The notes under the pieces: generated by a model
Told to the model about the DNA's origin: nothing
Seen by the model: the letters and a program-made list of their open reading frames with translations, nothing else
Database searches by the model: none
DNA from: a virus
Taxonomy: Duplodnaviria > Caudoviricetes
Length of the DNA: 64,000 nucleotides
Virus record (IMG/VR): IMGVR_UViG_2974555739_000001
Coordinates: 16,149-80,148 of that record
Reading direction: 5' to 3' (one strand)
Shown here: positions 1 through 64,000 of the stretch, one piece after another
Layout: every line of letters begins with the position of its first letter
Numbering within the stretch: the first letter of the stretch is position 1
Program-made: the position numbers and the translations under genes

Positions 1-644
1 AATTATCGTTCAGCATGGAATGTCATTATAACCATTCTGAAGTTGCTGAAGGTGGAGTTAGAGCATTAAAAGGAGTTAAGTTTATTGGAAGTGCCGTGGT
101 TGATGATCCAGCAAATCCGTTTTCTTTCTCTTTAGAAGTTGCAAGCAAAAAGAATTTAGGAGGTATTGGCATGACTTTAGAAGAAGCCCTACAAAAAATT
201 GGTCAAATGGAAGCAGCTGCTAAAACTCAAGCTGAAGAATTAAAGAAAGCTGTAGCTGATGTTGAATTAGCTCAAAAAACAAATAAGGAATTAGAAAGCG
301 CTAAGAAAACTCTTTCTGAAACTTTAGAAACTGCTAATAAAAATCTTGAAGCTGCTACTGAACAAGTAAAAGCATTTGAGACTGAAAAAGCAGAAAAAGA
401 AAAAGCTGAATTAGCTGAAAAACGTTTTGCTGAAATGGCTCAATTCGTTAAATTCGAAGAAGCTGAAATTGCTGCTAAAAAAGAAGGTTTCGCTGGTATG
501 TCTGAAGATGTTTATGCTTTAGTTTTAGATACTGCTAAACGTTCTCAACCAGCTCAAGGTTCTGAATTTGCTGGTGTAACATCAGACACTAAAATTGATC
601 TGTCAGGTTCTAAAGGTTTCCTTGACGGAATCGAAAACGACTAA
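1..644 (+). CDS. Prohead protease/scaffold, 5'-truncated (frame is open from the window start); C-terminal part is a coiled-coil scaffold
   Basis: Frame reads LSFSMEC...GSAVVDDPA, a protease-like motif, followed by an A/E/K-rich coiled coil; lies directly upstream of head genes. Internal AGGAGG (158-163) plus in-frame ATG at 171. Confidence 0.7.
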   Translation, partial: LSFSMECHYNHSEVAEGGVRALKGVKFIGSAVVDDPANPFSFSLEVASKKNLGGIGMTLEEALQKIGQMEAAAKTQAEELKKAVADVELAQKTNKELESAKKTLSETLETANKNLEAATEQVKAFETEKAEKEKAELAEKRFAEMAQFVKFEEAEIAAKKEGFAGMSEDVYALVLDTAKRSQPAQGSEFAGVTSDTKIDLSGSKGFLDGIEND

Positions 645-662
645 TCAGGAGGTTAAAAAATT

Positions 663-1076
663 ATGGCTACAAATAAAGTTTCTTTTTACTACCGTAAAGA
701 TTTAAACGTAACTAAACACGGTGAATATAAAGCCGCTGCTGATATGCCATTCGGTACAGCTGTCAAACGTAATGACGTAACAATGGAAGCTGAAGTTGCT
801 GCTAATAGTGCTGAATTTGAAGGTGTTGCTGATAAAGTAATCTTCAATGTACAAGGTGCTGACGATCTTACTATTAAAAAAGGCGAACGTCACCGTGTAG
901 GTGTTGGTAAAGATTATGAAATCGTTTTAATGAAAGATAAACTTGGATCAACTGTTGCTGTCGGTGATGCTATCGAAGTAAAAGCTGGTAAATTCCAAAA
1001 GAAAACAACTGATACTGCTGTAGGTAAAGTAGTAGCTATTTTCCCAAATGGCGAAACTGTACTTCGCATTAACTAA
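663..1076 (+). CDS. Head decoration/cement protein
   Basis: 137 aa between scaffold and major capsid gene; strong RBS; position and size like lambda gpD-type genes. Confidence 0.6.
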   Translation: MATNKVSFYYRKDLNVTKHGEYKAAADMPFGTAVKRNDVTMEAEVAANSAEFEGVADKVIFNVQGADDLTIKKGERHRVGVGKDYEIVLMKDKLGSTVAVGDAIEVKAGKFQKKTTDTAVGKVVAIFPNGETVLRIN

Positions 1077-1093
1077 TAGGAGGTTAACAAGAT

Positions 1094-2032
1094 ATGCCAT
1101 CATATACTAAAGCTCAACGCGATAAATTTATTGAACAAGTTCGTAAATACGCTAATGCAACACGTTTAGATGAAGCTGGTAAAAAGCTCGAAAAGCGTAT
1201 TGCTGCAATGGCTAAAACACCTCAAGGTATGAATGAGTTAGCTCAACTTATCACTGAAAACCTTGAAGAAGAAATGCAAGCATATGATTTACGTCCTTTA
1301 CTATTCGACACAAAACCACGTAAACTTTTAGAAGTGGTTGAATACAAACGTAAAGGTAAATTCCGTGCTTACCGTACAACTCGTGGCGGTTACGTTCCTA
1401 AGTCTCAAGTATTCCAGGACGTTGTAAAAGCGCAACCTGAAGAGTTTTCAGTTCGTCCAGCTTGTCACTTACTTCAATTAGAAACAGGCCGTATTTCAGC
1501 TGTTAACGATCTTATCACTGGTGCTCAAGAAGCATTACTTACTGAATATGCTCGTTATTTCTACGCTACACTTGAAGCTGTAAATGCTGGTGATTCTACT
1601 GGAAAGCTTAAAGCTCAAGTAACAGGTGAAGTTGATAAAACAACTTTAGATAAAATGTTACATGCTGCTTCTGCAAAAGGTGGACAAGTATCTATCGTAG
1701 GTACTCACACTTCATTAGCTCCAATTCTTGATTTCGAAGGATTCACTGATACTCAAAAAGATGAAATCATGCGTACAGGTAACTTAGGTGTTTATCGTGG
1801 TGCTCGTCTAGTTAAACTAGAAGAATTCCTTGATGCTGATGATTTAGAAGTAATCAAACACGATACTATCTTTATCGTTACTCGTAAAGCTGGATATGTT
1901 GATGATTTCGGTGCTATTCGTTCTCGTGAAATCATTGATCCTGAACATGACGAATTCTCAATCTTAATGCGTAAAGAGTGGGGCTTCACTGTATTATATC
2001 CTGAATATGTTCGAATGATTAAGATTGTCTAA
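1094..2032 (+). CDS. Major capsid protein (HK97 fold inferred)
   Basis: 312 aa, strongly biased codon usage, AGGAGG RBS, position after protease and decoration genes. Confidence 0.8.
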   Translation: MPSYTKAQRDKFIEQVRKYANATRLDEAGKKLEKRIAAMAKTPQGMNELAQLITENLEEEMQAYDLRPLLFDTKPRKLLEVVEYKRKGKFRAYRTTRGGYVPKSQVFQDVVKAQPEEFSVRPACHLLQLETGRISAVNDLITGAQEALLTEYARYFYATLEAVNAGDSTGKLKAQVTGEVDKTTLDKMLHAASAKGGQVSIVGTHTSLAPILDFEGFTDTQKDEIMRTGNLGVYRGARLVKLEEFLDADDLEVIKHDTIFIVTRKAGYVDDFGAIRSREIIDPEHDEFSILMRKEWGFTVLYPEYVRMIKIV

Positions 2033-2042
2033 TAAAATAATT

Positions 2043-2063
2043 GGAGGGGTTTATCCCCTTCTT
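2043..2063 (+). terminator. Intragenic-operon terminator-like hairpin after the capsid gene
   Basis: GGAGGGG-TTTAT-CCCCTTC stem followed by T-rich bases. Confidence 0.55.
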
Positions 2064-2085
2064 ATCTTTAAAGGAGTGGAATGGA

Positions 2086-2478
2086 ATGGCTGAAAACAAA
2101 GAAATCGTTTTAATCAATAATTCTGGTCAACTTTTTACAATTAACTTTATGGGTGCTTTCCCTATTAACAAGTGGGCTAATCCAGGTGGTAAATATTATT
2201 TATCTGAAAAAGAATATGATTTCGTTAAAGCGAATTACTCTCATATTCTAGGTAAGCAGCTTGTACACGAAGGTGAAGAAGGCGAAACCTATAACCAAAT
2301 TGATGAAGTTTCTGCTGATGCATTTTTCACTATGCACCATACGAAACAAAAAGCAGCGATTAAAGAAATGTCTGATGAAAAACTTCAGGAACTACTTGGT
2401 TACGCTGACTTAAATGAAATCAATAAGAAAATTGTGAAAGAGATTGAAGAACAGTATCTACAGAACGAAGGTGAATGA
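2086..2478 (+). CDS. Head-associated hypothetical protein
   Basis: ORF track 2041..2478; AAGGAG RBS supports ATG at 2086. Confidence 0.55.
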   Translation: MAENKEIVLINNSGQLFTINFMGAFPINKWANPGGKYYLSEKEYDFVKANYSHILGKQLVHEGEEGETYNQIDEVSADAFFTMHHTKQKAAIKEMSDEKLQELLGYADLNEINKKIVKEIEEQYLQNEGE

Positions 2479-2834
2479 CAATGATCGACTTCGAGACGTT
2501 GATCCCTAAACTTCGTACACGAATTGATGATTTAGATACCGCTGATTTTGAATACAATGATGGAGAACTAACCGATCATCTGCAAAATTCACTTGATAAA
2601 TATAATATGCAATTGCCATTGGATAAACCTTCAGATGGTCAATTAATCATCGTTGAGACAATGATTGCAATTGTGACTGCTTTAAAAATGTGGGCTGATG
2701 GAGAAAGTTATTCTTACAAAAATGATGCTGTTCAAATGACACGCGGATTGATGTCTAAACATTACCTGGATACACTGAAACAACTTCGTATCGAAAGAAA
2801 CGATATCTTGGAAGGGAATGGAGGGGTTTACTAA
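2475..2834 (+). CDS. Head-tail connector/adaptor-like protein
   Basis: 119 aa helical protein after the capsid genes (LRTRIDD...LTDHLQ pattern); call is mostly positional. Confidence 0.55.
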   Translation: MTMIDFETLIPKLRTRIDDLDTADFEYNDGELTDHLQNSLDKYNMQLPLDKPSDGQLIIVETMIAIVTALKMWADGESYSYKNDAVQMTRGLMSKHYLDTLKQLRIERNDILEGNGGVY

Positions 2835-3004
2835 TGCGTAAAGACGAAAAAGAAATCGTTAATGCATATTTATGGAAATCCCACGTTTTAATTTTAGATT
2901 TAGTTGACTTAGTTGAAGATGATAAACTTCGACAAAAGATTAAAACTAAGGTTTTAGATGTGGCCCATGAAACACAAGAATATTTAAAAAATGATGAAAA
3001 GTGA
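2834..3004 (+). CDS. 56-aa hypothetical protein (MRKDEKEIVNAYLW...), below the ORF-track cutoff
   Basis: Manual translation; ATG overlaps the upstream TAA; GGAGGGG RBS; fills the intergenic gap. Confidence 0.65.
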   Translation: MRKDEKEIVNAYLWKSHVLILDLVDLVEDDKLRQKIKTKVLDVAHETQEYLKNDEK

Positions 3005-3015
3005 GGTTTTAAATT

Positions 3016-3522
3016 ATGCCATTCACAGGTAAAGAAGAAATTTATAATGGTTATAACCGAAAATTATATTTCACAGATGGTACGCCAAACGCGAAACCAA
3101 CTGATACAAGTCCTACTTACACTTGGACAGAATTAGGTTATGATGACTCTTTTTCTTTCAATGAGAACGAAAACGAAGCTCAAAAATACAACAAGCGCGA
3201 AAAATCTCATAAGAAAAAAGGCCGTCAAGAATACACATTCGATATCTCTCAACTTTACAGCGGTGTTGAATATTCTATCTTCATGTTCAAAGGTAAAACA
3301 GGAACATTGAAACAAGTAACTGAAAATGATGCTGGTGATATCGTAGAAGTTAACTACTTCCACAATGCTGACATTAACTCTCCACAGTTTTCAGGTGGCG
3401 GCGATGATGGTGATGATTCTGTATCAGCTTCAGGTTCTTACTCTAAACGTTTCTTATACGACGGACAAGCAGCAGGTTCTACTTTACTGTTCGCTACTGA
3501 TGGAAGTCACGAGACTCCCTAA
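3016..3522 (+). CDS. Major tail (tube) protein
   Basis: 168 aa, beta-rich and acidic, highly biased codons, followed by a terminator; ends in CCC-TAA. Confidence 0.7.
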   Translation: MPFTGKEEIYNGYNRKLYFTDGTPNAKPTDTSPTYTWTELGYDDSFSFNENENEAQKYNKREKSHKKKGRQEYTFDISQLYSGVEYSIFMFKGKTGTLKQVTENDAGDIVEVNYFHNADINSPQFSGGGDDGDDSVSASGSYSKRFLYDGQAAGSTLLFATDGSHETP

Positions 3523-3579
3523 TTCGGCCCTTGATTTGGGGGGCTTATCGTATTAGATCGTTTAGGTACGATATAGTTG

Positions 3580-3616
3580 AAAAGAGCACATCTATTAAGT
3601 TAGGTGTGCTTTTATT
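3580..3616 (+). terminator. Rho-independent terminator
   Basis: AAAGAGCACATCTA...TAGGTGTGCTTT stem plus T-rich tail. Confidence 0.7.
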
Positions 3617-3653
3617 TGTATCGTGTGAGTTTTCGTCGGATAGGCCATTTGTA

Positions 3654-3686
3654 AGAGAAAAAACATTTCATTCAAGATATTAATAA
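3654..3686 (+). promoter_or_regulatory. Putative phage late promoter, copy 1
   Basis: GAGAAAAAACAT-N9-GATATTAATAAC, nearly identical to 7588-7620. Confidence 0.6.
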
Positions 3687-3716
3687 CAATGTAACATTAA
3701 TTAAGGAGGTTAAAGC

Positions 3717-4235
3717 ATGACTTCATATTTATATGATGATGGTAATGGTCTTCGCACATCTGCTCGTGTCGAACCAACAACAGGGAAACCAATTACAGAC
3801 GTTTCTAACATGGTTAAAACTAAAAGTGGTTTATGGATACCACAAACAGGTACAGAAGATGGTGCTGCAAACGTTCAAGTAGCAGGATCAGACATTATGA
3901 TGCCAACACATTTACAACGTCAATTAACTCCACAAGATAAAGTAGCGACTGCTTTTTCTGTAGGTGCTGGATCGACTCAAACTGTATTTGTTGCTGATTT
4001 TGATGGTTTTGCTAATTTTGGCGTTATGTCTGTTCCTACCGCTTCTCACGATTATAACCTTTCTGTTTTCTGTAGTCCTGATGGAAATACATTAGTTGAA
4101 AGAAATATGAAGAGTGGTACAGGGTGGGGCAAATCATTAACAGGTGCTTCAGTAGGAGCGTTCGTTATGATCCAAATTACCAACAATAGCGGTTCTGCTG
4201 CAAATTATGATATTTGGTTAAGAAAATTTAATTAA
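3717..4235 (+). CDS. Minor structural/tail accessory protein
   Basis: 172 aa, beta-rich C-terminus, in the tail region; strong RBS. Confidence 0.5.
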   Translation: MTSYLYDDGNGLRTSARVEPTTGKPITDVSNMVKTKSGLWIPQTGTEDGAANVQVAGSDIMMPTHLQRQLTPQDKVATAFSVGAGSTQTVFVADFDGFANFGVMSVPTASHDYNLSVFCSPDGNTLVERNMKSGTGWGKSLTGASVGAFVMIQITNNSGSAANYDIWLRKFN

Positions 4236-4250
4236 TAAGGAGGTAAAAAG

Positions 4251-4682
4251 ATGACTACTTTTATTGAAGCGATGCCAAAAGAAATGAGCATGTTCGATGG
4301 TGAAATTTTCCCTTTAATTCCTGGTGGAGAAAATAACGGTATTTATTTGGATGGTTACACTAGGGTAGAATGGTTCAAAAATGTATTCCCTGACATCGCT
4401 AATGCTGAATTACCATTAACACGAGAAATTTACGATCAATTAAAAGCTATCGGTGAAGTTTGGTTGATGAATGCAGCTCAATGGAGAAAGAATGATATTA
4501 TTCAAGTTGAGGGTTTGACAGCTGAAGATAAATTGGATGATGAGGAAGTTTTGTTAGATATAATGAACCAACAACGAAACCCTAATCCTGAAGAAACTGA
4601 AGAACCTCCTGTAACTGAAGAAACGCCGCCAAATAACGAAGAACAACCAAAAGAAGAGGAAACACCAACTGAAGAGGTGTAA
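4251..4682 (+). CDS. Hypothetical protein with acidic P/E-rich C-terminus
   Basis: ORF with strong AGGAGG RBS. Confidence 0.5.
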   Translation: MTTFIEAMPKEMSMFDGEIFPLIPGGENNGIYLDGYTRVEWFKNVFPDIANAELPLTREIYDQLKAIGEVWLMNAAQWRKNDIIQVEGLTAEDKLDDEEVLLDIMNQQRNPNPEETEEPPVTEETPPNNEEQPKEEETPTEEV

Positions 4683-4711
4683 CAACCTCTTCCCTTTAAA
4701 GGAGGGTAAAC

Positions 4712-7360
4712 ATGAAGAAGATCGATAACTTGTTCGATATAAATGATGGAGATTGGAATAATGGTTCAGCTGATGGGAATTGGAGTTACTTTGTGGATAG
4801 TGGAAGGATTAGGAAGAACAAGCGTGTTCCTGTTAAACCAAACACACAATATACATTAAAGTGTGCTCCTGGATACCAAATTTACATCAGACAATTCGCT
4901 AGTGAATCAGGTTTCGAAATTGGCGCTTCTACCTGGAGGGATAGTGGTTATACTTTCAAAACTGAATCAACAACTACATTAGTCGGTGTTATTGTCAGAA
5001 GATCAAGTAACAGTTCTATTAACTTAGTTGAATTAAGTGCAGCTAATCCGATAATGGTTGAAGGTGCTTTCGAGTCTTATTCTTTGAAAGAAACAAATAA
5101 CTTCGCTGCAACTTTATTTCAAAAAAACCTTTTGATTATCGAACCTAGATTATGGCCTAAAGGTGTTAGGCAACAAAATCAATCAATACAAGTTGGAGAT
5201 TACCGTATTACATATGACGGTACTTTTCCAAAAGTAGAAGAAAACAAACTTTATCGTTTGGAAATGAACGCTAATTATAAAGCTGGTGTTTTTGTTTTTG
5301 ATAAGAATAATGTTTGTCTTTTGGATACAGGATGGAAATATGGTTCTTTTGATTTCGCTATTCCTGCTGGTGGAGTAAAAATTGCTATAAATTTTGCTAT
5401 GAGTAATGATGGTGCTATTGATCCGAACAGAATTCTCCAAAGTGGTTTAAGTGTTTTCAAAAAGACTCCTGAAAAAAACAAACCAGCTAAAATGTATAGA
5501 GGTAAAAATTTCTTGACATTCCCTGATGGTGAATGGACTAGAAGACCAGGAACATTAAACACAACGTTCACTAAAAGTCGTTTAGAATGGGATAATTTCC
5601 AAGATTACGCCGGTGTACAAATCCTTTTAGAAGATGCTTTATTGCAAGGCAAAACTGTAACATTCGGTGGTAAGCGTCATCCTGATGCTACTATTATTTT
5701 ATTTTATAAGAAACCTGATGGTACTAATGCTTACATCGGTCTTGGAACAGGGGAAATGGAAAGGACATTATTTATTCCTTATGGAGCTTCAGAATGTCGT
5801 TTTTACGTTCAAAATGCAAACGGAATAAGAACTAAGTTATGGGCTGAAGATTTGTACTTGAATATCGATTCTGACAAAATTTACACTCCTTCTAAAGCTC
5901 AAAACAAAACAGCTTTACTGTTTCCTAAGAAAAATTTAATTCCTGATTTTAATGATCCAGGATGGTTCAATGATTCTTCTGTTGGTAGTGGCCCTTTGAC
6001 TGTTGATCCGGAAAATCCTTATAAAGCTAAATTGAAAGTTAACCTTAGTGCTCAAGGTAAATTAATTTGGATACCTGTAGAACACGGAAAAACTTACACT
6101 TTCTCTTTTAAAAATATTACAGGTCTTTATCGAATCTACAAACGAAAAGTCATTAACCATGATAATAATTTAGCTTTAGCTCAAAGTGCAAGTGTTGGCG
6201 CTCCTACAACATACTCTTTTACTGTTGATGCTGATTATCAAGGTTACATTTCTATCAGATTAACTCAATCCGTCGCTGGAGAATACACTTTTGAAAATTT
6301 GCAATTAGAAGAAGGTATTTCATCGACGAATTTCGAACCTTTAAAGTATGGCCCTAAAAAGCCTGTCAGACCTATCGCTAATATGATTGATTTCAAATCC
6401 TTAACACCTGGATATTTTGTTAGTGATGCTAACGGTTTAAATACAGGTTCGGGTGCTGGATTAGCCGCTACTGATTATATGGATTTTGTAGAAGGAAAGA
6501 AATATGTAGTTGAAAACATGCCTAATACTTTCCCACTCGTCTTGCGTTTTGCTTATTATGACAAAAACAAAACTTTCATAAGTGGAACGAGTCACTATAG
6601 CGGTGTAAACGCTCCAAAGACATTGACAGCACCAACAGGAGCGCGGTATATGAGAACCGCTGTTCATCCTTTAGATTACAGCACAGCGCGTATTTATTGC
6701 ATAGAAGATAATACGAAAGACACTCTAGGACTTGTTAGAGCACCTTATCAAGATATACCTATCGTCACTTCACGTAATGTTCCAGTAGCGAAAGATGGTA
6801 AGATATTCGCTATAAATCAACCTGTAATTGTAGATGGTGGGATTAGAGTTTCTGAAATAGGAAAAGAAAGTCACGTAACTAAACCTATAGGTGTTATAGA
6901 TAATGTTTCAGGCTCTTTGGAATTCACTTACATTCCTGATAACGAACAATCCTATTACAAAACTAACACTGTAAATAGAACTTACTTTAGTACGAATACA
7001 GGTCAGAATTTCCGTGTGTGGAGTTGGGGTGGTGGAGCTAACCATATTATCAACTTCGATTTCAGATCAGATGTTAGGGTTTTCTTTGATTTTGGAACTG
7101 ATTTAACGAAGTTAGAAAAAGGTGTGCCAATAAAATTCAGGATTGAATGGAGTCCTACGCAATTCAAACTTTACGTCAATGATGCTTTGAGATTAACAAA
7201 AGATATAAGTACCGCTTCGAATGGAAACACCTTCAATGGGCAAGTGCTTACTTCTCCTTTGTATATCGGTACTAATATAACAGAAACGAATGCTATGACA
7301 GGTATTTATAAAAACATCACAATCAAAGACAGAAACGGAAATGTCACACTAAAATTTTAA
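4712..7360 (+). CDS. Multi-domain carbohydrate-binding tail/receptor-binding protein
   Basis: About five repeated modules starting (K/A/D)N(L/F/M) with V.V(K/E).(N/G)..Y motifs, resembling CBM jelly-rolls; C-terminal LamG/ConA-like segment. Confidence 0.6.
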   Translation: MKKIDNLFDINDGDWNNGSADGNWSYFVDSGRIRKNKRVPVKPNTQYTLKCAPGYQIYIRQFASESGFEIGASTWRDSGYTFKTESTTTLVGVIVRRSSNSSINLVELSAANPIMVEGAFESYSLKETNNFAATLFQKNLLIIEPRLWPKGVRQQNQSIQVGDYRITYDGTFPKVEENKLYRLEMNANYKAGVFVFDKNNVCLLDTGWKYGSFDFAIPAGGVKIAINFAMSNDGAIDPNRILQSGLSVFKKTPEKNKPAKMYRGKNFLTFPDGEWTRRPGTLNTTFTKSRLEWDNFQDYAGVQILLEDALLQGKTVTFGGKRHPDATIILFYKKPDGTNAYIGLGTGEMERTLFIPYGASECRFYVQNANGIRTKLWAEDLYLNIDSDKIYTPSKAQNKTALLFPKKNLIPDFNDPGWFNDSSVGSGPLTVDPENPYKAKLKVNLSAQGKLIWIPVEHGKTYTFSFKNITGLYRIYKRKVINHDNNLALAQSASVGAPTTYSFTVDADYQGYISIRLTQSVAGEYTFENLQLEEGISSTNFEPLKYGPKKPVRPIANMIDFKSLTPGYFVSDANGLNTGSGAGLAATDYMDFVEGKKYVVENMPNTFPLVLRFAYYDKNKTFISGTSHYSGVNAPKTLTAPTGARYMRTAVHPLDYSTARIYCIEDNTKDTLGLVRAPYQDIPIVTSRNVPVAKDGKIFAINQPVIVDGGIRVSEIGKESHVTKPIGVIDNVSGSLEFTYIPDNEQSYYKTNTVNRTYFSTNTGQNFRVWSWGGGANHIINFDFRSDVRVFFDFGTDLTKLEKGVPIKFRIEWSPTQFKLYVNDALRLTKDISTASNGNTFNGQVLTSPLYIGTNITETNAMTGIYKNITIKDRNGNVTLKF

Positions 7361-7373
7361 ATGAGGTGTTAAA

Positions 7374-7556
7374 ATGGATATTATTGTATATTTAAACGAT
7401 GGAACAAATTTTGAAGTGCGTATTGAGGACTATGATCCGATGGCAATTGCTGAACAATTGAATGATGCAACTAAATCTATGATCGTATTTGGTTATTATG
7501 TTGTTCAACGATATTCTGTTGTCAAAGTAATGCCAAAACCACCAGCAGCAGAATAA
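7374..7556 (+). CDS. Small tail-associated hypothetical protein (60 aa)
   Basis: ORF with GAGGTG RBS, followed by a terminator. Confidence 0.6.
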   Translation: MDIIVYLNDGTNFEVRIEDYDPMAIAEQLNDATKSMIVFGYYVVQRYSVVKVMPKPPAAE

Positions 7557-7584
7557 GGAGGGGCTAATGCTCCTTCTTTTTTTT
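7554..7584 (+). terminator. Rho-independent terminator
   Basis: AAGGAGGGGC-TAAT-GCTCCTT stem followed by a long T run. Confidence 0.75.
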
Positions 7585-7587
7585 GTG

Positions 7588-7620
7588 GAGAAAAAACATG
7601 CGAAAAATGATATTTATAAC
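7588..7620 (+). promoter_or_regulatory. Putative phage late promoter, copy 2
   Basis: GAGAAAAAACAT-N9-GATATTTATAAC directly after a terminator. Confidence 0.6.
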
Positions 7621-7649
7621 TATAGACAGGTCATAAAAGGAGGTACAAA

Positions 7650-9431
7650 ATGAGTGTAATTAAAAGTTATCAGATAAATCTTGATATATCAAAAGATATT
7701 AAGAACAATCACTTTTCATTTAATCAAAATGATACGAACACCGCGAAGATTACAGTTAACTTGACTAACAATAAAATTCCAGTTTCACTCACCGGATCAA
7801 CAGTACGTTTTGCGTTTTTAAAAGCTGATGGAAAAAGAGTTTATCAAAACGCGACGATTGTTAATCCAACAGGCGGTATCGTTGAAGTAATGTTAAACTC
7901 ACAAGTTCTAGCCGTACCGAAAAGAGTCAAAGCAGAAGTAGAACTTTATTTCGATGGCACACAACAAAGCGCTGTAACAAGACCGTTTGAATTTACTGTT
8001 GAACGATCTATCTTGAGTACAGAAGCTATTCAAAGTTCTAGTGATTTCCCCATTATACAAGAATTAAAAAATAAGTTAGAAAAGGTTAATGATGTCAATT
8101 TAGACACGTTGGTTAGTGTCGATTCTTTATCTAAACGAAACAAGAATATAATTAGCTTAATGGAATATGAAAATCTTAAAGTGTCTGTATCAGGCGGTTA
8201 TGATTGGAGTCCGGTATTCAATAAAGCTATCAATGAAGCGGCGAAAGTTTACGGAATAGTAGTTGCTCCTTTAGGAAATTTTGATTTTTATAACCCTATA
8301 TCATTTCCACCAACAACATCATTTTGCGGAGCGGGGGAAAGTCCGACAGGTACAGTTTTGAATTACAAAGGAAATACAGGTGTTTGGGCCATTAAAACAT
8401 CAGGTACACACCAAAGAAATAAACTAAGTGGTTTTAGACTTGAGTTAAATGGAAAGGCAAACGGTATTTTGTTAGGTGATTTTTACGCTAATTTACCAGA
8501 TAATTCCATACCTCTTGACTTCGATTTGAACACGATTTCAGTATCAGGTATCGGTTCTTCTTATACAGGAATCACTACAGTCAATGCATCTCATTATACC
8601 TTCCATAAAGTTCGTACTGGATACGGAAATTCAACAGGTAGAGGTGTTTGGATTACAGCAGACGGATACAATAGTGGAGTTGCTATTTTTACAGATTGTA
8701 CTTTCGGAAGAGTTGATGCAACAGCGATAGGATTAGAAGTTAGTGGGACGGTCAATATGGATACATTCGAATTTAATGGAGGTTGTTATTACGGCGGTAA
8801 AACACCTATCAAATTAGGGAGCAACAACGGAAATTTTGTTCGTAACATCCGTCTATATGGTCATGCAGAAGCAAGAAATGTTGGACAGACAGTAAATGTA
8901 GTTGAACTTTGTAATGTTCTTGGTGGAGAAATGACTCTAACTTATTCGGGATTCAGTGAACCGAACGTAAATGCTGTTTCTTTCAAAGGGAGTGTTGAAC
9001 GTTTCAACATTTTAAGTGGAGAAGCTAACGCGATTAAAGGGACGATTTTTAAGGATGACGGAGCTACATTGATTGAAGATTGTTTGTTGCAACCACCTAG
9101 ATTAACAAATGGTTCTGATTCAGCTGTTATTTTTTCTGCTGGTTTCAGTGATAAAAATTTTAAATTTTCTACTAGAAGATTCATTACCGAAAACATTAAC
9201 ACGAAATACCTCTATAATATTGATGGTATTAACCGTATTAGTTGGGGAACTCAAAACCCAATGTTAGAAAGTACATTCCAGGGGAATAGGGGGGATTATA
9301 GACACAATACATTACCTACAGAATTAGGGGCGACTGGAAGTAAATATGTGGTAAATGGGTGGAAGTGTATTTCATCCGGAACAGGCACTAATGCAAAATG
9401 GGTAGAAGATAGAGGTTTAACAGGAAATTAA
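7650..9431 (+). CDS. Tail spike/depolymerase: BppU-like (DUF2479) N-terminus plus pectate-lyase-like beta-helix
   Basis: N-terminal F.QND.NTA.I.V.L...FLKADG pattern; central G/N/I-rich beta-helix after a YDWS..FNKAI motif; C-terminal GWKCISSGT..W motif. Confidence 0.7.
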   Translation: MSVIKSYQINLDISKDIKNNHFSFNQNDTNTAKITVNLTNNKIPVSLTGSTVRFAFLKADGKRVYQNATIVNPTGGIVEVMLNSQVLAVPKRVKAEVELYFDGTQQSAVTRPFEFTVERSILSTEAIQSSSDFPIIQELKNKLEKVNDVNLDTLVSVDSLSKRNKNIISLMEYENLKVSVSGGYDWSPVFNKAINEAAKVYGIVVAPLGNFDFYNPISFPPTTSFCGAGESPTGTVLNYKGNTGVWAIKTSGTHQRNKLSGFRLELNGKANGILLGDFYANLPDNSIPLDFDLNTISVSGIGSSYTGITTVNASHYTFHKVRTGYGNSTGRGVWITADGYNSGVAIFTDCTFGRVDATAIGLEVSGTVNMDTFEFNGGCYYGGKTPIKLGSNNGNFVRNIRLYGHAEARNVGQTVNVVELCNVLGGEMTLTYSGFSEPNVNAVSFKGSVERFNILSGEANAIKGTIFKDDGATLIEDCLLQPPRLTNGSDSAVIFSAGFSDKNFKFSTRRFITENINTKYLYNIDGINRISWGTQNPMLESTFQGNRGDYRHNTLPTELGATGSKYVVNGWKCISSGTGTNAKWVEDRGLTGN

Positions 9432-9452
9432 AAAAAGAAGGGTTGGATAGGT

Positions 9453-10160
9453 ATGCTCACTTTAGTACATGAAGATATTTGCGTTTATTTGGATTATATG
9501 ATTTCGCAAAGTCTACAGAAGACAGGTAAAAATTTATCCTTCATAAATGATTCTATTGAAGGTATAGCTAATTTGGGCCGCTTTGAAATTGAAGTGGTTC
9601 AAGGTTCTTTTGCGAGATTCACAATTAAGATCGAAACACAAACAATCACTTTCAATACTCCTTTAGTTGTTGGTGACAAATTAAGCATTGATTTAGATAA
9701 AAACATCTTTAAAAAGAACGGATCGATGATCTTCACTGATGCTATTTTAACATTAGAAGATAACTCTTACGTTAATATCAATGTTGATTTTGTAGGTGAC
9801 GGTACTGCTGCTGTAACTTACTTCTATAAGTATTATGAAAAAAGAACAGATGATTTAATGTTTGTCGATAGTTTATCTTACGACAAAAGTATCGAATACT
9901 CAAGTAGAACAAACATCCGAAATGAAAAGAAGATCGTCGGTAATAAAAAAGAAACATTCAGTTTTTCTTTAAGTCTTATTTGGAATGAGGATCAAGCTGA
10001 ATTGATCGATGACGAATTCCGTTTACGTCTGATTGATGAAGAAGGATTTCCAATCGAAACAATGGCTGGATGTATAATCACTTCTGAACGAAAAGGTTCT
10101 TCTTCTAATGGTGGAGATTTCACTTACGAAATTTCAGGAAGTTTCGAAAAAATTTATTAA
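9453..10160 (+). CDS. Tail component whose C-terminal ~110 aa resemble the major tail tube protein
   Basis: Visual alignment: DSLSYDKS/DSFSFNEN, ETFSFSLSLIW/EYTFDISQLY, ISGSFEKIY/ASGSYSKRF. Confidence 0.5.
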   Translation: MLTLVHEDICVYLDYMISQSLQKTGKNLSFINDSIEGIANLGRFEIEVVQGSFARFTIKIETQTITFNTPLVVGDKLSIDLDKNIFKKNGSMIFTDAILTLEDNSYVNINVDFVGDGTAAVTYFYKYYEKRTDDLMFVDSLSYDKSIEYSSRTNIRNEKKIVGNKKETFSFSLSLIWNEDQAELIDDEFRLRLIDEEGFPIETMAGCIITSERKGSSSNGGDFTYEISGSFEKIY

Positions 10161-10232
10161 AGAAATGAGAAATGCGTTCAAAACCCTTGTATTAATGGAT
10201 GCAGAACGGAAAAGTTCAATATTTTTTAATTA

Positions 10233-10706
10233 ATGGAGGGTTTTGGAATGGCAAAGGTTAACAAGTTCTCAAGTAAGGTAAGTAAATTAAAACGTACAGG
10301 TAAGGTACACTTTAACACTGATGAAGGTGAAGTGTTGGAATTCGTGGTTGAATCACGTAAAAGTGAAGCTATCGATGAAATTAATGGACAATATGATGCT
10401 CTTAAACCAAAAGTGCCGACTAAGAAATTACCAGCTCGTAACGGTTTTAAAGTGGTTGAGCAGCATGACGATCCTGAATATAAAAAAGCTTTAGGTGTTA
10501 TTCAACGTAAGAACTTAGCTCATTTAGCTTTACTGTTCTTAGCTGAAGACGAACGCCCTGAAGGAGAAATCGAAGAACAAGTTCAGCAAATTATTGACAT
10601 TGAACTTGCTGGATTCATCGGAAAAATCGTTAACAAAGGTCTTGAGATTTCAGGTCTAGGCGGCGAAGATGATGAAGAAGAGTTCGAAGAAGTAAAAAAC
10701 GACTAG
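10233..10706 (+). CDS. Tail assembly chaperone (gpG-like)
   Basis: 157 aa ending in slippery A-AAA-AAC two codons before the stop. Confidence 0.7.
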   Translation: MEGFGMAKVNKFSSKVSKLKRTGKVHFNTDEGEVLEFVVESRKSEAIDEINGQYDALKPKVPTKKLPARNGFKVVEQHDDPEYKKALGVIQRKNLAHLALLFLAEDERPEGEIEEQVQQIIDIELAGFIGKIVNKGLEISGLGGEDDEEEFEEVKND

Positions 10707-10897
10707 TAGTAGGAGGGAAATTGAAGAATGGCGTTTACGAAGATTACATTTGGTTAGATATTTGTGAACGTTATGGATTAAATCCTATCACTGAATTCGA
10801 TCCCCTACCTGATGACATAAAAATAATGATGAAAGCCAAATGGATGATTGACCAGGAACATAATTCAGAAATGGCTAAGAAGCAAAGTGAGGGGTAG
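10694..10897 (+). CDS. -1 frameshift extension of the tail chaperone (gpGT-like), or TTG-started gene at 10721
   Basis: The -1 frame is open from 10694 to TAG at 10895-10897 (KKRLVVGGKLKNGVYEDYIWLDICERYGLNP...). Confidence 0.65.
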   Translation, partial: KKRLVVGGKLKNGVYEDYIWLDICERYGLNPITEFDPLPDDIKIMMKAKWMIDQEHNSEMAKKQSEG

Positions 10898-10941
10898 GGC
10901 TTATGTCTTACCTCTCATTTTTATTTATGGGAGGTGTTTTT

Positions 10942-11388
10942 ATGAGTCTAAGAAGAAAGAAATCAACTGTACAGCTGTTCAGGGATGACATCAAACAAAA
11001 CATTGAACGCGAAGGATCGAACGTTGTATTTGAATGGACTGAAGTAACAGGTGCTACTTGGAATGAAACCTATGAAGTGTGGGAGGGTGGAACAGAAACC
11101 AAACAATTCTACCACGAACGCGGAATAGGTAAGATTGTTGATTATAAAGAAGACATCATGGAAGAAGAATTTGCACGTTTTAATGTTGGTGAGTGCATTG
11201 TTCGTTTCCCTTATGATTCACCTATCTTCGATGTTTTAACAGGAAAGTCAGATGTTACATTCATTTACCAGGGCCAACGATTCAAAATCGATTCTCCAAT
11301 GTATACAGGTGATATGATCGACAATTCCTTTTACGCTTTAACTGTTCGCGGTGTGAAAGATTACGATGGAGCTGTTAAACGTGATTAG
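10942..11388 (+). CDS. Head closure/neck protein
   Basis: ORF track 10903..11388; GGAGGTG RBS supports ATG at 10942; beta-rich. Confidence 0.5.
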   Translation: MSLRRKKSTVQLFRDDIKQNIEREGSNVVFEWTEVTGATWNETYEVWEGGTETKQFYHERGIGKIVDYKEDIMEEEFARFNVGECIVRFPYDSPIFDVLTGKSDVTFIYQGQRFKIDSPMYTGDMIDNSFYALTVRGVKDYDGAVKRD

Positions 11389-11857
11389 AATGAAGCTTGA
11401 TACGAAAGCGACTGAAAATCTAGTCCAAAAATTAAAGCTGCTACAAAAAGAAATTCTTCAAGAAACAAACAGTGTTGTTAATGACTTAGATCGTAACTTA
11501 GCCGAAACGTACGAACGATCTGTAGACGAATTAGTTTATGACCAATACTCTCCTGAAAAATACCAACGAACACTTCATTTACGTGGTGCTCATGGAGCTT
11601 TACAAAGAGACATTCAATTAGTTGGTTATAAAAAGAATTACACATTTAAGATTGATGGAAGTAGTCGTGATCCGGTGGATGGTCAGTCATGGGATACAAA
11701 AGCTTACAATGTTGAGCACGGAACAACTGAAATGAGTGTAGGATTCAATCGTCCATTCATTGCACCTACTCAACAGAAGTTAGAATTCGAAACTGAACGA
11801 TTACGAAAGTATTACATTGAACGTATTCGCGGTTTTATAAGAAAGGCGGCTAAATGA
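11366..11857 (+). CDS. Neck/tail completion protein (HK97 gp10-like)
   Basis: Y.RT..L...YNVEHGT...RPFIAP motifs typical of gp10-like proteins. Confidence 0.6.
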   Translation: MELLNVIRMKLDTKATENLVQKLKLLQKEILQETNSVVNDLDRNLAETYERSVDELVYDQYSPEKYQRTLHLRGAHGALQRDIQLVGYKKNYTFKIDGSSRDPVDGQSWDTKAYNVEHGTTEMSVGFNRPFIAPTQQKLEFETERLRKYYIERIRGFIRKAAK

Positions 11858-12315
11858 TGGTATTCGATCAAGAAAAATATATCGAAAGTGTCAAAGGGAT
11901 TATCATTGCTTATATCAAGAAAGCCTTTCCTGAACACAAAGTCATAACCGCTTTCCCTGATGTCGAAGGAACTAATTTAGATTTAAGTGTTCCTATGATA
12001 TACGTCGAATTCGAACGTGAATCGAATATTGAAAGACGTAGGGGGAAATGGGTAGGAGCTGACAGTTATCAACGAAGAGTAACCGTTGTTTATTCTATCC
12101 AGGTTTTTACAAGTGGTGACGGAAAAGGAGTGTTAGCTAGGGATCGTACTATTCAGAAATTGAAAGTCGATATACCTAGAAATGAAAGAGTTTTCGCTGG
12201 TCAGGGCTTACGTAAAGTTGATATGCGTTTCATGGGATCGTATCGATTAAGGGAACGTATTCATCTAGCAAGAATGGAAGTCTTTACACAAGTAACAATG
12301 ACAACAATAATGTAA
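11854..12315 (+). CDS. Tail terminator protein
   Basis: 153 aa with P.IYVEF and YSIQVFT strands; adjacent to the tape measure gene. Confidence 0.55.
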   Translation: MMVFDQEKYIESVKGIIIAYIKKAFPEHKVITAFPDVEGTNLDLSVPMIYVEFERESNIERRRGKWVGADSYQRRVTVVYSIQVFTSGDGKGVLARDRTIQKLKVDIPRNERVFAGQGLRKVDMRFMGSYRLRERIHLARMEVFTQVTMTTIM

Positions 12316-12330
12316 AGGTTGGTGGAATAG

Positions 12331-15300
12331 GTGTCGGATCAAATTAAAATCAGCTTCCAGGTAGACGGTGAGGAGCTTAAACAAATAACACAAGCTATGA
12401 ATATTTTGGACAAGTTCAACAAACAAGCAAAAACTGTTGTTGATGGTTTAAATGGCATGGGTACTTCAATGAATGGTGTTGGTCAATCCGCTAAGAACCA
12501 AAAAAATTCCATTGAAAATTTAGATGCTGCAATGCAATCATGGTCAAATAAGATCAAAGGTCAACAAAAAGAAATGTTGCAACATTCACAAACAGCTAAA
12601 CGAATGGCTAATACTTTAAATCAATTAGGTTCTGATGCTAAAGTGACTGCTGATTCTGCTGGACGTTTATCTGCAACTTTTAAAGATATGAATGGAAACA
12701 CTGTTAGAATGTCCGGTACTGTTCAACAATTGAATAGCCAAATTGGACAAATGAAAACAACTATCACCGCTACTTCTTCTGCTGTAACTGATTCTAACAA
12801 ACGTCTTGCAGCAATGAATAAAGAACAACAACAGTTAGCTAAAGCTATGGCTGATGGACGTTCTAAATTCGAAAATCAATCCAAAGCTGTAAGTAAATTA
12901 GCTCAAGATTACGATAAGCTCCACACTGGAACTCGTGATTTATCTAAAGTTTTAGCTGATAACAAAGGTAAGTTCGACGTTTATACTAACTCATTACAAA
13001 AGAATAGTCAAATTATGAAAGCTTCAATTGATGCTCACGGAAAGTTCTCTCAAACGTTGAAGAACGAAAAAGGTGAGTTAACGACTATTTCAGGTTATTA
13101 CGACAAGAACAATCAACGGATCACTGAATACAATCGTAGCATTGTTAAATCTGCTGATGCAATGGGTAGAGCTAGTAAATCAGCTAATCGTTATCAAGCT
13201 GAATTGATGGGCCTTAACAAGCAAGCGAAAAGTTTCGGTGAGTCACTAGAACATTCAGCTACTAAAATGGTTGAGTGGGGCGCTGCTGGTGCTGTTGTAT
13301 TTGGTATCCAGGATGCTTTTAGAGGTCTAGGTGCAACTATCCTAGAAGTAGATTCACAAATGACTCAATTACGCCGTGTACTTGACGATGATGTTGATAT
13401 GGGTAAATTGTTTGATGGTGCTGTTCGTAATGCAAGTTTGTTAGGTATTAAGTTAACAGACATCAATGAAGCAATGATTGAGTTCGGAAGACAAGGTTTC
13501 GATGATAGTCAGATCGAAAAATTAACAAAAGCAACAGGTATGATGAAGAACGTAGCTGATATGGATATGGGTATGGCTTCTGAAAACATGACCGCTTTCC
13601 TTGCTACATTCCGTCGAAGTGTTGATGACACAATGGAATATGTTGACAAATTGAACGAAGTTGATAACAAGTACGCTGTCAGTGTTGACCAGCTATCTAA
13701 CTCCATTCGTAAGGCCGGTGGTACTGCAAATGCTTTCGGTGTTTCTATGGATATGGTAATCGGTTATACAACAGCTATCGGTGAAGCGACTCGTGAAAGT
13801 GGTCAACAAATCGGTAACGCATTAAAAACAATTTTCTCTCGTGTAACAACATTAGGCGGCGCTGAAAAAGTTTTAAATGCTGTTGGTATCGCTGTTAAAG
13901 ATCAGGCCGGTGAAGCTCGTAAAGCTGAAGATATTTTCGGTGATCTACACAAAGTATGGGGCGATTTAACAAATGCTGAAAGACAGAACATCGCGTTAAA
14001 AGTCGCTGGAACGCATCAAGTAAACAGATTTTTGGTTATGATGCAGAACTATGATAAAGCTTTAAAATCGGCTAAAACAGCTGAAAATTCATGGGGATCA
14101 GCTCAACGTGAAAATGCTAAGTACATGGAATCATTACAAGCTAAATTGAACAACTTATGGTCTTCATTACAATTAGCTGCTGTAGCTGCTGGTGATGCAG
14201 GATTAACTAAAGCGTTCAAGGTGCTTATTGAAACAGCTAATACATTAGTTCAAGGTGTGTTAGGAATGGGTAAAGCAATGGGAGATTTTGCATTATTATT
14301 ACCTGTTGTTGCCACTGGAATAGGCTTATTCACATTCAATCTTATGAAAGTTAAAGCTAATGCTGATCTTGCTGTAATCAGTTTGAATACTGTTGGTACT
14401 GCTACACAACAAATGGCCCTTAAAATGGGAGCTTCTACAACTGCTGCAACTGTTCTAGGTGGTGCTGTTGGACGTATTACCGGTGGTATTAGAGCAATGA
14501 CAATCGCTTTAGCAACAAACCCATTCACAATTTTACTAGCTGCTGCTTCTACAATTGCTTACTTTGTAGGTCAATCTAAACAGATGGACGATCAACTTAA
14601 ATCTATGCAAAATGGATTTAAAGATTCTACAAAAGAATTCAAAGCGTTCCAGGAAGCTATTGCTAATAAATCTGTTGATGAATATTCTGTTAACAAATAT
14701 AAAACTCAAGTAGATATGTTAAAAGATTCTACAGTCCTTTTAAATGGCGTTATGAAGGATGGAGTTAAAGTATATGAGCAACAGAATAACAGTATGGTTG
14801 CAATGAAGGCCGGTACTGAAACAATGGGTATGAGTCAGGCCCAAATGAAAAAGCACTATGCAGAAACAACACTAGCTCGTAAAGCCCTTTCCGAAGAAGA
14901 AATGACATCATTATCAACATTAGGCATTTCAATCAAGAAGAACACAACTTTAGCTGATGTTGTTAATCAAGTTAAGAATCGTCAAATCGATGTTAAGGGT
15001 GCTGTAAAAGATGCTGGTGAAGCAATGAAGAAAGCTGATAAAGAAGCTATCACTCCTGCCATTGAACAATATGGTGATCTGAACGATCAATTAGATAAAA
15101 ATGCTTCGTTAATGGAAAATGCTATTGGTTTCACTAACAAGTATATCAAATCGATCAAAGAACAGATTGGTGTAGTTGAATTATTATCAGGTCAAGAAAA
15201 TTTAAGTAAGCAACAAAAAGACCTCCTAGAAATGTCTACTCGTAACTTAACTGAAGCTTTTGGAGATCAAAATGATACTACTCAAGAAGTAATCAAAAAA

Positions 15301-18300
15301 GCTAAAGGTCAAGTTAAGAGCATGGATGAATTGATGGAGCTTTCAGGTAAACTAGCTGATGGTACTGCTACTAATGAAGAGAAAAAACGTGCTCAATATC
15401 TTCTTACACAACAGGCAACATACGAAAATACTCGTGTGGCCCAACAAGAAGCAAACAAAGTAGCTAAAGCGAAACAACAAGAAGCTAAAGAGCATAACTA
15501 TACAGCTGGTCAAGCATTCCAGGCTAGTATTAAAACGAATAAAGCTTCTTCTAGTATTTCATCTACGACTACTCAAAAGATGGGTATTGTCAGAGGTGAG
15601 TTAAATACAACTGGAACTAAACACGCTGAACATGCTAAATCAGCTCAAGATTCATCTAAGAAAGTACAATTAGCTGGTAGTGAAATGTTCAAAGCTTCTA
15701 AACGAGATTTCAGTAAAACACGAGATCAAGTTGACCAAACAAAGAAAGAATACAACAAGTTAGAAGATGAAGCTAAAAACATTCCTAAAGGTATCGCTAA
15801 AGGTATCATTAATGCTATCGCTGATCCTGAAAAAGCTATTGCTAAATTAGCTGAAAGTCTTGTTAAGAAATTTAAAAAGGCTTTAGGAATCAAGTCACCT
15901 TCTAGGGTATTTATGGCTTTAGGTGGACACGTTATCGACGGTTTAGTAAATGGTTTAGATGTTGATAACTTGAAATCATTAGGTCAGAACGCATTTAAAG
16001 ATTTCGCTGATGGAGCTTTCAACTCAATGGATCAGATTAAAATGTTCCTAAGTGGTGGCGGCCCTGGAAACTTTAAGAATCCTGGTGGCGGTGGAGCTGG
16101 TTGGAGATCGATGATTTATGCTGCTGCTGCTCAAATGGGTCAATCGGTCAGTGAATCAGAGGTAAATGGAATAATTGCCCAAATAAATAGGGAATCCGGA
16201 GGAAACCAAAACATCACTCAAAGTAGTGCTGTATGGGACGTTAATACTGCTGCTGGAAACCCAGCTAGAGGACTTTTGCAGTATATTCCTCAAACATTTA
16301 ATGCGTATAAAGTCCCAGGATATAATTCTATCTACAACGGATATCACCAACTTTTGGCCTTCTTTAATAACAAAACTTGGAGACGTGATTTGCCCTATGG
16401 ACGAAGAGGATGGGGGCCAAGGGGCGGTACATTCTTTGCAAACGGCGGTATAACAGGCTCTATCTATCAACAGGCCGAAAGTAACGGATTTGTGCCAAAT
16501 GGAGGATTTATCAATAAACCTCATTTTGTAGATGGTGGACGTGGTATTGCAGGTGAAGCAGGAGCAGAAGCTATCATTCCTTTGTCTAACATGCGTAGAA
16601 GTCGTGCTTTAGACCTATATTCACAAGTTGGAAATATCTTAGGAGTTCACGCTTATGCTAATGGTGGAGTAACTAAGAAGACAACAACGAAAGCTAAACA
16701 ACCTCCTGCTGCTTGGTATACTGTTCAATCAGGTAATACTTTAGCTGGTATTGCTAAGTTGTTCGGAACTTCAGTTAAGTATTTACAAAGCATTAACAAA
16801 GGTTTAGCTAAGACATCTAAGGATAAAAAACTTACAGAAAACATGAAAGTATCCGTTAAAGGTTTAATTACTAATGATGGTTCTTATCGTGCAAATGACC
16901 TTCTTGATCCACAACGTAAGAAAGCCGGTTATGTTCAAGCTGAAAATGGTAGTTGGGTAAAGAAAACAGCAACGAAAGCTCCTGCTAAGAAACCAACAAC
17001 ACCAGCTAAACCACCAGCAAAAACATACGCAACTAAATACGGTCATGTAACAGCTATTGAAGGCGATTATAGCGAAATGATGTCAACAATCGGATACTTG
17101 CAAAATAACGGTATCTATAACGATTCTCAAGCATTATACGCTATGAAGTCTCAAGTTCGTCCTCAAACTAGAGGAACGCAAGATCGTCGTGCTTACAATG
17201 ATGCTCAAATCGATATTATTTCTAAAATGGATAACGTTAAGAAAGCTTCAGAATGGTTCAGAAGCGCTAACCTTTTCTTATCAGGTGACGATTGGAAGAA
17301 AGCGTACAATCAAACTATGGAAATGGTTAAGGCTAATGCAGAAGCAAAAGCTCAAGCTGAAAATGATTCTAAGTTAGCTAACCGTCAAGCGACTTTATCT
17401 CGTGAGCAAACACTTGGATTAGCAACAGCTTCTCGTACTTCATCTTACCTACGTGGAAACATTCGCGCTTACTCTAAGACTGATGAACAGAAGTTAGCAT
17501 ACAACACGGCTCAAATGGACGTATTTAAAGGAATGGAAAACCTTAAAACGTTTGGTCAATGGTTCGATCAAGCTAAGTTGTTCGGTACTGCTGCTGAAAT
17601 CAAACAAATCAAGGAAAACTTAACTGAAATCGTTCGAGATAATGCAATCGCTGGTGTTACAAATGCTACTAATGCATGGTTTGACACTTTCAGTAAACGT
17701 ACTCCTGAAGTCATCAAGAACCTGGAAAGAACAGTAAATACGATTGATTCAATCAAAACAGCTCAAGAAGATGCAGTATTGAATAGCAAGATTGATTCTT
17801 ATATTGCTGATCGTCAAGCTGCTTTAGGTTTTGATAACCGTACTGACATTGAGAAAAAGCAATCGAAAATGGATTCTGTTAAGAGTCAAATCGATGCAGC
17901 TATTCAGCAAAACGCTGAACTCAAATTCAAAACTGATTCTTCAGACATTGATGCTAGATTGAAACAACTACAAGCTGATAAGGATAAGTTGAATCAAGGG
18001 ATGAAAGAAACAAGTGCTTACGGAAAATCGAAAGGTTTATCTGATAAGGACATCAATGATTCTCTTCAACTTTACAAAGATCAACTTGCAGCTATTCAAG
18101 AAGAAACAACTAAGCTGATCCAGCAGAAGAAAGATTCTGTTGATATGTTCAACGCGAACGAAACAGCTATTGGTTCTTTAACTGAAGAATATAAGAAATT
18201 AGAACGTGAAATGCAAGAAACGCAACGTCAAGCTGATATCCTTCAGAAGATCAAAGATAAAGTTAATTCTATTTTTGATTGGGATACAAGTAATGTGCTG

Positions 18301-19080
18301 ACTGAAAAAACTGACCAATTCGGAAACACGGTGCGTGATATCGAAGGTAACGTTCAGAAAGTCCTAGACATTCAGAAAGCTATCCAGGATATCACAGCTG
18401 ATATTTACAGCAATATTGGAAACACTGTTGATGAAATGGTGACTGAAATCATTTCTTCTCAACTACCTTCTATCGGTGATTTAATGGGTAGTGACAATGA
18501 TTACGGTGCGATTTCTTCAGGCATTAACGGTGCGATTGATTCAGTTAAGCCAACGTGGGATGCAACACTTTCTTACATGGCCCAATCGACTTCTCAAATG
18601 TTCAGTTCTCAAAATTGGCAAGCTGTTTCTCAAGGATGGATTCAAAGCATGGGTTCTACTATTCAATCTCTTCAACCGCTGTTTGAACAGATGATGGTAA
18701 CGATGCCTGAAACTATGGGTAAAATGTTCGAAAACTTACCTTCGCTTGTATCTACTGCAATGCAGAACATTACAACAGGTATTTTCAACACTGTTATTCA
18801 AATCCTTAACCAAATGGTTGCAACGGTTAATCAGATCGTTCCTGCTGCTCAACGTATTCCTGCTTTTGAGTCAATGCAATATGCGACTCCAACGTATACG
18901 CAAAATAACGACAATAGCTCTACAGAAGAGAAGAAAGTGTACTCTGCTGATACTAATGTAGTTAGAAATGTAACGTATGTTGTTCAAGCTGGTGTAGTTG
19001 TTGGAACGCAAAGTGAAATGAAAGAATTCGCTATGATGATTAAAGAATTGATTGATGAAGAAGAAGGACGTGGTAATTAA
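12331..19080 (+). CDS. Tape measure protein with lytic transglycosylase (SLT-like) and LysM domains
   Basis: 2249 aa helical protein; tape-measure core (EVDSQMTQLRRV...); RESGGN...GLLQYIP..F motif at ~16180-16310; YTVQSGNTLAGIAKLFGTSV LysM at ~16715-16800. Confidence 0.9.
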   Translation: MSDQIKISFQVDGEELKQITQAMNILDKFNKQAKTVVDGLNGMGTSMNGVGQSAKNQKNSIENLDAAMQSWSNKIKGQQKEMLQHSQTAKRMANTLNQLGSDAKVTADSAGRLSATFKDMNGNTVRMSGTVQQLNSQIGQMKTTITATSSAVTDSNKRLAAMNKEQQQLAKAMADGRSKFENQSKAVSKLAQDYDKLHTGTRDLSKVLADNKGKFDVYTNSLQKNSQIMKASIDAHGKFSQTLKNEKGELTTISGYYDKNNQRITEYNRSIVKSADAMGRASKSANRYQAELMGLNKQAKSFGESLEHSATKMVEWGAAGAVVFGIQDAFRGLGATILEVDSQMTQLRRVLDDDVDMGKLFDGAVRNASLLGIKLTDINEAMIEFGRQGFDDSQIEKLTKATGMMKNVADMDMGMASENMTAFLATFRRSVDDTMEYVDKLNEVDNKYAVSVDQLSNSIRKAGGTANAFGVSMDMVIGYTTAIGEATRESGQQIGNALKTIFSRVTTLGGAEKVLNAVGIAVKDQAGEARKAEDIFGDLHKVWGDLTNAERQNIALKVAGTHQVNRFLVMMQNYDKALKSAKTAENSWGSAQRENAKYMESLQAKLNNLWSSLQLAAVAAGDAGLTKAFKVLIETANTLVQGVLGMGKAMGDFALLLPVVATGIGLFTFNLMKVKANADLAVISLNTVGTATQQMALKMGASTTAATVLGGAVGRITGGIRAMTIALATNPFTILLAAASTIAYFVGQSKQMDDQLKSMQNGFKDSTKEFKAFQEAIANKSVDEYSVNKYKTQVDMLKDSTVLLNGVMKDGVKVYEQQNNSMVAMKAGTETMGMSQAQMKKHYAETTLARKALSEEEMTSLSTLGISIKKNTTLADVVNQVKNRQIDVKGAVKDAGEAMKKADKEAITPAIEQYGDLNDQLDKNASLMENAIGFTNKYIKSIKEQIGVVELLSGQENLSKQQKDLLEMSTRNLTEAFGDQNDTTQEVIKKAKGQVKSMDELMELSGKLADGTATNEEKKRAQYLLTQQATYENTRVAQQEANKVAKAKQQEAKEHNYTAGQAFQASIKTNKASSSISSTTTQKMGIVRGELNTTGTKHAEHAKSAQDSSKKVQLAGSEMFKASKRDFSKTRDQVDQTKKEYNKLEDEAKNIPKGIAKGIINAIADPEKAIAKLAESLVKKFKKALGIKSPSRVFMALGGHVIDGLVNGLDVDNLKSLGQNAFKDFADGAFNSMDQIKMFLSGGGPGNFKNPGGGGAGWRSMIYAAAAQMGQSVSESEVNGIIAQINRESGGNQNITQSSAVWDVNTAAGNPARGLLQYIPQTFNAYKVPGYNSIYNGYHQLLAFFNNKTWRRDLPYGRRGWGPRGGTFFANGGITGSIYQQAESNGFVPNGGFINKPHFVDGGRGIAGEAGAEAIIPLSNMRRSRALDLYSQVGNILGVHAYANGGVTKKTTTKAKQPPAAWYTVQSGNTLAGIAKLFGTSVKYLQSINKGLAKTSKDKKLTENMKVSVKGLITNDGSYRANDLLDPQRKKAGYVQAENGSWVKKTATKAPAKKPTTPAKPPAKTYATKYGHVTAIEGDYSEMMSTIGYLQNNGIYNDSQALYAMKSQVRPQTRGTQDRRAYNDAQIDIISKMDNVKKASEWFRSANLFLSGDDWKKAYNQTMEMVKANAEAKAQAENDSKLANRQATLSREQTLGLATASRTSSYLRGNIRAYSKTDEQKLAYNTAQMDVFKGMENLKTFGQWFDQAKLFGTAAEIKQIKENLTEIVRDNAIAGVTNATNAWFDTFSKRTPEVIKNLERTVNTIDSIKTAQEDAVLNSKIDSYIADRQAALGFDNRTDIEKKQSKMDSVKSQIDAAIQQNAELKFKTDSSDIDARLKQLQADKDKLNQGMKETSAYGKSKGLSDKDINDSLQLYKDQLAAIQEETTKLIQQKKDSVDMFNANETAIGSLTEEYKKLEREMQETQRQADILQKIKDKVNSIFDWDTSNVLTEKTDQFGNTVRDIEGNVQKVLDIQKAIQDITADIYSNIGNTVDEMVTEIISSQLPSIGDLMGSDNDYGAISSGINGAIDSVKPTWDATLSYMAQSTSQMFSSQNWQAVSQGWIQSMGSTIQSLQPLFEQMMVTMPETMGKMFENLPSLVSTAMQNITTGIFNTVIQILNQMVATVNQIVPAAQRIPAFESMQYATPTYTQNNDNSSTEEKKVYSADTNVVRNVTYVVQAGVVVGTQSEMKEFAMMIKELIDEEEGRGN

Positions 19081-19445
19081 TGGATCAATTTAGATTAGGA
19101 GTCAAAGGAGAGGGCTATGCCTTCTTCCTTCCTGATTCTTATAACAAAGACACAAAAGTAATCGGTGGACAAATGCGTAGATCAATTAGCGGTAAAGCTA
19201 AAAGGGATATCATCACCACTAAGAAAGTATTTTCGCTTGGATTTACATTTTTATCAGCTGATGAAACTGCTGCTATTTACGAACAGTTCTTAAAAAATAT
19301 CGAAGATGGTAAAAACTTAACCTTTGCTGATGATGAAGGTGTAGAATATACCGTGATGTTTGCTAATGACAGTTTCGGAATTAGTGATAGACAAGCTGCT
19401 GATGAAGTTTTTTGGTCAGGGAATATTAACTTGGAAGAGGTGTAA
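19080..19445 (+). CDS. Distal tail protein (Dit/gpM-like)
   Basis: 121 aa directly after the tape measure gene. Confidence 0.55.
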   Translation: MDQFRLGVKGEGYAFFLPDSYNKDTKVIGGQMRRSISGKAKRDIITTKKVFSLGFTFLSADETAAIYEQFLKNIEDGKNLTFADDEGVEYTVMFANDSFGISDRQAADEVFWSGNINLEEV

Positions 19446-19448
19446 GGA

Positions 19449-22400
19449 ATGGTTGAACGCTTAAAACAAACAATCAGACATCCTAAGATGGAAGTGTTAG
19501 TGGATTTTAAAGGTTTGGGCCTGAACAGAATTAATGAGTGGGAAAATATCACTGATTATGTCCTAGATATTTCAGGTAGTAAGGAGAAAGCTACAGAATC
19601 AGTCGGTGGTGTTACTAGTGATATCGTTACATTTGCAACAGATAACAAAGGTAATGTATTTTCAAATACTAATCCTAAAAGTCCTTTTTATCAAAAAGTA
19701 AAATCAAATGTTGACTTTGTTCTCAAGACAGGATTTAAAGGTGAAGAGTTAAAAATTTATGCTGCTGGTATTATCACAAAATTCGCTCCTTCGTGGAATG
19801 ACAAGAAATACAATGTAAGTGCTGAAGATTATTTTTATTTGCTGAAAAATACTGATGCTCCTAAAACAGCTTACCAGGATGTTTCATTAGATGAACTAGT
19901 GCATATCCTTTTAGATACAGCTGAAATTCCTTCACAAATTAAGCGGATCATACCGAAAACTGAATTCAACTTTCAGTATTTTAAATTTGAAGAAGCTAAT
20001 TGTTTTGATGCCCTGAAGAAGCTAATGGAGATTTCCGTTGGTCAGGCATACTTTGAGGGACTTAATTTTGTATTTGAAACAAAGTTAGCACTTGATTATG
20101 AATTAGATTTGACTGTAAAACACACAATTGAAGAGGATGATATCTTTACCTTCGACGAAACAATTGAAGATTCAGATATTGTAAATGCTGTTTCGATTAT
20201 TTCTGATCCTAAGACGATCTTTCCAAAAGAGCTTGTATTTCAAACTCCTGAAAATATCGTACAGGTAAATGAAGAACCTATTACGTTTGGTGATGGTAGT
20301 TCGTTCTTTATTGACAATACTCATTTGCCAATCATCAACAATACTGAAAATCCTATTTCGGTAAAGAATTTAACTCAAGGCCGTACGATTAATATTCTTA
20401 CTGTAGATAAAAATACAGGTAAAATCACAATCGCTCCTGAAAGTTTAGCTTATGTAGCAAAAGGTGACTTGTTAGTTGTTTCTTATTCTTATCAGCAACT
20501 AGTTTTACTTCCAGGCCAATCACGTACTTATTCACTTAGCTTATCAGGTGAGGTACACGCTCTTACAGACGTTGATGTAGCTGTTTGGGATGCAACAGGG
20601 CAATTACCTAGAGATTACTCAACAACGCCAAATAAAGCAAATACAGTATCTCTAAACCAATTCAATTTCAATCAAACTTCAGGTTTGGTTACTGTTGTTT
20701 TAAAGAACAACTATAATGAAGGTATCACAATTTCTACGCTGCAATTACGTGGTAATCCAATTAAAAGTGCTAATCCATTAGAAATTTACGTTCGTGATCT
20801 TCCTTCTATTAACGAATATAAAAAGCAAGAAATACAAATCGCTAACAATTACTTCACGAATACGAAGTTAGCTCAAAAAATTGCACAATACATTGTAGAC
20901 AATCGTTCTCAACCTAGAAAGAAAATCGGCGTTGATATGGATGGTTACACTGAATTAGAACTTAATGATATCGCAAAGGTAATTGAAAATGAAAGCGGAA
21001 CAAACCATACGTTCTACGCTGATCGTATCGATTATTCTTTTTCTGCTGATGGTGGGTGGACTGCTAAAGTTACATTTACTCAAACTGAAACTGAACAATG
21101 GGTGTATGAATCATTTAAAGGTGAATCATGGGAGAAAACAAATCCTGGAAATCCTATCGATGACTTCATTTTCGATATCAATGCAAATATGATTAAGAAT
21201 GGTGGAGCTGAACTTCATACTGGAATTGCTGATTATGTAGATGCTGGTGCAATTGGTTCTGCTCATTATGTTCCGGACTATTGGAGATTCACACGTTCAA
21301 CAGGAAATGCTTCAGCTAGGATTCGTACCGGCGGTGAATTAGCTTTACATGCGGATCAGTCTTTCGAAATCTCAACATCAAATAGCGGTTCAGGTTATTA
21401 TGAACAAACTATCGAAGGTGTTGTTCCTTCTAAGACACATTCAGCTTCTTTTATAGCACGTTTAGATGGGTGTACCGGCGTTTTTATCGTTGAGCAATAC
21501 GCTAACACTAGTTTAATCAAAACGCTTTCATATGACCTTCCTGAAGGCTTAAAAGAATATGAATTCCAATTCGCTTCTGAACCTACAGCAACTTCTTTTA
21601 TTGTCAAGTTTCAAAAGAAAGCTGGTACAAAAGGTTCTGAATCAATGATCTTTGACAAAGTAAAAGTTGAAGAAGCCGACAAAGCTAGTTTGTATTTAGA
21701 AACTAATGAAACTCAAAGTGTTCAAGCTGGACAAAAGTATGATAATTCAGTTATAATCGGTAATAACTACGGTGTATCGGTTTATGATGCTAATAATTCT
21801 CAACGTGTTCGTATGGGCCAATATGCACCAGGAAAGTACGGTATGCGTATTGACAATGGAGCACTTGAAATTGTTAACGGATTATTATATGAACAACTAG
21901 CTAATGATGTAGGTAAAAAGTTAGACATCAGCGCGAATAACGCTATAACAAGTTTAGCTATGAGTATGTCAGGTCTTGATGGTGATTTAGATGCAGTTTC
22001 AGGTATCGTCAATAGTCATACAAGCCTTATCCAGCAGAACTCTGAACAGATACAATTAAGAGTTTTATCGTCAACATACAAAACGGATAAGGATGGAATA
22101 TTGAAACGTCTTTCTGACAATGAAACGGCTATCAGTCAAACGGCCCACGATATCACCTTACTTGCTACTCAAGACTCTTTAGATGAATTAGGTAACGTTG
22201 TTGAATCAAATACAGCAGCAATCAATGTCAATGCTACTGCTATTACTCAACGTGTAACAACATCAACTTTCAATCAGGCCATTACTGATACTAAAGCTTA
22301 TGCTGATTCTGCTGCTACTTCTAAAGCAAATACCGCTGAAAGTAATGCTAAAGCTGCTTCAGAAAAGAATATTCACATTGGTAACACTTCGCCAACCGAC

Positions 22401-25361
22401 ACAACGAGAAAATGGTTAGATACAAATACAACCATTCCGATCTTGAAGTATTATACAGGTGGAACATGGAAAAAGTTAATTCCTACAGCTGCTTCAGATA
22501 TTGGCGCTGAAACTCCATCAGGAGCACAAACTAAAGCAACAACAGCGGAAACAAACGCTAAAAAGTATATGGATTCAGTGAATGCAACAATTCAAGATCA
22601 ATTCACGGCCCAATCATCAAGCATCACTCAACTTTCGAACAGAATAGATAGTAAAGTTGAATCAACAACTTACACTCAAGGTATCGCTGATGCTAAAACT
22701 TACGCTGATGGTAAAGCTTCTACAGCTGAATCAAACGCAAAAGGATACGCCGATACTAAAGATACCGCAACTTTAAATAGCGCTAAAGGTTATGCAGATA
22801 CTAAAGATGCTGTTATCGCCGAAAGAGTAGAAACGAATTCATCTTTAATTAGTCAACAAGCGGATAAAATTTTATCTATGGTTACTAAAACCGAATTCAA
22901 TAGCTTGAAAATCGGTGGTCAGAATAAAGTAACTGGAACTGATTTCAAAAACGCTGTAGGATGGACTAGGTGGAATGTAGGTACACTTTCATTTGCTCAA
23001 GCTGATTCTAGTATGCCTAAAAATTATCTGAAAGTAGAAACAAAAGATGGATCAGGTAACAATTTAACTGTAGCAAGCGGTCAAGCGATAGGTTTACAAC
23101 ATAGTGGACGAACTTTCAAGGTAATCGCTGGTCAAACTTATACAGCTTCTATGATAGTTGCTACTAGTGAATTAGGCGGTATGTTGGATTATCTTTATGT
23201 AATTCACAAAGATGGTCAAGGTAACAAGAGATTAACCAACGTTGATACAACTAATTTCGTAACTGTTCACCCTGCTTATAGCGGCGCTCCTTCAGTTTAT
23301 GATTTCAGAATGGTTTACTTCACATTTACAGCAGCACGTACAGATGACGTTTACTTGTTAATTGGTGGTACAACAAAACGTGACTTAGGTTCTACTGCTT
23401 ATGCCTGGATTCGGTTATACGACTTCAAAGTAGAAGACGGTGATAAAGCTACTGCTTGGACTCCTTCAACAGAAGATGTCAAACAAGATATCAACACACT
23501 TTCTACTCAAATCAGTCAGACAGCTGAAGATATCTCATTGAATGTTGTTAAAAATAACAAAGTATTGACAGCTATCAACGCTTCAGCAGAAGGTGTTAAA
23601 ATCAAAGCTGATCGTTTAGATATCACTGGATTAGTAACATTCAACGTACTAAATAACGATATGCAATCAAGAATTTCTAATGCAGATCAAGCTTATGCTG
23701 ATACTGCTAGATGGAAATTACCAAACACAACTTTAATCAATGGTGGATTAATCGCTGCTGATACAGTTACAGCTAGTCAGATTTTAGTTGGATCGTGGGA
23801 AAACCTTTACCAAAACGGCGGCTTCGAAAAGAAAGATGCTGGATGGAAAAATGCTTCTGTTTGGTCAGTAGTTTCAACAGCTCCTTACAATGGAACGTAT
23901 CACGCTGAAGGAACTTGGGGTAGTAGCGGTGCTGTTTCTTACTATGATGACCGTGAAATTGATGTCAGACCAGGAGAAAAATATTACTTCGAAGGTTATT
24001 TCCGTACAAAAACTTCTACTACAACGAAAGCTAGAACTATCCTGGTGAGATTTAAAGATAAAACAGGATCTTATTCTTACAATATCGTTGAAGAAACGTT
24101 ATCTACTTCTTGGCAAAAGTTTTCTTATGTTGTAGATATTCCTTCTGATTGTGTATCGATGACTATAGGTTTATCTGTAAAAGGCGGTATGCCTTCAGGA
24201 AATTCAACATATGCAGATAACTTATTCTGTAAGCGAATGACAGACGGTTCTTTAATTGTCGATGGAACAATTACAGCTAGTATGATTAAATCATTAAATG
24301 GTTTAAATATTGGTAGCGGTCAGTTTACAGTAGATGGATCAGGTAACGTAATTATTGGTGGTGGAGCAACTTTAAGAGCCGCTAAGTTTGAAGGTCTAAG
24401 AGGTAACACAATTTCATTTGGTGATTACGGTGCTAAAATTGATACTTCTATCGCTGGAACAATCAAACGTACACGTTTTGCTGGAAACGATACAAACTAC
24501 CTAGCTATTGATGATGACGGTACTTTCAACTTTGTTATGAATGGTGACTTCAACCCTAAATTTTATATCGCTAATGGTGGACACAAAGGATTGAAATTAG
24601 GGATGGGCCAAATCATCGGCCTGACTGATGGTGAAGCTATTCACGTTCGTAACGGCGCTAACTCTGATTATGGTAAGTTTGCTGCTGGTGATGTTGCTGT
24701 AACGAAAGAACTTGATGTTTGGGGCAAAGCTAAAATTGGTGGTACAGATTTAACTATTAACGGCTCTACAGCTGGTATGCTTAAATTGAAAGGTTCTCCA
24801 TATGCTTATATGGAATTCTACGCTAATGGAACTCAAGTTGGTTTTGTTGGTTTAGAACAAGCTTCAGGTCAAAATAACGTGATGCTTCAGAATAACAACG
24901 GCGGCGAAGTGTTAATTAAAACTGCCGCAACTCGTGTTAAATTTGACCGATCTGTTGGACAAGTTGTTTTTAAAGATCAGAATGATAATGGTTACATTAG
25001 CTTGGTCGCTAAAGATTTCGTTCCTGGATCATTAAGAGAACTAAAGAAAGATATCGCGCCTTTTGAAAAAACTTCAACAGGAAGAACAGTTTTAGAAGAG
25101 ATTTGCAGCACAACGGTATTTAATTATCGTTACAATGAAGAAGACAGTAAAATCGATCCGTTAAGAATGGGTTTGATTTATGATTCTGCTCCTTACGAAG
25201 TTATTGATCCGCGCGGTCAAGGTATTAATTTGTATGGTTTAGCTACAATGTCCTTCCAGGGCGTAAAGGAATTGAACATTAAATTAGAAGAAAAAGTTTC
25301 TGAATTAGAAATGACTATCGACTCCTTGAGTGCTAGAATAGCTATTTTGGAAACAAAGTAA
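19449..25361 (+). CDS. Tail tip/central fibre protein with carbohydrate-binding modules and C-terminal intramolecular chaperone (peptidase S74-like)
   Basis: 1970 aa; NMIKNGG/NLYQNGGF CBM starts; AK.YAD..A.TAE.NAK repeats; SLRELKKDI...FNYRY...GLIY C-terminal motif. Confidence 0.8.
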   Translation: MVERLKQTIRHPKMEVLVDFKGLGLNRINEWENITDYVLDISGSKEKATESVGGVTSDIVTFATDNKGNVFSNTNPKSPFYQKVKSNVDFVLKTGFKGEELKIYAAGIITKFAPSWNDKKYNVSAEDYFYLLKNTDAPKTAYQDVSLDELVHILLDTAEIPSQIKRIIPKTEFNFQYFKFEEANCFDALKKLMEISVGQAYFEGLNFVFETKLALDYELDLTVKHTIEEDDIFTFDETIEDSDIVNAVSIISDPKTIFPKELVFQTPENIVQVNEEPITFGDGSSFFIDNTHLPIINNTENPISVKNLTQGRTINILTVDKNTGKITIAPESLAYVAKGDLLVVSYSYQQLVLLPGQSRTYSLSLSGEVHALTDVDVAVWDATGQLPRDYSTTPNKANTVSLNQFNFNQTSGLVTVVLKNNYNEGITISTLQLRGNPIKSANPLEIYVRDLPSINEYKKQEIQIANNYFTNTKLAQKIAQYIVDNRSQPRKKIGVDMDGYTELELNDIAKVIENESGTNHTFYADRIDYSFSADGGWTAKVTFTQTETEQWVYESFKGESWEKTNPGNPIDDFIFDINANMIKNGGAELHTGIADYVDAGAIGSAHYVPDYWRFTRSTGNASARIRTGGELALHADQSFEISTSNSGSGYYEQTIEGVVPSKTHSASFIARLDGCTGVFIVEQYANTSLIKTLSYDLPEGLKEYEFQFASEPTATSFIVKFQKKAGTKGSESMIFDKVKVEEADKASLYLETNETQSVQAGQKYDNSVIIGNNYGVSVYDANNSQRVRMGQYAPGKYGMRIDNGALEIVNGLLYEQLANDVGKKLDISANNAITSLAMSMSGLDGDLDAVSGIVNSHTSLIQQNSEQIQLRVLSSTYKTDKDGILKRLSDNETAISQTAHDITLLATQDSLDELGNVVESNTAAINVNATAITQRVTTSTFNQAITDTKAYADSAATSKANTAESNAKAASEKNIHIGNTSPTDTTRKWLDTNTTIPILKYYTGGTWKKLIPTAASDIGAETPSGAQTKATTAETNAKKYMDSVNATIQDQFTAQSSSITQLSNRIDSKVESTTYTQGIADAKTYADGKASTAESNAKGYADTKDTATLNSAKGYADTKDAVIAERVETNSSLISQQADKILSMVTKTEFNSLKIGGQNKVTGTDFKNAVGWTRWNVGTLSFAQADSSMPKNYLKVETKDGSGNNLTVASGQAIGLQHSGRTFKVIAGQTYTASMIVATSELGGMLDYLYVIHKDGQGNKRLTNVDTTNFVTVHPAYSGAPSVYDFRMVYFTFTAARTDDVYLLIGGTTKRDLGSTAYAWIRLYDFKVEDGDKATAWTPSTEDVKQDINTLSTQISQTAEDISLNVVKNNKVLTAINASAEGVKIKADRLDITGLVTFNVLNNDMQSRISNADQAYADTARWKLPNTTLINGGLIAADTVTASQILVGSWENLYQNGGFEKKDAGWKNASVWSVVSTAPYNGTYHAEGTWGSSGAVSYYDDREIDVRPGEKYYFEGYFRTKTSTTTKARTILVRFKDKTGSYSYNIVEETLSTSWQKFSYVVDIPSDCVSMTIGLSVKGGMPSGNSTYADNLFCKRMTDGSLIVDGTITASMIKSLNGLNIGSGQFTVDGSGNVIIGGGATLRAAKFEGLRGNTISFGDYGAKIDTSIAGTIKRTRFAGNDTNYLAIDDDGTFNFVMNGDFNPKFYIANGGHKGLKLGMGQIIGLTDGEAIHVRNGANSDYGKFAAGDVAVTKELDVWGKAKIGGTDLTINGSTAGMLKLKGSPYAYMEFYANGTQVGFVGLEQASGQNNVMLQNNNGGEVLIKTAATRVKFDRSVGQVVFKDQNDNGYISLVAKDFVPGSLRELKKDIAPFEKTSTGRTVLEEICSTTVFNYRYNEEDSKIDPLRMGLIYDSAPYEVIDPRGQGINLYGLATMSFQGVKELNIKLEEKVSELEMTIDSLSARIAILETK

Positions 25362-25474
25362 ATAATAGGAATAAAATGGAGTGGTTTTTATAACCATTCC
25401 TTTCTTTTTTGTGAGATTTTGTATTTTGTTATATGTATTAATGTTACATGAGACAAATTTAGGAGGTGCTAGGA

Positions 25475-25651
25475 ATGGACAAGCAACAATTACAACCAAC
25501 ATTTGAAGATGTGGTAAAAGAATTAAAGGCTAGGATCGGCGATTTAGAAGTAGAAAAAGCTATCGCTGTTTCCGCTAATGCTAAAAAAGATATTTATATT
25601 GCTGAATTAGAAGCTAAATTACCAGCTGAAGAACCAAAAGAAGAAAAATAA
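25475..25651 (+). CDS. Small coiled-coil protein
   Basis: AGGAGG RBS and ATG at 25475. Confidence 0.6.
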   Translation: MDKQQLQPTFEDVVKELKARIGDLEVEKAIAVSANAKKDIYIAELEAKLPAEEPKEEK

Positions 25652-25664
25652 GGAGTGAAAACAG

Positions 25665-26111
25665 ATGGTTTCTGAAATCACTAAGACCGCTTCAGAATTA
25701 GCCGGTTCACAGTTTGTTTTCGGAATCCTTTTCATTCTTCTTTTGGTTGCTGTTTTGTGGAGTGTTCATAAAGCTTTTACTCAAGTGCAACAGAATAATA
25801 TTGCTCAAGCTAATAAAATGGATGATATGCACTTGCAGCGGCAAGCACAACTAATGGAAATATTACAAGAAAACAAATCCGAAAGCAAAGAACGCGAAGA
25901 TAAGTTGTATGCAGAACGCGAAAAATTAGTTTTGACAATTGATCGTTATAATGACCAATTAGAAGCTTTGAGTGATACACAAACCAACACAAATGAGACA
26001 TTAAATAAGATGCAAGACAACCTAGAAAACCTTCAAACTAATTTCACTGAAATGAATTACAGTGTAAGAGTATTGAATGATCGTGTTGATCGTATCGAAC
26101 GAAAAAATTAA
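25665..26111 (+). CDS. BhlA-like holin/accessory lysis protein
   Basis: One N-terminal TM helix (SQFVFGILFILLLVAVLW) plus a long coiled coil; upstream of the endolysin. Confidence 0.6.
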   Translation: MVSEITKTASELAGSQFVFGILFILLLVAVLWSVHKAFTQVQQNNIAQANKMDDMHLQRQAQLMEILQENKSESKEREDKLYAEREKLVLTIDRYNDQLEALSDTQTNTNETLNKMQDNLENLQTNFTEMNYSVRVLNDRVDRIERKN

Positions 26112-26126
26112 TTAGGAGTGGTAAAA

Positions 26127-27305
26127 ATGGCTTATACATTAGACGATTTACTGAAGAAAGCGAAACCTAGATTAGAGGGAGTTCATCCATCGGTTCAGGC
26201 ATGTGCGCTACAATTGATTACTAAAGCTTATGCTAAAGGTTATAAATTGATTATCACACAAGGATTACGAACAATTTACGAACAAAATAAGTTATATGCA
26301 AAAGGACGTACAACGGCACAATTACGAGCTGTTGGTATTAGTGGAATCGCTGGTAATCCTTCAGCTGCTATCGTTACTCGTGCAAAAGGCGGTACTTCTT
26401 ATCATAACTACGGTTTGGCATTTGATATCGGAATTTTACGAACTGATGAAAAAGATGTTGATTGGACTGATTCAAAATACCGTCCTATTGGAGCTTTAGG
26501 AAAAGAATTAGGTTTAGAATGGGGTGGAGATTTCAAGTCAATTAAAGATACTCCACATTATCAGTTATCTTTCGGCCTTTCTATTGCTGATTTACAAGCA
26601 GGAAAACGTCCTAAAAACTCAACTGTATCTGTTCATCCAGGAGTTCAAGTTGTTAAGATGGGTTCTGAAGGTTCACTAGTAAAAGAAGTCCAACAAAAAC
26701 TTAACAAATTAGGTTTTGATTGTGGTGATCCGGATGGTATTGCTGGTAAGAAAACTGTAGCTGCTATCGAAGACTTCCAGGCTAAATTTGGTCTTTCTAA
26801 AGATGGTATTGCTGGACGTGATACTTTAGCGAAATTGAACCAATTAGCTGCTGAAAAAACTGAAGAAGTTAAAAAAGAAGCAGAAAAGAAAGACTTACCT
26901 AAAGTTGAATCTTTCGGCGGTACACCAATTCGTGTAACTACTATCACCGATGCAGGAGTTTATCGTCATGCTGATATCTCTGACAAACATCGTACGATTA
27001 AAAAAGGAACAACTTTTAGAGTATACGGAAACACTTATGCAGCATGGGCCGTTAATGATGGTTTCGTTCAAATGAAAGATGTTGAACCTCAAGCAATGAC
27101 TATTCATACCGGCGGCGTTAATATTGCTATGCAAACTGAATTGAAGCGTTTTATGTCAGGTCTTAACAAAGATACTGTATTAATCTTCAAATCAGAAGGT
27201 GGTAATCCTTACGCTGAAATTACTGCTAAAGGTTTAGTATTAGTTGAAATCCTTCGTTACCTAAAAGCTAACAAATGGTATTACAAAGAAGCTCCAAAAG
27301 CTTAA
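26127..27305 (+). CDS. Endolysin: M15C L-Ala-D-Glu peptidase, PG_binding_1 domain and further C-terminal binding region
   Basis: QGLRT..EQ..LY, SYHNYGLAFD, WGGDF...DTPHYQ motifs; GSEG..VKEVQQKL...DGIAG..T..A...FQ...L..DGIAG. Confidence 0.9.
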   Translation: MAYTLDDLLKKAKPRLEGVHPSVQACALQLITKAYAKGYKLIITQGLRTIYEQNKLYAKGRTTAQLRAVGISGIAGNPSAAIVTRAKGGTSYHNYGLAFDIGILRTDEKDVDWTDSKYRPIGALGKELGLEWGGDFKSIKDTPHYQLSFGLSIADLQAGKRPKNSTVSVHPGVQVVKMGSEGSLVKEVQQKLNKLGFDCGDPDGIAGKKTVAAIEDFQAKFGLSKDGIAGRDTLAKLNQLAAEKTEEVKKEAEKKDLPKVESFGGTPIRVTTITDAGVYRHADISDKHRTIKKGTTFRVYGNTYAAWAVNDGFVQMKDVEPQAMTIHTGGVNIAMQTELKRFMSGLNKDTVLIFKSEGGNPYAEITAKGLVLVEILRYLKANKWYYKEAPKA

Positions 27306-27324
27306 TTTTTAGGAGGTGAACAAA

Positions 27325-27585
27325 ATGGACAAAGGTACTTTAATTCGTACGGTGCTCCTAGTCGTGGCCCTGATTAACCAAACGTTAATTATGGTGGGTA
27401 AACCTGTTTTACCGGTAGACGAACACCAATTAACTAACCTGATCGACAACGCTTATTTATGGGGATCGACGGTTTATTCAATCGTTATGATCCTGGTAGC
27501 ATGGTATCGAAACAACTTCATTACTAAGAAAGGTAAGGCCCAAAAAGAAGTTCTAAAGAAACACGGTCTTACTAAAGCAAAATAA
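27325..27585 (+). CDS. SPP1-family holin
   Basis: DKGTLIRTVLLVVALINQ.L...G...LP...AW.RNN.IT.K motif. Confidence 0.85.
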   Translation: MDKGTLIRTVLLVVALINQTLIMVGKPVLPVDEHQLTNLIDNAYLWGSTVYSIVMILVAWYRNNFITKKGKAQKEVLKKHGLTKAK

Positions 27586-27616
27586 AAAGGAGGGCGTAAT
27601 AGCCTTCCTCTTTTTT
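27584..27616. terminator. Bidirectional terminator between the late and replication blocks
   Basis: AAAAAGGAGGGC-GTAATA-GCCTTCCTCTTTTT. Confidence 0.75.
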
Positions 27617-28160
27617 ATATCTTGACAAACTTATTGTACCCCATTTGCGGAAAGATATGATATTCAATTTTGTTCGCTTCGATCATTTCTGCTAAGAATC
27701 CAGCTATGTCATTTTCGACAACGTTACAATATCCATCTGTCAAGAAATTATCAAACATTTTTTCAGCTACTAACTTTTTTCTTTTGGTTTCCATTTCCTC
27801 TTTTCTCATTAGGAAATAACTAGCAGCATGTCCACTTAATTTAATTCCTTGATCCGTACATTCAACTTCAGGAGCTTTAAATTCCTTCTTTTTGAATTCT
27901 TCGATGTTAGCTTGTAATTCGTATAATCTTTCTTGTAAATTATTGAAATTAGCGCCAAAAATATCAGCGATTTTGACGCAATCTACAACTGACACGTTCA
28001 CAGCTTCGAAAAAGCCTTCTGAAGAATTATGATAACCTTGAGAGTAATTGTATTCTGATATGGTAAAAAGACCATTAGACTGCAATCTGAAGCTAAGAAA
28101 ATCACGTTTCGAACTCCTTTCAATGGAAGCTCCTGGAAAAGTTGTAATTCTTTTGTTCAT
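27615..28160 (-). CDS. Hypothetical protein
   Basis: 181-aa ORF with GGGGG RBS. Confidence 0.55.
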   Translation of the reverse strand: MNKRITTFPGASIERSSKRDFLSFRLQSNGLFTISEYNYSQGYHNSSEGFFEAVNVSVVDCVKIADIFGANFNNLQERLYELQANIEEFKKKEFKAPEVECTDQGIKLSGHAASYFLMRKEEMETKRKKLVAEKMFDNFLTDGYCNVVENDIAGFLAEMIEANKIEYHIFPQMGYNKFVKI

Positions 28161-28182
28161 TTGTAAATTCCCCCTATAAAAT

Positions 28183-28350
28183 TTATAATGTTGTTTGTTC
28201 AGCGGTAATTTTTCTTAAATGTCTAGCTACCGTTTCGACAACTTCAAAATATTCCTTGTCACCAAATAAATTAAACAAAAACATGTAGTCGTTATAAACA
28301 TCCAAGAGTCCATCAATAATTTCTTTTTTTGACAATTCTTTTTGTTTCAT
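28183..28350 (-). CDS. 55-aa hypothetical protein (MKQKELSKKEII...)
   Basis: Manual translation; AGGAGG RBS. Confidence 0.65.
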   Translation of the reverse strand: MKQKELSKKEIIDGLLDVYNDYMFLFNLFGDKEYFEVVETVARHLRKITAEQTTL

Positions 28351-28411
28351 TATAACTACCTCCTATTTAATTGGTTAACCTTATTATAAATGGTAAATTC
28401 CTATAAGTCAA

Positions 28412-28915
28412 TTATAATTTTGGTAAATATTCGTTTTGAATCAGCCAATGAATGCCTATACCGACAGAATCACTGGCATCGTCAGTTAAGAAATTCAATT
28501 CTTTGTTTTTGTGCCAAATTCTTTTGCTATATTTTTTTACTTCATTTTCAACATCTTCTTTACTTGCCGATCCGTTTCCAGTGAAATCTTTTTTGAACGA
28601 CTTATTGTTCAACTCTTCTACTTCGGAAAAGGCAAATACTTTGTTAGTTATACCATGAACCAACGCTAATTTATATCCTGATAGTCCAGCTTGATTAACC
28701 CATTCTTCCTTTACGACTTTATGAGGAAAATAATTTTGCCTTAACGTAGACAGAAACATTTCTAAGTGAATAAGCTTCTTTCCTTCATCTTTTGTTTCGA
28801 AATGGTTATTGTTAATATGTCCATAATTCAAAAGTTTCGGCTTATTTCTAATGTCGAAAATAGCATATCCGTACGAATTTAATGATGGATCAAGACAAAT
28901 CAAAAACATCTTCAT
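28412..28915 (-). CDS. ruvC: RuvC-like Holliday junction resolvase
   Basis: CLDPSLNSYGYA, VVKEE, KKDFTGNGSASKEDV, DDASDSVGI catalytic pattern. Confidence 0.85.
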   Translation of the reverse strand: MKMFLICLDPSLNSYGYAIFDIRNKPKLLNYGHINNNHFETKDEGKKLIHLEMFLSTLRQNYFPHKVVKEEWVNQAGLSGYKLALVHGITNKVFAFSEVEELNNKSFKKDFTGNGSASKEDVENEVKKYSKRIWHKNKELNFLTDDASDSVGIGIHWLIQNEYLPKL

Positions 28916-29606
28916 CTACCTCTTTTCTGTTAAAAGGCTTATTCAAACCTTTTTCTCTTATGAAGTCGTTATAAGTGTCAATAGCTTCTTCTTTCGTTAT
29001 ATAATTACCTAAGAATTTTTTCTTCTTATCGAAAGATATTTCACATTTAAAGAAAGAACCTATTTGTTTTATCCCTACATCTTTAGTAGTACCTGTGAAT
29101 TTATCGATTATCTTTCGAATATCTTTTTTATCGCGAAGTTTTTCTTTTGGCACGTCATTCAAAAAGGCATATTCACCATATTTTCTTTTAGCGAATAAAT
29201 TGTAAGCAAAAGCTGCTGATTCTTCTTCATTAAAATAACCTATTGTTTTTGTTGTTTTTCCTTCAGCTATTTTCGCTATCCAGGTATTTTTTGTTTTACA
29301 AAAATGAACACCTTTATATTTAGAAGAAAGAACTTTTATCTTTCGTGTGTTCCCTTGACTTTGACTTTCACTACATACCCTCAAATTTTCCCTGGTGTTA
29401 TTCAGGGTATCGTGATCTTCGTGATCTACTATTTTACCTTCAGGAAAATTCATTATTTCTCTATGCATCATAACTTTACCTTTAGGAGTATTTCTTACAG
29501 CGTAACCATTAGACGTTTCGTGCCAATTATACTGATTCAAATAGTTAAAATCGCATTCACTAACTTTAACTTCATTTCCGCTACTTAATGTTATAGTTCT
29601 ATGCAT
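28890..29606 (-). CDS. HNH homing endonuclease with AP2 domains
   Basis: MHREI...VDHEDHDTLNNTRENLR; SKYKGV...W.AKI AP2 motif. ORF track start 29621; GGAGG RBS supports 29606. Confidence 0.85.
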   Translation of the reverse strand: MHRTITLSSGNEVKVSECDFNYLNQYNWHETSNGYAVRNTPKGKVMMHREIMNFPEGKIVDHEDHDTLNNTRENLRVCSESQSQGNTRKIKVLSSKYKGVHFCKTKNTWIAKIAEGKTTKTIGYFNEEESAAFAYNLFAKRKYGEYAFLNDVPKEKLRDKKDIRKIIDKFTGTTKDVGIKQIGSFFKCEISFDKKKKFLGNYITKEEAIDTYNDFIREKGLNKPFNRKEVDEDVFDLS

Positions 29607-29684
29607 TTCCTTTACCTCCATAAAAAAACACCCTTTCGCATTTTATACAAACATTAATACGAAAGAGTGTGACTTTTTTATTGT

Positions 29685-30080
29685 TTAAGCTTCTAATAAT
29701 TCATTCTTCCAGGCATCAGTTTTAAGTGACTCTAACCATTTACCATCTGTTGTATCACTAGCTAAATCAAAGAACAAGCTTTGTAAGATAGCGCTTTGTC
29801 GCTGATCCAACTTGACTTCCAAACGGTTAGATTTGTCACCTAAGAAAGTTAATCGATGAATAGTGACTTCATTTACAGAACCGGTAATAACACCTTTATC
29901 AAATTCGCGTAACAATTCATCACTTTCGATACTAAACTTTTGATGAACTTCAAAGTGAACTCTTTCATTAGTAACATGAGTTACTTCACCGTGAAAATAA
30001 AAACCATGATTGTGTTCCGTAAAAACAATTTTATCCCCATCTTGAAAATCGTTAACAGTATAAGCATAGTGATTTGACAT
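29685..30080 (-). CDS. Hypothetical protein
   Basis: 131-aa ORF with AGGGGG RBS. Confidence 0.55.
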   Translation of the reverse strand: MSNHYAYTVNDFQDGDKIVFTEHNHGFYFHGEVTHVTNERVHFEVHQKFSIESDELLREFDKGVITGSVNEVTIHRLTFLGDKSNRLEVKLDQRQSAILQSLFFDLASDTTDGKWLESLKTDAWKNELLEA

Positions 30081-30101
30081 AACTTAAACCCCCTTTAGAT
30101 T

Positions 30102-31019
30102 TTAAACAGCGATATCTTCAAATTTAATCGGATCACCTGATTCATAATCAAGCAACTTGAAGTCATCAATTGTAAAATCATAGAAGTTTTTGACTTCAGG
30201 ATTTACCCACAATGTAGGTGTTTTGAATTGTGGACGTTGAATCATTTCTAACATCTGTTCTTCGTGACGGTTATAGATGTGTGCATTATCGATATTAAAT
30301 ACTAATGTTCCAACTTCCATTCCGACTACTTGTGCAATCATACGCTGCAACACGTAATATTGGAAACAGTTAAAAGGATTTCCAGGTGGCATATCATTTG
30401 ACCGAATATTAACTGTCAGATGAAGTTTTTCGTCCCATGTTTGCCAATGAGTTTCATATACACAAGGCGGTAAAGCCATTCCTGTAATATCTTCTACACA
30501 CCATAATGTTGTTTTAATTTGGTTAGAGTAGCGGTTAAAGATCAATGATTGTATCAAATGGTCAACCTGATCCAGCATAAGATGTGGTTTTCCGTCAAAA
30601 ACTCTACCAGGATACAAACCTTTATCCAATTGACTAGTATCGATGTGACCTACATATACAGGCCGCTTCTTGTGTCTTAATTGCCATCCGTAAGCTTTTC
30701 CTATCGTACCATCTTCTTGTTCCCATTGATTCCAAACTGTTTTATCAGTACCGTTTAATTTACGAAGATCATCAACAATATTTGATTTCTTTTGCCAAAT
30801 CCATAACAATTCCCAAATAGGCGTTTTATAACCTAATTTACGAAGCGTAGGGAAAGGGCATTCACCGTTAAATACCATACGCTCATTCAAAACTGATCTA
30901 GCATATGCTGGTGATCCATCAGAATCCCATCTAGCACGAATTGGTTTACCTTCGTTACTTTTACCTTCTGTAAATATTCTGTTTGTAATACGAACGATCT
31001 GTTCATCATACGTTGACAT
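30102..31019 (-). CDS. thyA: Thymidylate synthase, B. subtilis ThyA/phi3T ThyP3 type
   Basis: ALPPCVYETHW, RSNDM..GNPFN, AHIY motifs. Confidence 0.92.
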   Translation of the reverse strand: MSTYDEQIVRITNRIFTEGKSNEGKPIRARWDSDGSPAYARSVLNERMVFNGECPFPTLRKLGYKTPIWELLWIWQKKSNIVDDLRKLNGTDKTVWNQWEQEDGTIGKAYGWQLRHKKRPVYVGHIDTSQLDKGLYPGRVFDGKPHLMLDQVDHLIQSLIFNRYSNQIKTTLWCVEDITGMALPPCVYETHWQTWDEKLHLTVNIRSNDMPPGNPFNCFQYYVLQRMIAQVVGMEVGTLVFNIDNAHIYNRHEEQMLEMIQRPQFKTPTLWVNPEVKNFYDFTIDDFKLLDYESGDPIKFEDIAV

Positions 31020-31023
31020 TCAA

Positions 31024-31173
31024 TCACTCCTGGACTTCAAAATAATAATTATTGGCGGCTACATAAAAGCCATTTACAAATGCTGTATATAAATCAAATG
31101 GATTTTGAACTGTTGTTACAGCTAGTAATCCATTAAGATAACCACGTTTGAAAGCAATCATATCATGCATCAT
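31024..31173 (-). CDS. 49-aa hypothetical protein (MMHDMIAFKRGYLNG...)
   Basis: Manual translation; ATGA overlap with the sigma-factor stop; fills the gap to thyA. Confidence 0.5.
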   Translation of the reverse strand: MMHDMIAFKRGYLNGLLAVTTVQNPFDLYTAFVNGFYVAANNYYFEVQE

Positions 31174-31871
31174 ATTGCCACTCTCCCAAAATGAGCTTCA
31201 GCAAAAGGTTTGATTCTTCTTTTGATAATACGGCCCACTTGAACTTGACTAATGCCTAAACCTTCAGCTATTTCCCTTTGTCCCTTTTCTAACAAAAGTT
31301 GCTCCACTATGTAACGTTCTCTAGGTTGCAGCTTGTCCATAAAATCTTGAGCAATAACATGAGTGTAATCTTCGTCTGTACGCACAAAGTAATCAAATGT
31401 ATCACCGAAAGTATCATCTTCATCAATGAGTTTGTTTGTACTAGTTATAGTGAAGTTCTTGTTTAAAGCAACTGCATCCATAACTTCTTTTTCAGACAAA
31501 CCAACATCTTTCATGATTTCCTTTACGTCTTTTTCGAAAGAGCTTTCACGATTAATCAACGAAAAATGTTCTCTTACGTGACGTGGAAAGCGAATTGATG
31601 TTGTGCGTTCTCTAGCCCAATGCAACCATTCACCTACCATGATCTTGACAGCATAAGTAGAGAATTTGTATTCGCTGAATTTAATCGGATCATACTTAGC
31701 GCAAGCTGTTAATAATCCCATTGAAACAACTTGTTCAATGTCTTCCTTTGAATAATTTGTTTGATTTTCGTTCTTCATCCAGTAACCAGCTAACTTATCA
31801 TTCATAACGAAGCCGATTAAACCTGAATTTTCCGCGAATAAAGCGTTTCTTTCCTCAATAGTTCTTAACAT
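31170..31871 (-). CDS. Sigma-70 family factor, SigF/SigG-like
   Basis: EDIEQVVSMGLL.A..K.DP...KFSTYAV..M.GE region 2; region 4 QREIAEGLGISQVQVGRI. Confidence 0.88.
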   Translation of the reverse strand: MLRTIEERNALFAENSGLIGFVMNDKLAGYWMKNENQTNYSKEDIEQVVSMGLLTACAKYDPIKFSEYKFSTYAVKIMVGEWLHWARERTTSIRFPRHVREHFSLINRESSFEKDVKEIMKDVGLSEKEVMDAVALNKNFTITSTNKLIDEDDTFGDTFDYFVRTDEDYTHVIAQDFMDKLQPRERYIVEQLLLEKGQREIAEGLGISQVQVGRIIKRRIKPFAEAHFGRVAI

Positions 31872-31988
31872 AATTTAAGTTCCCCCTTAAATTTTGGTTA
31901 TAAAGTGAATACGTGATGCATACCCTATGTGATGTAAGTTAATTATATACCAGCAAATATCATTTTGTAAACATTTTTTTCTAATTTT

Positions 31989-32720
31989 TTAGGACATATT
32001 TTTCTTGAGATAAATTGGACACACGCTGCGCATAGTACAAAAGGACTCACAGAAAAATGGAGAATAATTAGCTTGGAATGTACTGTTTTTTATTTTGTTC
32101 CATGCACCTATTACTTTTAATTTTGCAAGCTCCATAAATACATCATCTATAACGAAAGTATGCTGCTGGTCATAAAGTGGAAAGTCAAATTCAAATTTAT
32201 AAGGCATTTCACCATATTTAGCGTAAACAGCAAGTGCGTAAACGTATGGTTGAACTTTCTTTTTCAAAGCGGATTTTTCAAATGGTTTCGATTTTTTATA
32301 ATCGCGGATCACAATACCTTTTTCATCACGGTAAACACAATCGACAAAACCGTGAATAGGTGGAATTCCGAACTGAACTGAATGAGTAAACTCCATTTCA
32401 ACGTCCAGGACATTCAATTGACTGATTTCATAAGCTTTCCTCTCTATTCCGGAAAGGGCCAAATGATATAACTTTTCATATTCTTCTTCAGGAACATAGC
32501 AATACTGATAGTTCTGCATGAAATAATTCTTAGCCTGGAACACTTCGAATTCACCTTTTGCTAACTTTTCCATGATTGTATGAATAAGTGTACCTAAATC
32601 AGCGTGCCAATCGACGGTGTTATCAAGATCATCCATCTTTTCTATATACTTAAATCCGAAATAAAGACCGCATTGCTCATGAAGTTCGATCCTGCTGCTG
32701 CTCAAATACTCCATTACCAC
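31989..32720 (-). CDS. PD-(D/E)xK nuclease, Cas4/AddB-like
   Basis: LSSSRI...EQC; GFVD...IRDYKK; C-terminal CESFCTMRSVC gives a four-Cys set. Confidence 0.8.
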   Translation of the reverse strand: MVMEYLSSSRIELHEQCGLYFGFKYIEKMDDLDNTVDWHADLGTLIHTIMEKLAKGEFEVFQAKNYFMQNYQYCYVPEEEYEKLYHLALSGIERKAYEISQLNVLDVEMEFTHSVQFGIPPIHGFVDCVYRDEKGIVIRDYKKSKPFEKSALKKKVQPYVYALAVYAKYGEMPYKFEFDFPLYDQQHTFVIDDVFMELAKLKVIGAWNKIKNSTFQANYSPFFCESFCTMRSVCPIYLKKNMS

Positions 32721-32962
32721 AACTCCTTATAAACATTTACTTGATCCATTGAAATAGATTCTTCAATTCTTAGGCCACAAATAAGGTTGCTATCAAGGTC
32801 TTGTTGAGTAGTAAGAGGACACGTTGCTAAATAATTTTGAATAGCTTCACGTTGTAAAACACCTAAAGCAACAGTGTTTGGCTCTCTTTTATTAACAGCT
32901 ATAAATGTGTTTGTTTCTTCTTTAATCGCTTTTATAATCGTATCCATAGTAATCATTTGCAT
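32714..32962 (-). CDS. Hypothetical protein
   Basis: GGAGG RBS; ORF track 32714..32977. Confidence 0.55.
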   Translation of the reverse strand: MQMITMDTIIKAIKEETNTFIAVNKREPNTVALGVLQREAIQNYLATCPLTTQQDLDSNLICGLRIEESISMDQVNVYKELW

Positions 32963-33017
32963 ATTAACTACCTCCAATAATATAAAGCCCTACCGAATGG
33001 ACAGCAGGGCTTATAGC

Positions 33018-33209
33018 TTATTTATTTAATCCGTTAAGGTTAATCGTTTCGTTATCAATCGTCTTGTATATGACAACGATAACGTGAATTGTTTCGTTAT
33101 TATTCATAGCTAAATTACTTTTAATATCAACAACGTTAATATTGTATTGGCGTATCCAGTTATTTACGGTTCGATCTTGTTCACCCCAAAATTCCTTAAT
33201 GTGAAGCAT
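33018..33209 (-). CDS. Hypothetical protein
   Basis: 63-aa ORF in the operon. Confidence 0.55.
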   Translation of the reverse strand: MLHIKEFWGEQDRTVNNWIRQYNINVVDIKSNLAMNNNETIHVIVVIYKTIDNETINLNGLNK

Positions 33210-33519
33210 TTTCTGACTCCTTTTTTGCTTGGACTTTATTATACCATTCTACAGCTTGTTCACGAGTCATCTTAGTCATGTGTAAAAAAGCAGCTAACAA
33301 ATCTGCATCATCAACATCTTCACCACGACAATAATTGCAGCTTGTTTCTTGTTCATAAGTTCCATTTTTAGGAGTGAATCCGTTTGGTTCTTCACGGAAA
33401 CCATCACCTTCAGCACAACTATCATCACACCAACGATTACCGCAGTCACAACTTACGTGTGGCCCACAATCAGGAAAGTTATCTTCACAATTTGCACATG
33501 TTAAGTAATCTACACCCAT
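33196..33519 (-). CDS. Cys-rich (Zn-binding) hypothetical protein
   Basis: CANC...C..C.C...C...C and C..C motifs. Confidence 0.6.
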   Translation of the reverse strand: MGVDYLTCANCEDNFPDCGPHVSCDCGNRWCDDSCAEGDGFREEPNGFTPKNGTYEQETSCNYCRGEDVDDADLLAAFLHMTKMTREQAVEWYNKVQAKKESENASH

Positions 33520-33794
33520 TATTCAACACCATCACTTTCAGATAATCTTTTTAGAGCTTCACCATTACGAGCTACAGCTTTTTCAAACGACTTTCTAACA
33601 TCTTCTTTAAGTTTATCATTCAATTCATTGTAACAATCGGTACACAATCCAGCTTCAAACGCTTTAGTTTTAACACCTACCCACTTAAATTCTTGACAAG
33701 ATGGACAAGGGATGTAGTTTTTCATCCGTCCTGATCGAACTTTACTTACGTTTCGTTTCATTTCAATTGTACTACCATTTACCAGGGTAATCAT
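33519..33794 (-). CDS. Zn-finger hypothetical protein
   Basis: CPSC...CTDC; start revised from 33845 to 33794 because of the ATGA overlap with 33791..33940. Confidence 0.55.
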   Translation of the reverse strand: MITLVNGSTIEMKRNVSKVRSGRMKNYIPCPSCQEFKWVGVKTKAFEAGLCTDCYNELNDKLKEDVRKSFEKAVARNGEALKRLSESDGVE

Positions 33795-33940
33795 AACCGT
33801 GTCCTTCTGTACTCTCTTTCTTCCATTTCCTTTTCTTTTTCCCATATCTCCATCTGCTCCTTAAAACAATCATCACATAAGTGAAAATCGTTTGTCATTT
33901 TATTGCTGCAATATAAACATTTATCGGTGTTTGACACCAT
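33791..33940 (-). CDS. 49-aa Zn-finger protein (MVSNTDKCLYC...CDDC...)
   Basis: Manual translation; CxxC-x10-CxxC; AGGAAG RBS. Confidence 0.6.
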   Translation of the reverse strand: MVSNTDKCLYCSNKMTNDFHLCDDCFKEQMEIWEKEKEMEEREYRRTRL

Positions 33941-34106
33941 CCCACTTCCTAGTCTCTTCTCGACTCATTCTCAACATGTACGAAAGATAACGAAGGTATT
34001 CAGGATCATTTTCTACTTTACCTTCGAGAATAACCATCATAGCAGTAACGATTTCTTGTTCAAAATTGATAATATTTTCATTAACTTGCACGATATTTTC
34101 ACTCAT
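33921..34106 (-). CDS. Hypothetical protein
   Basis: 61-aa ORF right after the primase. Confidence 0.5.
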   Translation of the reverse strand: MSENIVQVNENIINFEQEIVTAMMVILEGKVENDPEYLRYLSYMLRMSREETRKWDGVKHR

Positions 34107-34108
34107 TT

Positions 34109-35137
34109 TTAAACCCCCTGAAATTTAGATGCCATTTTTAAACTAAGCATAAAAGTATCTTTCAATGTATCCGCTGGATCAGTCCCTAAAGTCGGCGGCA
34201 TTGTTAACCAAATGTTCTTACCTCTTTGCTTTAATTCAGCAGCTAATTTAACAGCTGAAGCTTGACTAGCTTGTGTTGCATCATTATCAGCAAATATTAC
34301 AATGTTATCAACGCCCATATCACAAAGTAACTTAACTTGTTCAGGTGTTGTTGTGTTACTTAAAGTAGCAACAAAGTTTCCGTAGTCGTATTGTACAGCT
34401 CTCCATACAGAAGCAGCACCTTCTACGACTCCCACCCACCCACGAGACATAGCGTGAACCTTCGCAACACGATAATTATATAACGTCCTTTTAGCTAAAT
34501 AACCTTGTTCCGTTGAGCCGAAACAGTATTTAGGAAACGTTTCATCGTTTGTTGCGCGGCCCTGGAATGCTATGATCCGCATATTTTCATCTAAAATAGG
34601 TATAGTCAGACGATCTTTGAGCAAATTATTCATATTACAGTATCCTAATTTAAACATTTGAGCAATTTCAGGAGTGTATCCACGTCCTTGCCAATATACA
34701 TGTAACTTTCCGCTATCAAAAGCTTCTAAGGTTGTCTTATCGAAATATGTAGGTTTGATAACTTTCGGTTCAAGTTCTATTTGAGTCGCTTCGTGAACTC
34801 CATTCTCGCTACCTGAAGCGAACACCATAACATCTATGGCCTTTCTGAAGCTATATCCCATGTGTTTAGTTAGGAAATCAACAGTGTCTATATTCCCAAA
34901 AGTCCGGTGTGTAAAGTCACTCCAACGCCATTTACTTTCATTTGGGTAGAATGTGACACCAACACCTCCTGGATTATCGCCACCTCTCCACCACGCATTA
35001 ATTCTCCAATCAATAACAATACCTTTGTTTGTTTTTTTGTGCGGTTTTAGATTTTCTATAGGAGCATTAATAAAAGTCATTAAAGCCCCTATATCAATAC
35101 TTCTGTTAAGTTCTTTCATTTCTTCTTGAGAAATCAA
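34109..35137 (-). CDS. dnaG: DnaG-type DNA primase (TOPRIM)
   Basis: RLTIPI...IAFQGR...PKY; VVEG; FADND TOPRIM motifs. Confidence 0.85.
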   Translation of the reverse strand: MISQEEMKELNRSIDIGALMTFINAPIENLKPHKKTNKGIVIDWRINAWWRGGDNPGGVGVTFYPNESKWRWSDFTHRTFGNIDTVDFLTKHMGYSFRKAIDVMVFASGSENGVHEATQIELEPKVIKPTYFDKTTLEAFDSGKLHVYWQGRGYTPEIAQMFKLGYCNMNNLLKDRLTIPILDENMRIIAFQGRATNDETFPKYCFGSTEQGYLAKRTLYNYRVAKVHAMSRGWVGVVEGAASVWRAVQYDYGNFVATLSNTTTPEQVKLLCDMGVDNIVIFADNDATQASQASAVKLAAELKQRGKNIWLTMPPTLGTDPADTLKDTFMLSLKMASKFQGV

Positions 35138-35806
35138 TTATTCCACCCCTAATTCAAAAAGATTAGATACTATCCTTTTGAATTCAACAGCATCTTCCTC
35201 TTTTTTAAAATAACCAAAATGAATCTTTTCTTTATTTATCGTGATTCTCAAACAAAAACTTTGTCCAGCTTTATACCAATTAATGTATTTATGTTTCGAA
35301 GTTTTCGTTTTATCTCTTTTTGTTATTATTTTTCTACCGTCATCTTCAACTGGATTAAGAGAAGCGAATTCACCGAAAAGTTCAATAGCCTTCCTGTTGT
35401 AAATTAACGCTGCATCGATTTCGTTATCATAAGTTCCTAAATCGTAATCTTTTTTATCTTTAGTTATAGAGACTCTCCAGCTTGTTTCTTTTTTCTTAGA
35501 AACACCCAGGTAAACAGAAGAACCACTGATACTTTTTCTATTCCACTTGTTTTGTTGTGGAGTACAAATTCTTAAATTAGACTTTCTGTTATCTAATTTA
35601 TTTCCATTAATATGATCCACGACTACATTAGGATCAATAACACCCAAAATGAACCTATGCAAATATATCCTGAAACGTTCGCCATTGATTCTTTTTAGTC
35701 TTGAAGCGTAACCATTATTGAAATACCAATTAAAACGAGAAATGATTTCATAATCACCATCATCAACAATAGCTTCTTTCCCTTGAGAAAGTGGTATCTT
35801 CTTCAT
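35138..35806 (-). CDS. HNH homing endonuclease with AP2 domains
   Basis: YLHRFI...VDHINGNKLDNRKSNLR; YLGVS...W; second AP2-like repeat. Confidence 0.9.
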   Translation of the reverse strand: MKKIPLSQGKEAIVDDGDYEIISRFNWYFNNGYASRLKRINGERFRIYLHRFILGVIDPNVVVDHINGNKLDNRKSNLRICTPQQNKWNRKSISGSSVYLGVSKKKETSWRVSITKDKKDYDLGTYDNEIDAALIYNRKAIELFGEFASLNPVEDDGRKIITKRDKTKTSKHKYINWYKAGQSFCLRITINKEKIHFGYFKKEEDAVEFKRIVSNLFELGVE

Positions 35807-35808
35807 AA

Positions 35809-37179
35809 CTATAGCTCCTTTATTCTATGGAAATCATTGAACCATAAGTCAACTGTTTTCCCTTCATCTTTACGATCAATTTTACGGCCCATTACAAGCT
35901 CAAGATAATGTGTTCCTTGATGTTGGTGTGAATTCTCGTACCCTGGACGATTCTTTCTAAGAACGAAAATAACATCACCTAGTTTTGTAAAGTGAGAAGT
36001 TTCGGCAAATCTAGCTTTACCTTTTTCATCTACCCACATCTGACCGCTTGTAATAACAGGAATATCACATTGTTTAGCGATTTTCTCTTTAAGTGTATCG
36101 ATTTTAGCGGCTAATAACAAATCAGTACGGCCCTTTTCTACTTCATGAGACTGAATTTTAACGTAGTCATAAGTGAAAAGTTCAATTCCTTCCTGCATTT
36201 GAAGCAGTTTGACCTTACTTTCAAGCTCTGAATTGGTCATTTCGTTCGCGTTAAAATGAAAAAACGGTGTCATTTCAATCACGTCATATGCATCTATTAG
36301 CGCTTGTTTTTGCTTATCTGTTAAGAAAGGCTCACCATTTGGTTTAGTGTCTTCTGATGCCATTATCTGTTCTTCGGTAAGGCCAGCTTCTTTCGCCAAT
36401 AATCGCATTAAAACTTCTTCATCGAACATTTCTGTATCTGCATAAGCTGTTGGTATTCCTAAATTTCTAGCTACATACCAGGAAATATCAAGCATTACAG
36501 ATGATTTACCAATCTTTTCTTCAGCACCGATAACATACAATGCTTTTTTACGAAGATTTTTCATTAATTTATTCATCTTAGGATACTTACCGCCGATATT
36601 AATGCCTTCGATTTCTTTGTTCTTAATCTTCTCTTTGATCCGGTCTAACTTTGAACCAATTTTAGTTATCTTCTCGTGAGTTCTAATTGAATCAGCGAGA
36701 AAATAAGTAGCAGTTTTGATGTGAGTATCCATTTCTTCCAGGTCTTCAAACTGCTTATTACCTTCATCAGTGTTAGTTATAGCGAATGTGTGAATTTTAG
36801 CTGAAAGATCAATACATTTACGGCGATAAGATAAACTTTTTAACGTTTTCATTTGTTCTGTTACAGCTGGTGATTCAGGTAGTGTATCGTCTACAAGACT
36901 TCTTACAGCTTGTACACCACCGATACCCATTAAACAATCATAGCCTTCTTTGTTCGTATTCTCAAGAAGTGTCATAATACCTTCAGGAGTTACATCACCA
37001 TCAGCAGCAAGGCGTTTGATAGCACCAAATGTAAATCTACAGTAAGGAAAGAAAAAGTCATCAGCTTTTAATTCCTGACCGATTATTGTAATCATAGCAG
37101 GTCTTGTCATCAAAACCTTCAAGATATATGTTTCTGTTGAATTTGAGCTTAACGCTGCTTTAGGATCACTAACCGTCAT
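35809..37179 (-). CDS. dnaB: DnaB-like replicative helicase
   Basis: LYVIGAEEKIGKS Walker A; YADTEM; TYDYV; PVITSGQ. Confidence 0.85.
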   Translation of the reverse strand: MTVSDPKAALSSNSTETYILKVLMTRPAMITIIGQELKADDFFFPYCRFTFGAIKRLAADGDVTPEGIMTLLENTNKEGYDCLMGIGGVQAVRSLVDDTLPESPAVTEQMKTLKSLSYRRKCIDLSAKIHTFAITNTDEGNKQFEDLEEMDTHIKTATYFLADSIRTHEKITKIGSKLDRIKEKIKNKEIEGINIGGKYPKMNKLMKNLRKKALYVIGAEEKIGKSSVMLDISWYVARNLGIPTAYADTEMFDEEVLMRLLAKEAGLTEEQIMASEDTKPNGEPFLTDKQKQALIDAYDVIEMTPFFHFNANEMTNSELESKVKLLQMQEGIELFTYDYVKIQSHEVEKGRTDLLLAAKIDTLKEKIAKQCDIPVITSGQMWVDEKGKARFAETSHFTKLGDVIFVLRKNRPGYENSHQHQGTHYLELVMGRKIDRKDEGKTVDLWFNDFHRIKEL

Positions 37180-37185
37180 TGCTAA

Positions 37186-37731
37186 TTACCTCCAAATCTT
37201 AACCCACCGCACAATATGAATAGGTGCATAAAACAAATCGCACAAATTGTTATTTTTAACTTTTCTATCATAATCGATGAATCGGAATGCTTTTCTATCG
37301 TGCCAAATACGTTGACAAGCGCTTTTGAAACCACGTTCTTTACGCATACGTCGAAATCTTCTTAATAATGATGTTTCAACATAAATGACCATTATGTTTT
37401 CTCTTCCTATTTTAGTAGCTAGGAATTCAACACCAGCTGGATCAATAATATAAACATCGCTTTCGACTAACTGCTTGAGTGTACCGAAATAATCATGACC
37501 ATCAAACCTGGTATGAGCAATAATTTCTTCTTCATGAAGCATTACAGTAGCTTGTACAGGTGTAATAAATTCATGAGTTTCTTCGCTTTCAAATCTCTTT
37601 GGACGTGAAGTGTAACTTTTTAAATCCGTTAATCCGTAACGTTCTAGTTCTTTTGAAATTGTTGATTTGCCTGTCCCACTTTTACCCACCAAACAAACGA
37701 TTCTATCTTGACCTTTTAGAAAAGTATTCAT
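37186..37731 (-). CDS. gmk: Guanylate kinase-like nucleoside monophosphate kinase
   Basis: LVGKSGTGKS P-loop; SYTSRPKR.E; YFG; IDP.G. Confidence 0.8.
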   Translation of the reverse strand: MNTFLKGQDRIVCLVGKSGTGKSTISKELERYGLTDLKSYTSRPKRFESEETHEFITPVQATVMLHEEEIIAHTRFDGHDYFGTLKQLVESDVYIIDPAGVEFLATKIGRENIMVIYVETSLLRRFRRMRKERGFKSACQRIWHDRKAFRFIDYDRKVKNNNLCDLFYAPIHIVRWVKIWR

Positions 37732-37909
37732 TGACTTCCTCCTTAGTCATTTCGCTTCTAACCACTTCACCACTTAAAGAAGCCCAATCAGTGAAATCGT
37801 TTGGCATTCTGCAATTGTGAGTATCATAAACGGTGATGTTATTTCTATCTTGCTGCTTCCATTTCTTCATTAATTCTTGCATTGAAACGCCGCGTTTAGG
37901 TCTAGGCAT
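37703..37909 (-). CDS. Hypothetical protein
   Basis: 68-aa ORF in the operon. Confidence 0.5.
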   Translation of the reverse strand: MPRPKRGVSMQELMKKWKQQDRNNITVYDTHNCRMPNDFTDWASLSGEVVRSEMTKEEVNEYFSKRSR

Positions 37910-38252
37910 TTTTCACTAACCCCTCATTCTTCCACCAATCATTACGTTTGCCTTGTAATTGGCAACTGATGATGACATATTTTCCACACTCTTCTTTCTT
38001 ACAAATGAACTGCATCCTTTCATTCATAGAACCAGCTACTTCATAACGTCTTTCTTTTCCATTCGCTAAGAAGCCGCCTAACTTAGAATTTCTGAATTTG
38101 CGGATAATTTCAGTTCGAACAGCGTTGATGTCAAGTCCAGCTGGATCAAGATTCTGTCTTTCAACAAAACGAATAACTGCATGATCTGACATAAACACTT
38201 TAACATTACCTATAAAATTACGTCTAACTTTATTTTTATAATGATTTGCCAT
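37902..38252 (-). CDS. Hypothetical protein with SDHA..RF.ER motif
   Basis: GGAGG RBS supports start at 38252; ORF track 37902..38288. Confidence 0.55.
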   Translation of the reverse strand: MANHYKNKVRRNFIGNVKVFMSDHAVIRFVERQNLDPAGLDINAVRTEIIRKFRNSKLGGFLANGKERRYEVAGSMNERMQFICKKEECGKYVIISCQLQGKRNDWWKNEGLVKNA

Positions 38253-38268
38253 TAAATTACCTCCCTTA

Positions 38269-38709
38269 TCACCACTCTTCAGTGTCAAGCCAATTTAATT
38301 TCTTTTTCTTATCTTTATTATAACCATTTAAACCATTATTTTCAACGTTTTCTTTTTGTTTAGGGCTATAAATATCTAAATCATTTGAAGATTCTTTTTC
38401 GTGGGCCTTAATTTCTTCAGCAACAGCACGGCCCTTCCAATATTTCAAGCTTTCGGGTAGAACATCATAACCTAAACTTCCAATCGATCTGAAGCGTTTT
38501 CCTGTCATTTGCGAATACTTGATTGTATTAATAATGATTTCGTTTGTAGAAAGATCAGTTTCGATATTATTTTCTTCCAGGTATTTATTGACTGTTTTGC
38601 GAAGTTGAGCAAGCATAATACCCATACGGCGCTTTTCTGAAGGCGTGAAAGGTTGCCCATGCTCAAATGTCTTGATAAATAAATCGGTTACATCTTTATT
38701 TTTAATCAT
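38269..38709 (-). CDS. Hypothetical protein
   Basis: AAGGAG RBS supports start at 38709. Confidence 0.55.
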   Translation of the reverse strand: MIKNKDVTDLFIKTFEHGQPFTPSEKRRMGIMLAQLRKTVNKYLEENNIETDLSTNEIIINTIKYSQMTGKRFRSIGSLGYDVLPESLKYWKGRAVAEEIKAHEKESSNDLDIYSPKQKENVENNGLNGYNKDKKKKLNWLDTEEW

Positions 38710-38775
38710 AGTATAATCTCCTTTTTTAGACAAAATAAAAAGAGGTGCAATGATAAACACCTCTTATTTAATTAA

Positions 38776-39552
38776 TCACCAAATGTTAGCGAATAATTGA
38801 GCTACATTACTACGTTCTGACTTCTGCATTTCAACTAGCCCTACCAGCGAAGGCCATCCGTTGTTTTCAAATGCTTTAACACCATTCAGAAGGCCGTTTT
38901 TATCACCTCTGTATTTATGGTCAAACGCTTGTTTATAATCACCAGCGTAAACGATCTTGCTCTTAAATCCTACCCTAGAACCTAACATTTGAAACAAGTC
39001 ATTACAAAGCATTTGAGCTTCTTCAACAATAACAAATGTCTTGTCCCATGTGATCCCCTGTTGATAAGCAGGAGTATCGAATTCAATAGAAGACATTAAA
39101 TCGTAAGCTTCATCGCCGCAAAGGTTAGTGATTGTCTTGATCCAGGGCGCTAATTTTTCTTCTTTCGTTCCTGGTAATAGACCTAAATCCTTTCCGACTG
39201 TAGCAGGATTACGTAAAATTAAGATTTTTTCAATAGGATTGTGATAATCGATTAGCTTTTTTAATGCAAATTCGAAAGCCATTCTTGTTTTACCACCACC
39301 GGCAACACCGGTTAAAATTTTTACAGGGATTTCATCGTTATCTAATAAATCGAAAGCCATTTTCTGTTCTGTATTTCTAGGTTTGATTGACTTTACATCG
39401 TAAGCTAGAGGAACTAATTCTTGACCATTCCAGCGGAAAATATCAGCATTATCAATAATAATGTACTGATTATTATAAAATGTACCGCCTTGTTCGATAT
39501 GAGCGTTTAGTTCGTCACTTGTGAAATTTTGAAATCCTTTGTAAATATCCAT
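38776..39552 (-). CDS. phoH: PhoH-family ATPase
   Basis: PRNTEQ..A...L; GVAGGGKT; LGLLPG..EEK..PW; VEEAQ; GD.KQ; RS.VA. Confidence 0.9.
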   Translation of the reverse strand: MDIYKGFQNFTSDELNAHIEQGGTFYNNQYIIIDNADIFRWNGQELVPLAYDVKSIKPRNTEQKMAFDLLDNDEIPVKILTGVAGGGKTRMAFEFALKKLIDYHNPIEKILILRNPATVGKDLGLLPGTKEEKLAPWIKTITNLCGDEAYDLMSSIEFDTPAYQQGITWDKTFVIVEEAQMLCNDLFQMLGSRVGFKSKIVYAGDYKQAFDHKYRGDKNGLLNGVKAFENNGWPSLVGLVEMQKSERSNVAQLFANIW

Positions 39553-39569
39553 GTAAAAACCTCTTCCTG

Positions 39570-40172
39570 TTAATTGATTGGATTACCTTCTGTATCGATA
39601 ACTGTAGCGTTTTCAGGTACGAATAACAGTTTTCTAGTTGGGAATTTCATCATTGTGTTCATCAGGATTTCGTGGCCCTGTTCTTTATGGTGCTTCAATA
39701 CTTCGATTGTAGCTTTAATGTCATGGTACGCGTCATGGTGATTGTCCAGTTTAATACCTAGACGTTCACACGTTGGTTTTAATGACGAATTTTCATCAGG
39801 ATAATGATACTGATTTAATGTTTTGGTGCAAATGAATGAACCTAAGTTAAGCTTCAAACATGGATCACCTTGATTCAAGAAAGCTAAATCGAATGAAGCG
39901 AATTGAGCTACAGTAATCGTATCTTTTAACAAATCACTAATCATATAAATTGCATCTTCTTCATCAAGGCCATGCTGCAAGTCTTCTTTTTTCACTTTAA
40001 GCAGCTCCATAATGAAAGGAGTTAATTGCTTACCTCTACGAAGCTTAACTTTGAAGTTTGTTTCTCCAACGATATTGAAATCTTCATCTGTACGGATCAA
40101 AGCAGCTTGAATAATTTGATCTGCTCCTGGAATCAAACCTGTTGTTTCTAAATCAATAAATGAATATACCAT
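39570..40172 (-). CDS. DEDDh 3'-5' exonuclease (DnaQ/epsilon-like)
   Basis: FIDLETTG; AQFASFD; HHDAYHD. Confidence 0.85.
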   Translation of the reverse strand: MVYSFIDLETTGLIPGADQIIQAALIRTDEDFNIVGETNFKVKLRRGKQLTPFIMELLKVKKEDLQHGLDEEDAIYMISDLLKDTITVAQFASFDLAFLNQGDPCLKLNLGSFICTKTLNQYHYPDENSSLKPTCERLGIKLDNHHDAYHDIKATIEVLKHHKEQGHEILMNTMMKFPTRKLLFVPENATVIDTEGNPIN

Positions 40173-40185
40173 ACCTTAACCACTC

Positions 40186-40686
40186 CTATTTAATCATTTC
40201 CCAATTGACCTTGCGAACCTTACCATCTTCCTTGTACCATTCCGTGTTACATTTTGTACAGAAAGCCTGATTAGTTTCTTCTGATGGTGACTGTAAATTA
40301 TGTACTCCTAATCGACGTACGTACTTAGTATCTTTACAAGTAGGGCAACGTTCAAAGTTTTTCCACTTCAGATTTTCGTATTTGAAACGTCTTTCAGTAG
40401 AAACGTCACGACTTTTGATAAAATTAGAAACTGTACTAGTCGGTAATTTTGTATCCTGGACGATTGAATAAATGCTATAACCATTTAAAAAGCGGTCAGT
40501 TATGACATCTTTAACTTCTTCAGTAAATAAGAAGCGTTTACCATTTCCAATGTAATTCTTATTCAAATCAAGATAGTTACAAAGGTCATTTTTAACACTT
40601 TCTTCATTTTCATAATCCATTTCGATCATGATATCCTTTAGGCTTTCACCTTCAGCGTACAGTTTAGCTAACTTAATCATTAACAT
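40186..40686 (-). CDS. HTH plus Zn-ribbon protein
   Basis: GYSIYSIVQDTKLPTSTVSNFI HTH-like segment; CPTC...CTKC. Confidence 0.55.
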   Translation of the reverse strand: MLMIKLAKLYAEGESLKDIMIEMDYENEESVKNDLCNYLDLNKNYIGNGKRFLFTEEVKDVITDRFLNGYSIYSIVQDTKLPTSTVSNFIKSRDVSTERRFKYENLKWKNFERCPTCKDTKYVRRLGVHNLQSPSEETNQAFCTKCNTEWYKEDGKVRKVNWEMIK

Positions 40687-40708
40687 TTCCCCCTTGAATC
40701 AGGGGAGA

Positions 40709-41701
40709 TTATTCATCCCCTGAACTATTCATTTCTTCCATAAGTAAACGTAGACGGTTAATTACTAATCGCGCCTGATCCTTTGTGAGTTCTGTCGGAT
40801 TGGCTATTTTACTATTGGTTGCTTCTTGCATTATCTCTACAGCACGTTCACCTGAAATACCTAATTGGTTGTTTACTAAGTCAACGATATCGTCAATCAT
40901 CTTAGCTAATTCACCATCTGTCTTAATGACATTTGTTTGGCCCACTTTTTCTTTAGCGAAACCTTCATCTTTTTGTGACATTTCGATAATCATATTTACC
41001 AGCGAACGATTGTCGAAGTTATCAATCACATCAGGCAGCAAGCTATTCCCTTTAGAATCCTTCAGACGGTTCTTTTTCAATTGGGCCGTGTAAACACCTT
41101 TTGACTTTTCTGAAAGGATGTAGTGTACGTCTAGTTCGTGGATCAGACGTTTATCACAATCAGCTTTAATCGGATTAACTGCATCAATCTTCATAAATGT
41201 ACCTTTTAGGTAGTTATCAGAAGCGTGTGCTGTAACAAATAAATGAACATCCAGCTCTTTCAAGTTTTCGATGATTTCATAAAATTCATCTTTTGGCGTT
41301 TCGTATTCAGTAGGTTCAAGCTTTGTTTTACCCCACTGTTTCTTCCAATAACTTTTAATTTTGTTGTACAATACTGTACCTGACTCTAAAGCGATTGATT
41401 TAAACGGTAATTGTTGTCCTGAACGCTTGAAAGCTAACAGCTGTTGAGTAAGAGCTAAAACTTCTTGTGGATTAGATGTCTTGTACACCTTAATTCCATC
41501 GACTTCTTTAGCTAACTGACTAAAACCACTACGTTCCATATCGATAGCCCACAAAGGCTTAGGAGCGCCGTAAGCGATAGATGATGTTTTACCACTACCT
41601 GAAGGGCCGGTTAGTAAAACTTTAACAGGTTCAGCACCTTGAGCAGCCGCATCCTGGAAATTATTCATAAGGTTGAATTGATTCATGTTCATTTGATTCA
41701 T
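40709..41701 (-). CDS. AAA_24/Sak4-like P-loop ATPase (recombination-associated)
   Basis: VLLTGPSGSGKT; AIDME; IALES; adjacent to an SSB-like gene. Confidence 0.7.
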   Translation of the reverse strand: MNQMNMNQFNLMNNFQDAAAQGAEPVKVLLTGPSGSGKTSSIAYGAPKPLWAIDMERSGFSQLAKEVDGIKVYKTSNPQEVLALTQQLLAFKRSGQQLPFKSIALESGTVLYNKIKSYWKKQWGKTKLEPTEYETPKDEFYEIIENLKELDVHLFVTAHASDNYLKGTFMKIDAVNPIKADCDKRLIHELDVHYILSEKSKGVYTAQLKKNRLKDSKGNSLLPDVIDNFDNRSLVNMIIEMSQKDEGFAKEKVGQTNVIKTDGELAKMIDDIVDLVNNQLGISGERAVEIMQEATNSKIANPTELTKDQARLVINRLRLLMEEMNSSGDE

Positions 41702-41748
41702 CTAATTACCTCCAATTTTATTAAAGAAGGGGAATTAATCCCCTTTAA

Positions 41749-42750
41749 TTATGAGCCGAATGGAAATTGACCAGTGTATCCAGTGTCACTTCCAGGGAAT
41801 TGTTGACCGTTTTGTTGTTGATTAAATCCCTGTTGTTGTTCAAAGCCAGCTTGTCCACCAAACGTTTGCTGTTGGAAGTTGTTAGCTTGCTGCTGATTGA
41901 ATTGTGTTTCATTTCCTTGTGAGAAACCACCGTTTTCATTTGGTGGGTTGAATCCTGGTGGTGGCCCTTGTTGTTGCTGTTGTTGCTGATTTTGGAATCC
42001 TTGTTGTTGGAATCCATTTTGTTGACCAGCGAAACCATTTGAGAAGCCGCCGCCTTCAGGAGCTTTTAACATTTTGAATTTCTTAACTTCAATACGTTCA
42101 ATTTTCTCACCTGAACCTTCAGCCATTCCGAATTCATCATAAGTTACATCATCTTTATTGATGTAGTAATAACCGATATCAACATTAGCACCATCAGGAG
42201 TGTTAGCAATTTGCTGAACTAATTCCGGATCAACCGCTTCTAATGTAAGAATTGAAACATCAATTGGTTCACCATTAGCTCGTGTTGCGCGGTTCTTTTT
42301 ATTTTTACGATCTGTAGCATAAAAGGCGATTTTGAATTGAATACCGTCTTTTGATTGCTGCTTACCGAACATTTCACCTGAAATACGTCCTGAAACTTTA
42401 TCTTCCATTTCTTCGCCTTTAACAGTGATTGGTTTCTCTAACTCAACGAATGATGTGAAGTTAGTGAATGTTTTTCCTGTTGTCGTTACGAACTGACTGA
42501 TTTGAGCTAATCCAGCACGTACACGCGGTTTAGGATCAGCGATTGGAAATTGATTGATACTAGCTTGTGCCTTATCTAACATTGGAATGCGAAGGTTTAC
42601 AGAACCGAAACCTGTTGCATTTAGCAAGAAGTCCCAACCATATTCTGTTTGGTCATTTCGTAGTGCTGGTGAGCCGTATACTAGCTTACCAACTACCATT
42701 CCTAAGTTGTTATAAGAAAAATTTGGATTAAATTGCGGTGCTTGATTCAT
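41749..42750 (-). CDS. SSB-like protein with Q/G/N/F-rich tail ending FPFGS
   Basis: Two beta-rich N-terminal regions, low-complexity tail and aromatic tip; next to the Sak4-like gene. Confidence 0.6.
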   Translation of the reverse strand: MNQAPQFNPNFSYNNLGMVVGKLVYGSPALRNDQTEYGWDFLLNATGFGSVNLRIPMLDKAQASINQFPIADPKPRVRAGLAQISQFVTTTGKTFTNFTSFVELEKPITVKGEEMEDKVSGRISGEMFGKQQSKDGIQFKIAFYATDRKNKKNRATRANGEPIDVSILTLEAVDPELVQQIANTPDGANVDIGYYYINKDDVTYDEFGMAEGSGEKIERIEVKKFKMLKAPEGGGFSNGFAGQQNGFQQQGFQNQQQQQQQGPPPGFNPPNENGGFSQGNETQFNQQQANNFQQQTFGGQAGFEQQQGFNQQQNGQQFPGSDTGYTGQFPFGS

Positions 42751-42862
42751 AATTTTTTCTACCTCCTGATTGGTTAACTACTTTCTGATATAAATATATC
42801 ATGGATAGTTTTGGTTCGTCAATAATTATTTTTCCATTTGGTTATAAATTAGTTATAGATGG

Positions 42863-43135
42863 TCATATACTATTAAGTTCGATCTCAAAACAACGACTTA
42901 AAATGTTTGATAATTGTGATTGAGTCTTGTAAGCTTGCATACCATTCTTAGTTACATTGATGGTCAATACATCTGAAGCGTACGTTCCACTTCTGCCACG
43001 GCCTGAATGTGACATAAACATCTGAAATTCCAGGATGTCACCTACTTCGATATGTTCAAAGAAGTAAGCTTTCGTTTTAGCTTTAATAGCAGTTACTTTG
43101 TACTGTTGACTGATTAAAGGGATGGAATTCATCAA
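42863..43135 (-). CDS. Hypothetical protein
   Basis: 90-aa ORF with GAGGTG RBS. Confidence 0.55.
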   Translation of the reverse strand: MMNSIPLISQQYKVTAIKAKTKAYFFEHIEVGDILEFQMFMSHSGRGRSGTYASDVLTINVTKNGMQAYKTQSQLSNILSRCFEIELNSI

Positions 43136-43149
43136 ATCACCTCATAATT

Positions 43150-44184
43150 TTATAGTTCATCAAATCCGTTGCTTGATCCAGCTTTCTTATAATCATCCGG
43201 TTTACGTTCAAAGAAGTCAGTTTTCTTAGCGCCTTCTGTTTCATAATATTGAATCCAACGTAGCGGATTTGAACGATAACCTTCAAAGATGCGTTCTTTA
43301 CCAAATCCTAATTCGTTTACACGTTTGTTCGCCATGAATTTAACGTAGTCCTGAACTTCAACAACGTTAAGTCCTTCAATTTTGTTGCCGATGATGTATG
43401 AAGCCCAATTAATTTCTAATTCAGCTGCTTTTGTAAAAGTATTAATAACAAACTGCTCCATCTTTTTCTTATCAATTTGCGGATTTTCTTCTAAAACTGC
43501 TTTAAATAAGTCGCAGAAGAAACCTACGTGAATTTGTTCATCACGATTGATAAAGTTAATCATCTTAGCAGTAGCTAACATCTTTTTGTTTCTTGCTAAA
43601 TTGTAGAAAAATGCAAATCCACTGTAGAAGAATAGCCCTTCCAGGATAACGTCATAAACCATTGACTCAAGAAAATTCTCTACTGTCTTGTCATCAGTGA
43701 ACTTTTCATAACCTTTAGCTAGGAAATCATTTCGTTCACGTAAAACTTCATCTGTACGCCAATAATCGAATGTTTTATCTTGTACAGCGCGGTTAACTAG
43801 TGACGATAAAACGTAAGTATAAGATTCATTATGAACAACTTCCTGGAAAGCAAGTGTGATTAATGTTGCATTTAGTGATGAATCAGTCACATAATCAGCA
43901 ATACGGCCCACGTAATCAGACTGTACGGAATCCAAAAATGCAAGCAAACCGATAATTTTAAGGAAAGCTTCTTGTTCGTGTTCCGTCAAATGAGGAAATT
44001 GTTTAATATCTGTACTCATATCGACTTCATCAGCGAACCATGTGTTACTAATCATTTTCTTATATTTCGTACGCGCGAATTGATAACGGATATCTGACCA
44101 ATTCAGGATATTTGAACTTTCACCATTTACAATCCCTGTTGATTTATTTGGTGCTTCGACATCGTACAGTTTTCTTTCTTTCAT
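43150..44184 (-). CDS. nrdB: Ribonucleotide reductase class I beta subunit
   Basis: W...EV.M..D, LD..Q, EVVHNESY (radical Tyr), LEG..FYSGF, RDE..H motifs. Confidence 0.9.
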   Translation of the reverse strand: MKERKLYDVEAPNKSTGIVNGESSNILNWSDIRYQFARTKYKKMISNTWFADEVDMSTDIKQFPHLTEHEQEAFLKIIGLLAFLDSVQSDYVGRIADYVTDSSLNATLITLAFQEVVHNESYTYVLSSLVNRAVQDKTFDYWRTDEVLRERNDFLAKGYEKFTDDKTVENFLESMVYDVILEGLFFYSGFAFFYNLARNKKMLATAKMINFINRDEQIHVGFFCDLFKAVLEENPQIDKKKMEQFVINTFTKAAELEINWASYIIGNKIEGLNVVEVQDYVKFMANKRVNELGFGKERIFEGYRSNPLRWIQYYETEGAKKTDFFERKPDDYKKAGSSNGFDEL

Positions 44185-44237
44185 TTTACTCTTCCTCTCT
44201 TTTTTCAAAAATAAGAAGGGGAATTAACCCCCTCCTG

Positions 44238-46571
44238 TTAACTATGACAAGATTCACATTCATCGATGACTTCTTGCGATTGACTACGTACATAATAAGT
44301 TGTCTTCAGTCTTTCTCTCCATGCTGTCATGTGTAAGTCAAGCAGCTCTTTAGCTTTGATTTCACTTGGAACATATAAGTTGAATGAAACAGCTTGGTCA
44401 ATATGTTTTTGACGTGCTGCATTCTGTAAAATACTCCAATTTTGGTCAATTACATAAGCTGTTTTATAGAACCATTGGTTAGTTGGATTAATTCCTGGTG
44501 CTGTTCTAACCACACGGTACTTACCTTTCTCTTCTTGATATACTTTACGGAACACCGGATCAATACTAGCTGTTGTTCCTGCAATGATAGCTGTTGAAGA
44601 GTTAGGAGCTACCGCCATTAGATAAGCATTACGCATGCCATTTGTCATAACATTCTTCGCTAAATCCTCCCAACGATCAGGGAAAGAAAGTTCATCTACT
44701 GTATCTCGTGCAATATAACCTTTACGAGCGAAATATTCACCTGTTTCCCATTCAGAACCTTCAAACAGTGGATATTCTTCTTTTTCCTTCGCTAATTCCA
44801 TACTAGCTTTGATGGTATAATAAGCGATATCTTCGTACAAACTATCATTGAAATCTACTGCTTCTTGACTTTCCCATCTGATCTTTTTCTGAACAAGTAG
44901 ATCATGTAGACCATATGTTCCCAAACCAATAGCGCGGTAACGATGGTTAGTGTATTTTGCAACAGCTAAAGGTAAGTCATTAAGATCGATAACATTGTCC
45001 AGCATGCGAACTTGAATCGGAATTAATCTTTCTAACACGTCATCAGTAACAGCACGAGCTAAATTAATGGAAGACAAGTTACATACTACCATATCACCTA
45101 ACACTTTTTCTTGAGTCGAACGGCCTGTTTTTAGGTCTAAATTTTCATCAAGGTAATAAGTTTGTGATTGGTTTTGTGTAATTTCTGTACATAAGTTAGA
45201 ACAATAAATCATACCTTTGTGTTTTTGTGAGTTCTCACGGTTAACTTGGTCACGATAGAACATATACGGTGTTCCTGTTTCCAATTGAGAACGCATGATA
45301 CCCTTCATGATGTCAATAGCAGGAACAACACGCTTATCAAGATCGTTGTTATTCACGCATTCATAATAGAATTCACGGAATGAACCACTGATTTTACGAT
45401 TTCCTTCTTCATCAAACTCTTCAATTTCATCAAAGTGATCTTCAATTCGTTTACCTGTTACTTTGTAAACCTGGTGAGGATCAAATAAATACCAATCTCC
45501 ACGCGATTCAACTTTTTCCATGAATAAATCAGGGATACAAACGCCGGTGAAAATGTCACGAGCACGTTTTCTTTCATCACCTGTATTTAATCGAAGGTCA
45601 AGGAATGAAAAAATGTCTTGATGCCATACGTCCAAATAGACCGCCATTGCACCTTGTCGTTGACCTAACTGATCCACACTGATAGCTGTTTCGTTAACAA
45701 GTTTAGTCCACGGTACTGTTCCACCACAAACGCCTTTGAATCCTTTGATATCTGAACCCAATGAGCGAACGTGGCCCATATAAATTCCGATGCCGCCGCC
45801 ATTTTTCGAAAGTTGAGCGATATTATCAAGTGTTCCGTAAATAGCTTTAAGATCATCGCCCATTGTATCGATAAAGCAGCTTGATAATTGACCGTAACTC
45901 TTACCAGCATTAGCTAAAGTCGGTGTTGCAACGGTCATATACAGGCTAGACAAGGCCCAATAAGCTTCTTGAACTAATGCGACACGTTGTTCAGATTTTT
46001 CTTTAACCATCAAAGTCATAGCGATAATCATAAAACGTTCTTGTGGTAATTCGAACTTATTTTTAGCATGATCTGTAGCTAAATATTTATCTTCTAAAGC
46101 TAACAATCCTGCATAAGTGAAAAGCTTGTCCATTTCAGGATTAATCATATCACTGAAGCGGTTAATCTCTTCTTCTGTATATTCAGCTAGAAGCCATTTA
46201 GCATAAATACCTTCTTGAGCTAATCGTTTGACCAGGGTATATAACGAACCGTACTTTTCTTTCGGATCGTAACAACGATTTTTTGCAGCTTTCTTATAAA
46301 GATCACGCAAAAAGAATTCAGCTGATAAATATGTCCAATCAGGTTCTTCTACTGATGTGTTTTCGCTACTAACCATAAGCATTAAGTTAGTGATTTGATC
46401 TGCTGTATATTCATCTTTAAATTGGATGTTACCAATAATACTTGCTTTAAATCGTCGTAACGATGCATCAGGGATATCAATACCTTCAGCAGCACTATCG
46501 ATATATCTTTCTAAGCGGTACGGATCAAACGGTAAGCTACGAGCGCCGTTATCTTTAATGATTTGTGTCAT
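44238..46571 (-). CDS. nrdA: Ribonucleotide reductase class I alpha subunit with ATP cone
   Basis: N-terminal IIKDNG...FD; TPTL.NAG; LSSCF; NGGGIG; SNLCTEI; VAPNSST; C-terminal CESC. Confidence 0.92.
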   Translation of the reverse strand: MTQIIKDNGARSLPFDPYRLERYIDSAAEGIDIPDASLRRFKASIIGNIQFKDEYTADQITNLMLMVSSENTSVEEPDWTYLSAEFFLRDLYKKAAKNRCYDPKEKYGSLYTLVKRLAQEGIYAKWLLAEYTEEEINRFSDMINPEMDKLFTYAGLLALEDKYLATDHAKNKFELPQERFMIIAMTLMVKEKSEQRVALVQEAYWALSSLYMTVATPTLANAGKSYGQLSSCFIDTMGDDLKAIYGTLDNIAQLSKNGGGIGIYMGHVRSLGSDIKGFKGVCGGTVPWTKLVNETAISVDQLGQRQGAMAVYLDVWHQDIFSFLDLRLNTGDERKRARDIFTGVCIPDLFMEKVESRGDWYLFDPHQVYKVTGKRIEDHFDEIEEFDEEGNRKISGSFREFYYECVNNNDLDKRVVPAIDIMKGIMRSQLETGTPYMFYRDQVNRENSQKHKGMIYCSNLCTEITQNQSQTYYLDENLDLKTGRSTQEKVLGDMVVCNLSSINLARAVTDDVLERLIPIQVRMLDNVIDLNDLPLAVAKYTNHRYRAIGLGTYGLHDLLVQKKIRWESQEAVDFNDSLYEDIAYYTIKASMELAKEKEEYPLFEGSEWETGEYFARKGYIARDTVDELSFPDRWEDLAKNVMTNGMRNAYLMAVAPNSSTAIIAGTTASIDPVFRKVYQEEKGKYRVVRTAPGINPTNQWFYKTAYVIDQNWSILQNAARQKHIDQAVSFNLYVPSEIKAKELLDLHMTAWRERLKTTYYVRSQSQEVIDECESCHS

Positions 46572-46582
46572 AATGACCTCCA

Positions 46583-46966
46583 TTATTTTGATTTTAAATA
46601 AGAAGAAGGATTAACGTCTATATGTTCATAAACCTCTTCTTCAGTTAACTTTCCTGCATCAATCAAAGTTTGAACTTTGTTCAGGTCAACGTCATCGTTA
46701 CGGCACAAGTCGAGAAGTCCACGTTCAGCTAGGAAAAACTTCAGCGATTCTTTCTGCTTCTTCGTTTTTGTTTCGATCACCTGGACTCCACCGTAATTAG
46801 TTTTGGCGTATTCACCGACTGCTTCTACTTCGGTTAGGGCCAACTTCTTGTGCTTTTCTTTCAATTTCTTAGCTGATGTTTCAAGTGATGAATAAAATCG
46901 CCACGCTTCAGCTTCACTACTGAACTCCAAACGTCCAATCGTTTCTAAAAACTCTCTTCCATTCAT
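46583..46966 (-). CDS. Hypothetical protein
   Basis: 127-aa ORF with GGAGG RBS. Confidence 0.55.
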   Translation of the reverse strand: MNGREFLETIGRLEFSSEAEAWRFYSSLETSAKKLKEKHKKLALTEVEAVGEYAKTNYGGVQVIETKTKKQKESLKFFLAERGLLDLCRNDDVDLNKVQTLIDAGKLTEEEVYEHIDVNPSSYLKSK

Positions 46967-47010
46967 ATAAAAACCTCCATATAAGAGTCTATATGAAGAT
47001 TTTACATGAA

Positions 47011-47199
47011 TTACTTAACTTTTTCCAGTATTTCTTCTTGTATTTCAGCAATAATTTGGCTAAACTTTTTAGAACCTGAACATTGGCCTGAACGGTATCC
47101 ATAATAATATGTAATTACCGAACAAATTTCTCGTAAGGTTTCTTCATTTTCACCATCCAATAAACCACAAAGTTCATCAGAAACAGCATTCTTCTTCAA
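47011..47199 (-). CDS. Hypothetical protein, first gene of the leftward block
   Basis: 62 aa; AAGGGGG RBS; sigma-A-like promoter upstream. Confidence 0.5.
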   Translation of the reverse strand: MKKNAVSDELCGLLDGENEETLREICSVITYYYGYRSGQCSGSKKFSQIIAEIQEEILEKVK

Positions 47200-47239
47200 T
47201 AAGAAATCCCCCTTCGTTGTTACTAAAAGTTACTTTATC

Positions 47240-47267
47240 ATTATAATACAGAATTGAAATAAAACAA
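47240..47267 (-). promoter_or_regulatory. Sigma-A-like promoter for the replication block
   Basis: TTGTTT-N16-TATAAT on the minus strand. Confidence 0.55.
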
Positions 47268-47428
47268 GCCTTTTTATTACATTTGTGATAATTTTGAAAT
47301 ATTTCTCGTTTTTTTGAAATAGTACGTGCAATATTTAGATTATCGCCCATATATTAGGATTATGAAAAGGAGTTATTAACTACTTAACAACTTCTTCTCA
47401 CCTACTTATTAAAAAGGAGTGATGAAGC

Positions 47429-47695
47429 TTGTCTAGCAAGTACATCCGTAAACCTGTAGTGTTCAATCGTGAATCTGCTTGGCATATGAGTATCTTGAAA
47501 CGAATTGAAGGTGAATCGAACAACTTTTCCGGTTATGTAATGTCTATCCTTAAAGAACACTTCGATACAAAATTACCACTTGAGCCAATTGTTAAGTCTG
47601 ATCCGGTAGAAAAAGAAAAAGAGCAACCAAAATCAGCTGCTCCTTCCTTTCAAAAACCCACTAATAATTTACCGCCGAAACTTTTTGGAAAATGA
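47429..47695 (+). CDS. Ribbon-helix-helix-like DNA-binding protein
   Basis: RKPVVFN strand, helix, then NFSGYVMSILKEHF second helix. Confidence 0.6.
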   Translation: MSSKYIRKPVVFNRESAWHMSILKRIEGESNNFSGYVMSILKEHFDTKLPLEPIVKSDPVEKEKEQPKSAAPSFQKPTNNLPPKLFGK

Positions 47696-47795
47696 ATTCC
47701 TGGTACTTGCAACTTTTGAATATGAGTAGCATAAACTGTTCGTGTAATCGAATTTATGAGTGGAGCGAACAGTTTAAATACCACTTTATACCCAA

Positions 47796-47861
47796 TTAGA
47801 AGGGCCATAACCCCACCAATAAACCTGTTAAACCGATACTGATTAAGATTGCTTCCACCAT
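47796..47861 (-). CDS. 21-aa hydrophobic peptide MVEAILISIGLTGLLVGLWPF
   Basis: Manual translation; AAGGGAGTG RBS; consensus sigma-G promoter immediately upstream. Confidence 0.6.
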   Translation of the reverse strand: MVEAILISIGLTGLLVGLWPF

Positions 47862-47893
47862 CTTTAAATCACTCCCTTAATTGTTGTTGAACT

Positions 47894-47924
47894 TAGTATG
47901 TACACCTTATCCAAATCCTATTCA
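47894..47924 (-). promoter_or_regulatory. Consensus sigma-G (forespore) promoter
   Basis: TGAATA-N18-CATACTA matches the B. subtilis sigma-G consensus. Confidence 0.7.
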
Positions 47925-47942
47925 TGAAAAGGAGAATGACAA

Positions 47943-48047
47943 ATGTTTTCATTTTTGAGTGTCGCTGGTATGTGGATTGTATGGCATACCGTTGGAATTC
48001 CTGCTTACATCAAATACATTAAAAAATTGGAGGAAAACAAAAAATGA
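47943..48047 (+). CDS. 34-aa single-TM peptide (MFSFLSVAGMWIVWHTVGIPAYIK...)
   Basis: AAAGGAG RBS; ATGA overlap with the next gene. Confidence 0.65.
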   Translation: MFSFLSVAGMWIVWHTVGIPAYIKYIKKLEENKK

Positions 48048-48514
48048 AAAAATATGAAGTGATCCCATTTAATGAGTTTATGTCAGTGGAGAAATTTGAC
48101 CTGGAAGCTATTGTGAAAAACGAATATAACCGCAAAGGCATTAAAAAGCTACAGAAGCTTTCAGTATTCTTGTGGACGGTTAGTGCTTCATTTACAGCTA
48201 AAGCAGCTTCAGCGGCAAGTACGGTTTCTACAGCAGCTAGTTCTAGTCAATCGTTCGGATTATGGTCGCATACAACTGGATTGTTTGGAGTATTTCAAGA
48301 AATGGCAATGGTCTTAGGAGCTTTAGCTATCTTTGGTGGACTAATCACAATGATCTTTAAAAAACGTGCTGGTCAGAAGATAATTTTAACAGCTGCAATT
48401 GCTATTGGTGGTTGTTTCCTTGTACCATCAGCGATTATGTTAGTAGCAATTATAGGAAACATGCTTAATGATACGTTATCACAAGCGTTCTCAAGCATGA
48501 CAATGGGGAGGTAG
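48044..48514 (+). CDS. TrbC/VirB2-like membrane protein
   Basis: Leader with an A-K-A-A cleavage-like site followed by two hydrophobic helices separated by KKRAGQK, a pilin-like topology. Confidence 0.6.
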   Translation: MKKYEVIPFNEFMSVEKFDLEAIVKNEYNRKGIKKLQKLSVFLWTVSASFTAKAASAASTVSTAASSSQSFGLWSHTTGLFGVFQEMAMVLGALAIFGGLITMIFKKRAGQKIILTAAIAIGGCFLVPSAIMLVAIIGNMLNDTLSQAFSSMTMGR

Positions 48515-48516
48515 TC

Positions 48517-48657
48517 ATGATTAAATTCATTATTGGTTCATTCGTTGGCTTTAGTGTAGGTTTTGGTATGGCTTTATCTTACCTTGTTGAAGCTTCTGAT
48601 TCATCAATGTTAATTAAAACAATTTCTATCGTGAAGGGAGTGCTTGAAGCGTTATGA
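48517..48657 (+). CDS. 46-aa membrane peptide (MIKFIIGSFVGFSVGFGMAL...)
   Basis: GGGAGG RBS; ATGA overlap with the ATPase start. Confidence 0.65.
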   Translation: MIKFIIGSFVGFSVGFGMALSYLVEASDSSMLIKTISIVKGVLEAL

Positions 48658-51146
48658 AAATAACATTAAATTCCAGGGAAAATAAACCATTAGATAATCC
48701 TCAAATGGTCATGAAGAAGAAATTAACATTGGGATCACCTCAAAACGATCCCCTACTTCTTCCTGTTGCTGTTGAACCTAAGTTACCAATAGTTAGACCT
48801 TCTACGGATGTAAACGTCAATGTGCGCCAATTTGAAAAGCCTGAAGCTAAACAGAAGAAAAAGTTAACTTTACCATCCTTTAATTTTCAACTAGCCGAAC
48901 CGATGAACACAACTTTTTCTGTAAAGCCTGTTCCTACAACAGATAACGAAAAGATAAACGTATTCATAGAAGCTTTCGCAAATACTTACAAAGAATTTTT
49001 TAATCAAGTCCGGAATTTCTCGTACGGTGAAGATGGTTTGTCTATACCTCAACAGGATAAAATTTTCATGGAAACAGTTATAGACAACAAAAAGGTGCAA
49101 CAATTCATTACAACCAATGAGCACCAGGAAGAATATGTAGAGCAGCAAATAGGATTTACATGGTACAAAGCTCAAGTATTAAAGCAGCATAAAGAAGTTA
49201 TTGATTTCGATGTGGATAAGTCAATTATTTATGAATTCACACTGAAATTCACACCGGCCCTAACATTAAAACCACATGAAAAGCTGTCAGATAAGATGTT
49301 ACGTGATTTCCTTGAGCTTAGTAAATTGTTCAGGGATGATGAAAAAGCGCTGATCCAGTTTGGATTTCAACCATCAGAAAACGATTGGTATAAAGAAGGG
49401 AACGTTCAACTGAAGGACTTACCAACTAAAATCAAGAAGAGTGAGTACAGTACTAACAAGATGGGATATTCAGCGTTTGATTGTTGCTTGAGACTAATTG
49501 TTCAAAGTAACGATAAAATACGCTTAGAAACGATATCACGCGGTCTAGTTAGTACGTTGAAACGGTTAGAACATGACAATGAACTTATTGCCAAACAGAT
49601 AAAACCAAAAAGAGCCAAACAATTCTACAAACGTAAGGTATTGGGCCGCAAAGTAGATGTTCCTTTATCATTCAGAAAGCGGTTCATTTTAACGAACAAG
49701 GAAATAGCACACTTTATCGTACTTCCTAACCGATCACTTCAGAAAGATTATCACCTGGAAGTAGATGAAAAAGGTGTGACGGCTGTTGATCCGTCTTTAT
49801 TAGGAAAGAAAGGCATTTGGTTAGGTAACGGTAAAGTTAAAGGGAATGATGTTGCGGTTAAAATACCTGTTGATAATTTAGATCATCTTTGTGGAGCTTA
49901 CGCATTCATCGGTTCTAAACGTATGGGTAAAGATGTATCTTGTGCTAGGTTCATCATAGAAAACGCTAAACAAGGTCATGGTGCTATTATAGGTGATTGT
50001 ATTGATGAAGCAGGAAGGGGATTAGCTGATTTGATTAGGCAAAACCTACCTGAAAATAAAGTGATAGATGTTGATTTGTGCGATACTGAAAATCCTATTT
50101 ACTTTGGACTTGACGATGTAATTGAATCTATAGGTAGTGGTGGTATTGATGTTATTTCTAATGATTTAGTTCAAATTTTAGACCTGGATAAGAACTATAC
50201 ATCAAAGCAGCTTGCTCGTCTTGTGGCAAAGGCATGTAAATGTAACCTTTATAATATGATGGTTTTCCTAAAGTCAGATAAAATAGCTAGAGAATTTCAA
50301 CAGAAAATCAAAGATGAAGGTAACGACATATTAGCTTTACAACTTGAACATGAGTATTTTGAAGCTAATCATTCATCAGCAGTTAAAGGAGCTGTAATTA
50401 ACCGTTTGGATGAAATGATGAATATGTCCATTATGAAGAATTTATTCGCTTGTCCTAGAAACAAAAAATTCGATCTCCAAAAATTTATCCAGCAGAACAA
50501 AGTAGTTCTGATTCGTATGAAGAAGACCGGTGGTTTCGGTGAAATGGGAACACGAGTAATTATGAATCTTCTGTTATTAAAAATATTTTGGTTGAAGAAA
50601 ATCAAAAAGACAGACAATGTTACTTTCACTGTATTTAACGAATTTCATCAATATGATACCGAACCATTCAATCGCACTTTATCGGATATGTTATTAGAAT
50701 CAGCGAAGTACAGATTAGGAACGTGTCTTGTATTCCATACACCCGAAAAAATAAATAGGATGTTATGGGAAACTATCCAGGCCGCTTCTACAAATTTCTT
50801 CATGTTCAAAAATACAAACCTTAACGTTTATCGTTCGTTGGTGGATCAGTTAAAACCATTTGATTTAGACGCTTGTTTCAAAACAAAAAAACACGAAAGT
50901 ATATATTTACCCTTCGTGAATGGAAAGCAGTTAGAGCCTATATTTATGAAAATGTTACCTACTGACAGATTAGATCACACTTATGATAGTGAAAAACATA
51001 CAGCTCTTTATGGTACACCCTTACATTTAGTCGAGAAGAAAGTTTACGAAACTGAATTAAGAATGTACCAAAAAGAAGAACTTGAAGAAAAAGAAGAAAA
51101 AACTGAAGAAAAACCGAAAAAATCCAAAAAATCGAAGAAAAGTTGA
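48654..51146 (+). CDS. VirD4/TraG/HerA-like P-loop ATPase with degenerate Walker motifs
   Basis: AFIGSKRMGKD at Walker A position; FTVFNEFHQ at Walker B position; ESAKYRLGTCLVFH corresponds to E.RK..L.l.la.Q. Confidence 0.65.
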   Translation: MKITLNSRENKPLDNPQMVMKKKLTLGSPQNDPLLLPVAVEPKLPIVRPSTDVNVNVRQFEKPEAKQKKKLTLPSFNFQLAEPMNTTFSVKPVPTTDNEKINVFIEAFANTYKEFFNQVRNFSYGEDGLSIPQQDKIFMETVIDNKKVQQFITTNEHQEEYVEQQIGFTWYKAQVLKQHKEVIDFDVDKSIIYEFTLKFTPALTLKPHEKLSDKMLRDFLELSKLFRDDEKALIQFGFQPSENDWYKEGNVQLKDLPTKIKKSEYSTNKMGYSAFDCCLRLIVQSNDKIRLETISRGLVSTLKRLEHDNELIAKQIKPKRAKQFYKRKVLGRKVDVPLSFRKRFILTNKEIAHFIVLPNRSLQKDYHLEVDEKGVTAVDPSLLGKKGIWLGNGKVKGNDVAVKIPVDNLDHLCGAYAFIGSKRMGKDVSCARFIIENAKQGHGAIIGDCIDEAGRGLADLIRQNLPENKVIDVDLCDTENPIYFGLDDVIESIGSGGIDVISNDLVQILDLDKNYTSKQLARLVAKACKCNLYNMMVFLKSDKIAREFQQKIKDEGNDILALQLEHEYFEANHSSAVKGAVINRLDEMMNMSIMKNLFACPRNKKFDLQKFIQQNKVVLIRMKKTGGFGEMGTRVIMNLLLLKIFWLKKIKKTDNVTFTVFNEFHQYDTEPFNRTLSDMLLESAKYRLGTCLVFHTPEKINRMLWETIQAASTNFFMFKNTNLNVYRSLVDQLKPFDLDACFKTKKHESIYLPFVNGKQLEPIFMKMLPTDRLDHTYDSEKHTALYGTPLHLVEKKVYETELRMYQKEELEEKEEKTEEKPKKSKKSKKS

Positions 51147-51204
51147 CTTTAGTTTAACTTGAATTATCCAACTGTTTTAGTCAAGATTGACAGGAGGTGA
51201 ACTT

Positions 51205-51276
51205 ATGTTAACGATAATCGCGGTATCCTGGATCGTTTATATAGCAAATGAGCAATTAAAAAAGCCTTCCAATTAA
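51205..51276 (+). CDS. 23-aa hydrophobic peptide (MLTIIAVSWIVYIANEQLKKPSN)
   Basis: AGGAGGTG RBS; ends at a bidirectional terminator. Confidence 0.6.
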   Translation: MLTIIAVSWIVYIANEQLKKPSN

Positions 51277-51290
51277 GGAGGGCTTTATTT

Positions 51291-51863
51291 TTATACTACG
51301 TGTTTCCAGGTCTTGCGATTAACAATTTGTTTAATAGTGCTAGGTCTAACATCAAACATATTAGCTAAAGAATACGAATTGTATAATTTATCTCTCGCTT
51401 TGAAATGTTTTCTTATAAAACGAACATCATCTTCATTTAATTTTGTGTTTATGTTATCTGATCCATAATGAATAGGTGGTTTCAATCCTCTATTTTTGTT
51501 AGAAGCAAGACCAGTTTTAAAAGCATGTTTCATATTTTCACTTCTTGTAGACCATTCTAAATTTGAATGTTCATTGTTTTCTTTTTTTCCATCAATGTGA
51601 TTCACTTCTTTTCTGTTGATCGGATCATCGTTCTTAATAAATGAAAAAGCAACCAATCGATGTATTGCATGATTTTTTCTGATTTGTTCTTTGTTCGTTA
51701 AAGTAATCATATGGTATCCATAACTATTTACTTTAGGTTTCATGATACGACTTTTATAAGTTTTTCCTTTTATGACCCTAGTTAAACTTCGGATACGTCC
51801 GTAATCACTAACTTGATAATATCCTTCGTATCCTTCTATATCCTTCCAAATTTCATTCTCCAT
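51291..51863 (-). CDS. NUMOD4-HNH homing endonuclease
   Basis: EIWKDIEGYEGYYQVSDYGRIRS; HRLVA..F; VNHIDG.K.NN...NLEW; C-terminal HTH. Confidence 0.92.
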   Translation of the reverse strand: MENEIWKDIEGYEGYYQVSDYGRIRSLTRVIKGKTYKSRIMKPKVNSYGYHMITLTNKEQIRKNHAIHRLVAFSFIKNDDPINRKEVNHIDGKKENNEHSNLEWSTRSENMKHAFKTGLASNKNRGLKPPIHYGSDNINTKLNEDDVRFIRKHFKARDKLYNSYSLANMFDVRPSTIKQIVNRKTWKHVV

Positions 51864-51925
51864 TCCGATCACCTCTATTATCATCATACCCCTGTAAATG
51901 TTTTTTATACACAAAAAAAGACGGA

Positions 51926-52837
51926 TTAAATACCGTCTGTAAACTTTTCTAATTTATCATGTAGTTTTCTTTCGCTATCAACATAATTACGATAAGTCAC
52001 CGAAACGTCAGAATGACCTAGCATTTCACTAACGAAACTAATTTCTAAACCACTTTCAATTAATTCGGTAGCTCTTGTTTTTCTGAAAATGTGACTACTC
52101 AAGTTTTCAATGCCTGTTCTACTAGCTAAATTGTCCAGGATTTGATTGATACGTCTAGTTGATAAAGGCTTTTTAGTTCGATTTGATTCTAAAATATATT
52201 CAGAATTCCAAGTACGTCCTTCTTTCATTTCCATCAAGCGTTCATATGTTTTTTCGCTGATTAGTACAGTTCTTCTTTTTGACATACCACCTTTACCCTT
52301 ACCTAAAACAGTTAAGATATAACGACCAAAATCATTATCTAAATCACTCCATTTAGCATTCACAAGTTCACTTACACGAAGACCTCCATCAAAAAGAACT
52401 CTCACTATACATTCTTCCAAAAGATCATCAGAAACAAAAACTAACGTTTTGATTTCGGCTTTAGAAAGTGACTTTACTTTCTTTTTATTTTTAGCTGGTA
52501 AATAGCTACTCAATTCCTTTTTATCGATGAATGGAGCTTTCTTCATGCGTCCAGTACGGTTTAAGAACGAAAGGAACTCATTTGTGCTTACCGCTTTACG
52601 TTCGATTGTAGCAGCTGATGTATATTTGTGTTTAAGGTGATCGATGAAGTTAAGAAAATCTTCCTTCTCGAAGTTATTGATGTTCATATCTACATCGTTC
52701 TGTTCCATATAAGTAACGAACTGATTAACGTCCGAAATGTAATTGATAACTGTATTAGCTGATTTGTTGCGACCTAACTCCTTTTCAAAAAGATCGATGT
52801 AGTGATTTAACGTTTTAACATTGTTGTATTTAGCCAT
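51926..52837 (-). CDS. Tyrosine recombinase (XerC/D or integrase family)
   Basis: SAM-like N-terminus; GLRVSEL (R), GKG (K), SHIFRKT (HxxR), LGHSDVSVTYRNY (H/Y). Confidence 0.9.
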   Translation of the reverse strand: MAKYNNVKTLNHYIDLFEKELGRNKSANTVINYISDVNQFVTYMEQNDVDMNINNFEKEDFLNFIDHLKHKYTSAATIERKAVSTNEFLSFLNRTGRMKKAPFIDKKELSSYLPAKNKKKVKSLSKAEIKTLVFVSDDLLEECIVRVLFDGGLRVSELVNAKWSDLDNDFGRYILTVLGKGKGGMSKRRTVLISEKTYERLMEMKEGRTWNSEYILESNRTKKPLSTRRINQILDNLASRTGIENLSSHIFRKTRATELIESGLEISFVSEMLGHSDVSVTYRNYVDSERKLHDKLEKFTDGI

Positions 52838-52868
52838 TTTAATTTCCCCTTTCGGTTATCTTACTCTT

Positions 52869-52912
52869 AGTATACACACCAATAACCAATAAGTCAACTA
52901 TTTCTTATAAGT
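52869..52912 (-). promoter_or_regulatory. Recombinase promoter with adjacent 14-bp operator
   Basis: TTGACT-N17-TATACT; TATTTCTTATAAGT at 52899-52912 abuts the -35. Confidence 0.75.
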
Positions 52913-52963
52913 GAAATAATTTCTTTTCAGGTGAATAAAATGGACAAAATAGAATATAATAAT

Positions 52964-52991
52964 AAAAAAAGCACCGGATCAGCACCGGCGC
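52964..52991 (-). terminator. Rho-independent terminator
   Basis: GCGCCGG-TGCTGAT-CCGGTGC-TTTTTTT on the minus strand. Confidence 0.75.
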
Positions 52992-53000
52992 GATTGTTAG

Positions 53001-54851
53001 TTATAGATAAAGCTTTAATGTTCCTTGCAGCTTATCAATCTTATCATGAAGCATTTTAACTTCTTCTTGATGAAGTCGTTCAGCAGCATCAGCTTTTTCT
53101 AAAACGTTATCTAAATTCTTGCTCATTTCTTTGTTATGTTTAGCTATGATATCATTAGCTTCTTCAAATGCATCAAGTGTTTTCTGCTTGTTATCATTGC
53201 ATTCGTAAGCTTCTTCCAGCTCTTGTTTGTAAGAAAGAATAGCAGCTTCTAATTGATTAGCACGTTGCAATTCATCTTCATACAAACGTTTAAACTCATG
53301 CGCTTCACTTTCATAGCGATCACGTTCTTGAGAAACGTTGTCAAAATCATGTAATGTCTGTTCATATTTTTCGTTAATAGCAAAATGAGCAGCTTCGACT
53401 TCTCTTCTTTGCTTTAACACACGCTCATATGATTCATTGCGATTGTTGTAATCTTCTTCCAAATTAGTGTATCGCGCTGTTAATGAATCTAATTCTTTTT
53501 GTAAAAGTTGAGCTTTATCGACAATAGAATCACGTTCTGAAACCACTTGAGCAAATTGATCTTTTACATACTTAACGTTGCTATCTTTATGTTTGATGGA
53601 AGTTTGCAGCTGATTAATAACTGATTCTTTTTCCAATACTTTGTTTTCCCATGTTGTATTTAAAGTAGCAACAGCTTCTTCAAAACCTTCACGTTGTTGA
53701 TCCATTTGTTTCTGAATCCGTTTGATCTCCTGGTCACGAGAAGAAACTTGCGATTTATAGCTTTCAACTGTTTGCTCAAGATCAGTGATAACCTTGTCCA
53801 ATTTACTAACTTGTGAAGCTGATGTAGACGGTTTAATAGCAGTAGCCATCATATCTTTTGAATCCCCCTGTTGTTTCTTCTTAGTTGATACACCTTTGCG
53901 TTGATTTGAAATAACAGCGCTTTTAGTTGTATCAGTTAAACCATTTTCTTTCTTCCAACCATAATAAGAAGCGTTATTGAGTCTGAAGAATTTCATGATC
54001 TTACCGTTTGATTTACCTTCGTTACGCATTTTGTGATAAATTTCAACAGTCAATCCATTCAAAGGTTTTTTAGCGTTAAACATAGTAACAACACTCTCCT
54101 GTTTTTTAATATTTTTAGGACTAGGTTTTCTAACTACTTGTGCTCTCTCTTTCACTACGTTGTCGAATTGACCTTGACCTTTTAAATAATTTTCTAGCAG
54201 CGGTTTAACTTTGTTTTTGATAATACGCGAAACCTGGACTTGAGTAACGCCAATCAATTCACCAATTTCATTTTGCGTTTTACCATCCATCACAAGTTTG
54301 ACCACATTGACAGTACGTTCATCCAATGTTTCCAGGAACTCTTTTACAAAAGTATGGGAGTAATCGTCGAAATCACCAACTTGATCCGCTAGGGTAATGG
54401 GATCACCGTCATTTTCGTAAACAGTTTGTTCAATGAAAGCAGGATTTCGTACCTTCAAATAATATAATAACTCGTCTACTTCCGATAAGTCAAGCTCTAA
54501 TTTTTCAGCAATTTCTTCACGCTTCAATCCTTCGCATTCATTCATACGAAACTTAGCGGCCCATTCTTTCAAACGTCTAGGTGATTTAATAATACCATCA
54601 TCACGAATAAAACGTTGGATTTCACCGATCATCATAGGAACAGCGTAAGTTGACCACTTCACTTTAAAAGAATCGTCAAACTTATCGAAAGCTTTCAAAT
54701 AGCCAATAGAAGCTAATTGAAACAAATCATTGTTATCATAACCGCGATTCTGAAAACGATATACAACTGACCATATGAGCCTTAAATTACGTTGAACATG
54801 GTCATCCCTGTTTTCTAACACACCTTCAATCATTGTTTCAGTCTTATACAA
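53001..54851 (-). CDS. SigF/SigG-like sigma factor fused to an HTH and a long coiled coil
   Basis: N-terminal ~225 aa: DLFQLASIGYLKAFDKFD, WSTYAVPMMIGEIQRFIRDD, TQNEIGELIGVTQVQVSRI; then HTH-like segment and ~270 aa of heptads. Confidence 0.8.
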   Translation of the reverse strand: MYKTETMIEGVLENRDDHVQRNLRLIWSVVYRFQNRGYDNNDLFQLASIGYLKAFDKFDDSFKVKWSTYAVPMMIGEIQRFIRDDGIIKSPRRLKEWAAKFRMNECEGLKREEIAEKLELDLSEVDELLYYLKVRNPAFIEQTVYENDGDPITLADQVGDFDDYSHTFVKEFLETLDERTVNVVKLVMDGKTQNEIGELIGVTQVQVSRIIKNKVKPLLENYLKGQGQFDNVVKERAQVVRKPSPKNIKKQESVVTMFNAKKPLNGLTVEIYHKMRNEGKSNGKIMKFFRLNNASYYGWKKENGLTDTTKSAVISNQRKGVSTKKKQQGDSKDMMATAIKPSTSASQVSKLDKVITDLEQTVESYKSQVSSRDQEIKRIQKQMDQQREGFEEAVATLNTTWENKVLEKESVINQLQTSIKHKDSNVKYVKDQFAQVVSERDSIVDKAQLLQKELDSLTARYTNLEEDYNNRNESYERVLKQRREVEAAHFAINEKYEQTLHDFDNVSQERDRYESEAHEFKRLYEDELQRANQLEAAILSYKQELEEAYECNDNKQKTLDAFEEANDIIAKHNKEMSKNLDNVLEKADAAERLHQEEVKMLHDKIDKLQGTLKLYL

Positions 54852-54879
54852 ATCTATTCCCCCTTTTCATTGGTACGGC

Positions 54880-55251
54880 CTATTCTTGTTCCATTTCATT
54901 AACCAACAGCTTAGATACGAATTTAACTACACCGCCGGTAAAATCAGCTACGATTTCCAGTGACATAATGTGTTTACTTCCAAACGATCCTAGCTTGTAC
55001 AATGAAATGGTACGATTAAATTTATTGTCCGGATTGTCAGAAGTTTTAAGTATGTAGCCTAGACGTTGAAACTCTTCCATTGATCCGCAACCACTAACCA
55101 AAATCAATTGCTGGTAACTATTTTCCACAACTTCATTGTACTTCTGATGAATCAATTCAAACATTTTCGTGTAGTTAACCTTATCTGATGTTGCAGCATC
55201 AGCATTAAGAGCTTTCACACGCTTGTAATTAACAACGTATTCTTCTTCCAT
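54880..55251 (-). CDS. Hypothetical protein
   Basis: 123-aa ORF with AGGGGG RBS. Confidence 0.55.
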   Translation of the reverse strand: MEEEYVVNYKRVKALNADAATSDKVNYTKMFELIHQKYNEVVENSYQQLILVSGCGSMEEFQRLGYILKTSDNPDNKFNRTISLYKLGSFGSKHIMSLEIVADFTGGVVKFVSKLLVNEMEQE

Positions 55252-55254
55252 AAC

Positions 55255-55485
55255 CTATAACCCCCTGATAATTTTAAATGCATTCAAGACGTATTCTTGA
55301 TGTAATTCCTGTTCTAGCGTGTACCACCCTATAACTTTGTGGCAAGTCTTACCTTTATTTAACCAAACATTTCCTAATTCGTCAACAATAATATTATATC
55401 CTAATGAATCAGCGTACATTTCGCAACTTTCTTTCACACGCTTTAAATCGTCATCTAAACCTGCTGTCAATTTACTTCCAAACAT
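55255..55485 (-). CDS. Hypothetical protein
   Basis: GAGGTG RBS; ORF track 55255..55494. Confidence 0.55.
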   Translation of the reverse strand: MFGSKLTAGLDDDLKRVKESCEMYADSLGYNIIVDELGNVWLNKGKTCHKVIGWYTLEQELHQEYVLNAFKIIRGL

Positions 55486-55539
55486 GATTTCCACCTCTTT
55501 TTAAAATTTGTTGTATCAAAACTGAATAACAAGGGAACA

Positions 55540-55790
55540 GTTAAATAATAATTAAATAATATATATAATTAAATATAATTTATAATTAAATATAATTAAC
55601 ATTTCTATTTATATTATAATTAAAATATAATTAACAGTTCAAGTAAATATAGTTCTTTATTAACAATTAAATATAATTAATAATTATTTATAACTAACAA
55701 TTAAAACACTAATAACAATTAGCCTTAACCAACAAGAATCTTTATTTAATAATTAACAATAACTAATAACAAATATAAAAACATTATCGA
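55540..55790. repeat. Extremely AT-rich tract of TATAATTAA-type repeats (candidate replication origin)
   Basis: Noncoding; many TAATTAA/ATAATTAA copies; lies at a minus-to-plus strand switch. Confidence 0.6.
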
Positions 55791-55814
55791 TCAAAAAAAT
55801 GTGCGAAGAAATTG

Positions 55815-55843
55815 TTGCACCGTCTTCCAGGATCAGTTATAAT
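55815..55843 (+). promoter_or_regulatory. Sigma-A promoter
   Basis: TTGCAC-N17-TATAAT upstream of the antirepressor. Confidence 0.7.
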
Positions 55844-55874
55844 ACAAGCATAACGATATGGGAGGTAGTAAAAA

Positions 55875-56618
55875 ATGAAAAGTGAATTAGTTTTTGTTAA
55901 AGAGGAACAGGTTCTAACTGACAGTTTATTGATTGCTAACACATTCGGAATTCGTCACGACAATGTTATTCGTGATATCGAAGTACACATTGATAAGTTG
56001 AATGAAGCTGGTGAGCAAGAATATGCAGAACTCAACTTTGAGGAATCCCATTATACCAACGTTTACGCGGTGGGTATAGCAAAGAATCGCCAATACAAGA
56101 AATACAATCTAACTGAAGACGGTTTTATGTTGGTCATTATGTCATATGTAACTCCTGCTGCAATGTCAATGAAAGTTGCGTTCCTTGCAGAATTCAAGAA
56201 GATGAAGGAATACATTCAGAACAATTTGAAGCAACCTTCATATATGATTGGTGATCCGATTGCTAGAGCTGAAAAGTGGATCGAAGAACAAAAGGAAAAG
56301 CAATTGTTAGAACAGCTGGTAACAATTCAAAAACCTAAAGTTGAATCATATGACCGCTACATAGATAGCGAAGGTTCTTATTGCATCCGTGACGTTGGTA
56401 AAATTTTAGGTTATGGTCAGAAAGAATTTTTCGCGCTGCTTCGTGAGAATGAAATTTTATACAAGAACCGGAATGTTCCATATCAGAAGTTTGTAGATGA
56501 TGGGTATTTTGCACTAAAGACAGGTTCAGGTGTCCACTCTGAAAAGACATACATTCAATCTCGTATCACTACAAAAGGATTGGATTGGTTATCGAAGAAA
56601 TTTAAAAAGGTATCATAA
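55875..56618 (+). CDS. Rha-family/KilAC (ANT) antirepressor-like protein
   Basis: LTDSLLIA..FG.RH.NV.RDIE and Y.LTEDGF.L..M Rha motifs; QKPKV...D...I..V.KIL...FF..LR...ILYK...PYQ KilAC motifs. Confidence 0.88.
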   Translation: MKSELVFVKEEQVLTDSLLIANTFGIRHDNVIRDIEVHIDKLNEAGEQEYAELNFEESHYTNVYAVGIAKNRQYKKYNLTEDGFMLVIMSYVTPAAMSMKVAFLAEFKKMKEYIQNNLKQPSYMIGDPIARAEKWIEEQKEKQLLEQLVTIQKPKVESYDRYIDSEGSYCIRDVGKILGYGQKEFFALLRENEILYKNRNVPYQKFVDDGYFALKTGSGVHSEKTYIQSRITTKGLDWLSKKFKKVS

Positions 56619-56703
56619 CAACTAATCAACTTCCTAAAATTGGTCATTTACTAGGTTAATCTCCTGGTGATATGATTGATTTCGAAAGGGAGTTGATTTT
56701 TTT

Positions 56704-57306
56704 ATGAAGAAAATCGTAGCAACTACAGCATTAGCAGCTGCTTTACTAATTCCAACTACAAGTTTAGCCGCTACTACCTACACTGTACAACCAAATGATA
56801 CAATGTGGAAGATTGCAGTTAAGAATAAAGTAGGGGTACAAGAATTAATCAATGCAAATTCTTCGCTCAAGAATCCAAATTTAATCTATGTGGGCCAAAA
56901 GTTAACGATCCCCACACAAGATAGTTCATATGAGCAACAGGTTATTAAGTTAGTTAATGCTGAAAGAGCAAAGGCCGGTCTTAAACCATTAAAGGAAAAT
57001 TGGGAGCTATCGCGTGTAGCTGAATTCAAGTCGAAGGATATGAGGGATAATAATTACTTCGATCACAATTCAAAAACATACGGATCACCTTTTACTATGA
57101 TTAAAAATTTTGGTATCTCATATAAAACAGCAGGGGAAAATATTGCAGCTGGTCAGAAAACACCTGAAGAAGTGATGAAGTCGTGGATGAATTCACCAGG
57201 GCATAAGGCGAATATTCTCAATGCAGGATATACACAAATCGGTGTAGGTTATGTTACCGGCGGTAGTTATGGTTCGTATTGGACACAACAATTTATTTCA
57301 CAATAA
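56704..57306 (+). CDS. Secreted LysM plus CAP/SCP domain protein (SafA/YkwD-like)
   Basis: Signal peptide; YTVQPNDTMWKIA...NPNLIYVGQKL.IP; VIKLVN.ER...GENIAAGQ..PEEV...WMNSPGH..NIL. Confidence 0.9.
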   Translation: MKKIVATTALAAALLIPTTSLAATTYTVQPNDTMWKIAVKNKVGVQELINANSSLKNPNLIYVGQKLTIPTQDSSYEQQVIKLVNAERAKAGLKPLKENWELSRVAEFKSKDMRDNNYFDHNSKTYGSPFTMIKNFGISYKTAGENIAAGQKTPEEVMKSWMNSPGHKANILNAGYTQIGVGYVTGGSYGSYWTQQFISQ

Positions 57307-57309
57307 GCC

Positions 57310-57338
57310 TTGACTCTTCGTTGGTAAGGCCATATAAT
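57310..57338 (+). promoter_or_regulatory. Near-consensus sigma-A promoter
   Basis: TTGACT-N17-TATAAT. Confidence 0.75.
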
Positions 57339-57374
57339 ATTAACAACGGATAATTATTTCGTACTTTTCTCATT

Positions 57375-57407
57375 AGACTGTAGGTGTGGAAACCTATGGT
57401 CTTTTTT
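57375..57407 (+). terminator. Rho-independent terminator
   Basis: AGACTGTAGGT-GTGGAA-ACCTATGGTCT-TTTTT. Confidence 0.75.
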
Positions 57408-57468
57408 GTGTCTCAATATTATCTCAAGTGGGTATGATGATGTTAACAAATCACGAGAGGGGTATGAG

Positions 57469-57975
57469 ATGATTATGAAAAATAATTACAAGGTAAAAGG
57501 TGAGGATATTGAAATTTATGTCCAAAGTATCCACGGTGAATTTACTGTTATCATGGATGTCTCTTTTTTAAATACTTTAGAACAAATCTCTTCTATTTCA
57601 ATTAGACAAAGTAGCAAAAAGGAAGATTACTTTACTGCTGTTTTTTATCACGAAGGTGAAGTTGTATTTTTGCATCACCTTGTTTCAGGAAAACCGTTAA
57701 ACGATTTAGTTGTGGATCACATAGACAGAAATCCCCTTAATAACAAAAGTAATAATTTGAGGGTTGTTACAAAGTCGTTTAATTCTATTAATAAATCCGC
57801 TTGCAACAACAGTAAATCAGGTATCCGTGGTGTTTATTGGTGTAAAACAAATAAAAAATGGCGTTGTGAAGCTACATACGAAGGTAAACGTCATCGTTTA
57901 GGTAGATACAGCACGTTAGTTGAAGCTAGAAGAGTGATCCGCAAGTTTTGGGAAGAAAAAGGTATAGTTATATGA
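57469..57975 (+). CDS. HNH homing endonuclease with AP2-like C-terminus
   Basis: LHHLV...VVDHIDRNPLNNKSNNLR; SKSGIRGVYW...KWR. Confidence 0.85.
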   Translation: MIMKNNYKVKGEDIEIYVQSIHGEFTVIMDVSFLNTLEQISSISIRQSSKKEDYFTAVFYHEGEVVFLHHLVSGKPLNDLVVDHIDRNPLNNKSNNLRVVTKSFNSINKSACNNSKSGIRGVYWCKTNKKWRCEATYEGKRHRLGRYSTLVEARRVIRKFWEEKGIVI

Positions 57976-58193
57976 TAGGGGAGGTTATTTTTCTAGCCTT
58001 TCACTTGGAAACTAATATCGAAATAAATCATACTCGTAGGATTTGAGTTAATGAAGTAGGGGTAGTAAAATCTCTAGGCTTTTTCCTGAAAATCAACATC
58101 GAATTAAATCAAAATGACACTTTTTCACCTTCAGTAGATGGGGGCCAATAAATCACTGGACATTTTTTGAAAAACCAAAGTCGAAATAAATCA
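57976..58193. repeat. Three degenerate ~81-82 bp tandem repeats
   Basis: TCGAAWTAAATCA at 58018, 58099 and 58181; T(A/G)GGGG at 57976, 58057 and 58139. Confidence 0.65.
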
Positions 58194-58521
58194 CACTGTC
58201 AGTTTTACAACTTCTAAAAAAAATGAGCAGAAAAATGTTTCAACACTGAAAAAACAGTGTATGATATAAGTGTAACAACAAACTAACTCACTCTCTCATA
58301 TGTTTCATGATCGTAGTAGCTAATTTGATACAAAATTTGATTCCCCCTCAAATTTATTTGTTGAATAAGCGATGATATGCCAAAAAAGGAAACTCCAATA
58401 TCATATGTAAATATAAATCGAATGTTTTTCTAACTCCTGTTTTTTTCATTCGGATTATAAATACATTTTGATGTCGGTGTTTCCTTTTTTTTATTACACA
58501 AAAACTAAGGAGTGTTCAAAT

Positions 58522-58968
58522 ATGTTCAATAGAAATGTGACGATGGATATTATGTGTAAGCGATGCAAAAGAAAAACTGATGCAACAGACTTTCCAGCTC
58601 ATAAAATTGCAATAAAATGTGAATGTGGTGGATGGTTAATCACTCCAACAGGCACGTTTGATGCACAATTAGTTTATCACAAATTCGCATTTTCATTAGC
58701 AAGCAAAAAATTAGTTTCTGTTATCATTTCTGATAGCCTGGAAAATGCTATTGCTTACTTTGAAAATCTTCACAATGAAAAGGTAGATCAAACACATAAG
58801 ATCAATCCTATCAACTATCAAGACATCACGTTCACAAATACAATCAAGAATGAAGAAGGTCATGAGGAAGAAATTGTTGCTGATTTGTGCGATATCATTT
58901 TCAGCTGCAATCAAGACAACTTAGAAGCTGCTCACATGACAATGGACGAATACATCCAACGCTTCTGA
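58522..58968 (+). CDS. Protein with N-terminal Zn finger (CKRC...IAIKCEC)
   Basis: AAGGAG RBS supports ATG at 58522; ORF track 58468..58968. Confidence 0.65.
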   Translation: MFNRNVTMDIMCKRCKRKTDATDFPAHKIAIKCECGGWLITPTGTFDAQLVYHKFAFSLASKKLVSVIISDSLENAIAYFENLHNEKVDQTHKINPINYQDITFTNTIKNEEGHEEEIVADLCDIIFSCNQDNLEAAHMTMDEYIQRF

Positions 58969-59190
58969 CTAGCACCGGCCCTATAGCTCAAAGGTGGTTT
59001 GCCGTTATGCACTAGTCACCGCTGCTCCCTATAGCTCAAAGGCTAGTTTCCGTTATGGCCCTTACAGCTCAACACCACCGCGCCGCTATACAGCTCGACA
59101 GCACCTTTCCGTTATAGTGCCACACGTCACCAGGGCCACACCGCGGCGCGCCTATACAGCTCGAAGGCCATGTTCCGTTATAGGGGCCAA
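58967..59190 (+). repeat. GC-rich array of four imperfect hairpin repeats (candidate structured ncRNA)
   Basis: CTATA(CA)GCTCRAM-loop-TTTG/TTCCGTTATRG units at about 58981, 59028, 59085 and 59151. Confidence 0.7.
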
Positions 59191-59591
59191 TCACTCGTGC
59201 GCGTAACCTATTATGGGCCACCACCTGAAGCGCTTATAGTGTGTGCTCGCTGTTGCTACTATGTGCGCGGTCTGTTATGCTCCATCTGTTCATACACACT
59301 AACCACCACATAACTTTTAGGCTTTTCAGTTTCCTTTGTATCACATTTTTATTTCTTTCGAATATAAAACTATTCAAAACCATAAAAACCTCTTACAAAG
59401 GATTTTAAACAGTCTGAATGATATTAACCTTTTTGTATGCCATAAAACCATAAAACAAAAAGAGCACCAACATATACACTAGGCTTTTCAAATTCGCTTC
59501 TAAACGATCTTAAAAGCTATTTGATACCTAATATATACATTGGCGCTCTAAACGGTTACAAAGGCATTTAAACGCCTTGTAAGAGACAAAT

Positions 59592-59640
59592 AAAAAAGCA
59601 CCAACACACTAACCATTTTTAAGGTTAATATGTTGGTGCT
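59592..59640 (-). terminator. Terminator of the early operon
   Basis: GCACCAACA..TAACC-loop-GGTTA..TGTTGGTGC followed by TTTTTT on the minus strand. Confidence 0.75.
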
Positions 59641-59647
59641 CGCTTAT

Positions 59648-59767
59648 TTATTGGCACTCTTCGAATTCACTCACGTTTTTGCATTTGTTACACTTTACTT
59701 GAATTTTTCCCTTAAACATTCCCAACAACAAAAGGCGTTTACATATCTTACATCTGAATTGCTTCAT
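59648..59767 (-). CDS. 39-aa Com-family Zn-finger protein (MKQFRCKICKRLLLLGMFKGKIQVKCNKCKNVSEFEECQ)
   Basis: Manual translation; RCxxCxxLL...I.VKCxxCK matches the Mu Com pattern; AAAGGCGG RBS; starts 1 nt after the upstream stop. Confidence 0.75.
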   Translation of the reverse strand: MKQFRCKICKRLLLLGMFKGKIQVKCNKCKNVSEFEECQ

Positions 59768-59768
59768 G

Positions 59769-60395
59769 TTATTGGCCGCCTTTCAAAGCTGATGCCATAA
59801 CATAAGAGCCTTTACCGTTTTCAACTAACTTCTCAACTTTTACAAGTTCTAATGTTTCCGCGTCATAAACTGCATTAACGTAGTCACCGTTTTTCAATTC
59901 ATCATTATACATAACTTGTTCTGATGTGAAATAAACGCCGGTGTTAACGTCTGAGCAATTGTTATAGCAAATTCCGTTATATTCGCCGTTTTCAGCGTTT
60001 GTAATTTGGTATGAGCTAAAAACATATTCATCGTTGTAAGGAACATCGCTTGTATCCGCTGTTTTCTTCTGTTTAAGGTGTTTTACATCTGTTACACCTA
60101 TAAACTTATCTTCACCTTTTAAAACGCGGTATTCAGCTTTTACAATATCGCCGATTTTGACATCTTCATCATTCAGAACATCAGAAGGTTCGAACCCTAG
60201 AAAATCTTTATCAGTTCCTTTTCTAACATTCTTAGCAACAAAAATACCATTGTCTTCTTCTTGGACTTTGAACACTTCATAAGCTAATGGGCTTTTTACC
60301 TCTTCTTCTTTCGTGAAATGGTTAAAACCTAATGTAGCAGTTACACCAACAAGAAAACCTACCGGTAATAATAATTTACGTTTGAATTGTTTCAT
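59769..60395 (-). CDS. Membrane-anchored/secreted protein with two internally repeated domains
   Basis: N-terminal hydrophobic segment; repeats F..S.V..D..(V/L)K.GD.V.A.Y. Confidence 0.6.
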   Translation of the reverse strand: MKQFKRKLLLPVGFLVGVTATLGFNHFTKEEEVKSPLAYEVFKVQEEDNGIFVAKNVRKGTDKDFLGFEPSDVLNDEDVKIGDIVKAEYRVLKGEDKFIGVTDVKHLKQKKTADTSDVPYNDEYVFSSYQITNAENGEYNGICYNNCSDVNTGVYFTSEQVMYNDELKNGDYVNAVYDAETLELVKVEKLVENGKGSYVMASALKGGQ

Positions 60396-60417
60396 AATAA
60401 AATCACTCCTAATATAA

Positions 60418-60471
60418 TTTTAGATGTTTTAAGCATCTATAAAAGCCATATCAAGCGATATGACTTCTAAC
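60418..60471 (-). promoter_or_regulatory. Double-hairpin leader element A
   Basis: 13-bp stem with GCTT loop, then TAGATG/CATCTA stem, then AGGAGTG RBS. Confidence 0.7.
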
Positions 60472-60481
60472 ATACTTAAAG

Positions 60482-60760
60482 TTATCTTGCACCAACATAT
60501 ACATGATAATCACTATTTGGAGCTTTTAAACATTCAATAACGTTTCCGTATCGGTTCAAACTCATTTTTGTAATATCATCTAACGAAAAGCCTTGATGCT
60601 TCAACTCTTCGTCTGCATCTTGAGTCATTTCAAAAGTTCCAAAAAAAGTGAAATCAGGATTTTCTTCTAATTCTTTGATTTCGTTTTCTAACTCTTCTTC
60701 GCTATCTAAATTACAAATACCAACAATACCACATGCACTATTATAAAGTTCTTCATTCAT
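60482..60760 (-). CDS. Acidic early hypothetical protein
   Basis: 92 aa; GGAGTG RBS. Confidence 0.6.
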   Translation of the reverse strand: MNEELYNSACGIVGICNLDSEEELENEIKELEENPDFTFFGTFEMTQDADEELKHQGFSLDDITKMSLNRYGNVIECLKAPNSDYHVYVGAR

Positions 60761-60784
60761 TTTAAAATCACTCCAATTTTTAAA

Positions 60785-60840
60785 TTTTAGATAAATTAAA
60801 TTATCTATAAGAGCTATGAAACAAGTTCATAACTCCTAAC
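60785..60840 (-). promoter_or_regulatory. Double-hairpin leader element B
   Basis: 13-bp stem with CTTGT loop, then TAGATAA-TTTAAT-TTATCTA. Confidence 0.7.
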
Positions 60841-60845
60841 ATAAG

Positions 60846-61157
60846 TTAATTTATTCCCATGTTTTCGCCTATCTCTTCTATTTCCTTGATACTTGTGTAC
60901 GTTTTGCGGAATTGTCTCGCGTCTTCTAAAGTTTTGAATTCTTGAAAGTCTCCAAGTGTTTCAATTTTATTAGTGTTATGATTAAACCATCTTAATGTAT
61001 AAAGTTTATCCATATCCAATTCCATACGTTCACTAGTAATGAAAATGTTTACTTTGTTCGGTTGTGTTTCGATTTGGCTATTGAAAAAATCCATAGCTCC
61101 TTTACTAAACCACATAGGACAAAGTTCTTTCATTTCATTGATAGATAGTTTTTTCAC
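60846..61157 (-). CDS. Early hypothetical protein (WFS..AM.FF...FITSE motif)
   Basis: 103 aa; GTG start; GGAGTG RBS. Confidence 0.6.
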   Translation of the reverse strand: MKKLSINEMKELCPMWFSKGAMDFFNSQIETQPNKVNIFITSERMELDMDKLYTLRWFNHNTNKIETLGDFQEFKTLEDARQFRKTYTSIKEIEEIGENMGIN

Positions 61158-61180
61158 AATAAATCACTCCAATTAGTTTT

Positions 61181-61237
61181 TTTTAAAGGTATTAAAACCT
61201 TTAGAGAAGTTACAAACCGTAGTTCGTAACCTCTAAA
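61181..61237 (-). promoter_or_regulatory. Double-hairpin leader element C
   Basis: 13-bp stem with TACG loop, then TAAAGGT-TTTAAT-ACCTTTA. Confidence 0.7.
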
Positions 61238-61246
61238 AAGCTTTAA

Positions 61247-61552
61247 TTAAGAAATGTAATAATAATGGTTATTTTCTTCGCTGTCTTCTAAAACCATCAC
61301 AAGTGTATGAGCGTTAACTAAGGCGAAATAACTTACTTCCATACCTTCGTACTCTACATAGTTCATAACATTTAACATAGGAACAGTAGAAGAACTATAA
61401 GCGGTAGATACTTCAACTTCGTATCCTTCCATTTCTTCGAACCATTCAGCGATATAACTTTCAATCCCTGTAATTTCGAAGTTGCTCATATCCTTAAAAG
61501 TTTCTTTGAAATCCTGCTCGTTTGAATAATCAGCTTTTACAAATCTTGTCAT
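61247..61552 (-). CDS. Acidic early hypothetical protein
   Basis: 101 aa; GGGAGTG RBS. Confidence 0.6.
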   Translation of the reverse strand: MTRFVKADYSNEQDFKETFKDMSNFEITGIESYIAEWFEEMEGYEVEVSTAYSSSTVPMLNVMNYVEYEGMEVSYFALVNAHTLVMVLEDSEENNHYYYIS

Positions 61553-61578
61553 AATAACAACACTCCCAATTTTTATTG

Positions 61579-61632
61579 TTTAGGTTTACAACCTAATTCA
61601 AAACATCAAACGCTTTTGATATCTTGAGTTAA
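61579..61632 (-). promoter_or_regulatory. Double-hairpin leader element D
   Basis: 13+4-bp stem with AGCG loop, then TAGGTT-GTA-AACCTA. Confidence 0.65.
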
Positions 61633-61704
61633 GCCGCAAAAGCAGCTAGACCGGAGTGAGTGATTTTGTTATTTAATTTTCAAGGATCGGTGTATCTAAT
61701 ACTT

Positions 61705-61732
61705 ATTATAGCAGTTATTTCTTATAAGTCAA
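61705..61732 (-). promoter_or_regulatory. Early sigma-A promoter with 14-bp operator in the spacer
   Basis: TTGACT-N16-TATAAT; operator at 61716-61729. Confidence 0.7.
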
Positions 61733-61802
61733 TAACTTTTTTTAAAAACTTTTTAATCAGTTTCGATTAAGTTGTTTTCGTTTGTTATTAGCTTATATAT
61801 GT

Positions 61803-61831
61803 ATATTACATAACTATTTCCTATAAGTAAA
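61803..61831 (-). promoter_or_regulatory. Early sigma-A promoter with 14-bp operator
   Basis: TTTACT-N17-TAATAT; operator at 61815-61828. Confidence 0.6.
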
Positions 61832-61937
61832 GTATTTCAAGCGATATTTTTAAAGATAGTTCTTTAGTCCTAAATTTTTTTGAGTCAAAACATTTCCAGG
61901 GTTCAAAAGTAACAAAAAAGCCGCTATTATAAGCGAC

Positions 61938-62348
61938 TTATTTATAAAATATTGATTTGTTTGTTAAGATGACTTTTTCAGCAGTTTCTATTTTTTGCGT
62001 GTGATCGTTTTTATTTACAAAATACTTTGTTGTATATGGATTTACATATCCTTCGTTAAAATCATTTGTATTCGTTTCAACAGTTAAAGAAGCATCTTTC
62101 AAAATACCTCTTACGACAGCGTAAACAGCTTTTTGTTTTTTATCTAAAATGGTTTTATGAGCTGATTCACTAATTTTAAAAACAGCATTTTCGATTACAA
62201 CTGTTTCCGCGTATCCAATAACTTTTCCTTTATTCGGATTTTGTTTATCAAGCGATTTAATAGAAAAGCCGCCTTTATGCAAATTGTAATATGCTTCAAT
62301 TCTTTCACCTACGTTAATATTCATGTTTTCACGTAAAGTAATGTTCAT
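61938..62348 (-). CDS. Early hypothetical protein (YYNLHKGGFS motif)
   Basis: 136 aa with its own promoter and terminator. Confidence 0.6.
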   Translation of the reverse strand: MNITLRENMNINVGERIEAYYNLHKGGFSIKSLDKQNPNKGKVIGYAETVVIENAVFKISESAHKTILDKKQKAVYAVVRGILKDASLTVETNTNDFNEGYVNPYTTKYFVNKNDHTQKIETAEKVILTNKSIFYK

Positions 62349-62381
62349 TTATAAATTCACTCCTTATATTTGATTAATTCC

Positions 62382-62410
62382 ATTATATCAATTACTTATA
62401 AGAAATACAA
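62382..62410 (-). promoter_or_regulatory. Early sigma-A promoter with 14-bp operator
   Basis: TTGTAT-N17-TATAAT; operator at 62394-62407. Confidence 0.7.
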
Positions 62411-62492
62411 GATAAAAGGCCATATTCAGAAACCTTTTTTATTCTTATTCGGTAAAGGCCAAATAAAAAGAGAATATCAAATGATATCCCCT

Positions 62493-62561
62493 TTATTCCT
62501 TCACTATATCCATATAGGCTAAGTATATAAGGCTACTTAGTATAACGGCCCATACTATCAT
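62493..62561 (-). CDS. 22-aa hydrophobic peptide MIVWAVILSSLIYLAYMDIVKE
   Basis: ATGA overlap with the upstream stop; GAGGT RBS; terminator follows. Confidence 0.5.
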   Translation of the reverse strand: MIVWAVILSSLIYLAYMDIVKE

Positions 62562-62785
62562 GATACCTCATAACCCTTCTTATTAGCTTCTGCTATACGC
62601 TTCTTGTATTCGTACCCTGTCATGTATTGTGTTTCGTATTGAGTAGCATTGTTAGTAATACGATGTATCATATTAAGATCATTAGTAATAACATGTAGCT
62701 TCTTGCGCTTACGTACTGTAATGTATATAGCCTGTATGCCTTCCTTAGTTGTACGGTTAATCATATTAATGTATTCATATAGCAT
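62558..62785 (-). CDS. Basic early hypothetical protein
   Basis: 75 aa; AAAGGGG RBS; promoter upstream. Confidence 0.55.
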   Translation of the reverse strand: MLYEYINMINRTTKEGIQAIYITVRKRKKLHVITNDLNMIHRITNNATQYETQYMTGYEYKKRIAEANKKGYEVS

Positions 62786-62828
62786 AATGTATATCCCCTT
62801 TACTTATATAGTGTGTGTATCTATATGT

Positions 62829-62857
62829 ATTATAACTATTACCTATAAGTAATGCAA
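62829..62857 (-). promoter_or_regulatory. Early sigma-A promoter with 14-bp operator
   Basis: TTGCAT-N17-TATAAT; operator at 62837-62850. Confidence 0.7.
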
Positions 62858-63200
62858 TACCCTATATGTACATACCATAGTACATATGCATACCTAATAG
62901 TAATAACATATATAACATATAGTAATACATATGTATCATGTATATATAACAATGTATATGTAACATGCATTGATACATTGAGCATGTGTGTGTCATGTGT
63001 ATGTGTGCATGTGTGTTGCATGTGTTCATTGATTGTTCAATGATGTATCGTAACATGCATGTGTATATGTAACACGTATATGTACATCAGTATCAATATA
63101 CAGTAACATCATTATCAGTATATATAACTCATATATGATGATGTATATATAAGATGTATATAAGCAGCTCCAACATGCATGATGATATATAAAGCTATTG
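62858..63200. repeat. Alternating purine-pyrimidine low-complexity tract
   Basis: Dense (TA)n/(TG)n/CATG; AACATGCAT at 62962, 63052 and 63172. Confidence 0.75.
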
Positions 63201-63358
63201 TTCGCTTATTGTATGTAAAAAGTGTTTCGCTGCTCTTGTATATACAAGTGAAAGTCATAAGGTTTAATAAGCAATACTTATGTCGGATCAGAAGAAATTC
63301 TTATCAAAAATTTTCTCTAAAAGTATTGACAAAGTGTGTATATGTGTGGTAATAATTC

Positions 63359-63410
63359 AGCTAATATTTGTTATATGTAACGTAATTTGGAGCTAATATT
63401 TGCTATATGT
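63359..63410 (+). repeat. 20-bp direct repeat, two copies
   Basis: AGCTAATATTTG(T/C)TATATGT at 63359 and 63391, downstream of a TTGACA-containing promoter-like sequence at 63326. Confidence 0.7.
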
Positions 63411-63988
63411 TATTAAAAATATAATGTTCAATTGTACATAGCTTCGACGTATTATAAGCACACGTTGGATAGTTACATGCAAGCCTAAACTGCTGATAAG
63501 AGTCTTCAGCTCGCGCGATCTGTTACCCTAACCGCTGTTATGGCCTAAAAAAATGCTTAAAAAAAGATGTGTAAATGTTGGGCCACATCTAACCTTGTAT
63601 ATGGGCTTCTTATAAGATAACTTATAGGAAATAAGCAGCGTGGCGGGTACTTTACATTGTTTTTCGTAAAATTTGATAAAAACGTTCCGTACTCCCCACT
63701 CCTTCCAACCGGCCATTTTTCCCCTTCGAGTAACTAATTTTTCTCGAATAAATCCCCGAATATTTACGAGTAGTAGCTAATAATAGTCGGATCAGCTACC
63801 AGGGGGGTACTTTTACAAATTAGAAATAATCGACTTTTTCTTGATATATCGCGGTTTATTTAAAATTTTTTGTGACATATAGCGAATAATAGCTTCTTAT
63901 AATTGTTCGGTAAAATAGGTTAATGCATGTAACGAATAAAATGTGTGTATGATGATAGAAATAACTTACTAGGAAAGGATGATCCGGA

Positions 63989-64000
63989 ATGATGACAAGA
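63989..64000 (+). CDS. Start of a gene truncated by the window end (possibly the first packaging gene)
   Basis: AAAGGATG RBS plus ATG ATG ACA AGA; identity inferred only from position. Confidence 0.35.

Follow-up and report, generated by a model that had tools for sequence, protein, structure and literature searches.

The window analysed here is a stretch of 64,000 nucleotides that corresponds to the right 64 kb of the Bacillus megaterium siphophage Stahl, whose whole genome is 80,148 bp. Between positions 47,429 and 51,276 it carries a plus-strand island of six open reading frames (p88, p34, p156, p46, p830 and p23) with minus-strand genes on either side, just as a previous sequence-only reading of this DNA had described; ORFs around the cassette in the window include RNR, HNH, integrase and sigma genes. 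Five of the six ORFs had PHROG matches (E 1e-28 to 1e-268), and the cassette ORFs were conserved in Slash, Staley, Stills, Basilisk-like phages and a Halalkalibacter prophage. The cassette is real, and its ORFs are mostly under purifying selection. Translational coupling by ATGA overlaps, previously proposed for the island, was seen at two junctions only (p34/p156 and p46/p830), and 247 bp lie between p88 and p34. The divergent intergenic region 5' of p88 (47200..47428, plus strand) contained sigma-A-like promoter matches, including TTGAAA -35 boxes at 47254, 47294 and 47314; these are consensus matches only, with a frequency not above that in shuffled sequence, and the region may serve as the promoter of the island. 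An intrinsic terminator (51261..51286, plus strand) ends it.

The first gene, p88 (47429..47695, plus strand), encodes a soluble protein of 88 aa that belongs to the SPP1 gp31 family (phrog_21197 at 8e-61; BLASTP E 1e-09 against SPP1 gp31 itself). Its sequence reads as a beta-alpha-alpha pattern similar to that of ribbon-helix-helix (RHH) proteins, with the motifs KPVvFN and NFSGYV, and five residues (K8, F12, F33, Y36 and V37) were invariant in the family alignment (A7). The RHH assignment made earlier agrees with this pattern but was confirmed by neither Pfam nor PDB profiles: the family showed only weak Pfam matches to DUF3408 (best 0.015, 3 of 14 members), and no match among PDB profiles. 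Substitutions between Stahl and Stills in p88 were 16 synonymous and 8 non-synonymous.

Four further ORFs encode small predicted membrane proteins. The 34-aa peptide p34 (47943..48047, plus strand; phrog_21171 at 4e-29) has a hydrophobic N-terminal half and a basic tail, differs between Stahl and Stills by two synonymous and no non-synonymous changes, and has positional equivalents in the Halalkalibacter prophage L009 (53 aa) and in Basilisk (gp99). The next gene, p156 (48044..48514, plus strand; phrog_13699 at 6e-75; 42 synonymous and 16 non-synonymous changes), encodes a membrane protein in which a long leader with Ala-rich AXA sites and a signal-like segment precedes a two-helix transmembrane (TM) hairpin whose hydrophobic segments (79-107 and 109-142) are joined by the basic loop KKRAGQK. 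Leader residues L43 and W44 were invariant in the family alignment (A5). This layout of long leader, two hydrophobic helices and short basic loop is the topology of TrbC/VirB2 pilins, so that the VirB2-like character suggested before held at the level of topology but not of sequence profile. The PF04956 and PF18895 profiles gave no match to p156 or to the corresponding L009 and L014 proteins at E up to 5. The positional equivalents in L015, L017 and SPP1, the gp31.1-type proteins, had TrbC/VirB2 and T4SS_pilin as top matches, all below the cut-off (E 2e-4 to 0.1). An hhalign comparison of the p156 and gp31.1 types was negative (probability 0.15%), and ESM-Atlas leads to TrbC, T4SS_pilin and DUF4134 clusters had scores <0.9. 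In the VirB3 position lies p46 (48517..48657, plus strand; phrog_16518 at 1e-28), a 46-aa single-TM peptide with its hydrophobic segment at residues 1-24, a homologue in L009, and 13 synonymous and 4 non-synonymous changes. At the end of the island, p23 (51205..51276, plus strand) is a possible 23-aa TM peptide with the RBS GGAGGTG, located within a 29-aa ORF starting at 51187. The ORF is indeed present, also in Slash, Staley and Stills, but its status as a gene appears doubtful, considering the 2 synonymous versus 7 non-synonymous changes and the lack of a PHROG match.

The largest product, p830 (48654..51146, plus strand), is an 830-aa soluble protein for which structure models (pLDDT 85, and 92 for the N-domain folded alone) predicted a two-domain VirB4-like ATPase. 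A disordered stretch (1-73) is followed by an N-domain (about 75-380), an ATPase domain (about 376-775) and a Lys/Glu-rich tail; no hydrophobic 19-mer above threshold was found anywhere in the protein. The best match of the C-domain was VirB4 (4ag5_A, Z 28.5, 335 residues, rmsd 3.2), followed by DndH-C (27.6), HerA (26.4) and TrwB (26.1), scores that are effectively tied, within about 2 Z units. The N-domain was more selective: it matched TrwK (7o42_A) with Z 15.9 over 250 residues (rmsd 3.6; Foldseek 2.5e-06), the second-best match reaching only Z 8.1. HerA chains aligned mainly to residues 370-775, and no HerA was among the top 50 matches of the N-domain, although this does not prove that a HAS-barrel is absent. 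Because the N-domain alone matches only the VirB4 N-domain, the models assign p830 to the VirB4/VirD4/HerA class as a VirB4-like member. The class proposed earlier was therefore right, and the VirD4 or HerA likeness probably was not; the missing TM anchor and the VirB4-type N-domain rule out a VirD4 architecture and argue against that of HerA. With E values of up to 0.1-1 allowed, p830 fell into no Pfam (CagE_TrbE_VirB and AAA_10 included) or NCBIfam family, VirB4 models matched none of 58 family members, and p830 was not above cut-off for TrwB_AAD_bind, T4SS-DNA_transf or TraG-D_C. Three remote members of the family (P0120, P0130 and P0141), which comprises 281 clusters at 50% identity, passed TrwB_AAD_bind and TraG-D_C, and the family profile found HerA at 2e-9 and TrwB at 4e-4.

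Both Walker motifs of p830 are unusual. Walker A reads GSKRMGKD (residues 420-427; 49911..49934, plus strand), with Asp replacing Ser/Thr, and Walker B reads FTVFNEFHQ (residues 658-666; 50625..50651, plus strand), with Asn replacing Asp. Across the family the two positions covaried perfectly (17 D/N pairs, 63 S-or-T/D pairs and no mixed pair), and the Walker lysine and the catalytic Glu663 were invariant. This pattern suggests that p830, with its swapped Mg-ligand pair (GKD and NE), is a working ATPase.

The gap between p88 and p34 contains a gene that had been overlooked, m21 (47796..47861, minus strand), which encodes a conserved antisense hydrophobic, presumably membrane, peptide of 21 aa and is preceded by the RBS AAGGGAG. 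All nine Stahl/Stills differences in it were synonymous, the peptide was 75% identical in the Halalkalibacter prophage, and it is annotated as gp98 in Basilisk. A terminator-like hairpin of 14 pairs plus a T run within the 3' end of p88 (47616..47647, minus strand) is likely to be the end of the m21 transcript, whose region had a folding z of -2.76. A sigma-G/F-type consensus, GAATA-N18-CATACTA (47894..47923, minus strand), precedes the start codon of m21 by 33 nt. The sigma-G promoter reported within the cassette thus exists as a motif, although it reads on the opposite strand, towards m21 and away from the ATPase operon. Its two hexamers were kept in four Slashviruses, with a variable spacer, and it was absent from Basilisk and L009, which have sigma-A-like boxes instead. 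Perfect consensus matches numbered two in 128 kb, about the chance expectation, and Stahl encodes its own SigF/SigG-family sigma factor, which could read such a motif outside sporulation. As a whole, the observation of the sequence-only reading was partly confirmed, its ORFs and island being real and its coupling and promoter strand being corrected.

Comparison with known systems showed that, as far as sequence and gene order can tell, the Stahl cassette is the counterpart of an accessory module that SPP1 carries as genes 31, 31.1, 31.2 and 32, with a homologous ATPase and a gp31-type protein in the same order and TM proteins between them. These SPP1 genes are early and non-essential, with gp32 in an early vegetative transcription unit, and a putative translocon has been proposed for them (Godinho et al., 2018; PMC6316719). 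The module was also found in Geobacillus phage GBK2. In both SPP1 and Stahl a gp31-type protein, a signal-plus-TM-hairpin protein and a small TM protein precede an ATPase of ~830 aa without a TM segment, and gp32, which matched p830 at E 5e-55, shares the GKD/NE pair. However, gp31.1 and p156 lack detectable sequence similarity and have in common just their topology and a short motif at the N-terminus, gp31.2 has two TM helices whereas p46 has one, and p34 and m21 were not seen in the SPP1 region. The cluster gp27.9-gp27.3 of SPO1 also has a related ATPase (gp27.4, 906 aa, tblastn 3e-9) preceded by three small TM peptides; it differs in its canonical GKT/DE residues, in lacking a clear pilin-topology protein, and in its flanking genes, one for a Replic_Relax protein (3e-12), the other for an actin-like partition protein (ALP_N, 2e-27).

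Among type IV secretion systems (T4SS), the VirB2-VirB3-VirB4 core (R388 TrwL/TrwM/TrwK, 7o42 and 8rtd; Thermoanaerobacter VirB4 C-domain, 4ag5) shares with Stahl the soluble two-domain ATPase and the order of pilin-like protein, small TM protein and ATPase, and relatives of the Stahl module show the sub-threshold TrbC/VirB2 matches as well as wall-hydrolase fusions. On the other hand, the Stahl module has swapped Walker residues and resides on lytic or temperate phages, not on conjugative elements. Canonical VirB2, VirB3, VirB4, VirB6, VirB8 and VirD4 profiles gave no match to Stahl proteins, and VirB6, VirB8, VirB1, VirD4 and a relaxase are absent from the genome. The absence of Replic_Relax and FtsK_SpoIIIE genes that had been pointed out extends to all 80,148 bp. 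With coupling proteins (T4CP; TrwB/VirD4/TraD), the HerA/FtsK class and DndH, p830 shares the fold of the ATPase domain (Z 22-27), into which an all-helical subdomain is inserted, but it lacks the N-terminal TM anchor of the T4CPs and, with its VirB4-type N-domain, probably also the HAS-barrel of HerA; the cassette also lacks the effector partner of the HerA and DndH defence systems. The ComB2-ComB3-ComB4 DNA-uptake operon of Helicobacter pylori is a stand-alone VirB2/B3/B4-type operon that does not serve conjugation and works with a second operon, ComB6-10. No equivalent of ComB6-10 was seen in Stahl.

Copies of the module are found on plasmids, in prophages and in both lytic and temperate phages, with Bacillus, Geobacillus and further spore-formers as hosts, and the same gene order was present in L009, L014, L015, L017, LY5, Basilisk and a Bacillus plasmid. 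Apart from SPO1, the ATPase is always preceded by small TM, pilin-topology and small gp31-type proteins. In L017 and L012 the TM protein encoded directly 5' of the ATPase carries a fused Peptidase_M23, a feature not found in Stahl that recalls the wall hydrolases of Gram-positive T4SS. Among 89 records of phages with a homologue, all hosts were endospore-formers except for one phage deposited as a Microcystis phage, and none was a Staphylococcus, Streptococcus, Lactococcus or Listeria phage. The limited reach of tblastn may be the sole reason for this host restriction. As to plasmids, 32 of the 39 with a homologue were typed as non-mobilizable, in keeping with a role that needs no relaxase. 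In Slash the ATPase gene has a -1 frameshift, and the module can therefore be lost or inactive.

Such a machine might act during sporulation, as the sequence-only reading had proposed: expressed in the forespore or the sporangium, it would move phage DNA, or tether it, so that the spore traps it. The conserved sigma-G/F hexamers, the phage-encoded sigma factor together with spore-related proteins, and the endospore-forming hosts would be in line with this. However, the motif is on the minus strand in front of m21, occurs at chance level, is replaced by sigma-A-like boxes in two relatives, and could be read by the phage's own factor in vegetative cells. Moreover, the SPP1 homologues are early vegetative genes (PMC6316719), and the strain used to isolate and grow Stahl is asporogenic (PMC4541283). 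Host range is then the only evidence in favour of the forespore idea, itself subject to the reach of tblastn, and the case for sporulation timing is weak overall; we regard it as very unlikely. An equally improbable alternative is that the ATPase, of plasmid origin, acts on phage DNA as a coupling protein or DNA pump recruited by p88 as an adaptor, for membrane anchoring, partition or cell-to-cell transfer. The ALP_N and Replic_Relax neighbours in SPO1, an L013 locus with an ALP_N gene and, immediately after it, a p88-family gene, in the manner of ParM-ParR, the coupling-protein profiles passed by remote family members and the T4CP annotation of ESM-Atlas neighbours all point in this direction. 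Against it, ALP, Replic_Relax and FtsK genes are absent from Stahl, most of the plasmids are non-mobilizable, and no VirB4-type protein is known to translocate DNA on its own.

Somewhat better placed, although still unlikely, is a membrane complex that keeps other phage or conjugative DNA from entering an infected cell or a lysogen, whether by serving as a decoy or plug or by acting as a defence ATPase of the HerA kind. In L009, L014, L015 and L012 the module has the position of a moron, beyond the holin and amidase genes at the end of the prophage; the frameshift in Slash is a pattern typical of accessory genes, and the C-domain of p830 resembles DndH and the HerA of SIR2-HerA and DUF4297-HerA. 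The SPP1 module is non-essential, and superinfection exclusion is listed as plausible for uncharacterised early SPP1 genes in general (PMC6316719). By contrast, none of p88, p156 and p830 matched a PADLOC model (E up to 1), a nuclease or other effector partner is absent, and the N-domain is VirB4-type and probably not a HAS-barrel. Exclusion or defence is nevertheless compatible with a VirB4 module, since it proposes a possible role and not a different machine.

We favour, as the probable explanation, that the cassette is a stripped-down phage relative of the T4SS VirB2-VirB3-VirB4 core, carried as an SPP1-type accessory module. The relaxase-less, T4SS-related membrane/ATPase cassette recognized earlier is borne out by the ATPase fold class, the pilin-topology protein and the TM partners in VirB2-VirB3-VirB4 order; the ATPase subtype has been refined and the sporulation timing set aside. 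In the VirB4-type module, a p830 hexamer would dock on the cytoplasmic face of the membrane via p46, and perhaps p34, as VirB4 does on VirB3, and would use ATP to insert, extract or polymerise p156; alternatively, it might drive cargo through a p156-based channel. p88 could be a DNA-binding regulator or adaptor, and m21, under its own regulation, might be a partner or modulator in the membrane. If SPP1 is a guide, expression would fall early in vegetative infection and the operon would be dispensable, and its role would for this reason be accessory, for example in envelope remodelling, in the export of a phage product or in blocking incoming DNA.

The window shares 89-96% nucleotide identity with Slash, Staley and Stills, which are also B. 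megaterium siphophages, and the 80,148-bp Stahl genome carries direct terminal repeats. Analysis of the cassette (47429-51276) revealed that all six plus-strand ORFs proposed in the sequence-only reading were present (p88, p34, p156, p46, p830 and p23, named by length in amino acids), and that they do form a plus-strand island, flanked by minus-strand RNR genes and an HNH/integrase/sigma block and ended by a plus-strand terminator at 51261-51286. The first five matched PHROG families, all function-unassigned, with E-values from 1e-28 to 1e-268, and Pfam, NCBIfam and PADLOC scans assigned none of these five to a family; an Rfam search gave no relevant match. Between Stahl and Stills, substitutions were mainly synonymous in p88, p34, p156 and p46. 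The 23-aa peptide p23 had 2 synonymous and 7 non-synonymous changes and is therefore doubtful as a gene. Translational coupling by ATGA overlaps, proposed for the whole cassette, was found at p34/p156 and p46/p830 but at none of the other junctions; p88 and p34 are separated by 247 bp, a gap occupied by a minus-strand gene for a 21-aa peptide (m21). A 35-aa plus-strand ORF at 47692-47799, which overlaps m21, was ruled out as a gene by stop codons that interrupt the Stills copy.

Two differences among close relatives were also observed. A NUMOD4/HNH homing-endonuclease gene lies downstream of p23 in Stahl (51291-51914, minus strand) and in Slash separates p23 from the ATPase gene (positions 9848-10351 of the Slash locus, L001), and is missing from Staley; it seems to have inserted as a mobile element beside the cassette. 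In addition, the Slash ATPase gene is annotated as two ORFs because of a -1 frameshift in an A-run at about codon 551 (L001 ~9000-9010, equivalent to window ~50300), which is either a sequencing error or a true inactivation of a dispensable gene.

The ATPase, p830, belongs to a family that comprised 281 clusters at 50% identity in an exhaustive phmmer search, most of them 700-900 aa long. As a single query, p830 had no match among PDB sequences; the family profile matched HerA (2e-9) and TrwB (4e-4). Remote members of ~1000 aa scored above the cut-off for Pfam TrwB_AAD_bind, TraG-D_C and DUF87, and the ESM-Atlas neighbours of p830 included the same three families and DUF8128. In a confident AlphaFold model (pLDDT 85), residues 376-775 resembled the VirB4 C-domain (4ag5, Z 28.5), DndH-C (27.6), HerA (26.4) and TrwB (26.1), scores that are effectively tied. 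Judging from the models, it is the N-domain that discriminates among ATPase types: modelled separately (residues 75-380; pLDDT 92), it matched TrwK/VirB4 of R388 with Z 15.9 over 250 residues, the runner-up reached only Z 8.1, and Foldseek concurred. The ATPase had previously been described as VirD4/HerA-like. This description appears not to hold, since the N-domain matched VirB4 and no hydrophobic segment was found in p830; together, these two results argue that p830 has, as modelled, a VirB4 architecture rather than the membrane anchor of the VirD4 type or the HAS-barrel of the HerA type. Because none of the curated VirB4 sequence models matched p830, we term it VirB4-like and not a member of the VirB4 family.

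p830 has unusual Walker motifs, GSKRMGKD and FNEFHQ. Across 80 aligned family sequences, the position that follows GK and the one that precedes the catalytic Glu carried S-or-T and D, respectively, in 63 cases and D and N in 17, and no mixed pair occurred; SPP1 gp32 has the D/N form and SPO1 gp27.4 the T/D form, and K426 and E663 were invariant across the family. Such strictly paired swapping of both Mg-coordinating positions suggests that catalysis has been kept rather than decayed, and on these alignment patterns p830 is very probably an active ATPase.

A comparable module has been noted in SPP1, where the non-essential, 836-aa gp32 shows HHpred similarity to TrwB, VirB4 and FtsK, gp31.1 and gp31.2 are TM proteins whose synteny with gp31 is shared with GBK2, and the whole, expressed from the early unit PE5, was proposed to be a trans-membrane translocon with no role assigned (PMC6316719). 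We found that p830 matched gp32 (E 5e-55) and that p88, a small soluble protein, matched gp31 (E 1e-09). The RHH fold suggested for p88 is putative: profile searches with its family gave weak DUF3408 matches in Pfam (best 0.015, 3 of 14 members) and no match in the PDB. The Stahl cassette, which is not discussed in the genome paper (PMC4541283), is real and T4SS-related, and is an ordinary member of the module already noted in SPP1. A literature search on DUF8128, SPP1 gp32 function and VirB4-like phage proteins returned no functional study beyond PMC6316719.

The ATPase is always accompanied by a pilin-shaped protein and a small protein of the gp31 type. For proteins at the p156 position in SPP1 and two loci with related cassettes (L015 and L017), the best Pfam matches were TrbC/VirB2 pilin and T4SS_pilin, all sub-threshold; the Stahl p156 subtype matched neither, and the p156 family profile retrieved only noise from the PDB. 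BLASTP and hhalign established no link between the p156 type and the gp31.1 type, which have topology and short N-terminal motifs in common. Two N-terminal motifs, of the types MIV(R/K)(I/M)NG and (V/I)I.F.(E/D)F(M/L), recur in L015, L014, L013, SPP1 gp31.2 and the p156 family; both span pilin-position and VirB3-position proteins of different sub-clades and may be a common targeting or docking signal. Some relatives carry additional genes. A Peptidase_M23 domain was present on the TM protein immediately upstream of the ATPase in L017 and L012, and wall hydrolases are characteristic of Gram-positive T4SSs. In L013 a p88-family gene lies downstream of an ALP_N gene, and genes for an actin-like partition protein and a Replic_Relax protein flank the ATPase homologue of SPO1. 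The replication-relaxation partner named in the sequence-only reading therefore does occur among relatives, and its reported absence from Stahl was also confirmed, with neither a Replic_Relax nor an FtsK_SpoIIIE gene present.

Homologues were detected by tblastn in at least 89 phage records, including Slash-/Basilisk-like, SPP1-like and SPO1-like phages, GBK2, SP-10, D6E and TP-84, and in 39 plasmids, more than four fifths of which (32/39) were typed as non-mobilizable; one 52-kb Bacillus plasmid had the gene order of the cassette. A single-protein scan of viral contigs gave matches in Stills and Staley only, and a sample of 401 Bacillota genomes yielded 9 matches with E <= 1e-10, of which four were close to full length. 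Prophage copies frequently lie at the prophage end, downstream of holin and amidase genes. Large plasmids of Clostridium botulinum and C. sporogenes encode distant ATPase homologues (~23% identity), annotated as ATP-binding or hypothetical. The deposited 'Microcystis phage MaeS' (MT362618.1; 79,995 bp) has homologues of p88, p156 and the ATPase at ~51% identity; it resembles Bacillus phages of the Slash/Basilisk type, and its host assignment may be wrong.

In the Slash-Basilisk clade, an antisense gene for a micro-peptide, strongly conserved, is part of the cassette. This gene, m21 (47861..47796, minus strand), encodes a hydrophobic 21-aa peptide behind a strong RBS; all nine Stahl/Stills differences were synonymous in the minus frame, the peptide kept 75% identity in a prophage of Halalkalibacter krulwichiae (L009) whose ATPase was only 47% identical, and its Basilisk counterpart is annotated as gp98. 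A terminator-like hairpin (47616-47647, minus strand) sits within the 3' end of p88, and the m21 and p88 transcripts would therefore overlap tail to tail. This arrangement is reminiscent of type I toxin-antitoxin loci, although known Bacillus toxins are longer than the peptide. The m21 3' region (window about 47735-47780) also contains an inverted repeat, AAACTGTTC...GAACAGTTT, which in L009 (about 9100-9140) reads AAAATGTTC...GAACATTTT, with a compensatory change relative to Stahl; the paired change hints at a conserved RNA stem.

With regard to function, we favour a VirB4-driven membrane complex that would work at an early stage of infection in an accessory role, either on the envelope or in translocation, and rank exclusion, DNA handling and sporulation as subsidiary possibilities. 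The earlier view of a sporulation-timed operon was unsupported, as the SPP1 homologue is early and the isolation host of Stahl was an asporogenic B. megaterium strain (PMC4541283). The sigma-G promoter proposed within the cassette also proved to be placed otherwise: the sole perfect sigma-G consensus in the region is a sigma-G/F-like motif on the minus strand (47894-47923), 33 nt upstream of m21, and consensus searches across the cassette for sigma-F, sigma-E and sigma-K found none. Perfect sigma-G matches numbered two in 128 kb (both strands), as predicted by shuffles. The hexamers are retained in the four Slashviruses with a variable spacer; in Basilisk and the Halalkalibacter prophage this position is occupied by sigma-A-like boxes. 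The motif could be read at any time by a phage factor of the SigF/SigG family, for which a 616-aa protein (53001-54851, minus strand) matched with 2.9e-58, below the curated cut-off; its sigma part comprises the first ~220 residues, fused to a long C-terminal extension. Stahl also encodes a secreted LysM + YkwD/CAP-domain protein (56704-57306, plus strand; spore_YkwD 1.7e-60), of a kind rare among phages (PMC4541283). The sporulation idea keeps a low probability on one observation: all hosts of phages with a tblastn homologue are spore-formers, except for the one Microcystis deposit, a limit that may only reflect the reach of tblastn.

A bolder reading is that Bacillus phages, including SPP1 and SPO1, carry a functional minimal T4SS-like machine, with a pilin-like protein, a VirB3-like peptide and a VirB4-like ATPase, joined in some relatives by a wall hydrolase or relaxase-like protein, that carries DNA or protein of the phage through the envelope, either to adjacent cells or into the forespore. 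We regard this as quite improbable. If true, transfer to neighbouring cells would be a receptor-independent form of spread, and an envelope-crossing machine would offer viruses a new means of transmission or persistence. At least 89 sequenced phages that infect spore-forming Bacillota, two classic model phages (SPP1 and SPO1) among them, carry a conjugation-type ATPase module, and our results sharpen the question about this module through its VirB4 architecture, probable activity, constant partners, recruited wall hydrolases or partition/relaxase genes, and antisense micro-peptide.

Follow-up and report, generated by a model that had tools for sequence, protein, structure and literature searches.

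A phage SigF/SigG-like sigma factor fused to a helix-turn-helix and a long predicted coiled coil, with a candidate internal start at the join

The 64,000-nt stretch of viral DNA analyzed here (the window) encodes, in one intact 616-aa open reading frame, a group-3 sigma factor that continues through a helix-turn-helix (HTH) into a coiled coil of about 270 residues. This architecture is maintained by purifying selection, its HTH is homologous to those of stand-alone HTH and coiled-coil proteins, and the genes of such partners are found adjacent to sigma genes. The function of the tail we infer from sequence: with a probability of roughly 0.5, the protein would be a working phage sigma of the SigF/SigG/SigB group, tethered through Lys-rich linkers to an accessory module whose counterpart in relatives has a gene of its own, translationally coupled to that of the sigma. 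The gene is already public, in GenBank and as PHROG 21612, under the name of sigma factor, and is therefore not new in itself. The published Slashvirus genome notes mention “two sigma factors” and no more (PMC4541283, PMC4541274), and our literature search retrieved nothing on sigma fusions that combine an HTH with a coiled coil. As far as we found, it is new in print to interpret this gene as a group-3 sigma of a phage merged with a partner that is encoded by a separate, coupled gene elsewhere, with a conserved candidate start site at the junction.

The initial annotation had described a complete SigF/G-like sigma running without a stop into an HTH-like segment and a coil. Indeed, the frame has zero internal stops, and residues 9-217 align nearly end to end with the SigF, SigG, and SigB models (E 1e-42 to 3e-58), with TIGR02885 (SigF) reaching E 4.5e-54 over model positions 10-226 of 231 and TIGR02980 reaching E 1e-49 over positions 4-223 of 227. 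Sigma region 2 passes its Pfam cutoff (PF04542, E 1.7e-12, 47.4 bits vs. 24), while region 4, at 22.4 bits, remains slightly below its own (24.1). The region 2 motif STYAVPMMIGEIQRFIRDDG is almost identical to that of SigF in PDB 1L0O, and the closest solved relative is the Geobacillus SigF of the SpoIIAB complex (1L0O_C, E 2.8e-52). The only Foldseek matches of the predicted model were sigma chains of holoenzyme structures. The curated equivalog cutoffs were reached neither for SigF (TIGR02885, 183.7 vs. 321 bits) nor for SigG (TIGR02850, 142.5 vs. 457 bits); by these comparisons, the sigma part is SigF-like and no ortholog of the host SigF. The protein also departs from the single-module layout of SigF and SigG, of about 250 aa, since it carries a 390-aa tail and totals 616 aa. 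The earlier statement that sporulation sigmas are single modules of about 250 aa is correct for host sigmas but does not extend to phage SigF-like sigmas, which are often long (405-514 aa).

Table 1. Coordinates of the features of the sigma fusion gene and its surroundings in the window.
Feature	Position	Strand	Remarks
Sigma-HTH-coiled-coil fusion gene, 616 aa	53001..54851	(-)	TTG start, TAA stop; phrog_21612 match over the full length
Group-3 sigma factor, regions 2, 3, and 4, SigF/SigG/SigB-like, aa 1-225	54177..54851	(-)	models; pLDDT 80-90
Lys-rich disordered linker 1, aa 226-262	54066..54176	(-)	pLDDT <50; includes the internal start region
AGGAG 54100-54096 and in-frame ATG 54083-54081 (M257), 12 nt between	54081..54100	(-)	candidate internal start or partner-gene relic
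Three-helix HTH, aa 263-306	53934..54065	(-)	HTH_23/HTH_28-like; motif LTVEIY..G.S...I......N...Y.WKKENGL
Basic disordered linker 2, aa 307-344	53820..53933	(-)	pLDDT <50
Coiled-coil rod of ~270 residues (predicted), aa 345-616	53004..53819	(-)	heptads, AlphaFold2, dN/dS
Intrinsic terminator-like hairpin and T-run	52991-52971	(-)	immediately 3' of the stop codon of the fusion gene
Two small co-oriented ORFs, 79 aa and 123 aa	54880..55494	(-)	PHROGs 20781 and 21879, function unknown
SigA-type promoter-like site TTGAAC-18-TATAAT	55613..55642	(-)	consensus match only, 5' of the three-gene unit
Second sigma, ordinary length, 233 aa	31170-31871	(-)	

In the AlphaFold2 model of the whole protein, confident sigma domains are followed by disorder (residues 221-261), a three-helix unit (269-302), a second disordered stretch (308-350), and long helices. 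The three-helix unit corresponds to the segment previously noted as HTH-like and has homologs among the HTH_23/HTH_28-type units of other phage proteins. Its helices span residues 269-277, 282-288, and 293-302, with a pLDDT of 80-89 across the models of the whole protein and of the tail, and of 83-89 when the tail (aa 257-616) is folded alone. Pfam yields no direct match to aa 263-306, and the match to HTH_23 is obtained through the homologs P0025, P0026, and P0031 (E 2e-13 to 2e-23). In structural searches, Foldseek with the tail retrieved resolvase and LuxR HTH matches, all with E >1, the comparison with PDB sequences and folds gave weak coiled-coil or HTH rows, none of them significant, and the ESM Atlas returned only leads below 0.9.

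The proposed coiled coil of about 270 aa is well supported by steady heptads, a near-absence of Pro and Gly (G389 is the only such residue between P341 and G610), and a predicted helix of 271 residues. When the tail is modeled alone, residues 345-615 form this single unbroken helix, with a pLDDT of up to 96, and the best heptad register does not change from about aa 393 to 588. On this model, a tail composed of an HTH and a long coiled coil should oligomerize. Among orthologs, the coil becomes mosaic in its C-terminal third, with indels of 14-21 residues. The dN/dS ratios are 0.14-0.22 in the sigma part, 0.11-0.31 in the HTH, and 0.33-0.58 in the coil, whereas linker 2 (aa ~307-347) evolves fast and nearly neutrally (0.6-1.5). 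Ratios below 1 in the three former segments and around 1 in linker 2 are thus the pattern expected of folded domains on a flexible tether. Three blocks of the gene are invariant at the nucleotide level (aa 111-140, 211-240, and 331-370).

The fusion is not restricted to this genome. The protein matches PHROG 21612 (“RNA polymerase sigma factor”, 600 positions) with E=0 and 1263 bits, residues 1-616 covering positions 1-600. The Slashvirus siphophages of B. megaterium Slash, Staley, and Stills, which match the region at 86-92% nucleotide identity, each carry an ortholog as a single CDS: 616 aa and 90% identity in Staley, 598 aa and 71-73% in Slash, and 618 aa and 70-74% in Stills. The fused architecture and the gene neighborhood of these three are identical to those of the window, with no difference in kind. 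The genome of Stahl, 85.6% and 84% identical to those of Slash and Staley, respectively, has also been described as having “two sigma factors” (PMC4541283). The window is part of a Slashvirus genome, most likely that of Stahl or of a phage nearly identical to it. A further ortholog (614 aa, 62% identity) is found on an 80.8-kb metagenome contig. Altogether, five complete genes preserve the fusion, as does one copy that is truncated by its contig but open through the join; identities range from 59-90%, and the full-length fused genes have diverged to dS 0.4-1.0. One 365-aa protein consisting only of the tail (P0006) was considered as a split form and rejected, as it is a contig-end fragment whose frame remains open back into sigma region 4. 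Assembled contigs of relatives from three metagenomes show zero indels across the sigma/tail join. The conservation of a fused frame that is open across the join therefore excludes a sequencing error or a hidden stop, one of the outcomes that had been named as fatal to the fusion; the same fused CDS in Staley, Slash, Stills, and the metagenome contig, with dN/dS <1 in the sigma, HTH, and coil, establishes it as genuine. The proposal to compare split and fused homologs had a mixed outcome: the close homologs are all fused, but related HTH and coiled-coil proteins are separate, and coupled to a sigma, in one other lineage.

This other lineage was recovered through an exhaustive HMMER search with aa 245-616 against 1.8 billion representatives, which retrieved seven proteins beyond the orthologs. 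Three of them are tandem arrays of an HTH unit of ~45 residues (consensus LTxExYxxxKxxGxSDxxIxxxxxxxxxxxxxWKKxNGL), which match HTH_23/HTH_28 with E 1e-13 to 1e-23 and also positions 265-310 of PHROG 21612. Another three (P0027, P0029, and P0030) present one or two HTH units followed by a coiled coil, and this stand-alone set was enlarged by P0032 and P0033 in a subsequent search. The seventh match (P0028) was set aside as a repeat-rich coiled-coil match. Aligned with hhalign, the Slashvirus tails and these five stand-alone proteins share the HTH with 97.9% probability (E 4e-13), while the coils alone reach 9%, that is, no detectable sequence ancestry. On these profile alignments, the HTH is homologous to that of the stand-alone partners, and the coiled coil would represent a shared layout only. 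One of these proteins, P0033 (255 aa), consists of a short lead, one HTH, and a coil, as would the putative product of residues M257-616.

In all four contigs with genomic context, the stand-alone gene lies directly 3' of a sigma gene. One is a prophage of Sporosarcina highlanderae (L007), where the pair is located between ERF/DnaB/SSB genes and terminase genes, and the others are metagenome contigs (L008, L009, and L010). Sigma and partner gene share 4 nt in three of these contigs and leave a gap of 6 nt in L010, and the Shine-Dalgarno (SD) sequence of the partner (GGAGGGAG) lies within the last sigma codons. The AGGAG and ATG at M257 of the fused gene mimic this junction. As in the fused gene, a SigB/F/G-like sigma (the best match of the split-pair sigmas is a SigB/F/G model) precedes the same HTH, and a coiled coil forms the C terminus; the split pair is located between the modules for replication and packaging. 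In contrast to the fused gene, two genes are involved, and the coils are shorter and cannot be confidently aligned. The split-pair sigmas are only 25-33% identical to the fused sigma part, which we count against the preferred interpretation of a sigma tethered to its partner. Moreover, since the split partners form one family (47-71% identity), they represent one independent lineage and not four. Also against this interpretation, the HTH is a mobile module: no sigma neighbors the gene in which it is joined to a DUF3310-like domain (L012), and the arrays of P0031, PM1 gp19, and L019 have no recognizable adjacent sigma, while the contig of P0025 is too short to show its neighbors. Scanning IMG/VR with the partner alignment returned nothing, and the GTDB genomes yielded no match beyond the Sporosarcina prophage and a single HTH-DUF3310 fusion. 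The occurrence of split and fused forms predicts a physical sigma-partner system.

If the tail is such an accessory module, the sigma part would bind the host core RNA polymerase and read SigF/G-like or phage-specific promoters, and the coiled coil would make the fusion protein at least dimeric. The tethered, small, sequence-reading HTH would then provide an additional DNA contact, or avidity and a high local concentration, which could help a weak phage sigma to compete for promoters. Host-type SigF and SigG consensus promoters are not in excess in the window (0 and 1 matches, respectively, equal to the expectation from shuffles), and this counts against the proposal. Covalent C-terminal extensions that modulate activity are known within the sigma-70 family from ECF41 and ECF42. 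These, however, are group 4 sigmas without region 3 and with SnoaL-like or TPR extensions, whereas the fusion belongs to group 3 and its extension comprises an HTH and a coiled coil. To our knowledge, no group-3 sigma permanently tethered to a dimerizing DNA-binding module has been described. A functional parallel is provided by Gp27 of SPO1, a self-associating helper that binds DNA and RNA polymerase and enables a weak phage sigma to hold its own against SigA (PMC13401047). On paper, both would assist a phage sigma by self-associating, by contacting DNA through a disordered Lys-rich region, and by being attached to RNA polymerase. In contrast to the fused tail, Gp27 is a separate protein of 155 aa that binds the beta subunit (PMC13401047), while in the fusion the attachment would run through the fused sigma; the likeness is one of logic and not of ancestry. 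A sigma-partner system of this kind would bear on how weak phage sigmas prevail over the host SigA, and on the question of two proteins from one gene.

Alternatively, the tail could restrain the sigma, either in cis as an anti-sigma or autoinhibitory module or, as a free M257-616 product, by acting as a dominant-negative partner. A gene that follows a sigma gene and is coupled to it very often codes for an anti-sigma factor, and the split partner, immediately 3' of its sigma gene and overlapping it, shows this classic arrangement; ECF41/ECF42 offer a precedent of regulatory C-terminal extensions. Three of the four split partners also have a Cys-rich N-terminal region of ~100 aa, together with a second HTH. 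However, the Cys-rich region is absent from the fused tail as well as from P0033 and P0030, the tail has a single Cys and no H-x3-C-x2-C (ZAS) motif, and there are zero matches to anti-sigma families in Pfam, NCBIfam, and PHROGs. The conserved part is instead an HTH of the DNA-binding type, and a permanent inhibitor without an obvious release signal fits poorly with the strong purifying selection on the sigma. We thus regard a restraining tail as unlikely.

It also seems improbable to us that the sigma acts as a SigF mimic derailing sporulation, with the tail serving localization or sequestration (for example, at the nucleoid, at the septum, or in a phage compartment) and not promoter recognition. 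Chromosome-anchoring proteins such as RacA and KfrA likewise combine an HTH with a coiled coil, but comparing the tail with PDB sequences and folds revealed no homology to RacA, KfrA, or DivIVA. In regions 2.4 and 4.2 the sigma shares ~50% of its residues with genuine SigF, and SigF/G-type promoters are not enriched in the window; both would be consistent with mimicry, as would the finding that phage SigF/G-like sigmas cut spore yield while being apparently non-essential for lytic growth (PMC9429907). Against it, the presence of a second sigma of ordinary length in this phage suggests a phage transcription cascade.

The join itself deserves a closer look. The AGGAG reported 12 nt ahead of an in-frame ATG is found exactly there (Table 1). 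Its sequence context AAACAGGAGAGTGTTGTT is invariant in the six sequences available, and the ATG follows after 12 nt in the window, Staley, Stills, and L004, and after 9 nt in Slash and L005; the SD and ATG are therefore kept in six of six sequences despite an indel between the two spacing groups. In-frame internal AGGAG-N5-13-ATG arrangements are rare, with 3 sites per 18,031 ORF codons of the window, M257 included, and the codons CAG and GAG used at the SD are minority codons (23% and 12% in the window). Under the interpretation of a tethered partner, the conserved SD and ATG would be the former start of the partner gene, and M257 may still give a free HTH-coiled-coil protein pairing with the full-length form. 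That the fusion is only a recent accident, in which the loss of one base in an A-run joined two coupled genes and left a tolerated product that adds nothing and an SD and ATG that are fossils, is very improbable. In its favor, one A added to the A6 run upstream gives a 258-aa sigma whose TAA overlaps the ATG (ATGTTTAA), as is typical of the junction between coupled genes; exactly this extra base is present in one low-depth metatranscriptome contig of a relative (depth 8), and an SD within the last codons resembles the split pairs. Against it, the fused frame is kept in all five full-length genes at the divergence given above and in the truncated copy, including Stills, where the A-run upstream of the join is interrupted; had the fusion merely been tolerated, some of these orthologs would probably have reverted or decayed. 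The single extra-A contig may represent a naturally split variant, or it may be erroneous. We also considered programmed frameshifting on the A6 run and dropped it, given the lack of a proper slippery heptamer and the broken run in Stills.

A second, tail-only product starting at M257 is therefore putative but plausible from the sequence of the join. A more specific idea, which we hold tentatively and consider rather doubtful, is that the gene yields a free HTH-coil from M257 next to the full-length sigma-HTH-coil, that the two proteins pair through their coils, and that their ratio would set the number of sigma heads per DNA-bound dimer. Synonymous-site conservation shows no special peak at the internal start, and the three invariant nucleotide blocks lie outside it, which counts against the two products. 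If they exist and pair, they could constitute a built-in timer or gain control.

Other phages also encode long SigF-like sigmas: 506 aa in Eldridge, 514 aa in Moonbeam, 443 aa in P59, and 405 aa in Emery. The sigma parts of Eldridge, Moonbeam, and P59 are homologous to that of the window (42-48% identity), and their C-terminal extensions similarly start with an HTH-like segment. In contrast to the fusion described here, their tails lack a coiled coil and finish with a different conserved domain (...FRFNVGS), and the homology of the Moonbeam-type HTH to that of the fusion is not demonstrable (hhalign 2%). A strong SD and ATG lie just ahead of the tail HTH in Eldridge_0172 and P59_168, while no SD and ATG at usable spacing were found at the join of the Moonbeam sigma gene. 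Should the two-product idea be true, this recurrence in the unrelated long genes of Eldridge and P59 could point to a general and undescribed way in which Bacillus phages run their sigma factors. The long 506-aa “SigF” gene of Eldridge in GenBank (Eldridge_0172) is probably ELDg169, whose induction in B. subtilis activated over 400 genes of sporulation and lowered spore yield by 99% (PMC9429907). That study (Schwartz, Lehmkuhl and Lennon, 2022; PMC9429907) mentions neither sigma extensions nor Slashvirus phages. Phage SigF/G-like sigmas, known to reprogram sporulating hosts, have hitherto been treated as ordinary sigmas of 250 residues; the gene of the window and the tails in Eldridge, Moonbeam, P59, and Emery suggest that many of them carry an additional DNA-binding domain and an oligomerizing or other tail.

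Regarding its genomic context, the fusion gene is preceded by a GGGGG Shine-Dalgarno sequence 7 nt 5' of its TTG, and the terminator that follows it is also annotated in Staley, Slash, and Stills. A tyrosine recombinase gene is located on its 3' side. The two small ORFs upstream probably form one operon with the fusion gene, which would be the last of the three, and the same three-gene order is observed in Staley, Slash, Stills, and L005. Family and PHROG profile searches with these two ORFs detected no STAS or SpoIIAB-type matches, and the ESM Atlas returned nothing for the 123-aa one. SigA-type consensus matches in general are not above chance (6 observed vs. 14.8 in shuffles), and, as they are rarer than in shuffles, an internal promoter at a SigA-like site inside the fusion gene (54493-54464) is not claimed. 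As a separate observation, the genome of the source virus carries direct terminal repeats.

The helix-turn-helix (HTH) unit of the fusion tail, a module of about 45 residues and three helices, also occurs outside the 616-aa sigma fusion. By inspection of its sequence, gp19 of Bacillus phage PM1 (364 aa) is an array of approximately seven copies of this unit, with no evident sigma core, and its RefSeq name was probably transferred from the tail of PHROG 21612, the full-length family of the fusion. In a phage-like region of a Planococcaceae MAG, the unit is joined to a DUF3310-like C-terminal domain, which shows that it is a shuffled phage module. C-terminal tails are found on the SigF-like sigmas of the phages Eldridge, Moonbeam, P59, and Emery (405-514 aa), and the Eldridge and P59 genes carry a Shine-Dalgarno sequence and an ATG at the sigma/tail join. 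In the myophages Eldridge and Moonbeam, the long gene is preceded by a 353-aa extended sigma gene, and in the myophage P59 by a gene for a hypothetical protein.

Coordinates of the features discussed (window positions unless a comparison locus is named)
Feature	Position	Strand	Remarks
Small ORF, 123 aa	54880-55251	(-)	PHROG 21879
Small ORF, 79 aa	55255-55494	(-)	PHROG 20781
Second sigma factor	31170-31871	(-)	233 aa, ordinary length; SigB/F/G-like, TIGR02980 E 1e-29
Invariant block, aa 111-140	54434-54527	(-)	nucleotide comparison, five phages
Invariant block, aa 211-240	54132-54221	(-)	nucleotide comparison, five phages
Invariant block, aa 331-370	53742-53861	(-)	nucleotide comparison, five phages
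PM1 gp19	L016 (NC_020883.1) 2980-4074		RefSeq 'RNA polymerase sigma factor'
HTH unit + DUF3310-like domain	L012 1462-2082		Planococcaceae MAG
Eldridge tailed sigma	L013 2435-3955		
Moonbeam tailed sigma	L017 1423-2967		
P59 tailed sigma	L018 1414-2745		
Emery tailed sigma	L014 2471-3688		
NUMOD4/HNH homing endonuclease	51291-51914	(-)	
830-aa ORF	48654-51146	(+)	

At the join of the fusion itself, a single contig from metatranscriptome run X11 (depth 8, ~87% identical) has an extra base in the A6 run located just 5' of AGGAG (coding strand, window 54101). With this base, the fusion gene would become a 258-aa sigma and a tail starting at M257, the in-frame ATG after AGGAG, the stop of the former overlapping the start of the latter. 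Within the gene, three blocks show 80-90% nucleotide invariance among five phages, synonymous sites included; the first (aa 111-140) contains a consensus match to a SigA-like promoter, TTGACT-18-TATTAT (54493-54464). This invariance may reflect a promoter inside the gene, an RNA element, or blocks of recombination.

Both small ORFs lie ahead of the sigma gene in every Slashvirus genome, an arrangement resembling the gene order of the host spoIIAA-spoIIAB-sigF operon. Neither has a Pfam match or detectable similarity to STAS or anti-sigma proteins. The second sigma of the window shares 30% identity with the sigma part of the fusion, and the presence of both suggests a two-sigma cascade.

Downstream, the 830-aa ORF lacks a Pfam match at E <= 0.1 and is annotated in relatives as a 'nucleoside triphosphate hydrolase'. 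The homing-endonuclease gene lies between this convergent ORF and the recombinase gene, just downstream of the latter, in a stretch that varies among Slash, Staley, and Stills.

Follow-up and report, generated by a model that had tools for sequence, protein, structure and literature searches.

At the replication origin of phage lambda, four sites for the O protein, each with internal dyad symmetry, lie alongside an AT-rich stretch, and P1 oriR and plasmid oriV are further origins of this kind. In phage T7, SRL and SRR are heptamer arrays tied to the genome ends. The REP/BIME elements of enterobacteria are present in hundreds of dispersed copies that occur in alternating orientations. Among repeated or structured RNAs, ToxI consists of exact head-to-tail repeats of about 34–36 nt that are processed by ToxN, and the put RNAs of HK022 are two stable stem-loops located just 3' of promoters. 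The Com protein of phage Mu is an RNA binder. In phage T5, the injection stop signal region is a repeat region tied to the genome end and to DNA entry (10.1101/866236). We describe here a GC-rich repeat island whose sequence is new and whose kind is ordinary and lineage-specific. We tentatively favor its interpretation as a lineage-specific array of candidate protein-binding DNA sites located beside a conserved AT-rich spacer.

The stretch of DNA that we analyzed (64,000 nucleotides, hereafter the window) corresponds to bases 16149–80148 of a record of 80,148 bp with direct terminal repeats. The phage is a Bacillus megaterium siphophage of the genus Slashvirus, with Staley, Slash, and Stills as sisters, and two metagenome contigs (the JGI relatives) are additional close kin. 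These six genomes formed our comparison set, in which Stills was the most distant of the Slashvirus members compared. Farther kin was found in the “Microcystis phage MaeS” (MT362618.1), whose cyanobacterial host label looks doubtful. MaeS has in common with the Bacillus Slashvirus group a recombinase (57% identity with that of our phage), a Com-like gene, a zinc-ribbon gene, and a SleB-like lysin. The alignment of our phage with Staley, Slash, and Stills dropped to about 0–25% identity over 57400–58100, which points to an insertion there, namely an ORF for an HNH + AP2-domain homing endonuclease (57406–57975, plus strand) that was observed in this phage only.

The sharp GC island in an AT-rich genome announced by the original prediction was confirmed. 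In 200-nt segments, the GC fraction was 0.51–0.57 over 58900–59299 and 0.28–0.41 on either side. In 120-nt segments, it reached 0.61 in the island, the sharpest peak of a genome with 35% GC and the sole strong GC island of the window. Staley likewise exhibited a single strong GC island at this segment length. The island covers ~320 bp, extending to about 59290, and is flanked by convergent genes, with a plus-strand gene (58522–58968) stopping on one side and the terminator of a leftward operon (59641–59596) on the other. With only 32% C against 23% G, a C-rich RNA of the Rho-utilization type was discarded. No ORF over the island was conserved among the phages compared, and in Staley no ORF of at least 25 amino acids covers the units; since the orthologous islands moreover differ by one- and two-base indels, we consider the island as non-coding and a protein-coding island was rejected. 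In this phage only, an ATG located in the second repeat unit after AAAGG opens a 20-codon ORF (59054–59117) that ends at a TAG in the third unit; this ORF is probably meaningless because it is absent in the relatives. Neither tRNA nor tmRNA was detected in the island.

The upstream gene (58522–58968, plus strand) encodes a protein of 148 aa whose N-terminus carries a CxxC...CxC zinc ribbon, and the stop codon of this gene abuts the first unit. This protein matches phrog_19413 (unknown function), and its homologues were restricted to this phage group, plus a 25%-identical protein in MaeS (E 3e-11) whose gene lies directly 5' of the GC-rich island of MaeS. AlphaFold modeled the 148-aa protein with a mean pLDDT of 54, which precluded a structure search. 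On the other side, the leftward operon ends with a gene (59648–59767, minus strand) that encodes a 39-aa Com-like zinc ribbon (PF10122, E 7e-4, below the cut-off) and adjoins the island in the relatives, including MaeS. No recognizable DNA-binding domain was detected in the neighboring proteins with Pfam, PHROGs, and the ESM Atlas. The leftward operon is closed by an intrinsic terminator (59596–59641, minus strand), annotated in Staley and Slash, and an AT-rich spacer (59310–59595, about 29–32% GC) separates this terminator from the island. The spacer is conserved (identity to Stills 0.78–0.91) and contains the repeats ACCAMCAYA..TAGGCTTTTCA at 59318 and 59480, as well as a conserved hairpin at 59556–59582, just inside the leftward terminator. 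A promoter, a small RNA or separate sites for proteins may also reside in this spacer.

The island had been described as an array of four related hairpins. The repeats themselves were recovered, but they extend further than proposed, as we also identified a half unit (2b) and two degenerate units in an island that continues to about 59290. Four 40-nt copies, 65–70% alike, start 48, 59, and 66 nt from one another, and the spacings to the half unit are 26 and 32 nt, for an overall range of 26–66 nt. The core TAYAGCTCRA-N8-TTCCGTTATRG, in which N8 mostly starts with AGGC, is found in five units in a single orientation, to which the two degenerate ones can be added. When the alignment was anchored on GCTC, all units could be aligned without gaps, and the RAAGGC of the supposed “loop” turned out to be largely conserved; the “CA insertion” and the “variable loop” initially reported are thus artefacts of the alignment register. 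The motif TTCCGTTATAG, with at most one mismatch, was found five times for 1.15 expected, and three of these five occurrences are located in the island. A profile built from 13 units matched our phage five times (E 4e-10 to 9e-5, the next best match having an E of 4) and Staley and Stills three times each, always on the plus strand and never outside the array. The copy number is five in this phage vs. three in each of the five relatives.

At the upstream border of the array, the 7-nt inverted repeat TGACTAG/CTAGTCA (58966–58972 and 59012–59018) indeed encloses unit 1, as noticed previously. Its TGA terminates the 148-aa gene, it is not followed by a T-run, and it occupies the place of an intrinsic terminator in Staley, Slash, and the JGI relatives. 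Unit 1 (58981–59010, plus strand, profile E 1.4e-7) and unit 2 (59029–59058, plus strand) were found in this phage only, and they sit at the position of that T-rich terminator. Unit 2 was probably duplicated from unit 2b, since its center AAAGGCTAGT resembles unit 2b of the relatives. In our phage, unit 2b itself (59061–59085, plus strand) is a chimera in which a 5' half unit is fused to the spacer-like CACCACCGCGCCG; in the relatives, it has the full inner motif without a self-complementary stem. Unit 3 (59086–59117, plus strand) was kept in all six genomes. It is followed by the GC-rich spacer motif GGGCCACACCGCGGCGCGCC (59132–59151, plus strand), which represents a second family of direct repeats also present at 59067 and 59215. 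Unit 4 (59152–59183, plus strand) is the best conserved one, with AAGGCCATGTTCCGTTATAGGG invariant in 6/6 genomes and a variable outer 5' arm. The degenerate unit 5, CACTCGTGCGCGTAA..TTATGGGCC (59192–59219, plus strand), contains the block GCTCGTGCGYGT that was again conserved in the six genomes, and it overlaps TATGGGCCACCACCT (59212–59226), of which Staley and Slash carry the exact reverse complement. Finally, a weak degenerate unit 6, GTGCTCG..CTACTATGTGCG (59243–59267, plus strand), was read from the sequence.

The units 3 and 4 were 0.82 identical to those of Stills, compared to 0.78–0.91 for the AT-rich spacer and 0.57–0.75 for the upstream gene. A block of 22 nt in unit 4 exhibited no change across the six genomes. 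Conservation in this unit was linear and not pairwise, the inner motif and the 3' half being invariant and the outer 5' arm reading CTATACA, CCATACA, CC-TACA or CT-ATTA in front of an unchanged 3' arm. The array is therefore probably under constraint at the sequence level, although this conservation is modest evidence since all six genomes are close relatives. The 15-nt stretch at 59212–59226 is inverted in Staley and Slash (near 3805–3825) with respect to our phage and Stills; in the JGI relatives, it has diverged and is oriented as in our phage. The phage-specific units, the chimeric unit 2b, and this inversion suggest that the array evolves by duplication, unequal exchange, and inversion. 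The units are thus conserved as sequence and, judging from the genomes compared, shift in copy number by duplication and unequal exchange at one locus only. At the equivalent position, MaeS has the top GC island of the 20.5-kb region compared, with its own repeats unrelated in sequence, and this island is bordered by the zinc-ribbon homologue and by the Com-like gene. No GC island was present in the 16 kb at the right end of the Basilisk group genomes.

Searches for copies elsewhere recovered essentially this lineage. BLAST retrieved only the sister phages among phages and no match among plasmids, and a specific pattern of the unit gave 0 matches in 185,579 species genomes. When IMG/VR, metagenomes, and genomes were scanned with looser motifs, the matches were Staley and Stills, together with chance matches or unrelated tandem repeats containing the 11-mer. 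Neither 401 Bacillales genomes nor a set of 67 genomes from a single family contained any similarity to the island, Priestia megaterium being perhaps not among them, and host-derived DNA or an attP core was rejected for lack of a match in these two sets. Taken together, these empty searches speak against the ideas that the array mimics ToxI or a CRISPR repeat, belongs to a host REP family, represents an attP core or has copies in prophages.

The pairs proposed for the hairpins were counted on the unit alignment in two possible registers (12 distinct and closely related rows, with low power). About 70% of the cells pair vs. 26–45% when the partners are slid, which indicates a real dyad symmetry of the unit consensus. 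This dyad, the conservation of the units as sequence, their single orientation and single locus, the changes in copy number, the tolerance to inversion, and the turnover observed in MaeS, where the flanking genes have changed as well, all argue for DNA sites rather than for a folded RNA. In particular, copy-number change and the inversion of a sub-segment in two phages are the behavior of repeat DNA, and the presence in MaeS of unrelated repeats at the same place would be expected for sites that co-evolve with their binding protein. The DNA site array, mentioned as a second option in the original prediction, thus fits the data better than the RNA; that the units bind a protein, and which process they serve, we infer. 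The island would be a cis-acting DNA element made of 3 to 6 iteron-like sites in the same orientation for a sequence-specific phage protein, each putative site consisting of the core described above with its loose dyad symmetry. The putative array would be placed in the zone of transcription convergence, with the AT-rich spacer alongside. Two features do not speak for such DNA sites: the spacing of 26–66 nt exhibits no helical phasing, which counts against them, and GC-richness is not needed for protein sites, whereas in AT-rich genomes it classically points to structured RNA.

Among the roles that such sites might play, we would place an iteron-type replication origin first, although we regard it as unlikely, because repeats with internal symmetry adjoin AT-rich DNA as they do in iteron-type origins. 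Iteron arrays have at least three direct repeats in the same orientation and an adjacent AT-rich region; we found five such repeats here and three per relative, all on the plus strand, and 29–32% GC over 59300–59600, slightly below the genome mean of 35%. The array thus resembles iteron origins by its 3–6 same-orientation dyad repeats located by a conserved AT-rich region and by its lineage-specific sequence. It differs from them by longer units (about 30 bp), irregular spacing, GC-richness, and a position outside any initiator gene. It also differs from many of them by the lack of DnaA-box enrichment: with at most one mismatch, 87 boxes were found in the window for 98 expected, and the island contains two one-mismatch boxes. 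No initiator was annotated, and the replication genes are located about 15–30 kb from the island. A link with genome-end recognition or packaging, which we would rank second and consider less probable than an origin, comes next because the only other unit-like motif is located at the physical left end of the genome. Any further role, regulatory or not, we would rank last. If the units do bind a protein as DNA, the island would be an unmapped cis-acting control region (for an origin, end handling or regulation) in Slashvirus, a genus that still lacks a defined origin, packaging signal or lifestyle switch. The conserved trio formed by the zinc-ribbon gene, the GC-rich repeats, and the Com-like gene would then provide two concrete candidate binders. 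The element is limited to one small genus, so that its reach is modest.

A competitor to protein-binding DNA is a plus-strand RNA with weak hairpins, either the 3' UTR of the 148-aa gene or a separate ncRNA, which could bind a protein (the zinc-ribbon or the Com-like one), protect the 3' end of the mRNA or work as a sponge or decoy. The GC-rich island within an AT-rich genome fits such an RNA, as does the nature of the flanking genes, two zinc ribbons of which one is weakly Com-like, in a synteny kept in MaeS. In addition, our phage and Stills (2/6 phages) have no intrinsic terminator between the gene and the array, so that read-through is likely in them, and in the stem of unit 3 three single substitutions all stay paired via G-U, on the plus strand only. 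However, a terminator precedes the array in Staley, Slash, and the JGI relatives, and no sigma-A-like promoter was found in 58969–59900 (a scan restricted to sigma-A-like promoters in a phage that has its own sigma factors). The folding data were not favorable either. Compared to dinucleotide shuffles, the z-scores were +0.57 (plus strand) and +1.22 (minus strand) for the whole island and +0.60, +0.33, +1.45, −0.42, and +0.03 for the units on the plus strand, and the proposed fold was the minimum-energy structure in units 2 and 4 only; the hairpins initially put forward are thus weak. RNAalifold on the orthologues yielded a covariation term close to zero on both strands (+0.06 and −0.06), and the covariation of the proposed pairs did not exceed that of column shuffles in either register (0.131 vs. 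0.146, and 0.163 vs. 0.141, with 75 of 500 shuffles as high). As far as six close relatives can show, the homologues thus exhibit no covariation, the power of this comparison being limited by the close relationship of the six genomes. The 5' arm of unit 4 drifts without compensation (in a JGI relative, T to C creates a C-A on the plus strand), unit 2b is stemless, and a segment of the array is inverted in two phages. A comparison with Rfam gave nothing at the gathering score; up to an E of 10, the matches were at chance level, with a single one on the units (E 9.5), and ToxI was not among them. The RNA decoy or aptamer of the original prediction, analogous to pseudo-ToxI or put RNAs, therefore received no positive support, for we observed no excess of stability, no covariation, no Rfam match, and, in the 185,579 species genomes, no host, CRISPR or ToxI counterpart of the motif, and we consider an RNA of any of these kinds unlikely. 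Should the units be RNA after all, they would represent a new phage RNA-protein module. The more specific proposal of a mimic of a host repeat RNA, either a pseudo-ToxI type III antitoxin or a CRISPR-repeat mimic, relies on the general appearance of the array, with ~32-nt units that recur and exhibit partial dyad symmetry. Short, repeated, and partly self-complementary units in a phage are indeed reminiscent of ToxI, pseudo-ToxI, and put, but those of the array are diverged, spaced, weakly folding, and located at the end of an operon. Considering that units only 65–70% alike are neither head-to-tail nor regularly spaced, and that their pattern is absent from the 185,579 species genomes and from plasmids, we view such a mimic as extremely improbable. 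A CRISPR array or mimic was also rejected as such, the repeats being neither near-identical nor regularly spaced, and the initial statement that the island is neither CRISPR-like nor tRNA-like holds.

Other explanations do not involve RNA. The island could be repeat DNA devoid of sequence-specific function, i.e., a decaying and recombination-prone tandem duplication, possibly of foreign GC-rich origin, that fills the convergence zone. The variable copy number, the chimeric unit, the small inversion, the degenerate units on the 3' side, and the restriction of the array to one genus are all in agreement with this scenario. On the contrary, units 3 and 4 outdo the neighboring coding DNA in conservation vs. 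Stills, the 22-nt block is invariant in 6/6 genomes, MaeS keeps a GC-rich repeat island in place despite sequence turnover, and no foreign source was found among phages, plasmids, species genomes or Bacillales genomes, which makes functionless DNA improbable in our opinion. The array also recalls REP/BIME elements by its GC-rich imperfect palindromes of about 30–35 nt clustered immediately downstream of a gene, where two genes converge; unlike them, its motif is confined to a single locus, always in the same orientation, and was absent from the host genomes that we searched. We also considered that the units could be target or accessory sites of the XerC/D-like tyrosine recombinase (51926–52837, minus strand), for instance for genome resolution or circularization. 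The core sites of tyrosine recombinases have two inverted arms of 11–13 bp about a center of 6–8 bp. The recombinase of our phage (Phage_integrase + SAM_1) is encoded 6 kb from the array and is conserved throughout the relatives, MaeS and the Basilisk group included, the unit is an imperfect inverted repeat about a variable center, and a short segment is inverted in two phages. Yet the array is not next to the recombinase gene, the arms match at about 8/14 positions (by eye), active sites arranged as direct repeats would cause each other's deletion, no attB-like match was found in the host genomes searched, and the Basilisk group has the recombinase without a GC island in the right-end 16 kb, so that we regard recombinase sites as very unlikely. 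Positions 59196–59219 resemble E. coli dif, but this candidate was discarded because their central region is too short. In Basilisk (66965–67798 of the record), an annotated partition protein is located beside the XerD-like recombinase, which hints that, across this broader group of phages, the recombinase serves plasmid-like maintenance or resolution and not integration.

Among DNA-site roles, the link with genome ends calls for a closer comparison. An exact terminal repeat of 497 bp (36% GC) is located at the ends of the record, 4.3 kb from the island, and this excluded that the island itself is the direct terminal repeat or a genome end. In Slash, the genome ends were mapped from raw reads (PMC3861416). 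A weak unit-like bipartite motif, TTCAGCTCG..CCGCTGTTATGG (63505–63543, plus strand, in the right copy of the terminal repeat), corresponds to bases 2–40 of this repeat, which in the left copy are bases 2–40 of the genome, at the physical left end; it is small and GC-rich and is followed by A-tracts. A search with a composite motif (a post-hoc regular expression) retrieved the array and base 5 of the terminal repeat, and nowhere else. By contrast, the PWM-pair score of the terminus (16.5) fell inside the null range (mean 18.7), a Smith–Waterman scan with the terminal 44-mer did not pick the array, and an analogous link between terminus and array was looked for in MaeS and was not demonstrable. 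The array might thus consist of internal terminus-like sites to which the factor acting at the left end (TTCAGCTCG...GTTATGGCC, bases 2–40) would also bind, a scenario to which we assign a low probability. Such an array, which lies 4.3 kb inward of the right end and borders the right-end operon, could act as a pause or anchor for DNA entry (cf. the T5 injection stop signal) or as a distant site for packaging initiation, and it would be new for a Bacillus siphophage. Like the end regions of T5 and T7, the island is untranslated and repeat-rich, lies a few kb from the genome end, and is more conserved than nearby genes; it is also located at the inner border of an operon that the original prediction took as early, and a unit-like motif is present at the physical end of this phage. 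Unlike them, it is separated from the 497-bp terminal repeat by 4.3 kb, has no DnaA-box pairs, and exhibits weak similarity to the terminus. In Stills, AGGTC replaces AGCTC both at the terminus and in unit 4.

Follow-up and report, generated by a model that had tools for sequence, protein, structure and literature searches.

A Com-family zinc ribbon gene of a phage ends in a predicted Com-type motif that overlaps the terminator of its own operon

We analyzed by computation a small com-like gene in a window of 64,000 nts (bases 16149-80148 of an 80,148-bp phage genome with terminal repeats) and found that the single bipartite Com-type motif of the whole genome lies at the 3' end of this gene, on the same strand, and overlaps the intrinsic terminator immediately behind it. 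The gene encodes a Com-family zinc ribbon of 39 aa, which may well be an RNA-binding regulator that antagonizes the terminator of its own operon, with no DNA-modification gene involved. We infer that the source phage is the Bacillus megaterium siphophage Stahl (PMC4541283), and its relatives agree with this assignment. The same layout of com-like gene, motif, and terminator was observed in many other loci.

The com-like gene is located on the minus strand (59648..59767), and translation of its ORF gives exactly the 39-aa peptide of the original prediction, with a zinc ribbon formed by Cys6/9/26/29. Its ATG lies 1 nt past the stop codon of a 208-aa gene (59769..60395, minus strand; PF27401, phrog_19941), to which it is translationally coupled. 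The operon has a sigma-A-type promoter (61705..61732, minus strand; TTGACT-16-TATAAT with TG, 11/12 matches) and an intrinsic terminator (59596..59641, minus strand; 19-bp stem plus U-run, fold z of -8.2). As the original prediction had stated, the com-like gene ends this operon: it is the last cistron, and directly behind it comes the terminator instead of a mom-like gene. Searches of the complete genome (80,148 bp) for Mom, N6_N4_Mtase (PF01555), and MethyltransfD12 (PF02086) found none of them. The annotated Slash genome also has no methyltransferase entry.

Slash, Staley, Stills, three Yihwangvirus phages, Bak10, and MaeS each carry a homologue of the com-like gene at this place, and in each it is coupled to the gene before it. 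A DNA-pattern search for further Slashvirus genomes yielded none besides Stills and Staley. Comparison of the Stahl and Stills genes revealed 7 synonymous changes and 1 non-synonymous change (dN/dS 0.02), and a dN/dS of 0.13 was obtained for Stahl and Slash. Judging from these substitution patterns, the com-like ORF is a real gene under purifying selection and no chance ORF. In Staley (L004:3080-3102), one additional A in an A-run causes a frameshift by which the tail is lost after residue 31; the resulting protein has 33 residues and an intact zinc ribbon. This frameshift could be either a sequencing error or a sign that the tail is dispensable.

Com of phage Mu is a translational activator of 62 aa that binds a structured mRNA leader and activates mom translation. 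When the 39-aa protein was compared by BLASTP with the Com sequence of the Mu record, the alignment had 12/30 identical residues over the zinc finger (40%) without gaps, at a pairwise E of 7e-7 and with the same Cys6/9/26/29 spacing. The CxxC-x16-CxxC zinc ribbon is situated at the N-terminus, and none of C6, C9, C26, and C29 varies in a set of 9 relatives or in a set of 23. In the HMM search against the Com family that had been proposed as a check, Pfam Zn_ribbon_Com (PF10122) was indeed the top match (E 6.8e-4), while its score of 19.5 bits stayed under the gathering cut-off of 22.9. The same family was the first match for 9/9 phage relatives and for 13 of the 16 database relatives, some of which exceed the cut-off (P0009: 24.0 bits). 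A single-sequence search of a representative protein library gave 18 matches. The nearest relatives, at 49-61% identity, score above the Pfam cut-off. In addition, phrog_6417 ('translational regulator') was matched at an E of 4.3e-6. An AF2 model of the 39-aa protein has four strands (pLDDT 90.8), and Foldseek with this model retrieved generic zinc ribbons only, plus the Staley protein (UniProt: 'Com family'). No HMM match to the Ogr/Delta zinc-finger late activators (PF04606) was detected at E up to 1, a search of solved structures by sequence returned no Com entry, and NCBIfam has no Com model (Mu Com itself was unmatched). The BLASTP match and the Cys spacing bear out the Com-like identity proposed earlier; by sequence, the 39-aa protein is a Com-family zinc ribbon, the counterpart of the RNA-binding zinc finger of Mu Com minus the disordered tail.

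The Stahl protein differs from Mu Com in lacking this 30-residue disordered tail. The Com zinc-finger domain by itself binds RNA in vitro (PMC6483171), and Com proteins of only 37-39 residues occur naturally (PMC3299994). Equally short Com homologues of Mu-like prophages show the tail to be dispensable in nature (PMC3299994). ComHia (39 aa), FluMu HI1522.1, and Pseudomonas phage B3 ORF47 share the length class and the four-cysteine layout of the Stahl protein (PMC3299994); unlike in Stahl, however, the short Com genes of Mu-like prophages are located directly upstream of a DNA adenine methyltransferase. The Com-like identity is not new, since relatives are already labeled as Com in RefSeq and UniProt: Slash_105, Staley_106, and BCPST gp006 carry the automatic RefSeq name 'gpCom control of modification', and the Stills copy carries no annotation.

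SELEX with a Com zinc finger has yielded two copies of GAG(N)2CC. This is equivalent to a short hairpin with a closing C-G pair whose 6-nt loop carries CC(N)2-3GAG, and the Mu site reads AUGC/CUGCGA/GCAU (PMC6483171). With a bipartite pattern defined directly from the published SELEX (GAG..CC-N1-12-GAG..CC), both strands of the whole genome were scanned, and a single match was obtained in 80,148 bp. It is located at 59635..59659 on the minus strand and reads GAGTGCC-AATAAATAAGC-GAGCACC. The first half-site coincides with com codons 37-39, the stop codon lies within the 11-nt spacer, and the second half-site constitutes the first 7 nt of the terminator 5' strand, i.e., the stem base. This spacing is atypical when compared with the 1-5 nt found in most other loci, and the small hairpin would therefore have a 14-nt loop. 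The only bipartite motif of the genome is thus located at the base of the terminator, which makes this structure the best candidate for a target. The original prediction had viewed the terminator as a sign that a target is missing here, and this view would be reversed by the position of the motif. Moreover, because the motif spans the gene's own stop codon and the terminator foot, the protein probably controls terminator read-through rather than a DNA-modification gene.

To compare other genomes, 49 com-like loci were collected from phage records, viral contigs, two genome contigs, and a sample of 401 genomes of one Firmicutes phylum (21 loci). The zone from 200 nt before to 400 nt after the com stop (29.3 kb in all loci together) contained 19 motifs on the com strand, distributed over 16 loci, versus 0 on the opposite strand; the remainder of the loci (178 kb) contained 10 motifs on the com strand, mostly less than 0.8 kb from com, and 1 on the opposite strand. 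The hairpin form near com also showed this bias (10 on the com strand versus 0 opposite). For 24/30 motifs, the second half-site is the start of a hairpin with a U-run behind it, compared to 17/285 random positions. Four of the six exceptions are motifs of the Mu-like SuMu and L026, whose com-adjacent sites precede a methyltransferase gene and have no terminator, a layout unlike that of Stahl. Many of the motif-positive loci are related, and they amount to approximately 8 independent lineages with the motif and 6 with terminator overlap.

These six are Slashvirus together with MaeS; the L019/L020/L021 group (in order, a promoter with 12/12 matches, the motif, a terminator, and a DUF4355 scaffold gene); L029; L037; L054, beside a tmRNA gene; and a Clostridia-type group, where a sigma-54 activator gene and a thiolase gene flank the com-like gene together with 1-3 tandem motif/terminator units. 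MaeS is syntenic with Stahl and its nearest relative outside the genus; the orthologous position in MaeS reads GAGCGCC-CAC-GAGCGCC, and the small stem shows a C-G to U-A double change between MaeS and Stahl. In L019 (1252-1406; also L020-L023, low-GC viral contigs), the com-like gene is followed by a perfect sigma-A promoter, a terminator-overlapping motif, and the DUF4355 gene, a layout that looks like an attenuator in front of head genes. In the Clostridia-type chromosomal loci L078 and L062 (also L056, L057, L059, L074, L077, and L079), 1-3 tandem GAGAGCC-N-GAGCUCC units occur after the com-like gene, and the second half opens the terminator.

Some loci did not follow this pattern. Yihwangvirus and Bak10 have the com-like gene with no motif nearby. 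No replication came from a first held-out set of 11 viral loci scanned with a strict hairpin rule, in which the com strand and the opposite strand gave 1 match each. Replication was later obtained with the bipartite form and with the Firmicutes genome set, and the motif definitions were refined in the course of the analysis. Rfam contains no family that covers the motif/terminator elements, and a limited literature search found no description of them.

The likely RNA site of the Com-like protein would be GAGUGCC-N11-GAGCACC (59659-59635, minus strand), whose half-sites are predicted to pair into a small Com-type hairpin. This hairpin and the terminator should be mutually exclusive, because the second half-site is at the same time the base of the terminator helix beside the U-tract. 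When the site is occupied by the protein, the helix base could not close; holding of the half-sites would therefore weaken termination. Transcription would then proceed into the conserved non-coding region (59587-59260), and the extended transcript would run through a GC-rich array that has two additional Com-type loops before it enters, in antisense, a convergent 166-aa zinc-finger gene. No promoter or ORF gives this read-through RNA an obvious purpose; its role, as well as RNA binding and the direction of the effect, is what we infer from this layout. The stretch 59260-59587 is highly conserved among the four Slashviruses. It contains inverted CTCTTACAAGG copies at 59567-59585 and 59390-59408, two TGAAAAGCCTA copies at 59318 and 59480, and a second copy of the terminator 3' half at 59462-59475.

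In Mu, binding of Com to a small hairpin undoes an overlapping inhibitory helix. By analogy, binding in Stahl would be expected to undo an overlapping inhibitory RNA helix too. As in Mu, com is a small gene packed against its neighbours, and on the same strand a cognate-type motif is located at its own 3' end or directly beyond it. The differences are that the overlapped helix in Stahl is an intrinsic terminator and not a translation-inhibition structure, that the genome has no mom or methyltransferase gene, that the half-sites are 11 nt apart, and that the gene ends a sigma-A-type operon of a Gram-positive siphophage.

It appears unlikely that the zinc ribbon has a function other than acting on RNA, such as that of a DNA-binding factor or of a partner of the 208-aa protein, with the motif at the terminator being co-inherited. 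The UniProt name implies a DNA-binding factor, the fold search yielded generic zinc ribbons only, and the coupling to the upstream gene has been kept in Slashvirus, Yihwangvirus, Bak10, and MaeS; the N-terminus of the upstream product is hydrophobic and signal- or anchor-like by eye (not by a predictor). However, it is specifically the Com zinc finger that the sequence matches, com-like genes elsewhere are preceded by quite different genes, and the experimentally defined Com motif is more than 100-fold enriched beside com-like genes on their strand only. Family searches with the 208-aa protein returned nothing informative. This protein (59769-60395, minus strand) seemingly contains two copies of a small beta-rich K-x-GD-x-V unit, and its MaeS counterpart has 102 aa, one unit, and a lipoprotein-like appearance.

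It is rather improbable that the protein instead acts as a Mu-like translational activator on another RNA, i.e., on the array loops in a non-coding or antisense transcript or on a host message. The GC-rich direct-repeat array (58969..59240, not assigned to a strand; 57% GC) lies in the path of any read-through transcript. When the hairpin form GC/C-N2-3-GA/GC (slashes marking the loop borders) was scanned with a stem of at least 4 bp, exactly two hairpins were found on the two strands of the Stahl genome taken together, both in the array, on the com strand, and with canonical CC-N3-GAG loops. They are located at 59156..59171 (minus strand; stem AUGGC/GCUGU, loop CUUCGA) and 59032..59045 (minus strand; stem UAGC/GCUA, loop CUUUGA), 482 and 607 nt beyond the com stop, and form on the com strand alone because of G-U pairs. 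Shuffles of the 1 kb downstream of com produced at least one such hairpin in 1.2% of trials, and exactly two have been kept in 4/4 Slashviruses. A predicted Com-type motif adjoins the com-like gene on the same strand in both forms, the bipartite site and these two loop hairpins. On the other hand, there is no downstream ORF or ribosome-binding site on the com strand, shuffled sequence folds at least as well as the array does (z +1.2 to +2.0), and the stem is formed by only 2 of approximately 5 repeat units. The array, which was rejected as an RNA hairpin array on the basis of its folding, looks like DNA-level direct repeats or iterons beside an AT-rich stretch. The original suggestion that it serves as a target is thereby weakened as far as an array of hairpins is concerned, while it gains from the two loops, which are the only ones of the genome. 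A more permissive search of the genome for hairpins with CC(N)2-3GAG was uninformative, since 16 were found versus 18 expected.

The other target originally suggested is the set of four two-hairpin leaders in the com operon itself, and feedback of the protein on them is very improbable. These intercistronic leaders (61553-61635, 61158-61242, 60761-60845, and 60396-60476; minus strand, within 60396..61635) are real and specific to the com operon. Each comprises a 12-14-bp hairpin, a second hairpin of 6-11 bp, an A-rich spacer, and the ribosome-binding site GGAGUG; covariation in the form of double changes was observed in 12/19 pairs, and a covariance model matched only this operon in the four Slashviruses and nowhere else in the 80-kb genome. 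However, the leaders contain neither a GAG(N)2CC pair nor a CC-N2-3-GAG loop, and the model gave no match on the com loci of BCPST, PBC4, pW4, Bak10, and MaeS, all of which keep the com-like gene; Yihwangvirus, Bak10, and MaeS have com loci without the leaders. We rejected the leaders as a Com target on these grounds. Their hairpins rather resemble processing or stabilizer sites of double-strand RNases, which are known between early genes of other phages. A long-range helix in leader A (61553-61673, minus strand), kept in 4/4 Slashviruses, can sequester a ribosome-binding site, which would suit such feedback: the upstream CACUCACUCC can pair with the start region of the first gene, including its ribosome-binding site, and the helix encloses three hairpins.

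Finally, the missing partner gene and the A-run frameshift that trims the Staley tail after residue 31 might suggest that the ORF is spurious or the decaying remnant of a com-mom module that has been lost. This is hardly credible and was already disfavoured in view of the dN/dS of 0.02-0.13, the four cysteines invariant across three genera, and the zinc ribbon that stays whole despite the Staley truncation.

Antagonism of the operon's own terminator by the Com-like protein can be compared with known switches of Gram-positive bacteria, in which LicT/SacY, ANTAR-type EutV, and HutP act as protein-dependent terminator/antiterminator systems. Similar to these, a small RNA element, here predicted to be bound by protein, shares nucleotides with the terminator 5' strand; in contrast to them, the fold (a zinc ribbon of ~35 residues) and the RNA motif are unrelated. 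We refer to two GAG(N)2CC copies, the second of which is the foot of an intrinsic terminator, as the 'Com box'. We tentatively suggest that Com-like ribbons and Com boxes could constitute a widespread, so far undescribed protein-dependent antitermination switch in Firmicutes phages and chromosomes, acting in Stahl on the terminator of its own operon. So far, Com has been treated as a specialized translational switch for the DNA-modification genes of Mu-like phages. Here, the Com finger and its experimentally defined motif recur with no modification gene, and the motif is tied to intrinsic terminators in approximately six independent lineages. If binding is confirmed, a very small (~35 residues) protein-controlled terminator switch would join the known antitermination systems. 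Such a switch, if true, would account for many of the 'gpCom' orphans annotated in Gram-positive phages and would also provide a compact part for synthetic regulation.

Besides these elements, Pistol self-cleaving ribozymes were detected in the com-bearing operons of BCPST, PBC4, and MaeS (L005:627-697, L006:466-536, and L007:1820-1892; 68-73 bits, cut-off 34.5). The window contains no Pistol ribozyme, and the Stahl operon has the two-hairpin leaders instead. MaeS (L007, MT362618) is recorded as a Microcystis phage; its host label looks doubtful. Around its com locus, the genes are ordered as in the Slash-like phages of Bacillus, and a SleB-like gene with the annotation 'lytic transglycosylase' is present as well.
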